Shown in pieces: positions 1 to 61,709 of a DNA stretch of 61,709 bases. The notes beneath the pieces are model-generated. The model ran no database searches. It had not been told where the DNA came from and saw only the letters and a list, made by a program, of their open reading frames with translations. Source of the DNA: Hydrolagus affinis (taxonomy: Eukaryota). Location of the stretch: the NCBI GenBank assembly GCA_012026655.1, contig JAAILG010001794.1:1-61709 (forward strand), in the 5' to 3' direction. Made by a program: the position numbers and the translations under genes. Position 1 is the stretch's first letter. The number at the start of each line of letters is the position of its first letter.

Positions 1-141
1 CTCCCCTTCGTGTTTCACCCCCGCCCAAACACTCCCCTCCCAGCTCGGGTCACACTCCCCCTGTGCAGCGCCTTGGGACGTCCTCCCGACGTGAAAGGCG
101 CTCTATAAATGTAATTTGTTGTTGTTGTTGTTGTTGTTGTT
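1..141 (+). mobile_element. L2 LINE 3' end with (TTG)n tail
   Basis: agcgccttgggacgtcctcccgacgtgaaaggcgctctataaatgtaat followed by (TTG)n; the same tail recurs many times in the window. Confidence 0.8.
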
Positions 142-870
142 TGGAAATAGCCCAAAACACCCAATTCGTACCACTTTTACTTCTGAGCTCCATTTGCAGT
201 TCTCCAACTTCATGCTTTCCATCAAACAACATCTGCAATTATTTTCTGACAATTCCCAGAGCGCAACATCACAAGGACACCACAGAACATTCCGTGTCTC
301 ACATTCTGCACAAACTAAACAAATTTGTAACATGAAATGAACTTTATAATGCTACAGCATCTGACTCAGAAATAAAAAACATGTCTCCTTTGGAAGATTC
401 AAGTGGGTGGATGCATCTTTATACATTTTGCTTGATATAGTCTTCAGGAAAAAAGTACTGCATTGATTTACCAGATTCCTTGAAAGTTAGTTTTTTTTCC
501 ATCTCATTAGCGAGAGTGGAGCAAAAGCCCATTGCTAAATAAAACCTCCCCAATGCACATACGCAATAAAAGTACATGTTCTAAAAGATGTCTTACCCTG
601 CCTTCTGTATCAACCATTTAGCAGCTGGAGGATCAAATGTGGAAAGCATTTGAAAAGATACCCTTCCATCCCTTCCCATCTCTCTAAATAAAGTGTTATG
701 CCTAGTCTAAGCAGCACATGGATAAATGAAGTTCAAATACAGCATCACTCAAATTCCAATAAAGATGTTCATTTGGTTAGGCTCAGTTGCAGCATTTACG
801 TGAGACAAGAAGATGACTTGCAAAGGACACTGCACTTAAACTGCATATGTCGTTAATACAAAGCACTTAC

Positions 871-1046
871 CAGAACATTACGCTCAAAGTACTCTCTCTC
901 TTTGTCAAAGTCCACAGGATAACCATTGGTTGACCAGATAAACGTAAGGTCCAAGATGGGATCATGGGATGCGTGGCACTCCATAGTTGCATTTTCTCCA
1001 ACAGTAACATCGATGTTCGATGGGGCGAGGGTGATTTTGGTGCCGT
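871..1046 (-). CDS. CNTN1: Contactin-1 exon, Ig6 first half (DGTKITLAPSNIDVTVGENATMECHASHDPILDLTFIWSTNGYPVDFDKEREYFERNVL)
   Basis: 176 nt inside track ORF 853-1065; ttacag| acceptor and CTG|GTAAGT donor. The gene continues beyond the left window edge. Confidence 0.96.
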
Positions 1047-3137
1047 CTGTAATAACACAAAGCAAAATATCAAAGAACCTACTACAACAATTTCACATTG
1101 TTAATGATTCTGTAAGTGTTAACCCACCATTCAAAGCAGAATGTGAGAGTTTGCAACCCATTGGTCAAAACTGCGACATGTGATGTGATCACTGATAATA
1201 ACTTTCATTTCAACCAAGACTTTCTGGCTTCTCTCCAACTGATGCAACTTCAAAATTGTTTGTGTGGATATGAAACTGTTAGCCTAATGTTAAAGGAAAC
1301 AGCTTGTCTTACTATCTCACAACCAAGCATATTTCGCCAATCCTGATGTTGTTCTGAAGAGTTTAGGTATAGAAGCCATTGGATTTTTACAGACTGTTTC
1401 TCTTTTAGTTACTCTGGAGATCAAGATGCTCACTTTGTCTTATACTTCAGCCCGCTTTTCTTCCAAGTACCCTCTGCTTTTGCAGCTCCAGTCCAGTATG
1501 TATTCCTCAACTGTCCTCACTCAAACCGCACCCCACCCCCCAAAATCCTGCTCATTGACTACACCTTGGTTACATTCTTCCTACTTTCCTCAGTTTATTT
1601 TGCCCATAAAATATATGTACAGTCACTTCAATTTGCAGTACATTGTGCGGTGTGCATTGAGGCGTTTCAAATGTGTAATGAAGTGCTATATCAAATGCAA
1701 GGATTATTATTATTTGTGTGGTTGGAAAGAACTTTGAGATGTTTATCCTAAGACCAAGATTTTGTTTATTTCTTACTTCATTGCTGCCCTCACCACCAAA
1801 AAAGCAACTAACAACAACAACTTGGATTTATATAGCGCCCTCCATAGCGGATGGCGTCTCAGAGCACTTGAACTACAATTCTGTCTCAGTAGCAAAACGC
1901 AGGTAAGTCTCAGTTTGATTACCGGCCTGCACCAGGTGTTAATATCAGAACACTGGTAACAACTGGGTTATCATCCTAAGTATCCTCAGATCTAAAAAGA
2001 AAAGTCATTAAGGTACCCCCAATCCATATTTGCAGGATGTAGATGTTGGGGACGCCAATGTTGGATGAGATAGGAGTCAGTCAATTAGCCAAATCTCCAG
2101 ACTACCACACAGGGTGGCCATTTGGACAAGGTCCCAGATGACTGCTGACAACCATATCCAGTATGAGTGACTGTTTTCTGGGGATTCAGGAGGAAGTGGA
2201 AGCAAAATAATACAGGAGAAAAAAAGGACAAAACTCCCCCTAATTTTTCATGACCTGTTGGGTGGTTTGTGATAACAGTGAACATTTGGTGATTGTGGGA
2301 TATATTATCAATTGCACACACAAAAGAAAAAAAACTGCAATTTACTGAAAATAAATAGAATAACAATTATGTAATCAGAATGGTGATGTATTCCAGATTG
2401 ATTATTTGTCAGGCAGTACAGGTCAGATTGCCCTTTATACTGTATATTTGTGCTCTGAAATCAATTTACACCCAGAGTTTCAAATGGACCAGATTCTGAT
2501 TGTAAAAGGTGTGTCCATGTTCTTGGGTGGGATGACCTTCAGCAGATAACATTATTTTTGTAGCACTTAAGCCCTTTGTGAGGCAAATTCTTTTGCTTTT
2601 GTCCCCAAAAAACATACAAATTAATTCCAGTTTCTGCTCATCTCCCAAAACTATTCTCCCAGCTGTATGTTTGGCCGCACAATCTGAAGTTTCCTTCAAA
2701 ATCCCTTGAGGACTCGTCTCTGAGACAACAGACTTTTTTTGCATTTCTGAAGGCCAATATCGTGTTCTCATGCGGGTGCCTTCTCGGAATTGTAAATCAT
2801 AGAACACTGAAAAATTCCAGTACAATCCAAGCCCTGCACATTCAACATAAAGCAGATGTGCACTAAATTGGAGTTCTGTATAAACCCCAAATGTCATTGA
2901 CGAATAACCACAAGTTGTTGGCATCTGTCGGTCCTCTCTTTTCCTGGCCTCTATGCTTCAAGTTAGACAAAACCTCATGAACAGATATTTTGTGTGAAAC
3001 ATTCTCTCTCAGTGACACTGTTGCTTGAACAGGTTTTGGCGAGTATAAACGCTCACCAAATGTCTGCAACATGGCCTCTCTACATCACACAGTGTCCTCT
3101 TGGACCAGACCATTGCATATTGAAGCATGAGCCTTGC

Positions 3138-3685
3138 AATAATAATAATAATAATAATGATAATAATAATAATAATCCTTCAATTTGATAGCGCTTTTCA
3201 CAACTTCTAGACATGTCAAAGCCCTTCCCAGAACATATTGTAAAGTGAATTGACTGTATATATTGTGGGCAAAACACAGCAGCCAACTGCCCACAACAAT
3301 GTCCCACAAAAAATCGTGGATTGAAATGATTGTTTTCTTTTGAGGGATTATTATCAGGCGTGTGGAGTAAGGAAATGTGCCCATGATTTCGCCCTGTGGA
3401 AATCTAACCCAAGTCTCTTGCATTCAAGGGTTCGATTCCTGGCAGGGCTAAATCTTGGGCAAGTTTCCTTACTGCATACACCTGGTAATAATCCCTCAAG
3501 TAAAAAAACAATAATAAATTGATCACTTAATCCACAACTGTTTTTGGGACACAGCTGTGCGCAATTGGCTGCCATGTTCCACCCACAAATATACAGTCAA
3601 TTCATTTTACAGTACATTCTATGAAGCACCTTGAGACATCTAGAAGACCTGAAAAGCACTATATCAAATGCAAGGATTGTTATTT
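3138..3685. mobile_element. Head-to-head pair of SINEs (minus copy about 3138-3424, plus copy about 3428-3685)
   Basis: Both arms match the SINE body and tail in opposite orientations; (TAA)n at 3138-3176. Confidence 0.8.
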
Positions 3686-5314
3686 TTGGAAACTTTACTG
3701 GTGGACACACAAAGGTTAGTTATGCTGCTCGAGGGACTTTTGGACTTCACATGGACATGAGAACGTACAGTTCAGTATTGCTGTACATGGAATAGACAAG
3801 TGGCTGACAGCACAATGTGTTGCTCTGCTCGTGGGTACTGGAGCAGCACCATATCAGGCAGTGCTAGGCTTTGATTTTGAATCTCAAATTCATTCTCAGG
3901 GAAGTCTGTCTATGATTTGGGCTTTCAAAGGCTTTAGTGGTGATCACTAGGACTGTCTAAGCTACTTCAGGCAACTCTTGCATTGTGGCTGGTTATTGCC
4001 ACACATAAATAACCATTGTCTTTGATATTGCGCTTTTCATACCAAAGGACTTCTCAATAGAGTTCACATGATTTACTGTAAAGTAAATGTATTGTATGTT
4101 TTGTAGACAAAACACATAATTATCTCACACATAGCCATGAAATGAAATACCAATCTGAAGAATTAACAATAACAACAACAACAACAAAATTACATCTGAA
4201 GAGCACCTTTCACGTTGGGAGGACATCCCAATTAATGACCAGTATGCAAGAAAAGAAAACTTTTCACTTTTCAAATGAGATCTTTAACATCCACCTGAAC
4301 AGGCAGACAATTTAATGTTTAATCTGAAGGACACCACCTTCAACCAATGTGGTGCTCCCACAATACCTCATTTGAATATCAGCCTGAAGCGGGACTTGAA
4401 CCTACATCCTTCTGACTCAGCTGTGAGCATGCTACCAATTGAGCCAAGCTGACAGATGTGTTTGCTGAAAATTTCACAACCAATTCAAACAGAACCTGTG
4501 TTGAGGCACCCTTAAGTTCTTCAGATGTCCTTGGACAGTATTCTTGTGTTAAACCATAAAGGGGCACTGTGTAACCGTTTGGTCCTTTAACATCTCTGGA
4601 TTGCTAAAGTAAGATCAAATGGCCTTAACCAACATTATTTGATGTCCTCCCAAGTGATATGTTGGTGCAAGTCACAGCATCACAAAAAGCTGTTCAACAA
4701 ATATAGCTGCTGTTAAAGTTATGCACATTTAATAATCTGTGCGGTGGTTAGTGGAACTGTTCCAGATGCCTTCTGGCATGTTCAACGCCTCCAACCCAAT
4801 GACAGAGTGCACACAAATAAAGGTACTGGGCATTTGCGTACACACATCTGAGATCTAAGCCCCATTGACACAGTGTGCACACCAATGCAGGCCTTAGGGA
4901 TTCACAAACTCAGATCTGTGCTACAATCCCAGTTCAAGGTTTCAGGCATTTGTAGTTCGATTTAAACCATCCTAGAAAAGTTACCAGAGCTGGTTTAGGG
5001 AATGCAGAAATGTTGAAATGACAGAATGGTATCGGTTGCTTTGTGGTTTAAGAAGTTGTAATTTCAGTTTCCAAATGCCTGAGGGCAACAACAATCTTTG
5101 GCAATGGAAATTCTTAGAAATAGGTCAATTATCCACTTGGGATTCAGTCCACAGTGCAGGCTTCAATACTAAGTACAAAGTACCTCCTACAATGAATGGC
5201 CTAATCTCTCCATCTCCCCATGTGTGCACCTTGGAACATCCTCCAGACGTGAAAGGTGCTTTATAAATGTTATTTTGTTGTTGAGTTGTGCAGTATTTTC
5301 TATTCGTAGAAAAT

Positions 5315-5948
5315 TCTGTAGACCACACAATCCTCCTCCACCACCTCTCCTCCCTCCTCAACCTTCAAGGCTCTGTCCTTGATTGGTTCCGGTCATATCT
5401 CTCCCACCGCCTTCACTTCGTCTCCTCCAACGGCTTTTCCTCCAGCACTCGCACAGTTACATGCGGCCTTCCCCAGGGCTCTGTCCTTGGCCCCCTGCTC
5501 TTCACCCTACACATGCTTCCCCTGGGTGACATCATCCACAGACATGGTTAAATTTCCACATGTATGTGGATGACAGCCAACTATACCTCGCCACTTCCAC
5601 CCTCAACTCGAGGACTACTGGCATTCTGACTGCGTGTCTGTCTGACATTGAGTCTTGGACAATGGGCCATCGGTGGCCAGGCTTTCAACCTCTCTGCTCC
5701 CACACTGTGGAACTCCATCCTGCAATTCCTTCGCCTCACTTCCTCTCTTTCCTCCTTCAAGGCCGGTCTCAAGATCTTCCTTTTCAACCAATGCCTTCTG
5801 CTCCCCTCCTAACTCTTCCCCCTCTCCTACTCTCCTTCACCCCGCCCCCCCCCACCCCGCTCAGGTCTCGACCTGATTGTTCAGTGCCTTGGCACGTCCT
5901 CCCGACGTGAAAGGCGCTCTATAAATGTAATTTTGTTGTTATTTGTTG
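5315..5948 (+). mobile_element. L2-clade LINE fragment: RT domain, internal deletion, 3' tail
   Basis: Peptides DHTILL...WFRSYL...[13 protein letters not shown] and MYVDDSQLYL, then a 3' stem-loop and (TTG)n tail. Confidence 0.9.
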
Positions 5949-6039
5949 TAATACCTCAGCGTTTTTACATGTAAAATGGTGAAGTGAGTTGAAAGTCTCC
6001 CAAACATCAGGGTCTCAATGGTGTTCCCAAATATCCCCC

Positions 6040-6432
6040 CGCACGGTTTGAGATGGGCCGGTAGCTTGAAAGCTGTGATGCATCAAGGGAATGTTTCTTC
6101 AGAGTAGGGGGTGATAGTGACTGTTTTGAGGTGGATGGTAACAATGCCAGATGAAAGGCACAGTTTGATTGTGTTGGCAAGTAGTGGGGCAAGGAGGTGG
6201 AACTGGGAGGTAAGGAGAGGGGTGGTCCAGGTAGCAGTTGGTGGGCTTCATTATGGATATGGTGGAGACGACAGAGGAGGGTGAAACAGGTTCGAAGGTG
6301 TGGAAGAAGGGATGAGTAGGAGTCGGAGTGTGGGCGGGAGGTGAGGAGTGGGTGGAAGTTGGAAGGATGGTGACAGCTGAGCAGATTCCCTCGATTTTGG
6401 ACTTGAGGAAATCCAGCATCTCCTCGCAGTGG
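6040..6432 (-). mobile_element. L2 LINE ORF2 fragment
   Basis: Frameshifted peptides LKKHSLDASQLSSYRPISN and DFLKSKIEGI. Confidence 0.8.
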
Positions 6433-6774
6433 GAATCATATCCTCAAGTGCCAGATATTTATTGGACTGTCAGCCTAGATTACAGGAGTTCCGTGTCCCA
6501 ATGTGCGATTTGGAACACACACTCTTCTGACTCAGAGGCGAGCGGTACCAATGGAGCCAGGGTGTCACACTGGCTGCAATGGTACCATCTGCCTGGATTA
6601 TGATAAAATTAAATCAGCATTTCTTCAAAAATAGATCTGAAGCACTATTACCTGAAACAAAATGTCATTGGCTCAAAATACAATGGATATATTACCACAA
6701 ATTACCACAAATCCTCTCTTGCAATATCTATATCTGTTTTAATGGTGTGTCCAGAACTCTGCAGCCAGTGTCCT

Positions 6775-7226
6775 CTCCCGCACCAGGCTCTGCAATTATA
6801 TTACCCCCAATCTTGCCCAACTCCACTGGCTTACCATTACTCAGAGGAGTCAATTCAAGATCCTGGTCCTCACCTTGAAAGCCTTATGGTCTTGCTTCAC
6901 CCTCCCTCTCTGACCTCCTAACCTCCTACCAACCTGTATGCTCCCTCCACTCAGTGAGCTCTGTCCAGCTTGCTACATGTCCCACCATCGGCAGATAAGT
7001 CTTCAGCCACTCTACCCCCAACCTTTGCAATTCCATCCCACAATCCCTCGGCCTCATCCCCTCCCTAGCGTCTTTCAAGTCTCGCTAGAATTGACCCTCC
7101 TCTTCAGTCATACCACCGGTCACCCCCCTCCCCAATCCCAGCTCGGGTCTGAAGCACTGACTCTCCAGCGCCTTCGAACGTCCTCCCAACATGAAAGACA
7201 CCATATAAATGTAATTTTGTTGTTGT
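6775..7226 (+). mobile_element. L2 LINE 3' fragment
   Basis: ctccactggct...caattcaagatcctggtcctcacc (decayed LHWLP..FKIL) and the shared 3' tail. Confidence 0.75.
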
Positions 7227-9331
7227 ATCTTTAAGTTTCAAGCCCCAGTACTATGCAGGAGAGGCATGCAAAATAGTGTCCTATGTTTCCTCCCTGCGAT
7301 TTGGCACAGACATTTTAAAATAGATATAATAAACTGAGGAAACAGTTTTGAATGCTGAAACCAAGAAGCCTTGGCGATGCAGCACAATTAAGCTGAGCAA
7401 ACTTGCATCATAAATTGAAACCCAAGGTTACAAAAAAATACCATCTTTGTTGAACCATTACATTAAAAAATGGGGCAACAGCTGACAATTGAGTTCTTTG
7501 CCAGGAAGAGGTACTTGGATCGCTGTCTGCTGTGAAGACCACATCACTCATTCATGCTGATATGAGCTATTGGCTATGCCTTCAAGCTTGTAGGCTGTCC
7601 ATTCAATCACACTGAAGATGAACTTGGAAGAGAGGCAGAAGTGGTGCTACCATAGATTGTAAAGGTTACACCTCAAGTGCACAGTGACAGTTTCTATGGG
7701 AATGAATGATAGGTTCTAAGGAAAGCCTCAGACAGGTTTCCACATTTCCTGTTATTGCTTCAGAGTTGCTGGAAACAAAATCAGAAATTGCTACTGTTTC
7801 CTTACAACCGCAGCATAAGAAAATGATACAGCTTGCCAGCTTGGTAGAGCAGACCAGCTTGTCAAATACTGTGCTGGCATTGACATACTGGACATGGGAA
7901 TCTGAATACTTCCCTGGCTGCCGAAGCTCAGTTAGTCTAGTTGAGGATTGCATTTCATCCTGAAATCCTTTTCTCGCCCCTCTTTCCAAATACATTGAGC
8001 TGAGCAGGAAAATATTCATGGTCCCTGATGGGGTTTAACATTCCACATCATAAAAACTCTAAAAGCACAGTGGAGGAATCATTTAACCTTGCATTTTTAA
8101 AACACCACTGCCTGTGTTTTATAAAAAAAAGCAAAGGCTCCATAATAAATTTATACTGCATTGAACTCCCCTTCCCAAGTGGTGTATGTAAGCACACACA
8201 TTTCTTTCCTGAACACCTTATTTGGGGTTATGAGTCCATAGGCTCAACCAACAGCACTCTGGCACCTTTCCCAAATGGCAATATGTCTTGTGTGAGCCTG
8301 AACAGTGGGTGTTCGCAGGCGACTTGACAGTGTGGCTTCCAAAGCTACCACTCCAGATATCCACTCAGCATCAAAACCAGAGAACCTGGCTGATTTCCCA
8401 CCTTCCTTGTCTCGGGGTTCTGTTGTCATTGATCCCACCACTGATCCAGGTGAGACCGATAGTATTGACCAGGAGATCTTTCTGATCTGTATGGCTCATC
8501 ATCACTAAGCACTTTGTTTTCACACACAAAGCTTGTTGTGTGAGCCTGGGCAGTGACTTGACTGTCTGGCTTCCAAAGCTGATTGTTCAGCAGCACTCTA
8601 AAAGGTGGGACTATCCTTCCTTATGCTCTGTTTTGTTTCTGGCATGTATAAGAGGATCCCTTGAAAATACCATTCCATGCAGCGCAGCCTTGCTTACAAG
8701 GCTGACTGGACGTACACTCAACATTTATTACTGAAACTGCATGTCCGCTCCCCTCATCCCAAGTCGATTTAGCAATAAAATAGCAGTCAGCCACATGCAC
8801 AGCAAGCCCCAGTGAGATCAGATCAAGAGTCAGATCAAGAGCCCGGAAGCACACCGACAGACGATGGCTGTTTGGCTCCCTTGGTTGAAATTTTCTGCAT
8901 CGTGGCATCCATGTTAAAATCATGGGATCCCATGTATTTGTATCTGATCTGAGTGTAATGCTTTCTCCTTCAAACTGTTAATGAAGAAATGGACGGCAAT
9001 TGGGAACACTCAGCAGTTGTCTGCATGATTAATGAGAAAGTTCCAGAAAATTCAGTTTCAAATGCCAAAACCTGCCCACATCAAGCCCATTTGTTAAGAA
9101 GGAACCAGCAGTGGCAAATCCTATAATCCTCAAACGCTGGCAGCACAGATGCCTCATGCACTCCAAGGAGGCCAGACGGAGCACAAAGCAGCTTCCATTC
9201 AAATGATATCTTTGAACTTCTTGCTACTTTAGATCATTCTGGCTGCTGTGCTTTCTCTCTCCTCCCTTGTGCAGTCTTTGCCAGCCTTTAACTGCGACTT
9301 TTCCCAATATTTAATCAGAATTTGACCCTAC

Positions 9332-9459
9332 CTGTTATTGAAAGAGTGCCTGTGCTGTTTGCTTTTCCCATGCTGTTCACTGCAAAACAGGTGTATCGTC
9401 CTTTATCAGTCTCAGAGACATCTCGAATTTCCAGACTGCCATCAAACCGAATGGACATC
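9332..9459 (-). CDS. CNTN1: Contactin-1 exon, Ig5 second half (MSIRFDGSLEIRDVSETDKGRYTCFAVNSMGKANSTGTLSIT)
   Basis: 128 nt, ttatag| acceptor and CAG|GTAGGG donor; DGSLEI, YTCFA and GKANSTGTL motifs. Not present in the ORF track. Confidence 0.95.
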
Positions 9460-10082
9460 CTATAATGGTCACAAAAGGTGTAACACACAAAGTATTAGGA
9501 CAATTTCATTTTCATGCAGCTTAATCAGCAATATTAACCACTCCAGGACGCTACTGCGAATGAAGGGTACTATATAAATGCATTTGGTTGCAGTCGGTTT
9601 AAAATTCTGGCAGCTGAATGGAGGAGAAATTACTTATTGGCACCAACATATTGCCATTAAAGCATATAAATATATTACAAACTGTGAGATGTTGCATTGG
9701 ATATTTACATGTTTGTAAGGGTGACACGTGGAGCTTAGTAATTTCAGCTGGAGTGAAAGACACTGAGAAAGGTTTTGGTCATCTGGGTTTCTGACACATG
9801 TGGAAACTCAACATCATGCTGAGAGGAGTATCCAAAGTAGCGTTCCTACTAACTTTTGGAATGGAAGTGAACAGTATTCCCCCTGCCTTCCAGCCCTCCT
9901 GATCTCACCCCCGCTCAGGTCCAAATCCCTGACTGTCCAGTTCCTTGGGATGTCCTTCAAACATGAAAGGCGCTATACAAATGTAATAATTTGTTCTTGT
10001 TATTTCGGATTGACGGAAAATGTAGGGCATGTGGATATTATTGCACTGACGTATTTCACGTGACTCACTGCATCTCACTGAC

Positions 10083-10233
10083 CTGCTGCTGTTCCGGAGT
10101 AGCTCAGTCCCTTTGCTCCAAGTAAAGGTTGGCTTGGGAGCAGCTTTTGGTTTGCACTCAATGATGACTTTGCCTCCCCTGGCAGCCAAAAGCTTCTTTT
10201 TCACAGGGTTCAGTTTGAAATCTGGTGCTAAAG
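10083..10233 (-). CDS. CNTN1: Contactin-1 exon, Ig5 first half ([51 protein letters not shown])
   Basis: 151 nt inside track ORF 9905-10318; cttcag| acceptor and AG|GTCAGT donor. [13 protein letters not shown] is as in CNTN1. Confidence 0.96.
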
Positions 10234-10813
10234 CTGAAGAGACACCGAACGGGTTTCTGGTGAGTAACATAATTTCTGGACGTGACAACGACAATCCAGT
10301 TGTAACCGTTGTAAACATTCAGAACCATCGGTTCATATCCTTCAATAATCCATCAAGTCAGGTAGCATGGGTCAATTGGAGTTATAAAGATCTTGATTCC
10401 ATTTCCAGTCTGTGCTGAGTTAGCTGAACTTAATTGGGGTTCAGTTAGGTTGACACAAATGGCTACTGTGTTTGAGGGGAAATCACAGGGTTCTTTGAGT
10501 GGATGAGTGTGTGAAAAATGGGGACAAATCAGGAAGGTCTAAAATTACAGAAAACCAGTTGCAAAGTTAAACTATTGAAATCAACATTCGACTTCTGGAC
10601 TGTCTGAAAATTTGATGAAAATAAAGTAAATTCTGAACAGCTCACTTTCAATGCTTCTCAACTTCTAACAAAAAAATGCTGTCTTCCAATTTTTTTTAAA
10701 AAAAACACACAATTGTGAGAAATGCACAAGGAAAATTAGGAGATGTTGTGGCCACAGTCCTGTGGAAGCTCTGCAGACTGAATGCAGTCATATATTTGGT
10801 TCAAGATACCAAC

Positions 10814-10943
10814 CCAGAACCTTCAGCTCAGCATTGGAGTAGATGGATCCATGTTTATTCTCCACGACACACTGATACATTCCAGAATCCTCCAGCGTCA
10901 GTCTCAAGATTTTCAGCTCCCCTCTATTCACACGAAATCGACT
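10814..10943 (-). CDS. CNTN1: Contactin-1 exon, Ig4 second half ([43 protein letters not shown])
   Basis: 130 nt, atctag| acceptor and G|GTTGGT donor; GMYQC..EN..G.IY.NAELK motif. Confidence 0.92.
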
Positions 10944-11327
10944 CTAGATTGAGTTAAAACAAAAATGTAACTCCCAAAACATTTTGGTCTTAACTTTCTT
11001 TCAACAGCTCTTCATGTTAAGGAACTGTGGAAAAGGAGGCAAATTTTCATTCTCTTTCAAAATCTAATGATTACTTAAAATTCAGGGATACAGTTTTGCG
11101 GAAACAACACAAGGAAAATAAACATCTCTTGAACTGCAATGGATAACACAAGAACGTGAGTATAACATTGTCATAAAACATCGTACACAAACACTTGGTC
11201 AGATACAGAACACTTTGGAAGCACATACATCCCATGCAACTCTCTCACTCTCAAACATGTGGACAAATGTACACAGACATGGGAACCTTTTGAGGCACGA
11301 CAACAACAATGTGTGGACAGTTCATAC

Positions 11328-11461
11328 CCCGTATACGTTTTCTCCATTCCTCAACCATGTATATGTGGGTTGAGGTTTTCCTTTGGCTTCACAAGGCCAG
11401 ATAAGATCACTCTTGATATCTTCCACAGTGTCATTAATTGGATGCACCCAGTAAGGATGAG
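11328..11461 (-). CDS. CNTN1: Contactin-1 exon, Ig4 first half (AHPYWVHPINDTVEDIKSDLIWPCEAKGKPQPTYTWLRNGENVYG)
   Basis: tgtcag| acceptor. Donor GGG|GTATGA gives 134 nt; a weaker in-frame donor AAC|GTATAC would end the exon at 11337 (125 nt). Confidence 0.9.
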
Positions 11462-13244
11462 CTGACAAGAGACACAAAAATATACAGCTAGTTTAGCGAT
11501 GCACGTCATGTTTAATAATATCACATTTCACACGAGTATCAATGGAATTGTGTATTGTAATCTACTGATTGCCATGGGCCTAAGGATGAACTCAATAATA
11601 GTGCTTTGGATGGCTATCTGAGTTGTTAATACAATTTAGCTAGAAGGCTACAGCCGTACAAGCTCAAGACAATGGCTACAATAACTTGCAGTATATAACT
11701 GCTATAATTTTAGTTCAGAAATTGCGGCTTGTCGTGTTAGGAATAGTAATAATCCCTCAAAGGGAGAAATCACACTGTGCGGCCAGGAAAATCCCCAATT
11801 CTTTCAGTCAAGTGTTATGGTGCCTTATAACTGGCTTTACGCAATGCTTTGCAGCATTTCTAGAGCTCGTCTGGCAGTGAAATCGCTGCCAAACTTACTG
11901 TGATTCTCCATCAAGTGTAATAACAAATAATAATCCTTACATTTCAAATAGAGCCTCATGACATCATTAGGGCATCCCAAAGCACGTCACAGGAGATGCT
12001 GTAAAGTGCTGTAACTGTGTATTTTGTTGGAAAAAGCAGCAGCCGATTTGCACATAAGAATATTGCACATACAAAAATGGAGTCGACAGAATAAGCAGGG
12101 CTTCGAAACAACAAACACAAATTTCATGTTGGAAGGTTATTTCAAAGTGCTTCACACAATTGACTGGATGCCTGAGCTTGGGGGAGCTGAGTTGGGGATA
12201 GAGTTAATTTTTTAAATGTTTTAACGCTAGTTTTGAACAAGAGGAGAGAAAATAGCAAAAAGAATTAAGGAATGAGTTCTAGGGAGCAGGAACAAAATGC
12301 TTAAAGCTCATTGCTCTACCTGCCCACTCCATTTAGCTGGACACATCGAGTGTTAGATATAACATAGGTCACTGCTTGCTGAGAAAGAACGGTAAGGTAA
12401 AAAACACACATCACGATAATATGTCAGAGAGGAAATCAGAGTGAGAGGTAATGATTAACATATTTGTGCCATTTTCAATTCAACTGACTGTCTAATATCT
12501 GTTCAATTGGTGCGTGAAACTGGCAAACATACAAGAACATAAAGTAGAGGGGGATTTCTGTGAAGCGCAGGATAAGAACACTTTTTTGGTATTTGGTGGT
12601 ATTTGAAATGCTACGTTGTGATAAGTAAATATATCCTGTGCAAGCATTAATAATGGAGTGTTAGCTTTTCTATTGCACATAGTTAAACTCTAAAACAGTC
12701 AGCACTTCACAAATATTCTCCTGAAGTAATAAAATATATATTTTTAATGCAAACACATGATGGTATGCACAATGTATTGTTCCTAAGTCTAAATGACAGA
12801 GCTGCATTTTGATAAAGTGATGGAGGAAGGGAGTGAGTGACGAATGGACGATGGATGGTTACATATTAAACACCATTCAAAACAATATTTTGCAAGACAA
12901 CCAGATATGTCAACGGGAGCTTTTTTTATACCTGAGCCTTGTAGCTTTCGTAACCAATCCTGTGCTCATGAGAAGCCAGTGTTTGCAAGTTCTTGTAAGA
13001 ACTACATTAAACAGGCTTCAATCTTTAGACTAGGTTCAACAATTTGCCAAATTCTGGATGTTCTGAATCCATTTGACATTGATTGAGTAAATGTAGACCC
13101 AGAGGGACTTTTATCCCAATATTTTGATATGGTCCCCAAGACAAATTGAAATGGTCATATTTGAAATAGTCAGTCCATGACATTGCCCACCTTTGAATGT
13201 ATCTTACCTCAAATGCAGTTGAAACCCTTGTGTATGTGTTTGGC

Positions 13245-13620
13245 ATCTCCCACTTGGATTACTCCAAGGTCCTCATCGCCGGTCACCCATGCACCACCAT
13301 TCAAAAGATCCAGCTCATTCAAAACTCTGCCACCCACAGACTGATCCAGACCAAGCTCCACATAAATCAATTCTGACCAGACTCTATTGGCTCCCCTTCA
13401 TTGAACAGATCGACTTCAAGGTTATCACACTTTCGTTCAAATCCATTCACTCACTGACACCTCCCTACTTCTATGACCTCCTCATTCCCCAATCCGCCAC
13501 CATCTCAACTCGACTGGCACTGGCCTCCTGCTCATCCATCACACCCTCCACCATAGGAATTTGGGCTTTCAACCATTACCCGCAAACTCTGGAACACTCT
13601 CAGCCACCTCTCCCTGGCTC
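13245..13620 (+). mobile_element. L2 LINE ORF2 C-terminal fragment
   Basis: Peptide LTRLYWLPFIEQIDFKVITLSFKSIHSLTPPYF. Confidence 0.75.
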
Positions 13621-13951
13621 ACACTTAGGCTCCACCACTGTTAACCGCTCTGGGACTCTACCTACCCTGCAACAATTGTTATTGTCATCGCAAATCAAAA
13701 ATGCCATATGCCAAGGGATGTCTTGAAAACAGATGTCACATCACAAGAGAGATTTGGATGAAGAGGTCCCTTCAACCCATTTGATATGATCCTTCCAGAA
13801 TACCCACATCCAGTCTGCAATCCAGTAATTTGAAATGTAATAATACTTGGCAACCACACTGACTTACAATTTCAAGACTTACAATTTGGAGAAGAAACAC
13901 ACTGTTGGAAAGAAAAATACTTTTTTGCCATCACGAAGTCTGCGTGCTTAC

Positions 13952-14133
13952 CATGAACAGTAATCCTTCCTTCGATCTTATCTTTTCCCTTTGAGTTTCT
14001 AGCCTCACATTCGTAAGTTCCTTCGTCTTCAGGCTGAATGTTTGTCAGCTTGAGGACTGACTTAAAGGTGCTTAATTCAGCACTGCTGGGCAGGCTACCA
14101 TCAATCTTTTTCCACATGATTTCAGGAATTGGG
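13952..14133 (-). CDS. CNTN1: Contactin-1 exon, Ig3 (PIPEIMWKKIDGSLPSSAELS...NIQPEDEGTYECEARNSKGKDKIEGRITVH)
   Basis: 182 nt inside track ORF 13872-14144; tttcag| acceptor and G|GTAAGC donor; DxGxYxC Ig motif. Confidence 0.95.
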
Positions 14134-15734
14134 CTGAAAAGCAAAATGTAATTTTAGAGAGAAGCAATGAAATTAAAAAAATCCATCTATACCAGGCAAG
14201 CAAATTGTATCAATATTTCTTGTTTTACAGATTATCAACTAGAGCATCTATCACTCAGAGAGAGCCCAAAGACAGATTCAGCACTGTGAACTGTGATTCG
14301 GCGCCTTGGGACGTCCTCCCGACGTGAAAGGCACTCTATAAATGTAATTTTGTTGTTGTTGTGAATGGCTTGACATCATTTCTTCTCTAACACTGATAAA
14401 GCAGGAAATGAAGAATGCAAACCACCAGTAACAATCTCATTCTTTCATACCTATCTTTTTTTTTTATCCCTTTCACCATCTAAAATCTTAAAAATCTGCA
14501 GCCAAAGAGAATAGATGGCGAATCTTTTCCCTAAGAAACACAAATGAAATTCACTCAAGAAATGCAATGTGTCTTATCTTTCTCCCACAAAGATGAGTAC
14601 TGTAACTGCTTTCGGAATAATGGGGGTTGAAAATGCATGTTTCTCTACAGGTTTCAGAAACAGCTCATAAAGTTGCTGTCTTATGAGAACTGCACAATCT
14701 GCTTTAGTGGAGTAATGACTAGACTGTCTGATACAATGATATTTGTCAGCAGAGTCACTGTTAACAACTTGGATTCACTCTTAGCAAATTCCTTTGGAAA
14801 CTTTTCTAGATTCAATTGGTTACATTGGTAATTGCTTCTCATTTCTTGAACCTCCCAAAAATGGACATGTAAAAGAATTGGTGAAAAGATCGCTTGGATG
14901 GCCAAATCTCATTCATCGACTGATTTAAGCCTCTTATCATCTCATTTCAAATAAATACGATGTTTTTGCCTTTTGCTTTTGGGTAAATATTATTTTCTGA
15001 TCCTTTTCTGAATTTGTTTTTCACTACTTTTTCTGTATGTCCTGCATCAGTGTTAAGGCTTTGTAGTAAACACTTGGGTTTACATTACATGTATCATTTT
15101 GTGTTTCATAACCTTTGAAAAAGGTCCTTCTTAACTCACTTCCTGCCCAATTGAAGAGCACGTTTTTCTCATACAGTACATGTTTTAGATAATTCGCCCT
15201 ATTTATAATTTGGATTAGTTTTGCCACTCTTCTCTGCTATATTTCTAATTCAAATATGAGGGTGAATACTTGAATTATACATGTACGCCTCAGTAAAACA
15301 GAAGTTGGCATATTGTTGATTGTATGATTACAGTTTGGTGTACAAAATGTTCAATTTAATTAGAGAATAACTGAACTGCATACATCGAAGCTGCTCAAGA
15401 AACAAAGTCCAGACCAGAAGCAGAACAACAACCTTCTAGTCCTTTCAATCATCACTATAATTAAAATTTGAATAACGCAAATAAATAATAATAGTTTTAT
15501 CAGGGGATGAGCAATGCTCCATCCAGCATCTCATCTGACTTCCTACAATATTCCTTGAACACATTTAATAACATTTTATTTAATAACCTAGAATCCTTTT
15601 CATTTGGAAGGACATGTCTCGAAACCTTCATGGCTACTCATTCCATGATGTGGAAGCTTTTATTTGCTCATCATTGTCACATGTACTAGTGTCAGCCATA
15701 TCTCAATCTGAAAGGTCAGATATATCTCCACAGC

Positions 15735-16060
15735 AAGAGAGAATGGAGAGAGGGAATGGAAACACCAGAGGGAGAGAGAGAATATGAAAGCTAAAGGGAG
15801 AGGGAATAGGGAAGGTAGAGGGAGATAGAATGCGAAAGCTGGGGGGAGAGTGAATGGGAAAGCTGGAGGAAGTGAGGGTGAGAAAGTTGAAGCGAGACGA
15901 GAATGAGAAAGCTAGAGGGAGAGCGAATGGGAAAGCTGGAGGAAGTGAGGGTGAGAAAGTTAAAGGGAGACAGAGAATGAGAAAGCTGGAGAGACAATGA
16001 GACAGTTAGAGGAAGAGAGGATGGGAACGCTAGAGAAAGAGAGCGAGAGAAAGAGAGAGC
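15735..16060 (+). repeat. Purine-rich minisatellite, degenerate units of about 22 bp
   Basis: Repeated gagagagaatgggaaagctrgag-like units. Confidence 0.8.
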
Positions 16061-16495
16061 CCACGGTTACCCTATCATCAGTTTTCCACAAGATGCTAGC
16101 CTTGTTAAAGATTGCCTCAGCAATGTGAAGATGTTCAAACAGAGATGGCTTTCACCGATGTCTCATGATGGGCACATCTGTTCTTCCCTCAGTATTCCTG
16201 AAAGTCACAGATCAAGGGTAGACCGGATGTGCCACTCATGGAACCCATATTCCTAACGCTCCTAGCTGTTCTGAAAGCAGCTTTCTTATTAATATTGGTG
16301 CTAAAGGGAAAATGTCTTTTCAAACAACCTTTTTATTTTGTGCCATTAAGAGAGACCACTGCTTTTAGAAAAATTTGGTCAATATTGGAATCACTGTTAA
16401 CTAAACACTGTCCAATGGTCCTTCTGTATGTAATACAACATTTACTAATAATAGCAAACAAGACCATTAGACTTCAATGTCTTTATGACACTTAC

Positions 16496-16595
16496 TTTCC
16501 AAGTGCAAAACACTCGAGAGTCAGATTATGACCCATCAGGACTTGAGTCTCTGTGAATCGTATTCGTATATCAGCAGGATATCTTTTCATTACAC
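16496..16595 (-). CDS. CNTN1: Contactin-1 exon, Ig3 start (GVMKRYPADIRIRFTETQVLMGHNLTLECFALGN)
   Basis: 100 nt, tctcag| acceptor and AA|GTAAGT donor; YPADI and TLECFALGN motifs. Confidence 0.95.
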
Positions 16596-17034
16596 CTGAG
16601 ATTTAAAAGAGACAGTTCAAGAATACTATCATGTTAGGCATGCAACGGTAGTCAGCATTTCTATAATCATGAAATCACTTTTGATTGTCTGTCTTTTCAT
16701 TTACAATGATAGTTTCTCAATAATTCTTTTCAATAACCTCAGGTGGCTTTATAACTATACAACCAATTTTCACAATGTCAAAAGTTCTCTGTCATCTCAA
16801 ATGTCAATCTCTGTTGTTTTTTCAGACTCTGGATGCAGCTGACCAGTTACTCGGTTTTAGGCTCGGTCCTGGGATCCGCTGTTGTAAAGCGCTCTGAGAC
16901 ACTGTCCGGCGTGGAGGGCGCTATATAAATCAAAGTTGTTGTTGTTACGCAGTACTCTAGGTGTGGTTTCAACAGAGTTTATTGTATAGCTCTGTTTTAA
17001 AGATTCTTTCTGTCTCCACTGATTCCACAGTTCC

Positions 17035-17075
17035 CTAACATGGTGTCATCTGCAAATTTGACGACCTTCTCACAG
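17035..17075 (-). mobile_element. CR1 reverse-transcriptase remnant
   Basis: Reverse strand encodes KVVKFADDT. Confidence 0.55.
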
Positions 17076-17853
17076 ACAAATTGGGGGATGTCTCTGATGA
17101 AATCACTATCAGCGTGACTAGCAAATATATAGTTATATCTCAAATACATAACCATGATGATTTGAAGATTCCTAACTCTTACATAGTCAAATGAGGACTT
17201 TGTCAGCCGGAGCCGTTTGTCACATCATTAACATTTGACCAAATACAAAGGTTATTTATCCTTCACTGCAAAATAGGATTATTTTTAGCTTCATGATCTC
17301 ACAATCAAGCCTTTAATCAGCTCAGGTGCAACATGTCTGAAGATTAATTTTGCTCAAGTGCTGCTGCCTGCCAACTTTAAACATAATCAAATCACATCAA
17401 TTCCCCCTGGATACCCTTTCTGAGCACAACAATAATTAAGAGGTTCTTAGCAGTGTCTGAATTAAATTGCTGTTCACTGCAATTCAAGTACATAAGAGAA
17501 ACATTCCCAATAATAAAATTGCTAAATTAATAACTTCATAATAAATTAATGTTTCTTTGTCAACAGCAGGTATCTAGCACATTGTCTCAGGTATCTAAAT
17601 TCCTGTTGCAATAGCCAGCCAGTCCATCATAATAAGGACCTCCAGATAGTGCTACCAAAGCTCCAGCGAATATAATGTCCAACATTATACAATACAACAA
17701 TTTACAAACATATTTCAATTGACAATCCAAACTTATTTACACGACATCTGGTCGACATGTGTATCATACAACTTGAAGTTAATCTAATGCAGACATGAAT
17801 ACTCAAGAACAATTAGGTTTCACAATTTTCGAGATCAAAAGATGAACCCTCAC

Positions 17854-18060
17854 CGTCAGTTTGAGGAATGAGTGAAATGTATTTGCTGAAAACACTTTTG
17901 GAAATTGATGGGCTGGTTACAATACAAGAATAATTCCCGATATCATTTGACTTTACTTTTGAAATGTAAAGATTTCCGGTGGATTGGGAGACAAACCGAC
18001 GATCATCAGATATAATGAATTTAGGAAATTCATTCAATAACCAGCGATAGGTGAGATCAT
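17854..18060 (-). CDS. CNTN1: Contactin-1 exon, Ig2 ([15 protein letters not shown]...[13 protein letters not shown]...GNYSC...[19 protein letters not shown])
   Basis: 207 nt inside track ORF 17813-18073; tcacag| acceptor and G|GTGAGG donor. [13 protein letters not shown] and PSIxKSVFSK fit CNTN1 better than CNTN2. Confidence 0.96.
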
Positions 18061-18301
18061 CTGTGAAAGACAAAACAATATGGTTAGCTGTTTACAGAAC
18101 TGTGGATTCAGGAATGATTTTTAAGTCTCAGTTTAATCACAATAAGCAATACATTTATTATATTGCACCAAGGACAGAGGCATATCAATGGATTAACACC
18201 TCTCTCTCGCCCTGCTTCTCTCTCCTCCAACTCTACCTCCCACCAAAATGGTGTATAAACCCACGATACTGTTAGGCTACACAAGCAATGTAGTATCCGT
18301 T

Positions 18302-18420
18302 AGAGAGAGAGGGAAAGAAAGAAAGGGGAAGAGATAGAAAGAGAGAGGGAAAGATAGAGAGGAAGGAAGGAGAGGGAGAGAGAGAAAGTAAAAGAGGGAG
18401 AGAAACAGGAGAGAGGAAAA
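18302..18420 (+). repeat. GA-rich low-complexity tract
   Basis: Almost entirely purines. Confidence 0.8.
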
Positions 18421-18454
18421 ACAGTGCCCTTTTAAGACCAAAAACTGAAAGTGA

Positions 18455-18636
18455 CACTACCGGCAGCCTTCACAACTAATCATACCACACTCTTGTGCGA
18501 CAATCAACTCATTAAATGCGCCACCGCGATTGTGCTGGATAAGATCCGGTTATTCGAACGGGGACCTTTTTTTTGAGGTGCTGGTTATATGGAAATTACG
18601 GTTGATCGGGTCAGGGATAAACAGGCTTTTACTGTA
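18455..18636. mobile_element. One end of a Tigger/pogo-like DNA transposon
   Basis: CpG-rich segment ending ...ggataaacaggcttttactg|TA (reverse: TA|CAGTAAAAGCCTG), a typical pogo-class terminus. The partner TIR was not found. Confidence 0.45.
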
Positions 18637-20856
18637 CTGACTCTAACTAGCCACAAGGTGGTGAGAGATGCATGTGCTGCAACAATCCATTGACTGAGAG
18701 GGACAAGGAGAATTAAAGCTTTGTAGGTCCCATCTGCAACAATCCAACCAAGTATTTGAAAACAATTTGGCAAAATCAAATGACAGCAATGAATGAATCC
18801 TTGGGCACTCAGAATGAATTAGAGACTTGGCTATCAGCAAATATTACTACTGTCAACAAAATTAAGCAAAGTATATAGGATTTATCAGGTAAGCAAATGG
18901 AAGAGTTTAAATTGTGATAAACTCTGAACTATAAAGTCAATAAAGTGCTGTAACTGTGTTTATCAATTATATTCTGATCATCTTGCCATTGTCCAGATGA
19001 GGTATCCCTGGTGGCTGGATAACTGTGCAAATGCTGTGGTGATTTGGTTTCCAATCACAGTCCAAGACTTGGGAATCCAAATTGATTGTTCAGCTCGACA
19101 CTGCAATTAATTTCCGTTTTAGCCACCAACTGTGTTTGATCATTTGTTTCCCAGTCCAATCCATTTGCCACAATTTTGCTCCCACCCTTCCCACCCCCAT
19201 CCTTTGGATCCATTCACATCTTCCTTCCCAACCCAACCAATTTGGAATTCCCTGTCCCAGGAAAAGGATAGAGCAACTTCAAATTGAACTGTTACAACAG
19301 ATATAATAAAGAACTTCACTCAGCACAGATTTTCACATCCAATGTGTAACACACACCATATAGAACATCAAATACACAGTAATCAATCAGCCACTACACC
19401 CTGAAACTCTGGAACTCTCTCCCTCAATCTTGCTCCCACCCTCTCCACTTTCAAATCCCAACCTAAAGAACTCCCTTTTTGATCATGCTTAGGGTCACCT
19501 CTCCCCTCCTTCTCCTCCTGGCTCAGGGTCAGACTGTAAAGCACTCCAGAACACTATCCCCATGAAAGGCACCATATAAATGCAAGTTGTTGTTGTTGGG
19601 CAGCATAGAGCTTCATGCATGTGTTTTGAGCTTCACTCACATCATACGTGTTGTATACAACTTCATACACAGTATAGCTATTCACACATGCTTCACACAC
19701 AAAGTAAAGAATTACATACACAGTATAGAGTATCACACAAAAGTTAAAAAAAAACATGCATACACGGAAAAGAACAAGAGCAGATGTATTTCTCCTTTAG
19801 TTTGCATGAGTAGGCCCTAAATTAAATTGTCTTGGGCAGCTGTGCCTCAATCCAGCGAAATCCAAGTTCAGAGCAGAAATTCTCCAATACTTCAGCACAA
19901 AAATCAATGGCACAAATTTATAAATCGTACAATCAACTATATCATACATCCACCTGAGTCCCATTCAGTATCCTATCAAAACCATTTAGATTTCTTGTAC
20001 TAGTCATAGTAATCATGTCTTAACCCATAACGCTGTTTCCTTATCCTCCATTATTTGTGCACTTACCTGCTGTATTAAATCACAGGAAATGAAGGACTAA
20101 CCCACCAAAGCATGTGCACTTACCATTCGGCTGCATTGAATCACGGGAAACGTAGTATCAGTCCATCACCTCATGCGCAGAAGAACTTCATTTCCCGCGA
20201 TTCAATGTGATTCCAATCGTTGCCAGCAAGTGTGCAAATGGCAGCAGGTCCTGAAGGATTGAATTACGGGAAACGTAGACTTGACCTGTCAGTGCATCTG
20301 CACTTACTGACTGCACTGCCAAACTACCTGCTGTGCACTTACCGACTGCATTGATCTATGTATGCACAATGTAGATGGTTGATTACATTAGATTTTATAT
20401 GACTTATACAGTTTGCCTGCAAACTGGCACTTCGAATAAATCATATTATATGTTATGGTCCCGATTGATATGGTTTGTGTGAGTTTTACTGTACTGAAAA
20501 ATGTTCCAACACTTTCATTACTAATACAAACAAAACCTCCCACCCCAAAACCACACAAAAACAAAAATACAACAAAACTATATTTGTAAAGTGCCCTTCA
20601 CATAGAGAGGATGGCCCAAGGCGTTGGATATGAAATACACGTGCTTCTACCTGACGGTGAATTTCAGTGTGTACTTCCTGTCCATTAAAGTACAGATAAT
20701 TATCCAGAGTCTGCTCCATACCATACTATATACCTTACAAAGGCAAAAGAGATGAAATTCAACTGTTCCATGACGATATTGAAACCAGGTCAAAAACAAA
20801 TGAAAATGAAACGCATGTACTTTATACCTGGCGGAGTGTAAACTAATCTGATTTAC

Positions 20857-20952
20857 CTGGGAAATGGGGAGGAGCAGCACACATGAGGATTGCACCAACT
20901 CCTTCTCTGACTGTCACAGATGGACGCTCATCAACAGAAAATCTGTCAAGAT
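20857..20952 (-). CDS. CNTN1: Contactin-1 exon, Ig2 start (YLDRFSVDERPSVTVREGVGAILMCAAPPHFP)
   Basis: 96 nt, ttccag| acceptor and CAG|GTAAAT donor, in phase with both neighbours. Confidence 0.95.
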
Positions 20953-21324
20953 CTGGAACCGAGAGAAGATTGGAAGAAGACATGTTTACTCCAGCTGCCA
21001 TTGTACACTGGGAATTTTAAATCAGAAAATGAAGTTCAAGAGGTATAAAACCTGCTTTGGATGACCTTATTGTTAAACACTCTCAACTTTTCTTAAATAG
21101 AGCTTTCTACTGTAAAACATGACACTGGTCATACACACTTGCTGTGTAAAAGTCAGATTTTCTTTTCTGTGTGTCTTCCCCTACTTAATTGTTTGAAGGC
21201 ATGGTCATAGAGGCGGGTCTTGAAATTAGTTTTGAAGAAGGCAAGAGAGAGGGCCAGGCAGTGGTACTGCAGGATGGAGGGTGGAAGCAGAGTGGCTGAA
21301 GATCCGCTCACCAATGATGGGATA

Positions 21325-21465
21325 GGCAAGGCTCTCACCGTCAACGCCATCATTGTTGATGAAAACATCAATATCCTGCCCTAACTGAAACCTGGATAAC
21401 CCCAGGCAACACCTTCCCAGTGATTAAGGCCACACCACTTGGCTATACCTTCCACCATACTCCAC
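21325..21465 (+). mobile_element. L2 LINE endonuclease fragment
   Basis: ctaactgaaacctggataaccccaggc encodes LTETWITPG, an APE-endonuclease motif. Confidence 0.55.
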
Positions 21466-21789
21466 TTTGATCTGCTGTACCTCAACTCCTCAAAAATATT
21501 TAATTTCTACTCATTTCTGTTCGTTAAGCCTCTGATGAAAAGGATGAGGTCACGTAGCAGGATATAATTTTGATTAGAGTCTAATTCTGAATGGATTTTA
21601 GCTCACAAAATAAAGTCCTTCATTTTTGCCAAATATTTTTTCCTGGGCAATTTAAAACACAGATTCAAATCTATTTTCTCATCCAATCTGACACAAATAT
21701 ATCAATTAGTCAATTTAAATTCTGATATAATTCAACCTTGCTATTGTCTAAACATGATTAACAGTATTCACTCCTCCTCAGATGTCACC

Positions 21790-22125
21790 TGTTTAACTTA
21801 GTAGAAATCTTGCCTGAGTCCTCAGGCTGTGTGTTCAAGCTCTAAGTCGGGACTTTGAGCTCATATTTGGAGCTCATGCTCTAATGCAGTAATGGGGCAG
21901 TGTTCAAGGTGACGCCGTTCAGATGAGACATTAAAATCAAAATCTTGTCTGCCTGTACAGGTGGACATTCAAGATCCCATAGCATTCTTTAAAAAGGCAA
22001 AGGATGTGGACTAAATATCTCTCAGTATATGGACTAAATATGCCCCAGATGGAACTTCATGGCTATTTGTGGGGCATTGCTATGTGCAAATTGGATGCTT
22101 GCAATTTACCTACAAACAACTCTGC
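21790..22125 (+). mobile_element. Older DeuSINE-like SINE (related copies near 4250-4455, 37125-37375 and 52995-53385)
   Basis: Core motifs gatgagacattaaa...tctgcctgtacaggtggacattcaagatcccatagca and tgctatgtgcaaattgg, resembling the Deu domain as I recall it. Confidence 0.6.
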
Positions 22126-22272
22126 TCAGCATTCGGAATCTTTTTGACTAACTCAAATGGAATGATTATTATTATTATTATTATTATTAGTTTCAGCCCT
22201 GAAGGTTTCTTCCACTATGGGCTTTGGCCTTTCACTGAGGTTTTTCATTGATAAGAAACGATGATTACGTAC

Positions 22273-22445
22273 AGCCAAATTGTAGTTCAGCCTCTGCGCT
22301 GATGATGGTTCCATGATTGTTTGTTGCCAAACATCGGTATTTTCCACGATCCTTCTTCTTTACTGGATTGTTGATAATCAGGTTACCTCCCACCATACTG
22401 TAGCGGGTATCATCCATGTTAATCTCCCGGTTGTCTAATTTCCAC
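22273..22445 (-). CDS. CNTN1: Contactin-1 exon, Ig1 second half (WKLDNREINMDDTRYSMVGGNLIINNPVKKKDRGKYRCLATNNHGTIISAEAELQFG)
   Basis: 173 nt, acatag| acceptor and T|GTACGT donor; RYSMVGGNL.INNP matches CNTN1. Confidence 0.95.
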
Positions 22446-22801
22446 CTATGTTAAACACAAAGCACATTCTACATACAACAACGAAAAGGGCAACAAACTA
22501 CAAATGTATAATGTGGCTTGGTTCTGATCCACAAACACATTTCAATGGGTATGTTAGACATAATGAAAGCATAAGATACTGGGCAATGATTCTCAATGAA
22601 TGTAAGGGGTGAATCAGTAGTCAGTTGGAACTTACCTGAGATCAAATGATGACAATAGAGAAGAGAAAGCAAAAGGCAAAATATTGTGAGGAAAATCTGT
22701 TTGTTAGTTATTCTTCGACATCTGTTTAATCACTTGCAATACTCTGATCCACAACAGTGAGATACTTCAATGAAAACCAAACTGTGTGTATTTTGTATTA
22801 C

Positions 22802-22928
22802 CTGTAGACTGCAGGAGGGTTTGCACGTGCTCTGCAATTAAGTGATACTTTTGCCTCCTCTGATTCCTCTGGGTAGATTGTAGGCATTGGCTGTTCTTCA
22901 AACACTGGTCCATACTGCTTGCTGTCTT
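22802..22928 (-). CDS. CNTN1: Contactin-1 exon, Ig1 first half ([43 protein letters not shown])
   Basis: 127 nt, ttgcag| acceptor and AG|GTAATA donor; contactin motif GPx[20 protein letters not shown]. Confidence 0.95.
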
Positions 22929-25303
22929 CTGCAATCACAATGCATGACTATTATAGGCAGTGCAGAAGTATAGGATGACCATGGCATGTCCTGTAAATCT
23001 AAGTAGTTCATTTATTACAAATCCATTTGATCAGGTGTGATCCTTCCATTGGGAGGAGGGTTCAGTATAACATGTGTCACTCACCTAGGTTCTTTTCATT
23101 TGCATCCATCAACACTCCCCAAGACTGAAGAACAAATGTTTTATTTATTCCTATTATTGTCTGTTAATCAGATGCCCATTTTTCTTTCTGCCTCACTTTC
23201 CTCAAACCACCTCTTCAGCCAGGAGCTCACAAACCAGATCAATTTTACAACTTTACTGTAATCTAGTACAACTCTTAATTCTTGACTGCCTGTCTTATTT
23301 TTCTTCAGTTAGCTTCTTTGTCTAAGATGCTTTAGATGGACTCTGTTGCCCATTTTGTGCACTTAATTTCAAATGCCGAGCCAAACACGAGGCAAGTGTG
23401 AAAAAGCAAAGCACCAATTTGCCATCATGACTTTTGTTAGTCCATAATTTGCATCTGTCCATATCTATGTCACACAACATTCTCTTTGCTTTCACAACTT
23501 ACCCTATCAATCAATCCATTATGGTATCCTCTAAATAATGAAAACACATAAATGAAGCCCTGGAAAAAAGTATCGTGACACTAGACTTACATGTTCTGCT
23601 GCATATGAGGATGTTCATACAGGAAAGGAGGTAAGGGGGAAAAAGTTCATAGCACAAGTTATAGACTCAAAAATTAAAAGTTTCAAAGTGTGCAAAGTTA
23701 TGTGAAGTTTCTCAAACAACCCAAGTATGAGCACAGTTTGTTACACTATATATCACCACAATAGGAGGGATAATCAGCTCCATCGTTTGTTACAAAATTA
23801 GAGTGATTGTTTTGTCAGTGCACTGCATCTGCTTTACACAGAATTCCCAGGGCTTTGGGGACCACAAATATCAACAAGTTTACATACAGAACACCAAAGG
23901 CTGATATCACTAAGTGATCGAATGGACCATGAAAACTTTAATTTGCAAACATCTATTTTTCTTTGTTTTTAATGGAACTAAATAATTCAAAGAATAAGAC
24001 TCAATTGTGCTGTGACTGAGGGTTAATAGATACCATTTCCACCAATAATGGACAATTTTTGTTATTATTGCAACCCAACATTTCATTTCAGCTGGAGATA
24101 AAAAAGATGTAAAAGGTGGCTATCTGATGTTCGGCACTTTAAACCTGTGTTCAAGTGTACAGATACCTAAGGAAGCCCAAGGTTGGGAGTTAATTGGACA
24201 ACTTTGCCAGAAGAAGAGTTAAAAGTAATACATTCATGTTGAAGGATATTGGAAAACCTGTTGATTAACTATACAAAGCAAACCAGAACAAGCAGTGATA
24301 TGCACAGAGGCAGCCATAGTGTTGGCTGTATAACGAAGCTCAACTCTGTCACCATGCATTACTCGAATGTTGAGCCTGAGATAATATGGCACAAAATCCA
24401 TACTAAACTTCTGAATGGTGCAGAGTGCTGGCTCATGATCAAGTAGTGCTTCACTTGGGACAATTACTGAAGTAATTTCAAGGCAACATACTGTGGACTC
24501 AATTAACAGTTTTGAAACTGTGGATAATTCTGAACTGCACTCACATATTCCCCCCATTTCAAAGCAAAGTATCAGCATCTCTGATAAACCAGGAAAAAAC
24601 CAAAACATATTACTGAACAACAAGTGCTTTGAGATGACCTCCCAATGTGAAAGGTGAAGGTTAAATGTAAGTATTATTATTATTTTATAATTTGAGCTCC
24701 TCAAATTTTAAATACCCAAATTACTATCAGTCCTTCATTTCATTTTTATTCATCTTGCCACAAATGAACTACATAAAAGGAACTTTCACAAATCACGGAG
24801 ACCACTGCACTGCAAAGGTTTCACATATTTGAACTCTTGAAACATATCTTAATAATAAGTTTTTTTTTATTTTAACTGTGGATTCCCATTCAATTACAAA
24901 TAAATTAATGCAACAAAACTTCCAAACTTTAATAACGCCCTCAAAAATAAATAAAACCAAGAATATTTCAGGATCTCAAGCGGTTTGTAAATTGATCATA
25001 TATGATACTGTCATTATAAGATCTAACTTGGTCCACCCTACCCTTTTGGATGGCACAAGTCAGGACACATTTACACTTTGCCAACACAAGACAAGCTGAT
25101 CCAACACTAACAGTTCCCTGAATGACTGCTGCAGGTACTACTTATCTACTCACACAAGCCTGGACAGGTTTCAAATGCTGAATAAATGTGAATATTATTA
25201 TTATCATACAAGACAACGTTAATTTTCATTCTGAACAAGTGAAATACTTGAGCCTTTTTTCCTTCCGATTTTGAGATAAATTGGGTCAAATTTTCTTTTA
25301 TAG

Positions 25304-25341
25304 GAGTTCTGACGAGGGTCGTGGACCCGAAACGTTGACTC
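25304..25341 (+). ncRNA. Minimal type I hammerhead ribozyme motif
   Basis: gagtt-CTGACGA-gggtc(gtg)gaccc-GAAA-CGT-T-gactc: both catalytic core boxes, 5-bp stem II, stem I gagtt/gactc, stem III reduced to the palindrome ACGT. Confidence 0.75.
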
Positions 25342-25440
25342 ACTTTTCCTTTCTCCATAGATGCTGCCTGACCTGCTGAGTGTTTCCAGCGATTTCTGTT
25401 TTTGTTTCAGATTTCTAGCATCTGCAGTATTTTGTGTTTC
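25304..25440 (+). mobile_element. Penelope-like element terminal-repeat (pLTR) fragment
   Basis: Hammerhead motif followed by a tail (agatgctgcctgacctgctgag...agcatctgcagtatttt) that recurs near 30893, 32480 and 43950. Confidence 0.65.
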
Positions 25441-26694
25441 TTTATAGCATAAAATAGCATTTCTTCTAACAAGAATGACTTTGGACCAATGGTCTGCACC
25501 TCAGTCTATTCCAGTTATAATGCTCCTCAACATTAATCCTCAAAATCTCAAAACTATCAATGAATCAGTTCTTTGGTTTTCTTCCTAATTGATGACAAAC
25601 ATTAATGATGGCAAAAAGCAGCATTTGGCTTTATCTCTCAGGGACAAAGTTAAGTTGATATCGGTCATGGGTGTGAAAAGCTCATACGGATCCAAGGGAA
25701 CACATCATGCATTAATTCACCCGATGTTTCCTGCAGTGCTCCAGTCATACCAAAGCAACAACATGCTCAGAAGACGAAATGGCATTTTCACCCTCTGTGC
25801 TCACAGTCTGTGCCAACCGCATGAGTCAGATTGATGCAACAGTCTGACACGACAATTTCACACTTGGACTCAAGCTGAATTCTGAACCTTTTCTTAAGAC
25901 AGCGTCAACCCAAGTATAATGAGAACTGCGCACAATGTGACCTCTGTTCTCCATGCATTGAGATGAGTGAACCAACAATTTATAACTGCTTTATCAAGAA
26001 CAAGTCTGAACGGAAGTTAAAGGGGCGCAACTAAAGTGCCTAGCAAAACTTTTGTTTCATATTGGGCAACAGCCAAGAATGTGTTTGTATTTTCACCATG
26101 ATAATATGGCACACATCTAATTACGATGATGCGTTAGTGTGTTTCCAAAACAACATTTCAGTTTCATCAACATGAGCCACCTTTTTGACAAGTACACGAT
26201 GAAGAAAGAAATGAGTGGAAAGAAAATTCAAAGCACTTGCAAACTAAAACTGATTTGAAATAAAATAATGTCTCTTGTTTACAATTCAGCCAGGTATACC
26301 TATACTATCAGCCAGGGTAAATTAATGAATCAGCAGCAAAAGCATTCTACAATACAGGAGCAACTCCCACATCTTGTTCAAGATCCACCTTAAGACCCAC
26401 TTAATTAATTGTATATTCAGTCATCTTTCCACTCCGCATCCTTTCCGGCTTCCACCCCACCCAGCTTGGGTGCTCAGTCAACAATGTCAAGCACTTTGAG
26501 ATGTCCTCCTTATGTGAATGGTACTGTATCAATATAAATTGCATTGCACTGTATTGCGCATGCTTGAGTTCTATGTTCTTTGAATATTTCAGGTCATTTA
26601 CCTTACTACAGATATGTCATCCATCATTTTGCTGCTCTGAGTAACATTCTGCACGAAGACTTGCTATTTATGTTTGAATAACTTTTGAAAGTGA

Positions 26695-27199
26695 AGCATC
26701 CTGAGTGAGTTGTCTCGCCTTGCAAGTGTGAGACCTGGGTACAACTCCAGGCAGGACGAAACCTTGGGCAAGTTTCCATATTCCACATGCCTAGTAATAA
26801 TCCCTCAAAAAAAAACTGTATCCTAAAAAGTAGAGTCTTGATAGCTCAGTGGTTTGAGTACTTGTTTGCAAGCGAGAAACATCGGTTCAACTCCTGTCAG
26901 CGCAAAATGTTGGGGAAGTTTCCTTACTCCACACCCCTTTGTTTACCTAGCTGTAAGTAGGAACAGTTTTGAGCCAATTGCCGGATTGTGTATAGAGGGG
27001 TAATAATCCCATTTTTAAAAATAATAAATTTGTCACCACAATCCATGACTGTTTGTGGGACATTGCTGTGCACAACTGGCTGCAGCTTTTCACCTACAAA
27101 ATATACAGTCAATTCACTTACAGTATATTCTGTGTAGTGCTTTGAGACTTCTCAAAGACTTGATAAGGTGTTTTATCAAATGCAAGGATTATTATTATA
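26695..27199 (+). mobile_element. Composite SINE with two tandem heads and one body/tail
   Basis: Head and ...aagtttcc.ta.tccaca motif occur at about 26700-26810 and again at about 26835-26935. Confidence 0.65.
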
Positions 27200-30100
27200 A
27201 CAAATCAAAATTGATTTATTTATGCTTCTGTCAACAAATTTTCAAAGTGATATCCCAAGATATGACATGACAAGTAATTGCTATTAAGTGGAAAAATTTT
27301 ATTCCAAAATTCTAGAAAGACAGATACTCAAATTTCACTATCGGGTTGAAATGTGCAGCAACCCCACATACTTGGGCTGTAAATGGTCAGAAATATCACC
27401 AAATGTCTAAGCTCTCAAAATTGTAGTGCAGTCGTGGGAGTCTTATCATAATTTCCACCAAAGTGCAGGTCACTTACACATTTTCACATGTCTTTGCACA
27501 TGAATAAATCAGTAAACTCAGTCGCTGTTATCTTTCTCCAAATAATCCATTGTGTGGGCTAATCACTGTTCTGCTGTGTTTGCTGATGACTATGGTCAGT
27601 GAATTTGTTCATTCTTAAAAGTAGTTTTAAATGTCCAATATTATTTATAAGTTAAATTTTCATTGAAGTTATTATTCAACAGATACAATTCTATATTTTG
27701 TACTGATTAGTGTGAAGGTCAACAACATCTGGTTGTGTTGTGTGAATTTCAAATAAAATACTGTAAGCCTGGTCTTGATTCAACTAAGACAATATTGACA
27801 GGCTATTTGCAGGATTCGTTAAACTGAATTGCCAGAATTGCATTATTCTATTTCTTAGGAGTTGCAATATTTCTGGACATGTGCACTATTCAGCAGAAAA
27901 TTAAAATAGAATTGTTTCCACTGCTCACAATATGGCCTTCTTACGGTGACTGGTGGAAATGCAGACCGTGGAGTACTATCAGTGAAACACACAAGGAGGT
28001 AGTTATGTCTCACATCAACAATGCAGAGTCACCAGATGTATCCTCCTCTACACTTGCATGGCTGTGGACAAGGTTAGAAAATTACAGAGGTCGCTGCTGG
28101 AAATATCCCAAACTGCTCTGGGCCATTCCAAGAGTGACATAACACCTCAACCCACCCACAGGGCAACACGCAGCCTGAAAAGCCCTTATTTGGCAGGAAC
28201 ACTTTGTTCTTTGTAGCTCACAAATCTGAACAGAAGGAATTTTTTCCTGAGACTGCAGCATTGCTATGGCAAGAAGAGCAGCCTAAAGGAGAAAGGCAGG
28301 ATTTTCCTTGGATCTTTAAACGTTCCCAATATGGCCCATTTGACTGCTTGTCAAGCCATTGCCAGTATTCAAACAACTGGTATTTGTTTTCGAGCCTTAC
28401 AGTTGGCAGTTCTGCTTGGCTTTAACAACCAGGAGCTTCTGAAGATACATTTGACAATTCTAGTTCACTAGTCAATCTCTGGAATGCACATGTACTGTAT
28501 ACTCCAACGTTCATCAAACCAATGCACCAGGCCACCAATATCATCATTCAGGAAAGTAATTCATTGGCTGTATGGCAGGCAAACCACAGGTCAAAAACCT
28601 TAGGCTGAAATCTTCTCATAACATAGACATTGAAGAGTCCTCAACAGCTGGCAAACAGACTCTTCAATAGTTTCTTAATTATCACTATAAATTTTAGAAT
28701 TGACGTATTATGAAACATGAACCTTGCGATGGATTTCCCATCTTTCACTCATTCCTGGCTTCTTCATTTCTATGCATGTTATAGAACTGCTTATGCATGA
28801 TTGCTTAGCAGCTAGCAGCTAGTTCAATGGGAATTTGAACCCAAGGTGTCGAAGGAATGTTTGTTCTGATGTACTAAATAAACATAGGTTTGCACCTTTT
28901 ATTCAGAAGAACAAGCGACCAGAAGAAATCCATTTTGACCAGATCTTCATGATTGTATCTTCAGTGCTCATCGTCCACAACTCCCTTTGATAACTGGGAG
29001 AGGTTGCCATGTGAATAATGCAAATGTAGCCGTGAGGCAGCAGTTGATACAATACTTTACTTGAAGAACAGAGGCATTGAGTGAAAGGTATTGAAATAAA
29101 CACTACTGCATGTCAGGTATTTGTTTCCTGATCTGAAATTATTCCACGGTATCAATCATATTCTATCAATTCCTTGAATCAGTGAAGATAAACACTTGGT
29201 TAAAACACACTTCAAGACCCTCCTCTTCAGTCGTGCCTTTGGTCTTGCTCCTATCCTATCTTCCACACCCTCCTGATCCCCAACCACCAGCTTGGGTGCA
29301 GATCCCTCAGTGTCCAGTGCCTTGGAACATCCTCCAAACATGAAACATAGATTCATAAATTTATTCGAATGAAAAGACAAGAGCTTTATCAGGAATACAG
29401 AAATAATTAATTTGTCAGCTACAACTGAATTGATTATATCGTAAATCTTCAGTTTCGAGTGAATATTTTATAGATTGTACCTGCTATGCTGCATTTCCGA
29501 GCAGGATTCCACAATAATGTATAAGAGTCACGCAAATAAAGATCCCTCTCAGTCACAGTGAGTGACCTCCATATCGGATACAATCTACTTCCCAACTAGA
29601 GTTCTCATGGGTTGGGAGGAATTCCAATAGGATCCCTTATTAAAGAATACCATAAAGAAAAACCTCAAATAATTTCCCAGCATCTGTTAAAATTAGAAAC
29701 CCTGTCAGGATACTGTTCCTGGAAGGGCAGAAGCCAGCTGTGATGAGCACAAAACATGGACAGTGAGTTCCACTGGCAAGAATAACAGGTAATGTATTTA
29801 ATTACCTGTTAGGTAATTAAATACATAGATGTACTTTGTGTCACTGCTAGGTTTTTCCACTGTTGACAATGTTGGGGGGAAAGGCATTTTTTTTTACTAT
29901 AGCACGTGCCAAAAATGCCAATTTACTGAAAAAGATATGCCTCACTCTGGTGGCAGAAACTCAAAGAAATGAAATGCAGCAGTGACATTTCGACGGTTAA
30001 TCTGTCAGGGTGCGAATCATCCCACACCAATGACAGAGTGTGCTCACAGGAGGTGTCAACACTGCCAGCTGCTGTTGAGGATGGTGAGGAAAGGGAGGGA

Positions 30101-30810
30101 GTCATCAGCATTCTTCCTGAAACATCATAGAATTAATAAAGATTGTAATTCATACACAAGTAGCCAAACTAGAGTGATTCCAAGGCAATAATATAGTAAT
30201 GGGATTCAAACGAATTTCCACAACCATTAGTTTGTAGACTGACAATTTCTCCCAAGTATTTATCATTGACTATTTATGTTGTAGTACTGATTAGTTTTTC
30301 TCTGCCTGCATTTGCTACAACCATCCAGGATTCCTTTAATAATCCACCCGAGACCAGTGGTCCCCTTTCTCATATATGACACACAGCACAGTCTCTGATT
30401 GTGTTCAACAAAATTATTCCTTTATTCTTTTGAACAACATTCATGAAATTGTTCTTCCTCTCCTGATTCACCTCCCTCTGCCTCCCACTCCCAAAATTGA
30501 CCTTTATCCACTTTGTGCAATGTTTAAAATTTAGGGCATACTTTCATCTAATTTATTTAAAATACAAATGCAATGTCATCCGGTTTCTAATCCATTGCTG
30601 AAATATTGATAAGCAGCCGCATAAAATGATCCATTCAAGCACTCTATTTTGGCACTGCACATCATCACAATGGACAGAGCCCTCACATTCATACAGATCT
30701 GAATTTTCGCTTATCTGATCAAAATGTAAATACGGAGGATAAAAGCTTGAATCTCTTTGAAAAATGATAATCTCTCAGGAGTCAGCTATACAATACTCAG
30801 GGCTAGATAA

Positions 30811-31280
30811 TAATAAAAATCCTCGCATTTGATATATCACTTTGCACGTCCCCTAGACGTCTCAAAGCACATCATACAATATACTGTAAAGTACACAAAA
30901 ACACAAAATACTGCAGATGCCAGAAATCTGAAACAAAAGCAGAAATCGCTGGGGACACTCACGTGAGTTCTGACGAAGGGTCGTGGACCTGAAACATTGA
31001 TTCACTTTTCCTTTTTCCATAAATGCTGCCTAACCTGCCGAATGTTCCTTACTGTAAAGTGAATTGACTGTATATTTTGTGGGCAAAATGAGGTAGCCAA
31101 TTGTGTACAGCAGTGTCACACAAAAAGTGTGATTGCAGTGACCATTTTGTTATTGTTTTTTCTTGAGGGATTATTATCAGGTGTGTGAAGCAAGGAAACT
31201 TGCCCCAGATTTTGACCTGCTGGGAATCACACCCAGGTCTCTCACTTACGAGGCCAGTCCTCTAATCACTGAGCTACAGG
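30811..31280 (-). mobile_element. tRNA-derived SINE interrupted by a Penelope-like insertion
   Basis: SINE sequence is contiguous once 30893-31060 is removed. Confidence 0.8.
30893..31049 (+). mobile_element. Penelope-like pLTR fragment with inverted 5' segment and decayed hammerhead (30963-31005), inserted in a SINE
   Basis: 30895-30961 is the reverse complement of the repeat tail; then gtgagtt-CTGACGA-agggtc gtg gacct-GAAA-catt-gattcac. Flanked by the direct repeat tactgtaaagt at 30882-30892 and 31050-31060. Confidence 0.7.
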
Positions 31281-32479
31281 AGTGCACTGACTCCGCAGAA
31301 CTGCAATACATTTCCACATTGTGAATGTAGAAATTCGCCACTTCTTTACTGGCAAGGTTGTTCGAGCAAGTGCACTGCAAGAATTCCCCCATGCTCAACC
31401 ACAGACATACTAACACCCACAACACACACACATAAATTGCCACTGGTCCTGCATATGCACATTGCACAAAAAACATTCAATTACCTTATATGGGAGAATG
31501 CCATTAGCTCCACCGATTTACCACAGTCAATTTTCTGCAGGTGAACTATCATCACTGATAAGATACGCCTTCTTTTAGAGCAAGTCTTAGATCAGGGCTT
31601 TTGCTTCTTGCAATTTGAGTTAAGAAAATTGCTGGATGCTGGGGGTTAGGGGAAGCTGTGGAGCCTGGAAATGACATGCTTGCCAACAGCACGAGCACAA
31701 AACTGCATGTCGCTTTCATGCAAGCTCACCACTTATTGCCAACAATCAGACACACAGGCAATTGGCAGAAAACACACACACACACACACACATACTCAGC
31801 AGCGAAAGTTTAAAGTATCATTAAGTGTACAGGTTGCCATTTCATTATTTGGCTCCAAAGATATTTTCCCACCCACTACTCATATATCGATCAATACCTC
31901 TTCCACCCTAGATGATGTAGTTTTGCCTCTCAGTCTCAATCTTTCCAGAAGCGAGAACAACAATAAGTTGTGTCTGTAGAAATGCCTTTCACACTTTCAC
32001 ATGGGACGATGTGAGGGCGTGGAAGAGTTTGTCAAAAGCAGGTAGAAAGAGAGCGGGTAAAGAAGATCTTTGGAATGGAGTTCTGGAGAAAGGTGTCAAA
32101 ACAAATTAAAACACGCCCATCCATGATAGGTGTGGACATGAAGCAAGCTGCCAGTGTTACACTGTGTGAAGGAATTGACTGGACAATAGGGTCACAGGAG
32201 ATTGCAGCCAAAGAGTCAAAGGAGGATGGGGATAAATTTTATCTGCTGGGGGCTGGTGAGCCAGTGGACTCAGGTGAGTTTGGAGATAATGAGTGCATGG
32301 AACCTTGTGTGGGAGAGGATATACATCTCAAAGTGCTTCACAGAATATACAGTAAAATGAATTGATTATTTTTTATGGGCAAAACACAGCAGATAATTGA
32401 GCCCTGCAGGGTCCTACAAACATGGATTGAAGTGACAAATTTATTATGGTAAGCACAGAGTTGGTAACCAGACAGTATT

Positions 32480-32590
32480 GGTCAGGCAACATCTATGGAG
32501 AAAGGAGCTGCTGCCTGACCTGCTGAGTGTTCCCAGCAATTCCTGTTTTTGTTTCAGATTTCCAGCATCTGCAGTATTTTGCATTTTTGT
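32480..32590 (+). mobile_element. Penelope-like pLTR fragment, inverted arrangement, no ribozyme core
   Basis: gtcaggcaacatctatggagaaagg (inverted) followed by the forward tail ctgcctgacctgctgag...gcagtatttt. Confidence 0.6.
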
Positions 32591-34324
32591 TCAGATTATA
32601 ATGGTGTCTGGTAATCAAGCATGGACATGATGAAGGTGTGAATGAGGGTTTCAGCAGCTCGGGGAGAAGTTATGGCATAGGGTAATCTTGTGGAGTGAGG
32701 GAAAGCCATTAGAATAAAAGCCCAAATGCACATTTCGAAGGATGGTTGTGAGTTGAAAAAGACATTGTCCCCAGAGTGAGTTTGTATGGATTTTTGTGAG
32801 TTGTATCTGAGACGAGAAAGATGAAATTAAGCTATGGGAATTGAGAGCTCATCCAGCATATAACATGCCAGTGGATAGAGACAGGTTGATGTTTGCAGAG
32901 ACACATCAGGGCAAAGAGGTTTGAAAACACAAATCATTCACTCACAAAAAGTCACGATAAGTACAACACGTAAGTGATTATTGTGTGAAGGCATTGTTTC
33001 TGTCGCTTGCATCAAAATACTTTATTTTAAAGATTGCCAAAGATCAGTGGAGATGAGCAATCAAATACATTCAGACTTTGTATTCAGTAGGTCCAAACAA
33101 GCTGAGAAACGATGGTCTGTATATGCAGGGCGTCACTTTGTCCCTTCACAAAATATAGGTCTAACCTTTGCAAGGCCGGGTTAGAAAAATAGGCCAAAGT
33201 ACATTATATTGGGCCTGGATTTTTTTCATGATGTTACAATTGTAAATAAATTGCCTCCTGTTAAGTAAAATGTAATTCATTTTAATGTGATTATGAGTCG
33301 AAACAGTACATTCATACATTCCATTTTTTTTTAACAGTAACAACTTGCATTTATATAGCATGCTTCACATAGCTCCCAGAGAAGGAAGTTTGTTCCAGTG
33401 ACCTGGCCAACAATCCTTCAATAGAAATGCTCACTCACTTCATGACTGTGTGTGTGATATTGCAGTGTGCAAATTGGCTGCCACGTTTTCCCATAAAACA
33501 GTCTCTGCATTTTACAATGTATCCTGTGAAGCACGTTGGGATGTCTTCCCAATGTGAAAGGTACTATACCAAATGGAAGCACTATTATTAGTAATTTTAT
33601 TTCACATGATTCCTTCAATAACGGGTTTAGGAATTAACCCTAGTTTTTCAGTCAATCTGGCCTTTTTAAAAAAAATTATCATGAGTCAATGGATTGAGTA
33701 TTTTTTTAACATCAAAATTATACTTTAAAAAATATTTTTACACTAAAGCCAAAGAGATGTGGAATGTGTGCTCTCTACTGTCTGGTAAATGATTGAGCAA
33801 ATCTACAAATCTTCAATTGGATCGTGAAAAATATAGGATTTTAAATCTCTTTGCTGAAGTAAATGAAAAGAAAAAAAATTGTTCTCAAGGCTTAGAATCA
33901 AAATCTCAGCAATTACTAAATATTAAAGGCTACCAAATCCTGAGACACAATCAAGGGAATGAATGTGTTTAGGAATCCCGCAACTTGACCCCAAAGTAGG
34001 TCCAATGTAAGTTTGCTTATAACACAGATGGGCGTCTCAAAATGTTTCACAGAATATACTGTAAAGTGAATTGACTACATATGTGGGTGAAATGCGACAG
34101 CCAATTGTGCACAGCGGTGTCCCACAAACGGTGGTGGATTTCAGTGACCAATTTATTATTGCGTTGTTTCTTGAGGGATTAGTATCAGAAGTATGGAGCA
34201 ACGAAATTTGTGCATGGTTTTGCCCTGCCGGGAATCGAACTCAGGTCGCCTCTAAGCTATAGGCCTCAAAGCATGACCCCGAAGACCCAGAAGTGGGGAC
34301 AGTAGATTTTGTTTTGTGAAACCG

Positions 34325-34636
34325 TGATAATAATAATCCTTGCATTTGATATAGCACTTTTCACATCTTTTCAAAGTCTCAAAATTCTTCGCAGAATATA
34401 CTGTAAAGTGAATTGACTGTATAAATGTGGGCAAAACTCAGCAGCCAATTGTGCACAGCAGTGTTCCACAAGCAGCCGTGAAGTGAAACAACCAATTTTA
34501 TTATTGTGGGTTTTTTGGAGGGATTATTATTAGGCGTGTAGAGTAATGAAACTTGCCCAAGGTTTTGCCCTGAGCTGTCTGGATTCGAACAAAAGGTCTC
34601 ACGCTGGAAAGGCGAGCGCTCTAACCATTGAGCCAC
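34325..34636 (-). mobile_element. tRNA-derived SINE, near full length (a second partial copy at about 34030-34260)
   Basis: Reverse complement of the same family. Confidence 0.85.
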
Positions 34637-35741
34637 AGTGGGTGGGGAGGCGTCCCATTATTTGAACACCAAACACCAAATTGCAAAGGATTTGAATGTA
34701 AAACACCCACCTCATTAGACTGGTTTGCAGTTACAGCAATTATGCTGGACAGACACAATGTATTTCATTAAACAAAAAAAAGGAAGTGTTTGTCCAGTTA
34801 CAGCTGGTAATTAAGACCATAAAGGATTAATTCTACACCCTAGATGTTTTGACTATCAATCCACTCAGTTCACCAATTTCTGTAGACTTTCTTCTTCATT
34901 CCCAAGAGATCAACTCTAGCAACATTGAGCTGGAATCCCAGGAATTTCAATTTCCTGAGGATTTGTGGTCCATGAATCCATAGCTTGTCCTCAAGTACTT
35001 TTCAATGTGCCTTACACAAACCAATAGAACAGTGATAGAAAATCATTCCCCAGCATCATGTGCTGGTATTTGTTTCTGCAATCTTACCAAGACTGGTAAT
35101 GGAATTCAATTTGGAAAGATCACAGTCAAGTGGTCAAGACTACACCATCAGCGAGTTACTTACAGGAAAATACTCATCATTCCATTATCTTTCAGAAAAT
35201 CCATTTTGAGTCTTCTACGGATTGATTAAATGCTGCCCATGTGAAGGGCACGTCCAACTGTAGTCAATGACATTTCCATTCACTAAAGCTGGGAAGAGAA
35301 TAATTGCAATGGTGGTCTACATCGACTCGCTTTAGACTCAATATACAGCAATCTGGAAACAAATAAAACGTCTATTTGATATGAAAACACACCCTTCTCT
35401 CATTGCTAGATCTTTCACATGGATAAACAACAACATTCCCACAAAGTGTTCAGTGTCCACTGGTGCTAACTGAGCACAAGAATGGGAATGTTACAGTTCC
35501 AGGCACTATGGCTGTTGACCTTGGAAGGATGATAATGTCGATAATCACTCAAATTTTTTCAATGATTTCACATCATATTCATCATTAGACAACCCTGCCA
35601 CAGGTAATTGGGCTACAAACTAATCCACGGATTCCAAAGAGGTTGGATAGGCAAGAGTCTCACCGGGACATTGATGAAATCATGACAATCTTCAGCAGAA
35701 TTTAAAAAGATATTACATGTAAGAAAGCTCAAGGCACTTAA

Positions 35742-35816
35742 CTTTCACCAATCCAAACATATCCCAGAAAAGCTTTACATATCTTTCACAAATCCAAACA
35801 TATCCTAGAAAAGCTT
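35742..35816 (+). repeat. Tandem duplication with a 41-bp period
   Basis: ctttcacmaatccaaacatatccyagaaaagctt occurs twice. Confidence 0.8.
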
Positions 35817-36876
35817 GTTCTGATTCAAATGCTTCAGTTGCTCCAAGGAGGATATTTTTCCGTCTTCCTTTTACTGAAAACAGTAGACCATTACTATAGT
35901 GAATGCCATTTTTCGTAGGCTTAACAAATAATGAAATACTCAGACCTTTGTGACAATGCTAGTTCATTTCATCTTGTTTTCCTCCGCAGGTTTTCAACAA
36001 AGCCTGACTATACTACAGTGCCCACGAAAGTTATCTTCCACTTAACTACTTTGTGAAGATGGTGTGTGGTGCTAAAAACAAATCATTTTATGTGATTTAT
36101 TGTAATATGGTGTGGAGTATATTTACTTTAATCAGCAACTTTAATCCATCTGAAGAAGTTGGTGGATAAGAAGTACAGGTTTGAAAGGTTCATGTTGTCT
36201 CATTCTACTACAATCTACCTACATTTTTGAGTATCAAGCTGAATGTCATAGTTTTGCAAAAATGATAAAACTTGTTGCATTTATGCATGCAAAATTGATG
36301 TGTCCACACAATATTTATGAAATCTTCCCATTTCTGTTTGCAATGATTTTATAAGGTAATGCATTGGGCATTCACTTTGTGATTGTTCAAGTAATCCTCG
36401 ATTGGTAAACATTTATTTACAATCATATCCAAAAATAGGATAGGCGTTCAAGGTGTCAGTAGAACATCGAGACATCAATCTTCCTTCGGAAAAGTGTTAC
36501 TGCTGCCACAGAGTGCTTTTAATGTGATATGCAAGACTTGGCACAGCAGCAGAAATCAACTCAAGGGGATTAAACTGCTCGGATATAAACACCAAATGTA
36601 GACTGTGTTTTATATTAGTTCCATTGCTTTTCTTTCCATCTCGACTGACGGTTATCCAATTCTACTGGAAATCACATTCACTCTCTCCATGTTCACATTT
36701 TAAGCAAACTGCTAGCAGAAATCAATGGAAATTGGAGGCGGAGAGATTAACCTTTCATGAAATTCATTTCTGACCTTGAAGTGCTTTGCATCTGAAATCA
36801 TGCCAAGGAGATCAGCAGAAAACCCTTCACCACACTCCCAACAGGTTTTCTACTTCATGAGCAACGGTCAACTTAC

Positions 36877-36931
36877 CTGCCAGGCAGCAAATGAATGACA
36901 ACGCAAAAAAATGACTGAACAGGAACCACAT
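36877..36931 (-). CDS. CNTN1: Contactin-1, first coding exon (signal peptide MWFLFSHFFALSFICCLA)
   Basis: ATG at 36931-36929, 18 mostly hydrophobic codons plus 1 nt, donor CAG|GTAAGT. Resembles the human CNTN1 N-terminus (MWLLVSHLVIISITTCLA). Phase 1 fits the next exon. Confidence 0.9.
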
Positions 36932-37014
36932 TATCAGCTGTGGTTGAAAGCGGATGGCATCAACTTCAAAACCGCTGTGCTCCTGAGGTCTTGGATATCA
37001 AATCACCAGGCTGC
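36932..37014 (-). other. CNTN1: 5' UTR part of the ATG-containing exon (whole exon 36877-37014, 138 nt)
   Basis: Pyrimidine tract and acceptor ctctgctttattttgtag| ending at 37015, which implies a non-coding exon further upstream. Confidence 0.7.
36934..36960 (-). promoter_or_regulatory. Upstream ORF (MPSAFNHS*) in the CNTN1 5' UTR
   Basis: ATG CCA TCC GCT TTC AAC CAC AGC TGA, then TA, then the main ATG. Confidence 0.55.
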
Positions 37015-37554
37015 CTACAAAATAAAGCAGAGAACCATGTTAAAACAGGTTTCTTTGGAATAGATAATTACTACATATTCTTGTTAATCAATTGGGTGCA
37101 AATGTTTGTTCAGCACAAAATATGGTTCTTACCCCATGCGGGGACTTTGAACTCACACAGTCTAGGCCGACACCGCAGAACAATGCTGGGAAAGCACTGC
37201 ATCGTCAGAGATGCCGTCCTTTGGATAAGGACAGGCTAATAAATCAAACCCTATCTGACTGTTCAAGCAGACATCAGAGATACCACAATGCTATTTAAAG
37301 AGAGAATTTCTTCTTGTGTCCTGGTCGACAATCCCCCCAAATAAAATTGGTCACTCACTTCATGGCTGTTTGAAGACAGACCAGACAAATTGCCTTATCA
37401 GAAGGGCTTGGAGAGCCAAGGAATGATCCTTCTCACTATCTCCTGTTATCCCTGCTAACCAAAGCTCTAACAAGTAGAGTAGGCCAAGGTGAACAACCAG
37501 TAGAAAACCTGTTGGGAGTGTGGTTGGCAAACTCATGGGGCATTAACTGATTAA

Positions 37555-37875
37555 CCTGTAGCTCAGTGGTTTGAGCACTTGCTTTACAAGCATGAGACTT
37601 GCGTTCGAATCCGGGCAGGTCAGGGTGGAAACCTTGGGCAAGTTTCCTTACTCCACACACTTAATAATAATCCCTCAAGAATTTTTTTTTTTTAATTGGG
37701 TCATTTCAATCCACGAGTGTTTGTGGGACACTGCTGTGTGCAATTGGCTGCCACATTTTGCCCACAAATATACAATCAATTCATTTTACAGTATATTCTG
37801 TGAAGCGCTTTGAGATGTCTAGAAGATGTGAAAAATGCTATATCAAATGCAAGGATTATTATTATTACTATTATT
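37555..37875 (+). mobile_element. tRNA-derived SINE, near full length, with L2-like 3' tail
   Basis: A box tagctcagtgg, B box gttcgaatcc, body shared with more than 10 copies in the window, (ATT)n tail. Confidence 0.85.
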
Positions 37876-39617
37876 AACCTCCCAAAAGCACATTCTGGTT
37901 TCCCAAAGCCCGTCAATCTTTGCCTGATACTTTCTGGAATTAGGTAAGCAGAGTGCATCTCTTGGTGGAAAGAGCGTGCATTCCTTTCTAGACAAGTGGG
38001 AAATGTCATGGTTAGATGGCTTACATTTGTGTCAGATTTCCGGTCTGGTTTGCATGGCTATGTGTTTTCCCATGTATCAGACACAACAGCAACAAAATCA
38101 AAATCACACTTGTATAGCGCCTTTCACATCAGGAGGATGTCCCAAGGCGCTGGACAGTCACTGTTTCAGACCCAAGCTGGGGGAGGGAAGGGTCGTATTA
38201 GTAAAAATCCTCAGGAAAGTACACTACAAACCGTGCAAGTAAACTTCTGGGACCCAGGCAAACCCATGCTCCTTAAGTTTTGGGACTGACCTGTGCACAG
38301 TTCTTTGTACTAAAGGTTGCAATACAAGAAAGGATAAACCAGCATTCACTAGAGCAGCAACTGAGTGGATAACAGTCGAACTGGATAAAGGTCCAGCTGT
38401 TTTGCAACAAATCAAAATATTCTTCAAGTCCTGTGTCATTAGAAAGCCCAACAAGAACTGAGCTAAGATAACGAAAACAGACTCAATCTAAAACAGAAAG
38501 CTCTATGAGCGACTGCAGCAAATAGCAATTGGAACTCCTGATTTTCCACATGATTTGTTCTTTCTTTCTGAATCATTCCATTCAATGCAGTAATCAATTC
38601 AAGTTACTTAATGGCCCTGCTATATAAATACACCTCAGCTCCTGACTCATGTCTGGTTCCTTGATGGATTAGTAATATCTTCCTGAAGGCTGGAGTCACT
38701 TCAAATCATTAAAGAGAAATTGGAAAGATAAGCACTTATTTCTCTGCGACTGTCTGTATTACCGAGCCTATGCAATTCAAAATTCAACCTCTAAACACTG
38801 TGAATGTTATTCCCTGCAAATATCACAGAGACTCATTGTTTACTGACCCAATTTACTGGTTCAGCACTTGCCACCAAATCCTGCTGAACTCCTGCTCAAT
38901 GCAAACCACGGAGAGTTGTTGAACAAATCACCAAAAGTGTGAATTTCAGCACAGTTTACACCATTGAAAGAAAGAAATAGAAAAGAGAGCCAGGATTTCA
39001 TGGTGAGGATGGTTTGGAGTGGTTACAGACCTTTCTTGGAATTAAATGAGATCGATAGAATGTCACATTTACATCATCATTTTGTCTGACCGGTAACGCT
39101 CGATTTATGGTAATCACTTCCAGAAGTTCTAGTCAAAAATAAATACAGATCTTCTTTCCCAAAAGAGCAATCGATACAAGTATATTCTAAAGACCATTTG
39201 TGAATAAAATGACAGTAATAATAATGATTAAGAATATAATGGCAGAAGTTGTGTTTTAATACACTTTTGTTAAACCCTAAGTAAAAATAATATTTAATAC
39301 AACAATTTATGACACTGAAATGTCGCAAAGCTCTATACACAATATATTAGTTTGAAATATTGTACTGTACTGGCTGCTAAATGACAAACAGACAAATCAG
39401 TAACAGCAGTGTCTCATAAACAGTAATGACATGAAGAATTAACTAATATATTTCATTTTATGATTTGGGGAGAAATATTGGCCATGACATGAGAAATCAC
39501 TGTTCGATTCCAAATTTTTAATGGGATCCTTAACATCCTATATTGGCTTCATGTTTATTCTAAAGAACAGCATTTTTCATTCAATGGCTGCACCCTTTCA
39601 GTTCTGCAATGAAGCAT

Positions 39618-40055
39618 TACAACAACAACAACAACAACAAAATTGCACTTATATAGCGCCTTTCACGTCGAGAGGACGTCCCAAAGCGCTGAACAGACTG
39701 GTCGGGACCTGAGTGGGGGGGCGGGGGGGTGGGGGTGGGGATGGGACGGGGTAGGGGGAAGGGGAAGGAGAGTGGGAGAGGGGGAAGAGTTAGTGGGGCA
39801 GCCGAAGGCGCAGTCGAAGAGGAAGGTCTTGAGACCGGCCTTGAAGGAGGAAAGGGAGGAAACAAGGTGGAGGGGCTGCAGAATGGAGTTCCACAGTATG
39901 GGAGCAGAGAGGCTGAAAGCCCGGCCGCAGATGGTTGGGTGGTTAGGATGGTGGACGTGGAGCAGGCCTGAGTCTGCTGAACGGAGGGTGCGGGCAGGCT
40001 AATAACTGATAGTGGGGGCAATAGCCTTGAAAGTGAGGACAAGGATCTTGAATTT
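39618..40055 (-). mobile_element. L2 LINE 3' end, relatively young
   Basis: (CAA)n tail, intact stem-loop, retained CpGs; very similar to 46872-47085 in the opposite orientation. Confidence 0.8.
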
Positions 40056-40194
40056 GAGATTAGCCAAAATGATGAGCTCAAGTCCTGGGTGTGAGGTTCA
40101 AACTCATACCCCTCTGACACAGAATCAGGTTTCCTAGCACTGAGTTAAATTGATATTGGTACGATAGCCTATAAGCTTTGGAAATTTGAAATGC

Positions 40195-40655
40195 AACATG
40201 AATAATTATACAGCACAGAGGAAGCCATTTAGCCCCTCGTGTCTATGCCAGCTCTTTATAAAGAGCTGTCCAAATCAATTTCACTCCCTCGCTCTTTTCC
40301 CATAGCCTTGCAAACTCGTCACCCCAAATAATTCTATACTTTTCTCTTAAAACTTGTTGTTGATTCGGCTTCCACCACCCTTTCAGGCAATGGATTCTAG
40401 ATCCGAACAACTCAAATCAAATCTAGACGTAAATTTAAAAACTTCTATTAAATCTCCTCCTTCTCTGCTCCAAGGGGAATAATCCTAACTTTTCTAGCCT
40501 CTCCTGATAACTGAAATCTCTCATTCCTGGTACCATCTGGTAAATTTCCTTTGCACCCTCTCCATTGCCTTAACATCCTTCCTAAAGTTCAATGCCCAGA
40601 ACACAATACTTTATCTAAGGCCTAACCAGTGTTTTATAAAGATTTATCATAACAT
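40195..40655 (-). mobile_element. CR1-clade LINE 3' fragment
   Basis: Typical CR1 antisense motifs (ttccaccaccctttcaggca, ctctgctccaaggggaataatcctaac, tgcaccctctcca...acatccttcct, ggcctaaccagtgttttata). Confidence 0.7.
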
Positions 40656-41368
40656 GAATACAAAAATAGCAACTAACATCCAACACCTCAACTCTCACTT
40701 CCAGCCAATACTGTTATATGCCTTGGAATAGCATCTGACGTGAAAGTCAATTGTTTTGGTTTCATGCATCCAGATATTCTAATAATCTTAAGGGATATAC
40801 AAGGTGTCTTGTTTGACTCACTGGAGCATTTTACCTCTTCATAGGGTTTAGGAGAACTGCAGACTGAAGACTGCCTGAATACCTCAACAATAACAAAATT
40901 ACATTTATAGAGTGCCCTTCACGTCGAGAGGAAGTTAGAGCACCTCTCTCTAACACCACAAAATGTGGGAAAGCCATGCGTAAATGCCCACTATTCTGCC
41001 ACTACATGGTGTAACTCATTAAAACCCATTGAATTCCATAATTGTTGTGGTCTACTTGTTGCTGTCTACTTTGTCGTGCCCCTTAATAATCTCATAGGTT
41101 TCTATAAAATTCCCTCTAATTCTTCTATATTCCAGAGAATATAGGCCCAAATTAATCAACCTATCGTCATAACTTTTATTCCGAGTGTAATAATCCCTAA
41201 AAAAAAATGCTAATAATAATTTGGACACTCAATCAGCAAATGTTTGTCGGACACTGTTTTGCGCAATTGGCTGTCACATTTTGCCCACAAAATGTACAGT
41301 GAATTCAGTTTACACTATATTCTGTGAAGCGCTTTGAGACATCTTAAAGATGTGAAAAGGTGCTAATA

Positions 41369-41850
41369 TACAACAACAACAAAATTACACTTGTGTAGCC
41401 TCTTTCACATCAGGAGACGTCCCAAGGAGCTGGACAGCCACTGTTTCAGATCCAAGCTGGGGCTGGGAACGGGGAGGGTGGAGGGAAAGGGGGGGAATCT
41501 GGTGTGACCGATGGGACTGTCAAAGAGGAGGGTCTTGAGGCGGGACTTGAAGGAGGATAGCGAGGAGGTAAGGCAGAGGGATTGTGGGATGGAGTTCCAG
41601 AGGATGGGGGCAGAGTGGCTGAAGCTCGCCCACCAGTGGTGGGACACGTTGGTCGTGGTACACAGATCAGGCCGGAGCCTGCTGAGTGGAGGGGGTGGGC
41701 AGGTTGGTAGGGGAGTAGGATGTCGTAGATGTAGGGTGGGGCGAAGCCATGCAGGGCTTTGAATGTGAGGATCAGGATCTTGAATTGAATCCTCTGGGTG
41801 ATGGGGAGCCAATGGAATCGGATGAGGATGGTGGAGATGGGAGTCACAGA
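41369..41850 (-). mobile_element. L2 LINE 3' fragment
   Basis: Peptide FHWLPITQRIQFKILILTFKALHGFAPPYI plus the 3' tail. Confidence 0.85.
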
Positions 41851-43043
41851 GCTTGGAGCAGTACAGCACACGGCCGCAGAGTTCTGGAATATCTGTAGCT
41901 GATAGAGCGAGGAATTGGGAAGGCTGACATGCAGAGCATTGGCATGGTCAAGCTGGGATATTGTATATCAAACGCAAGGATTATTAACCACACTTTTTCC
42001 TCTTTGACATGTCCTCCAGATGTGAAAGGTGCTGTACCAAATGTAAAGATTATTATCATTCCAGAATGATGTGGCAGGGATTTGAGATAAAAGCTCACTA
42101 AGCTGGCTGTAAAACACTGTTCTTTCACAGCCTCATCCTTTCTACATCTTCATTTTTTTTTAGACAAGCTGTGCTGTCTCCGCTTTTAAACTATTGATGC
42201 ACACATGTGTCATTACACTGACAGAACACTGATCTTTGCAGCGCCCGACTTGGATAACATTTGCCTGCAGCCCTCTCACTGCCACTCTGGTGCCCTGCTC
42301 CTGTGATGCCCCATGTAATGCAACTCTGTGCTGCTCTTCGACGCTGAGGTCAATGCCCCTATATTCTGCTGCATCCCACTGAGTAGTCGGTTCTCTGGGA
42401 TCCAAAAGACAGCTAACTGAGCCAGCAGCAATGATTGCAGCGCATCTGATTTGTGATTTAGTTCAACATCAGTGACAACCAAATCTGGTTAATCTGACAG
42501 CCATTAATTAAACAGTGCCTAGGGTGGGGAGGCGAGACGATGACATTTCTAATAGAAGCACTGCAAGCAATAAGTTCAGTTCAAAAGCAATTAAACTACA
42601 GCACTGATTATTGGGGTCAGCTCTGGCATACAACCCTCCAGGCAGCAGACAAACTGTTATTGAGAAAAGTCCGATAATATCAGTTGGAAACATTTTCAAA
42701 GCAAGATATTATAACTTTGCTGACTTTTTTTAAAATTGTAAAACACATTTAAGACATTGAAATATTTGAATAAGTGATGAAAAAGAACAATGCTTTGCAG
42801 GATCCTCAATTTGTACAGGACAACTCTGTTGTAACGCATTCTGGCGTCTGGTTATACTGCAGATACACCACGATTCCATACTAGACGGAAATGGCATTTC
42901 ACTTCCAATGCTGACTGGCCAAACTACATCAGCAGGAACCTGCTGACCCTGGAAGCACTGACATGTGGCCATCTTTTAGTGCACCTCCTTACAAGAGATA
43001 TTGTACTTCAATGGGATTGAGGCAGTTTACAAGATTACATTGG

Positions 43044-43348
43044 AGTCCTGTAGCTCAGTGGTTAGAACACTTGCCTTGCACACATGAGTCCTGGGTTTGA
43101 TTCCCAGCAGGGTGAAACCTCGGATACATTTCCTTACTCCACACACCTGATAATAATCCCTCAACAAAAAAAACTATAATAATTTGGCCACTCAATCCAA
43201 GACTGTTTGTGGGACACTGCTGTGTGCAATTGGCTGCCATGTTTCACCCACAAATATAGTCAATTCACTTTACAGTATATGCAGCAAAACGCTTTGAGTC
43301 GTGTAGAAACCATGAAAAGCACCATCAAATGCAAGGATTATTATTATT
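43044..43348 (+). mobile_element. tRNA-derived SINE, near full length
   Basis: Same family as 37555-37875. Confidence 0.85.
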
Positions 43349-43949
43349 GTTATTTATCTTTAGAGCTGTGTCACAGAAGAAGATTTACAGGCTGCAGATT
43401 GCTGGTGGGAGAGCAGCAGGTTAATGGATGCTGGATACCCTCTCCTGTGATTTTCCAGATTGTAATCTGAATCAATCAATGTTTAAATAATAAACACTGG
43501 TTGTCTGCATCACAAGACTGGGCTTCATAAATGTGAAATAGCTTCAATTCACCGCTACATTTTCCACCAAACCTTTTAACGCATTTGTGTAATTCAATGG
43601 TAACGAACAATCTTCTGTTAACACTCAATCCACAAAACACACTGTATCTTCACTTTAGAGTGTAATCTGCGAAGCACTATGGATGTCCACCTGATGTGAA
43701 AGATGCTACAAATGTAAGGACGATTAATGATTATTAATCTGCTGGTAACATAACAGAAACATACACAGGGATTAACTTGTGCACACAGCATTGTACATTT
43801 CAACATGCAAAGTAGGTCATCTGCATAGCAACCTCCTCTGTTAGTGGGGTGTTTCAAGACACATTAGTCTCTACATTTGATGTGGTTTACAACATCGGGC
43901 TCAGCCTCCAACAGGCCTCAGCCTGGTAGCCCTTGCAAAACAAGAAGGC

Positions 43950-44045
43950 GAACAAAAACAGAAGTTGCTGGGAACACTCAGCAGGTCAGCGACTTCTGTT
44001 TTTGTTTCAGATTTCCAGAATCGGCAGTATTTTGCGTTTTGTTTC
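43950..44045 (+). mobile_element. Penelope-like pLTR fragment, inverted arrangement
   Basis: aacaaaaacagaagttgctgggaacactcagcaggtc (inverted tail) joined to cagcgacttctgtttttgtttcagatttccag. Confidence 0.6.
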
Positions 44046-46871
44046 TAAGTTTGATGGTGATGGAGAAGAAACCTTCCTTGGCATTGATGACGGCAGTCGT
44101 CACCCTCGCGGTGCTTGAACATGTTGCTTGTCATCATTGCTCGGTGCCTTGAGGGAAACAATTTTGCCATTGCCCAGTAATGGTGGCAACGAGTCAAAAG
44201 GCATGAAAGTTTATTTATTATTTTTATACCAATTTTCATCAAGAAAAATAATTTCTGAAAATATCTTTGTTTGAAAGGCGAGATGGGAGTTATGACATCC
44301 CTTTGATGATTTTCAACCATGCTATTATGTCAGCCGATTTTTTCTGTGTCCCTGCTTTATAAATATCAGATATTGTGAAATCTGTACTAGTCATCACATC
44401 CTCCCCACTCCATTGTCAACTTGATGGCTTACTGTCCAGAAACTTGATAATCCTCCCATAAGGAGCATTCATTCAATCAAAAGCCTTAAATTCTCTTTAA
44501 GATCTGAGGAATTAATTGCATAATACTTCAGAAATTATGGATTTGAAATGAGAAATCTACTTAGTGTTACTTCAAAAATGAATATATAAATAATATATGC
44601 CAGGGATAATATATATGGCATCTATAAGAAACTTATAGTCTCATTCCCGGCTCTTTAATATTGATGTTATGATAGAATTTTAAATTTAATTCCAATCTTA
44701 TCTCTTAAAATATTCAAGCTGCTGTAGGGAAAGAGGGGAGGAGGGGGCGGCAAGGTGGTTGCTTGCTGCTGTTATCCCTCCCATGAAGTTCCCCTTACCC
44801 TACCCTGCATGCAGGGTGAGTTAAATGCAAGATGTTGTCATTATTGTTGTTAAGTGGATGGAAGAAGCATCAGCAATAGCATGTGTGCATTTTGCCAAAG
44901 CCATTGCTCCACAGCTCCCTGACCCCACAAGTACTGATGCCAATAGGAGAACATTGATCAGCTGATCGCCTATGATCCAGCGACACAGCACAGCATGGAG
45001 TTCACAACTGGGACCTTTCAGCTCTGTCTGGCTCAGCTCCATTCCAAGATAAGATAATTAAAAAAAAATTACAGATGTCAATCACAAAACTATTAAGCTG
45101 TTTAAAAACTATGTCAATGGTGTCTAACTATCTAATTAAAATTAACTCTCATAAGAAGAGTAAAAGCTTAGACGGTATCATCTTCTTTCGGAATAAATCA
45201 TCATGCATATTCTTTTGATCCCCTTCAAGAAAATTTCCTCAAATTCCTTAAATAATGTATGGTTTCATTACTGAATTTCAACCTCTCCCTCTCTCCTTCC
45301 CACATACATAGAAAAGTACAGAGAAACTCTCTGTGATAGACCACCAGTAACCTAAAGCCATTTTGTTTGTTATTTAGTAAAAACAATTTATATGAAGCAT
45401 CTCATGTCGGGAGAATGTCTTACACTGTTTCGCAGGATTTACCATAAAAAGTGTCAGAAATGTCTATTTTGTAGGTGCATTATTTAGTTTGACATCAGTG
45501 ACAAAAACATCTAATTAATCTGACAACCATTAAATAAATGGTTCCATAGATGGAACGAAGACAGTGAAAAACTGCTGTTGCCATTGACGACACCTTCCCT
45601 TCCAAAAATAATTGAAAGGCATGAACATGGTTTATTTTTAATGATTTTCACTGTTTAGTTCTTCCCCCTCCCTCCCCTCACCACCACACTTGCCTCGCCC
45701 CCAAAGCAACCCCAATTCAAACCTTGCATTTGAAAAAGTGTCTTATCCATGTCATTGTGACATCTCAAACTCTTACATGCCTCTGCTGCAATATGTACGT
45801 TCTGTGGCAGCTTGTGTGGGAGCGAGGGAATATACAACACTCAGCACAGGGATGCTGGACAGCTCTTGTCAGCCAATGATACCGACTGTATGAGCAAGGA
45901 TCAAATTAATTGCATGTTCCAGTGAAATGCATTCAGTTAAGATGACAAAGTCAGACAGTTGTACCCAGAATCATTGCTCCTCTCCATCTCCGTGCTCAAA
46001 TTCATCTTGCTGCCCATTCACTGTGAGCAGCTAAACAGCCCAACATATGGCACCTTGCTGTTGTAGGAATGATCTCTTTGTTTTCCTCTAGTCTACAGTG
46101 TCGCCAGCACCACCGGCCGAAGGTAGTGTAAGGACAGAGTATGGCTGCGGGATAAACAATGACATTTACCTCAAGCACAATCCACAGGACAGCATGCTTC
46201 AATTGCTAGCAGTATCGGGTTGAATCGGGATTTTTCACTAAAGGCAAATTACATTTTTTTTATGCCTTGGGTTGCACAAAAATTAGAAGAAACAAATTTT
46301 ACTTTAGGACTAATATCCTCAAACCAAAATTAAATTGCACTCAGCTGGTACATGTGCGAAACAAAGAGCTGTCTGCTGCTTTAGAAACAAATTAGATGGG
46401 GTAAAATTTTAATGAGTTCAACCACTTGCAACAAAACTGGAAACACTCAGTCCCACATTACTTTGATGAGTAAACCAGACAGAAAAAAACAGGAATCAGA
46501 ATTTGAATTGTAAATTATTGATTCACATTCTAAAAGACAAACTCTCACACACAGTGTTTGTATTCTCTCATAAATATTTCAAAGATTCCAGGAATGAAAA
46601 GCTTTGATAGGATCCTGGATGTTTTGCACTTCATTTAATCCTGTATCAAATAGCTCAGTGAAGATCGATACATGCTGCACAAGTGAAAAGCTTCACTAAG
46701 TGCAAGAGTGCTGCAACATATGGAAGTGCTTCTGAATAGGGGGGGAGGGAAAAAAAAGCAGTAAAGCTGCATTAACACAAGCAGAACATTTACAAAATGT
46801 ATTTTGCTCAACTTGCATTTCTTCAATTAGTGGGTGCAGACATTCGTGTCACTTGGAAAGTTAATCAACAC

Positions 46872-47085
46872 TCAAGACCTTCCTCTTCGACCACGCCTTC
46901 GGCTGCCCCAGTAACTCTTCCCCCTCTCCCCCTCTCCTTCCCCTTCCCCCTACTTCGACCGAACCCCACCCCCCCACCCCCCACCCGCTTGGGTCCCGAC
47001 CAGACTGTTCAGCGCTTTGGGACATCCTCCCGAAGTGAAAGGCATTTTATGAGTGTAATTTTGTTGTTGTTGTTGTTGTTGTTAT
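46872..47085 (+). mobile_element. L2 LINE 3' end
   Basis: C-rich 3' UTR, stem-loop and (TTG)n tail. Confidence 0.8.
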
Positions 47086-47878
47086 TGATTATTTAATGTG
47101 CAAATCTGATTTGTGTGGGAAGCTGTGAATCTGATGAGTAATTAGATCCTCTCAGCAGGCCCAAACAAGTCTTTTCACTGTAAGACCATTCCAAAGGGAA
47201 GAAATCTAATCCTTTATGCCTTGATTGGAATGCAGAGAGGTAAGCAGCTGTTGGTGAAGCCCCACACTTTCAACTGCTGGAAGTAGTTACTACTGATCAG
47301 ACCAGAATGGGTGTCCTGGGTAGCGGGCAGGGGAAAAGTGACAATGCTCACTCGCATTTCATGCTGAGATGCTTGCAAATAGTTTCTGACACCTACTCTC
47401 CATCTTATGAAATGTTCTTCTTTAGTGATCTCAAAGAATATCTCAATGTTGATTTCATGATCTGAGGCTTAGACTATTGACTAACATAAGGTTAACTGCA
47501 CATGACACTGCACCAAATGTCAGCCAAAAGCCAACAGTCGGGTTTTCTCTGAGTATTCAATCAAGTGAAACCTGTGTATATTATATACCATCAATCAAGT
47601 ATTGCAATTGCTGTTCCACAGCAAGTGCATTTTCATTGGCAAACTCAATTCAATATTGATTGGGACTAAATCATTTCCACCATTCTAGTACACAAAAAGA
47701 TGTACACAGCCATGACAGTGACCCCTGTCAAGCAGAGCTTCATGCTAATATCAATCCAGTATGTGCATTGATTTAGAGTTCATCCAAAGCTAATATTTAA
47801 CCTCTGAAAAATTGTCAGATTATCTGCACCCTGGGGCCAAAGCTCAGTGTGTCTTTGTAGGAGCTGCTGCAATAAGTA

Positions 47879-48206
47879 CAGGAAATCTTCTATTTATGTT
47901 GGGGATGCGTCCGTGGAAAACACGATGTTAGGTGAAACAACTTAAATCAAAACCTATTTTACAATTGACTTAAGGATATAAATTCAATGAGTGGGCCCCT
48001 GGTGGGTGCTGTGGCGTGGTGTGTCGTCATGTACGCTGCCCAAACTATAGCATACTATTTTGTGCATGTACATTTAAATTTTCCGTTATTTCAAAACAAC
48101 ATTAAAGTGAATCAACGCATTTTAAATCGAATCATGTTCCCTAATTCGCCAGTGATGCTAAAGCGAAACAACTTAAATAGGATCAACGTAAATAGAGGAT
48201 TCCCTG
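47879..48206. mobile_element. Tc1/pogo (Tigger-like) MITE
   Basis: Imperfect TIRs TA|caggaaatcttctatttatgttg ... caacgtaaatagaggattccctg, and a repeated gaaacaacttaaat subterminal motif. Confidence 0.7.
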
Positions 48207-51200
48207 TGTATACATTGCTTATTGTTGCATTGTGAAGCAATTTCACTGTAGGTACTGGAGTGAAATCAGCTGACAGGATTTAATGCTTCGAAACTGGTTC
48301 AAAGAGTTCACGTTATTTTTAAAGTGAACAGGTCAACCTTGTTCTTTCACTTCTGCTTCTTTCAGAAATGACCACCTGCTGCTATTCAACTGAGAGATGT
48401 GAAACTAATTCCAGGATTTCGCAGCTCCTAAGACACAAGCCAACGCTTCAGTCAGTACAACTCTTGTGGAGCAGCCACTGTTTTCTTTTGCTGCTTCTGC
48501 AGGGGCTGATGCAAACCCACCTGAGGTGTTTTTTTTATTAACAACTCGAGATTAAATACAGGCTCTGCACAAAGGACAAGCAATCGGGTTGGATGTCAGA
48601 CTCCACCCACGTCGATGCTAATTGCTCAAGGTTAAGGGAGAAGGAAACAATAAAAAGGATGGGATGGAAAAGGACAGGACGCTTTTCTTTCGGCGGAAAA
48701 GTTACAGGGAGAAAATTACATCTTTGGTATCTGAGCAGCAAGTTTAGGTTTTGAAAGACTCTTTCCTGAAAATGACGATGATTCAACAGATATTTTCTTT
48801 ACCAAAACTCAAATCAGACCTGCTTTTCCGAACCCTTTGAAGTACATCTTTGATCAGTTTATGATCTCTTTTTCCAAATCTGGCAACATTTTGTTGATAT
48901 CAAAGCAGTGTTTCCTGGTGTGAAGGATGCTATAGAAATGTAATTTTGTTGTTGTTACAGCAAAACCATGGAAATAGTGATATGAGAGGTTTCACTTTAT
49001 CACCACAAAAGGTCAGTCTCTCCTGGACTGTCAGGGAATATTTTCTGAAGGCAAATCAAGGGGAAAGCAAGAAGGAAGAATTAAGAAAAAATATCAGAAA
49101 AGACCAGTTCACTGTCATTGAATCCTGTTATTAAATTCTAATATTAACAAATTATTTTCTGTAGCTCATGCTTCACTGTAACAGACAAGCTTGAGCACCT
49201 GTGAATCTCCTAATGCACTTTCACTCAACTACCATTACTAACCCCACTGATGCTACTGCCTCAACCCTCCCCACCACCTCGAGAATCCTCCCCGCCCACC
49301 ACATGGGCTCCACTTGCCCTGCCTATCAGACCTCTAAACTTGTCTGTCCTCTCAATTCTCTCCTCCCGTATCTCCTGTATGGAAAACACAATCTACTCCT
49401 TTGACCCAATTCACACACCACAACTGGCCCCAAAACTTTCCCTCCAAGCCGACATCAACAACCTCTTCTCCACAGTACTGCAGTACCTTTCCTCCCCAAT
49501 ACATGCTTTCAAAACCCTCATGCAAGACCCTCATGCTCACCTTTAATTCCCTCCATACTCTGATCCCACTCTATTTCTGTTACCTCATGCAATCCAACAG
49601 ACCTGCCTGTTCACTTTCCTAAAATAATAAATTGGTTATTTCAATCCACGAATGTTTGTGGGACACTGCTGTGCGCAATTGGCTGCTGCGATTCGCCCAC
49701 AAAATGCAGTCAATTCACTTTCCAGCATATTCTGTGAAGCACTTTGAGACGTCTAGAATACATGAAAAGCACTCTATCAAATGCAAGTATAAAGATAAAA
49801 GAAGATAAAAGTCCCCAAAACTCCATACAGAAAGTCAGAAAGCAAAACTCTGTAATCGGAATGCCATAGAAATCAGAATATTGCAGCTCTCTATTTTAAA
49901 TATAAGAGGTCTAATTTAACACCCAAAGCCTCATGCATTTTTATTTACAATCCTAATTGCTTTTTGTGTAGGAATTAGCAGATATCATATTTTCAGCCAA
50001 TGTAAGAAAAAATAATAAAATAATTAGCAATTAATCTAGAATTGTTCACATTAGGGGGACATCTCAAAGTGTTTCTCAGGACTGTGCATTTTGTAAATCG
50101 AAGATGGTGAAGAGAGCATGGTGAAGCGGGCACCAGAGGTTGACAACTGCTGGTTAAATTCTGCTGGAATATCTGCTGGGAATATCTACTGTTGTCTGGC
50201 TCTAATATTGGAGGAAAGGGGACAATAAGCTTAAGTCAAATCCCAAATCTTTTAGCATAGAAGCTGATAATTAGTGCAACATTTAACCCATGTTCAATCA
50301 ACTGAATTTGATGCCACCTTCTCACCCCTCAGTAAACACAGCTGCGGCCTCATCTTTTATTGCTTTAAATTTGTATGAAAATGTAACCTTGCTTATCCTT
50401 ATTTAGTCTCAGAAAAAGACAAGCATGGTGCTGTATATCTAATAAATAAATAAATAAATAAATAATCCTTGCATTTGATGTAGCTACTTCCACGTCAGGC
50501 GGACGTTTCAATGTGCTTCACAGGAATTACTATTAAGAAGGTGCTGCAAAATGCAGCGTGTATTTTATAGGTGATCTCTCCCTCCACTCCTACCAAGTTA
50601 CCTAGGTCTTCACAGCCAGGGGTTTAATTTCTGTGACAGTTGGGCAAGTGGCTTCCAGGCCACTTCAGTGGGAATTACAATAAATACAAATCATAGAAAT
50701 TGGGCTGAAGGACAGAATCACTCTCACATGAAATGCACACCAAAATCTAAGTATTGCACTAGGCTATATTCTGCTAAATTTAAAACACTGGAATCAATTT
50801 TAAGAATGGGTTTGAGCTTTGACAGGGCTGATCCTAACTGAAACAGCATTATCAGCATGAATGAAGTGAATTTTAAACTGGGCACTAAATTATTTTTTAA
50901 TTTAATGATACATGTTGATGTCATGGTCTAAAATGCAGCAATTTCAAACTGGAATCCTTAGTCAGGATCCCATTAGAATTCCCATTGATCCACTAGAACA
51001 CTGAAAACAACCATGTTTCCCTAATTGGTCTGACTTGGATTCTTTGTGAGGAATCCCAGGAGAAACATAGCTAATTTGTCAATGGTATAAGTTCTTCTGG
51101 GAGCCTGGCTCAAGTATGATTCGGTCATTATTTATACTGCATTGTACATCTCTGACAACAAATTGTTGCTACTATCAGGGTGAATCACAAATGTAAATGT

Positions 51201-54200
51201 AACATTCAGAGTTTTCAAAGGGGCTTAAACCCTTCTCTGATCACTTTGGAGTTTGTGACATTTCCACACTGAAATCGATGGATCACAGCAAGGAATCACA
51301 CTGGAGCCTCAATAAATTAAATGAACCATTTCATCATCTGAGTGACAAGAGACACAAACTGGGTGGAGAAGTGCCATTGCTTTTAAAAGGATAACGCAAA
51401 GCCATAGAAAGTGTAGATTCAAAGCAATATCAGGCAAAATTAACGAAGATAAGAGCATCAGTGAAACACTTCAGAAGCTGAAACCTTGGAACTGTGAAAA
51501 CTGTCAAGACTGTGCTGGGTTTCTCACCCACCCCTTTAATCTCATTCCCCATCCTCCTTTACTCTCCAGTCACTTTAATATTCTTCTTGTCAAACGTCAA
51601 CAGCGTGGCTGTCTGTGGAGGTTACCACTGAATATAAAGCGAAACAGACAATTTTTAAAGGTGCAAGATACCAAGCACGTAAGCAAGAAAGCAAGTTAAC
51701 CACACATCCACTTAACCTAAACTGAGCCAGATACCAGCATAGGAATATCAAGTTACACTCACGTGCACAAGAATTCTCTCAAAAGGCAAATTGAAAGTGT
51801 TCATTCAGCAATCTATAGACTATGGTAAGAGATGGAAAAAACATCAGAGAAAGAGATACAGAAACAGAAAATCAGACATGTAGAAATGGATAAAGAAGAG
51901 AATGGTGCAAGGTAGAAATTTAGAGAAAGCAAGAACAAAAGATATATATTGAAAGAAAGAAAAAAGAGAAAGAAATACTAATAATGCTTGCATTTGATAT
52001 AGCGTTTTATCACGCTGTTGAGACGTCTCAAACACTTCACAAAATATACTGCAAAGTGGATTTACAATGTATACTGTTGGTGAAACACAGCAGCCAATTG
52101 TGCAAACTTGTGGATTGAGTGACCAAATCATTTTCATTATTTTAATCAATTTATTATTACCTCTGGTAAAACGATCCATCAATCGACTAACAATCAGGTT
52201 CCTACTTATTGCTAAACTAACAAAATAAACCAATGCTATACATTTTCACCACCAACAACAATAAAATTACATTTATAGAGTGCCTTTCATGTTGGGAGAA
52301 CACCCTGTCCCATCAGAAAAAGCAAGTAAGTAAGTTTGAGTCAGAGAGAGAGAGAGAGAATAGCATTGAGATAGAAGAGTGTGGCTTGCATAATGTAGCA
52401 AAATAATGACAGAATAACTCCTAATGGAAGAATGGTTTGGTTAGCACTACAGCTAATTTGCATTTTGTATGCTGACGAGATAACTTTTTAAATAGTATTT
52501 AAGTAACATTTTAATGCCGAAGTACCCTTACAGTGTGATTTGCCCACAGAACATGGTCAATCCATTTTATAATACATTCTGTGAAGCATTCTGCGACATA
52601 TTGCTAAGAATTAAAATAGAGGAGCACATTTTTCATTTAGCTTTGCAAATATTGCAGTGGGAAGTGAATGAAACACCAGCTGGAACCTTTAAAAGATAGA
52701 CTAGAAATATCAGGACTTTGTAAGAATTTTACATAATTTTTTCGTATCAGTCTTTAGACGCAGACTATGGAGAAAAAAAATGAAATTAGTTATTTTGGCT
52801 CTGCCTCAAGAAATAATAACATATGCAGAAGTCAGTAAATCATCTGTTATGGAGAAAGTCAATAAAATCAATGTCTGCAGGGCACCTGGGCCAGATGGTA
52901 CCTGACTGAAAATAAACAGGTAAGGCCCTGGCTGGTGTATTTAAGCTCTATGATTATGAAAGATGCAACTGAAGACTGAATGATAATTAATGTTACCTTG
53001 GCTTAGTTGGTTACATGCTCACCTCTAAGTTAGAAAATTGTGGGTTCAACTTACATGGTCTCAACTAATACACCAATATATTACTGGGGGAATGCCTGTT
53101 TTGTTAGAGGTGTAAGTGGATGAATACTCTTTGCCTGTTCAGGTGGACATTAAAGAACCCATGGTACCATTCAAAAAGAGAATTTCTTCCGATGTCCTGG
53201 CCCCCCAGACAAAATTGGTCATTCGCTTCAAGGCTGTTTGTGGGATGTCACACTACAAATTGGCTGCTGCATCTACTTACCAAGTACACATTCAGTGCAT
53301 TTGACAATAAAATCCTGTGAATCACTTTGAGATAGCGTCCCAATGTGAAAGGCATTATATCAATTGCAGGAATCACTATTATTATTACTTTGGCTCCATT
53401 CTACTACTTGAAAAGGATTTATTTATTTACTTTTCTATACTAAAGTAAGTCACGTTTGTTGGTGTCACACACTGTCAAGCCAAAGCAGACACTGACTGTC
53501 ATTTCTAATGCAACCAACACACTGCATTATCAGCTCCAGGCATTCCTAAAATCAAACTAATTAGATTTCCATGGAGCATCAGATTCATACAGTTTCCCAT
53601 CAGAATCTAACACAGTCGGCAGGTTCCAATGTGCTTTTGTTTATTCCTCTAAAATAAATCAAATTCGCCCACATATAAACAGTTAATTCACTTTACAGTA
53701 TATTCTGTGAAGCATTTGAGACGTCTAGAAGATGTGAAAAGCGCTGTATCAAATGCAAGGATTATTGCAATTCCAACACTCGGATTGTCATTTTGGAAGG
53801 AATAACTGATGGTGGCAGAAAGAAGTCTTCGCAATCATTTCATGACAGCCTGCAGCATCGCATGGTGGGCACTGATAAACCATAAGCTGATGATTTCACC
53901 TCACGGGGAAAACCAGCATCATATTTCCTTCCCTTTCACCCGTCATTGCGGTGTAAGCCCTCCATTCTGCAATGCGCAGCATTACTGCGTCCTCAGGGCA
54001 ACTGCCATTGTCAGAATAATGTTATTTAACTCTATGCAACTGCCACAAATCTCAAAAATCGGATTATATTTGGAGAGCATCAATTTGATAAACAAGGGCT
54101 GGCCTGTGGGCACAATAATTGCTAAGATGTAGCTTGACTCCAATTTTCAAAGCTGTCCACTCACCAAAATAAGAAAGGGACTCAACACAAATTTATTTGA

Positions 54201-54435
54201 ACAAATAAGCAACTGCAAATTTAGGAATATTCTTTCACCCATTCGATCTCAATCCTTCCAGAATATCATTAACTGTCATCTTAATGCAGTTTGTAGCAGT
54301 TTCAAATCTGCTGTCACCACCACCCTCCATTGTAACCTATTCAACCTGCTTAATAGAACATAATCCTTGCATTTAGTACAGCCCTTAACACATTGTCGAG
54401 TTGTCTCAAAGTGTGTGGCACTGTGTAATGACTGT

Positions 54436-54547
54436 GTATCTGCAGGCAAAACCTAGGTATCTGTAGGCAAAACCCACGTGGGGCCCATATGGGCATGGAA
54501 TCAACCCAATTTGTCCCATATGGGGCCCATATGGGCTTGCTATCTGC
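54436..54547. repeat. Palindrome cluster, probable DNA-transposon subterminal region
   Basis: CCCACGTGGG plus three CCCATATGGG palindromes; tandem gtatctgyaggcaaaacc; ends in tgctatctg. Confidence 0.5.
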
Positions 54548-54975
54548 CACCCTCATATTCACCTGCACAAAACTTTGCTCCCCCATTACCCCAGTCCTTG
54601 CCAGACTTCACTATCCTAGAGAGGATCAACTTCAAGATCCTCACCCTTGTTTTCAAATCCTTCCACTCCTCTGCACCCCCCTACCTCTCTTCGCTCCACT
54701 GGGTCTGGCCTCCTCCATGTCCCCAGAATCCTCCGCTCCACCCTCAGTGGCCGTGCCTTCCTCCACTATGCCCCGAGGCTCTGGAATTCCCTTCCTCACT
54801 ACCTTCGCCTCACCCCCTCTTTTCTCAGGTCCCAGATGAAGACCTTTGTCTTCGACCACGCCTCTGGTCACCTTTCTACCCCTGCCTCAGTCCCGGGATC
54901 CGCTATTGTGAAGCGCTCTGAGACGCCATCCGGCGTGGAGGGCGCTATATAAATCAAAGTTGTTCTCGTTGTTGA
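54548..54975 (+). mobile_element. L2 LINE 3' fragment, second tail subfamily
   Basis: Peptides ERINFKILTLVFKS..APPYLS and GRAFLHYAPRLWNSLP; tail ...ggcgtggagggcgctatataaatc. Confidence 0.85.
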
Positions 54976-57049
54976 TATCTGAGATGCCTTTCCCTGTGGA
55001 TGGGTCAAAGGGGGTGAGGCAATGTACCATCCATCAATATGTATGATCCTTAAGATTCTGAAAGATGAATCTCATTGAATCATTCCAAGAGCATATCACA
55101 TCCCCACTAACGCTTCCGCTTCCTCTCTGCATTCAAAAATCTATTTCAAACCCTATTTCTTCAACTATACATTTGATCACCTTCCCCCTCTTTGAGATGC
55201 CTTCAGTGCTGCTGTTGACACATCATGACCTCATCTTAACCATCCAAAGACAAACTATTTTCTCTCGTCTCTTATCCAGCCTCTGACAGTTTGTCTGTTG
55301 ATTGCAATGTTCACCTGCACCTGTCATCAGTGAACCACTTTCTGACCATGCCTGGGCCATTTCAAAAATGATGTACAATCAGTCAGATCTTCCAAGACAA
55401 TTCTGCAAGATACAGAGTTTGGCAGATTTAAGAAAACCTTGAAGGAAGGGATTGTATATCATTGGTACTTCATCAAGCAGAGTGAGATCTGTTTGAGAAA
55501 AGTTGCATTCTTCCTCCTATGAGCCTAAGGTGCCATTGCAAACATGTTCTAAATTTGGTAATGCACATCCTTGAAATTATGATTGAAATTGTGCTTTCAA
55601 TGGAAAAGGAGATTAGATTACAGGGAAACGTGAGGAAACAGATAGCAGAAGCTTAACAGTGACATTGGAAACAATAGCACTTTGGAACAATAGCACCTGT
55701 GGATATATGACTATCCGGAGCAATTAGTCCCAGGAAATATCTATGGCTCTGATGTTGCCTCATGTCTCCATATGAGGCAAACATAGCCCTTCCTTTCTTT
55801 ACCAGTTGCATTTCTTTTACTTGTGCACCTGACACCAGTATTTGTAAGTTACCAAATGAAGGAGGAGGTGGGAGGGAATCAAGACACTGCAAAGGATTTG
55901 CAGACCAATTCATTTCAATATATAATGCTGTGTCCGGTTGGCTCAATTGGTAACACTCTTGCCTCTGAGAAGGTTGTGGGTTCAAGCCCCACGTTGGGAT
56001 GTGGATCTCACCACCTTCCAAGTTGACAATGCAATAGGGATGTACTGCACTGCTGCATTCACCCACAAAATACACACAGTCTTACATTTTACAGTATATC
56101 CTATAAAGCAACTTTGAGACATCTCAAGGTTGTGACAAGGCATTATATCAAATGTAAGGATTCTTATCTTATTTCTCCTTGTTATTTTCCTTACACTTTC
56201 GTGTCACTACATTCAGGTTTTTAAAAGCAGCAGCATTATTAACAATGAATGGCCTGAAACTGGACCGTGTACATTTCTATAGCCAAAAACATCAAGATGA
56301 ATACTTCATCTCAGTCATGTTTCCTAACATTCTTTCCAATTATTTATTCTTCAACGGTACGGTCATTCCTTTGCAGAAGTTTTACAGCTGAAGGGATTTA
56401 TTCCTGAAATCAAATTATCTCAGGTCGAAAATTATCTCAATACAGTTAATCGTCAATCAAAGCAATGCCTGATCACCATAGCGGCACAAATTATCCAGCA
56501 GCATTTACATTCTGCACTGCAAGTGCTTAAAGTTTAATGTTCCTTGTTGCAGATTTGTGGACAAGCAATTCACAACCTCCAAAAGATCACAACAATACAT
56601 TGTCACAAAGTTGCCTGGAGATGTGTGGATTGAATGTGAAATGTATGCAATTCATGTGGATGCACACAAATAGTACAGCAATAAAATGCACTCAGTCCAC
56701 ATTAGAAAATACTGGATGAATTATGTTAGCACAAAACAAACACATCCCTTAAATCAATAGCGCTACGCCAAGCATATATTGATGGTTTCCATTCTTGTGG
56801 ATGAAATTATTTAATTGTGTGGAAGAGTTAATTCCCAACTGCCCTTTCGTCTGTCTTGACAGCTCCTTCCTCTCCTCTGCTCCCTGACACACATTCACAC
56901 ATGTACAGACATAAACAGACACTCACACACATACGTACTACATACATTCAAAAGAATCCCAGTGCATTTGTATCAGTAGATGTCATGCTGCTTCCACTTG
57001 CAGCGTATTTATTGACTGATGTTAATCATGTATTGTATCAATCCTAGCA

Positions 57050-57345
57050 ATTGATATAATGCTTTCACATCTTCTAGACATCTCAAAGTGCTTCACAGAA
57101 TGTACTGTAAAGTGAATTGAGTATATATTTATAATAATATTAATAATATATTTGTGGGCGAAATGCCGCAGCCAATTTTGCACAGCAATGTCCCATAAAC
57201 AGTTGTGGATTGAAGTGACAACATTTTTATTATTATTTTTACTTGAGCGATTATTATCAGATGTGTGGAGTAAGAAAACTTGCCCAAGGTTTTACCCTGC
57301 TGGGAATCGAACCTAGGTCTCTCAATTGCAAGGCTAGTGAGCACC
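57050..57345 (-). mobile_element. tRNA-derived SINE
   Basis: Same family, with an AT-rich expansion near 57125-57150. Confidence 0.8.
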
Positions 57346-59598
57346 AATATGAGAGAGCAAATATTAATAAACAAATTCAAATCATTTTGGGGGAATCGGT
57401 AAATGGTTGTAATAGAGAGAAATAAGTCTTCCATAAAATCTTGATAACCCGCCAATAGTTAACAAATTGCAACCTTTGTGATGCACAGTACCTTTCATTT
57501 TACTTTCTATTCATGTTTTCTAATTGAAGCCAATCATTCAATGGATATTAGCAGTTTGAACCAACAATGCACACGGATTTTGCAATTTGTGTCAATCGTG
57601 CTCTGAAGAAAGAAAGCGATTCTTTATTCAAAAGCTTTTTTTTTGCAGTTGACGAGTTTTTTTTTAATCATATGAATAGACTGCTTGATACTTGCTTTCG
57701 CTCAAATCCTGGAAATCACAGCAACAATGCACTCAGAAAAATTCAGTACATGGATGAAATATCTTTCATATGATAAAATAGTTTCATCCACAGGGTTGTA
57801 AATGGTCAACATACGCTTGGCGTAATGCTATCAATTGATGGGATGTGTTTGTTTAATAAATGTATGGTAAAATAATTCATCAAGTACAGTATTTTGCAAA
57901 TGTGGAATGAGTGTGTTTTGTCACTATGGTACCTTGTGCGTCCACATGAAATGCGTCCGTTTCACATTCAATCCACATCTTACCAGGTAATTTGCTCTGT
58001 TGTGCAGAGCTTTGCTTCTGTGAAGTGTAGGGACCAGAATAACAAAATGAGGACAAAACCCCCATTGTCCACGGATGTCAACAGAACAAATTGAGAAATG
58101 GAAAATTGTGAACTAATACGATTTACTTTTCAGTAATTACTTAAAATAGCTTCATAATGATTAATATTTCCTCAAGCACATAGAGTTACCGTCTGGCAGT
58201 ATCTATGGCGAGGCGAAAGGGGGAAGGGAGGGAGATATGACACAAACACTAAACTACCTGCACAAACGTCACTGCATCTGTAAGATAAATAACTGTTGCA
58301 TGGGAGCAATTGGCAAGCTACAATGCTATCTCAGGAGGCAGATAACAGGCCAAGACAGACAAGCTATGATCTTGTGATTCATTAGATCATTTGCAATCTT
58401 TGAATGGTAGTGAATAGTGCAAGTTCTTCATTCTCTGCACAGTGACACACAGTTAGCCAACAATCAAAGTGTTGTTTACTGGTTTTGCTAGGTTTCTAAA
58501 GGCGCATAATGCATTTGGTTTTTAGCTCAATTTTCATTTCATTAGATTTCCTGCTCATTGGTTTAAGACTTGCATGCTTCCACTTATTTTGTTCAACTGA
58601 TCAAAAAATAAATTAGCACCTACACAGCACTTCAAAATTCTATCTCCCACTTGTCCACACCCAATTTCAATTTTAAAAAAATAGCATTAGCAGCAACAGC
58701 AACAACAACTTTACACTTATTTAGCTCCCTGTTCGGATTGAGCATATCTCAAAGTGTCTTGCAAAGACTGCAGGCCCGTGCTAGGTTGAAGCTGTATGAA
58801 TGTGGTATGTGTGTCAATGGGAGTTGGAGGTGGGAGGCCAAAGTGCAATCAAAGACATAGATAATCAGGCAGGATTTAAACACAGACCACCAGGAAACCA
58901 CAAGAAGAATAGAAACTGATAGGAGAGAGAGGTGGATGGAGAGAACATATATAAAAACAAGCAAAACAGCAGTGTTTCCTTGGTAACGAGAGACCAACGA
59001 GATCCCCGCACTGCTTCTGCTCATTGATGCCTTCTCACAATCTGCAATTGTCATTCTGGTGCCAGGGAAGCAGCGATGTGCTGTCATGCATGGTGACCTC
59101 AGGTGAGAGACACCAAGGGAAGGAAGAAGACAGACAAAAAAGTGCAAGGCTCCATATCTGAAGCACAAGAAGATAGAAGTGTTGAGAGAGACAACAGAAA
59201 CATTGAAGATTGTGGCAAATTTCACAATAAAATAATGTAAAACAAACTTGAAAAAAAGATATTTAAAGTAAAATCCACTGAAGAATAAGGTTACCAAAAT
59301 AAAAATGAAGTGCTACATATATGGAGAGATGATATTAAAGTGTGCCCGTAACAGTACTGAATTAATCAATATGCACTGCTGAAGTAGAAACAATTATTGA
59401 TTCACCCCAAGTACGTGTGATAACACAGCGACCTCGATCTTCCATTTACTGAACTTCACTGGAACCTCTTACTGAGATCCAGTGACTGAATCAAGTTGAC
59501 CAACAAGATCCTGGTAATCAGACTGGATTGTTAATTTAGAGTTGTCCAATGCTGTGGATAGAACAAAAGCAATGTCTATCTGAATAATGTAATTTTCA

Positions 59599-59873
59599 GT
59601 TACCACTCGATAGTCCGAAGGTTCGTTAGTCCAAAGGTTCATTAGTCCGAAGGTTCATTAGTCTGAAGCTTCCCCTAACCCTAACCCTAATTCTAACCCT
59701 AACCTTTGGACTAATGAACCTTCGGACTATCACACTAAATGTTCGGATTAACAAACCTTATTTAATTTTCGGTTCGGACTATCGAGCGGTAACGCCCCCG
59801 GGTAAAGGAAATTTGTGTGTTCGGACTATCGAACCTTCGGATTAACGAACCTTCGGACTATCAAGCAGACCCC
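59599..59873. mobile_element. Non-autonomous foldback-type DNA transposon with internal telomeric repeats
   Basis: Tandem 16-bp units (gttcrttagtccgaag) at the left, inverted units at the right, (CCCTAA)-like repeats at about 59672-59705, and flanking direct repeat taattttca at 59590-59598 and 59874-59882. Confidence 0.75.
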
Positions 59874-60344
59874 TAATTTTCACACACTAATAGAAATTCC
59901 ATTTAATCTAGATTTAACATCACATATCCGAGCATTTATTTGCACAAGCTGCAAGCAGAAGTTGACAAAATTGCTAAACTAAATTTCACCTCTGAAACCC
60001 GTTTTCTGCTGTTCTTTTAAAAAAAAAGTACAGAAAACTGGCTTCACAATAAATAAACTGTATTTGAGAATGTGGCTAATTCTAGATGCTCTAAAATGCT
60101 TTGTTTATCAGTAAATCTGGATTCAGAATTTCTACCACATACCAGGAGATGGTGCACAGGACATTGGATTTATTTTTTTGCTAAAACATATCTATTTGTC
60201 CTTTTCTTTCTGTGTGGAATACTACAATTGTGTTGACTGCAGTCAACAGCTATTTGCAACAAAAAACTCTTTGTATCTGTCTTGGCTGTTAAGAATTCAA
60301 GGCAGCTTTACAGAGCAGAGAAGTCTTAAATCGTTCCATTCCTT

Positions 60345-61210
60345 GGTACCCCCTATTTCTCTAACCTCCTCTCTCCTCAAAGCGGTATCTGCTGCCTGCG
60401 CTCTACTGGGTACGGCCTTTACCGAATCCTTTGTTCCACCATCGGCGGCTGTGCTGTCAATCACTACTCCCTCCCTCAAGCCCTTCACTTTGCCCCCTCC
60501 TTCCCCATCGTCAGATCTCGCCTGAAGACCTATCTTTTCCACCGCACAGCTACGTTCCCCTCCCCCTGGCTCAGCCTTGGGCTTCACCATTGTTAGGTGC
60601 TTTGAGAAGCCGTCCAGCATGGAGGGTGCTACATAAATGCAAGTTGTTATTATATACATATCTCCTTGAAAACAGTATCCGATTTGGAAAATGTAGAACT
60701 TCGGAGGAATTTTGTTTCACTCTGTTCCACATTATTTGCTACAAATCCTTTCCCCCTCTAATTCCATCCCAAATCAAGACAGCTTTTCTTCACCTCTGTC
60801 ACATTGTTCATCCCCACCGCTATCCTTCACCAAATATGTTTCTAATGCACTCCTCACTGGCATCCCAGATTCCACCATTCATGAGATTCAAACAACCACC
60901 ACTATCTGCAGCCTCACATACACTAAACTACGCCCACCTACGCCCACTTGCCAGATTCCACTGGTTCCCCTTCTTCTGGATTGATTTCAAGATCCTCACC
61001 TTCACTATAAACTCTGCCTCACCCTATCTCTAGTTTTCCAAATTTCCAACTCTTCAGCTCGTCCTGTCTTCCATAACTCTGAGCCACAAAGTCTTTGACA
61101 CTATCCGCTGGAATTCCCTCCCTCTAACCTTCTGTTTTACCCTCTCATTATTTGTCTTTATGTCTTGCCTTGAAGCCTACCTCTTCCCCTCTCCCCTGCT
61201 TGGCATCTGA
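60345..61210 (+). mobile_element. Two decayed L2 3' fragments
   Basis: Peptide LARFHWFPFFWIDFKILTFT; a 3' tail near 60600-60650. Confidence 0.65.
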
Positions 61211-61309
61211 CCCTGATTTTGTAAACAACAACAAATTACATTTGTGTAGCACCTTTCACATGGGGGCACTATAGAATTGTATAGCCCTCAGAGAATTTAC
61301 ATAAATATA

Positions 61310-61709
61310 CGAGGTCTGTCTAAAAAGTAACGGGACTGACATCACAGAAATTTTATTCCAAAAAATATCATGATATCACAGCTTGTCCCCTTCAAAATAG
61401 TTTCCGTCCAGTCTCACACACTTGTCCATCCTCTTCTTCCACGCTTCAATGCACCCCTGGAAGGCTTCTTCTGGAATCCTCCGGAGCTCCGTCGTCACGG
61501 CCCTTCTGATGGCCTCCACATCAGGAAATCGGGTCCCTTTGATCACTCCCGAGCAGGTCTGGATCGTCCTCGAGGCGGTCGATAATGTCTTGACAGACAG
61601 TGACTCTTCGCTGTTTCTGGTCCTCGGACAACAGCTTGGGGACCATCTTTGCGCACACCTTGCGCATTTCGAGAGGACCAGAAACAGCGAAGAGTCACTG
61701 TCTGTCAAG
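61310..61709 (-). mobile_element. Mariner-family transposon, internally deleted and rearranged; runs off the window edge
   Basis: TA followed by TIR-like cgaggtctgtctaaaaagtaacgggact; transposase C-terminus KGTRFPDVEAI...AWKKRMDKCVRLDGNYFEGD; linker region MRKVCAKMVPKLLSEDQKQRRV in another frame. Confidence 0.9.

Follow-up and report, generated by a model that had tools for sequence, protein, structure and literature searches.

A minimal hammerhead motif stands in a 61,709-nt stretch of Hydrolagus affinis DNA (the window, by which we mean this whole stretch), inside the gene CNTN1, and the locus raises the question of what kind of element left it there and whether the copy could still cleave. 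The earlier note had read two hammerhead cores, stems I and II, a palindromic stem III and a GUU cleavage site, and direct reading of the sequence bears out each of them (Table 1). All catalytic nucleotides are kept, the core has the CUGANGA and GAAA form with a UH cut site, and the palindromic stem III is accompanied by a G10.1-C11.1 pair. We conclude that the motif is very probably a minimal hammerhead fronting the 137-nt pLTR stub of a decayed Penelope-like element (PLE) of about 3 kb, likely of the Neptune clade, and we predict this solitary antisense copy to be inert.

The core pattern is matched exactly 4,601 times in the genome (1.11 Gb), whereas its reversal, used as a control, gives 197 matches, so the pattern occurs beyond chance. 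The spacer, which in the family form has one more nucleotide between A9 and G10.1, is 14 nt long in 139 of the 145 copies in which it was measurable (18 of 163 were not measurable) and 13 nt in the focal copy alone. Among 57 copies selected by ORF sequence, 55 have an additional A at that point, which is deleted in the focal copy. Stem I of the family is 4 bp long, and the focal fifth pair involves G25304, a position occupied by C in 54 of the 57 family copies. The ‘perfect’ textbook look of the focal motif is thus partly an accident of one copy, because the nucleotide between A9 and G10.1 was lost and the fifth stem I pair draws on an untemplated G. Nor does the description of the motif as intact serve as a sign of conservation: CpG decay falls inside the core as it does in the flanks, with G12 and the palindrome G each kept in 35 of the 57 copies, the focal copy bears its deletion, and the second core-bearing copy in the window (30965-31046) is damaged, its palindrome reading ACAT and the end of its stem II altered. 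Core positions outside CpG are kept in 89-100% of the 57 copies, a conservation like that of the tail, and full stems plus core persist in 28 of 88 copies selected by pattern. A covariance-model check, suggested along with the original description, did not recover the motif, as an Rfam scan of the whole window at the gathering threshold returned no hammerhead and only four tRNA-like heads. The latter (31216-31280, 34575-34638, 37552-37623 and 43044-43115) are the heads of a common SINE.

The motif had been described as intronic and antisense to CNTN1, and it is. CNTN1 runs on the minus strand, with Contactin-1 the best PDB match of two exons and more Ig exons down to 9318. A signal-peptide exon (36931-36877) joins the Ig1 exon (22802-22928) in phase, and from this exon and the minus-strand Ig exons it follows that 25304 lies between them, intronic and antisense. 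The four family copies reported for the window are likewise there, and both core-bearing ones are on the plus strand, antisense to CNTN1. Close copies of the focal insertion are 91-97% identical to it. PLE pLTRs can hold introns, and the tail of the focal insertion contains an acceptor-like stretch, for which no donor or spliced read was identified. Among other repeats of the window, 39616-39935 and about ten similar copies are common LINE/SINE 3′ ends terminating in (TTG)n, which we take to be typical of the CR1/L2 group; 16-nt tandem repeats at 59611-59704 and 59820-59862 adjoin a short (CCCTAA)n run inside the contig, and a purine-rich 24-nt minisatellite occupies 15774-16043 in a CNTN1 intron.

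Table 1. Features of the hammerhead locus, the family insertions and the host gene within the window.
Feature	Position	Strand	Remarks
Minimal type I hammerhead motif	25304-25341	+	Core, stems and palindrome by direct reading of sequence; lacks the additional family nucleotide between A9 and G10.1
Stem I	GAGTT 25304-25308 with GACTC 25337-25341	+	Direct reading
Hammerhead cores	CTGACGA 25309-25315; GAAA 25329-25332	+	Direct reading
Stem II	25316-25328	+	GGGTC 25316-25320, loop GTG, GACCC 25324-25328; direct reading
Palindrome ACGT (stem III)	25332-25335	+	N17 is T 25336; predicted cut after 25336
Whole insertion: pLTR end of Neptune-type (likely) PLE, long 3′-end class (with optional ~35-nt tail)	25304-25440 (end approximate)	+	137 nt
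Left target-site duplication	25292-25303	+	7 nt exact, 25297-25303; ~11-12 nt with one T indel
Right target-site duplication	25437-25447	+	7 nt exact, 25441-25447
Extra G between duplication and first templated base	25304	+	Family has C
Polypyrimidine tract and AG within tail, splice-acceptor-like	25393-25410	+	Branch-point-like motif upstream; from sequence only
Second insertion, short 3′-end class	30899-31046		Inverted tail fragment 30961-30899 head-to-head with core-bearing copy 30965-31046 (+)
Third insertion	32480-32581		Inverted pair of tail fragments, without core
Fourth insertion	43951-44039		Inverted pair of tail fragments, without core; upstream of CNTN1 ATG exon
CNTN1 Ig1 exon	22802-22928	-	Downstream limit of host intron
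Candidate first coding part of CNTN1	36877-36931	-	Signal peptide, phase-1 GTAAGT donor; upstream limit of host intron; sequence scan, not database match

The nature of the element emerges from its longer copies, which reach up to ~790 nt upstream, into GIY-YIG coding sequence. Walking upstream from them leads through a 3′ UTR into GIY-YIG coding sequence and then RT, and RT, EN and the hammerhead tail stand in order, on one strand and within ~3 kb, in L131, L137, L141, L243, L244, L245, L246 and L248 (eight ids for seven distinct loci, out of 14 examined). The linked RT and GIY-YIG reading frames that a Penelope origin had led the earlier note to anticipate are therefore found in longer copies such as L131, which matches RVT_1 at E 1.5e-6, just below the curated cut-off; the GIY-YIG score is weak in a decayed copy (E 0.021) and reaches 2.3e-5 in the relative P0013. 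L131 has 2,409 relatives, the best named of which come from sharks and rays (58-64%), with named ones in corals, sea urchins and molluscs at 45-50%. Ahead of GIY-YIG, a C-x4-C-x2-C linker is present in L131, L150 and L132. The accessible sections of two studies give a CX2-5CxxC linker between RT and EN as a mark of Neptune (PMC3846280, PMC8557442), and by this motif the element likely belongs to that clade. An extra nucleotide at 9/10.1, the G10.1-C11.1 pair and a palindromic stem III are the marks of PLE minimal hammerheads in the available text of PMC4209133; with such marks in the motif and the family linked to a PLE ORF, the assignment to Penelope-associated minimal type I hammerheads stands.

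The 3′ ends of copies cluster at +93-98 and +131 from C3, giving two classes ~35 nt apart, the 3′ tail continues into the element body in L131 and L101, and truncated copies with an inverted partner are common. Two subfamilies exist in the genome, and their stem II differs by a single one-sided C-G to U-G change. The longest open frame among 151 matches, of which the top candidates were scored in a fragmented assembly, is 494 aa; no uninterrupted ORF was found there, so the active element is one that we infer. An ATG at +52 in the decayed copies is a candidate ORF start. One locus, L241:649-3556, is a partial tandem in which a truncated, hammerhead-bearing copy upstream is followed by an inserted SINE and then by the start of the next ORF. 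Separately, two ray proteins annotated as host genes, P0043 and P0065 (chitinase-domain protein 1 and divergent protein kinase domain 1C isoforms), show a 59% match to the PLE ORF and are probably PLE sequence absorbed into gene models.

Because the longer copies run into GIY-YIG and RT sequence with a Neptune-type Cys linker, we take the short repeat to be the pLTR of a ~3-kb PLE rather than a retrozyme. This revises the original proposal of a non-autonomous or retrozyme-like family, as the short copies are the terminal repeat of an element of autonomous type. A separate ribozyme-driven family, retrozyme- or SINE-like and amplified via cleavage and circularisation, would fit the predominance of short copies (63 of the 88 selected by pattern, short ones far outnumbering long ones), their shared 5′ boundary and the several hundred-fold drop in DNA depth from tail to ORF start (the fall in depth 5′ of the hammerhead itself was set aside, as subfamily divergence confounds it); retrozymes are, moreover, derived from PLE pLTRs in the accessible text of a recent preprint (bioRxiv 10.64898/2026.07.22.740005). 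Yet retrozymes are tandem repeats with a hammerhead per unit, whereas no tandem repeats of the family unit occur in the 61,709-nt window, where copies are monomers or inverted pairs. Short and long copies also share the two subfamilies and the two 3′ ends, and 5′ ends ~30 nt upstream of the cut site point to uncut templates. We consider a separate family of this kind quite improbable.

That the motif has a ribozyme history is argued by families of other animals. A metagenome search with the core pattern and stem I left free returned 116 loci (L361-L476) with 63 distinct matches, sharing the same core, additional nucleotide and palindrome, and PLE protein sequence was found in the 400-nt flanks of 35 of the 116. 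Stem I pairs over at least 3 bp in 39 of the 63 distinct matches, against a mean of 18.3 and a maximum of 26 in 1000 shuffles. Two-sided changes affect all four stem I pairs in an alignment of 19 rows, which were hand-picked for diversity, mostly with good stems, and are illustrative, the 63-match set being the unbiased count. The covariation of stem I across related families of other animals marks the motif as a bona fide PLE minimal hammerhead, a type already known. The covariation comes from those animals’ families and not from the Hydrolagus family, as the stem II subfamily change is one-sided; the covariation of stems proposed as a check was thus seen for stem I across families, while within the genome’s own family stem II shows only that single one-sided change. 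The related PLE proteins are themselves ~50% identical between the fish element and those of corals, sea urchins and molluscs, a level for which either slow evolution or transfer could account. The idea of a repeat hairpin that arose by chance, with no ribozyme history, would be in keeping with a fold no more stable than shuffles, the lack of an Rfam match and an active dimer that is not the predicted ground state. Against this, the same core, spacing, palindrome and compensatory stem I recur in unrelated families at the same place after the PLE ORF, and we regard a chance origin as scarcely credible. No second hammerhead family combining this palindrome with a GUC or GUA site was found in the genome, the search giving 272 matches versus 312 for the control.

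Whether the focal copy could act was approached through folding energies, which leave out tertiary contacts. In the minimum-energy fold of the monomer the core is paired with the palindrome (-12.1 kcal/mol vs -10.6 for the open core; z -0.98), and in the dimer the double hammerhead lies at -20.3 kcal/mol vs -30.9 for the predicted ground state. For published minimal hammerheads, monomers do not cut and dimers cut weakly in the sections of PMC4209133 available to us, and the anole PLE hammerhead requires the PLE protein according to the accessible text of PMC11167929. No intact partner for the focal motif is present nearby, the nearest same-strand core being 5.6 kb off with a broken palindrome, and the CNTN1 transcript carries the complementary strand. 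The lone antisense copy is accordingly predicted to be inert. With all catalytic nucleotides kept, some activity as a dimer or with protein is conceivable. The motif of the ancestral element, for its part, probably cut only as a dimer via the palindrome, and perhaps only with help from the protein.

The antisense placement of both core-bearing copies in the window had been read as compatible with selection against cleaving the host pre-mRNA, so that intronic copies would be active in vivo, sense cores would have been purged and the focal copy would have been left antisense to CNTN1. We counted family fragments in 90 stretches of intragenic DNA flanked by exons of one strand (830,241 nt in all), with gene strand taken from Pfam exons on one contig and strand. 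The 23 fragments divided 10 sense to 13 antisense, those covering the core 3:4 and those with an intact core 2:1, so intact cores do sit in sense inside genes. The tRNA-derived SINE whose heads lie in the window served as a control and was skewed 143:100 in the same DNA, and the intragenic set, though small, is therefore able to detect a skew for a frequent repeat; the (TTG)n-ending LINE/SINE showed no orientation skew there (54:49). A k-mer classifier of transcription direction, right on 90% of 10-kb stretches, gave sense:antisense counts of 11:9 (20 stretches of 10 kb), 14:15 and 25:31 (p 0.50) in three sets and 48:39 on 87 intact-core loci, the last with a mean of +0.08 ± 0.18 of the sense signal; the 87 loci overlap with the other sets. 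Coverage of the hammerhead bin by another organism’s RNA reads was at least as high in the element’s apparent sense as in the opposite one (663 vs 403 and 503 vs 400).

These data show no antisense bias of family copies, in either the intragenic count or the flank classifier, at the available power. The purging of sense cores could appeal to the two antisense copies of the window (n=2), to the 25:31 split of one classifier set and to a depletion of Xenopus retrozymes in introns, as stated in the accessible part of bioRxiv 10.64898/2026.07.22.740005, but the 10:13 and 2:1 intragenic counts, the 11:9 and 48:39 classifier counts and the RNA coverage weigh against it, and we judge it very unlikely. 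A strict antisense rule is incompatible with the strand counts; a mild bias (60:40) may exist.

The 5′ ends of the copies form one real pattern. Of 88 copies selected by core pattern alone, 61 stop within 6 nt of C3, 2 at 9-11 nt, and 25 extend at least 12 nt upstream, so that 5′ end density is 14.7% per nt within the boundary vs 1.5% just beyond it (p 3e-6). In DNA picked irrespective of the family, 7 of 27 fragments begin at the boundary and 2 go further; DNA contigs and RNA reads likewise have loose ends at this position. This boundary lies ~30 nt upstream of the cut site, where no pile-up of 5′ ends was seen among the copies, which argues that the templates were uncut. The boundary fits YYANWYY, the initiator consensus. 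Starts at the A have an extra G before them in 5 of 8 cases (p 0.035) and starts at the next G in 8 of 15 (p 0.045; p values uncorrected), but those at the C in only 3 of 11. G25304, standing between the duplication and the templated start, is possibly such a base, a reverse-transcribed cap.

We weigh as evenly balanced the proposal that most of the short copies, among them the focal one, arose as strong-stop-like run-off cDNAs from uncut, capped RNA, often with the cap copied as an extra G. The capped RNA would begin where an initiator-like sequence borders the hammerhead on its 5′ side, RT would initiate 95-135 nt downstream in the same 5′ repeat and reach the RNA end, the cap would often be copied as an extra G and the stub inserted, and long copies would come from the 3′ repeat or follow a jump. 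RT initiation at an internal site near the ORF start is described in PMC11167929, and transcription that begins inside the upstream pLTR in PMC2377424; with both, run-off from the capped 5′ end of the RNA is the simplest reading. The spread of copy 5′ ends over 6 nt weighs against a run-off origin, and RT arrest at a C-rich tract or stem I may instead cause the boundary. RNA reads of another organism showed no site where many molecules begin or end, a weak test given fragmented libraries. Splicing was considered as a cause of the boundary and rejected, as there is no shared upstream exon and many copies include the AG. For the pLTR stub as such, in whichever way its 5′ end arose, the element’s protein would have copied uncut RNA from an internal start, as was shown in vitro for the anole PLE, and the product would have been inserted at an AT-rich site with a short duplication.

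The motif is a PLE minimal hammerhead of a kind that has been in print since 2014. The accessible text of Cervera and De la Pena 2014 (PMC4209133) describes minimal hammerheads in the pLTRs of metazoan PLEs with the same short stem I, extra nucleotide, G10.1-C11.1 pair and loopless palindromic stem III, in thousands of mostly single motifs per genome, within the Xena, Poseidon and Neptune PLEs of fishes, coelacanth and Xenopus. They differ in a stem II of 7-8 bp in Schistosoma as opposed to 5 bp here, and in the extra nucleotide that the focal copy lacks; that text names no cartilaginous fish, and its supplements may list the family. The Neptune EN+ PLEs, in the available sections of PMC8557442 and PMC3846280, share the order RT-Cys linker-GIY-YIG, heavy 5′ truncation, an adjacent inverted copy, an optional 30-40-bp tail and partial tandems, whereas in the Hydrolagus assembly no intact ORF was found and the clade is assigned by the linker. 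The PAc Poseidon element of Anolis (Frangieh et al. 2024, PMC11167929) is alike in two 3′ ends a tail apart, a pLTR hammerhead, an uncut RNA substrate and an AT-rich target; it differs in its clade and in an ORF that starts in stem II, and its accessible text does not mention 5′ ends accumulating at the edge of the ribozyme. Non-LTR retrozymes, as far as the preprint text goes (bioRxiv 10.64898/2026.07.22.740005), have a type I hammerhead and a PLE pLTR origin and are present in the sole chondrichthyan sampled, but form tandem arrays with a hammerhead per unit, of which the window has none. We found no prior description in cartilaginous fishes, and nothing that states strong-stop copies, in a literature search for which subscription papers, Repbase and Dfam were beyond scope, and the supplements of the preprint, too, may list the family.

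The single focal locus matters little, being one of thousands of dead PLE ends. The strand tests are an argument that a minimal hammerhead standing alone in an intron does the host no harm. The fixed 5′ boundary ~30 nt upstream of the cut site, with its possible cap-derived G, bears on the role of PLE hammerheads and on pLTR and tail formation. If the run-off reading is true, the stubs would mark where PLE transcription begins and would show the in vivo template to be uncut RNA.
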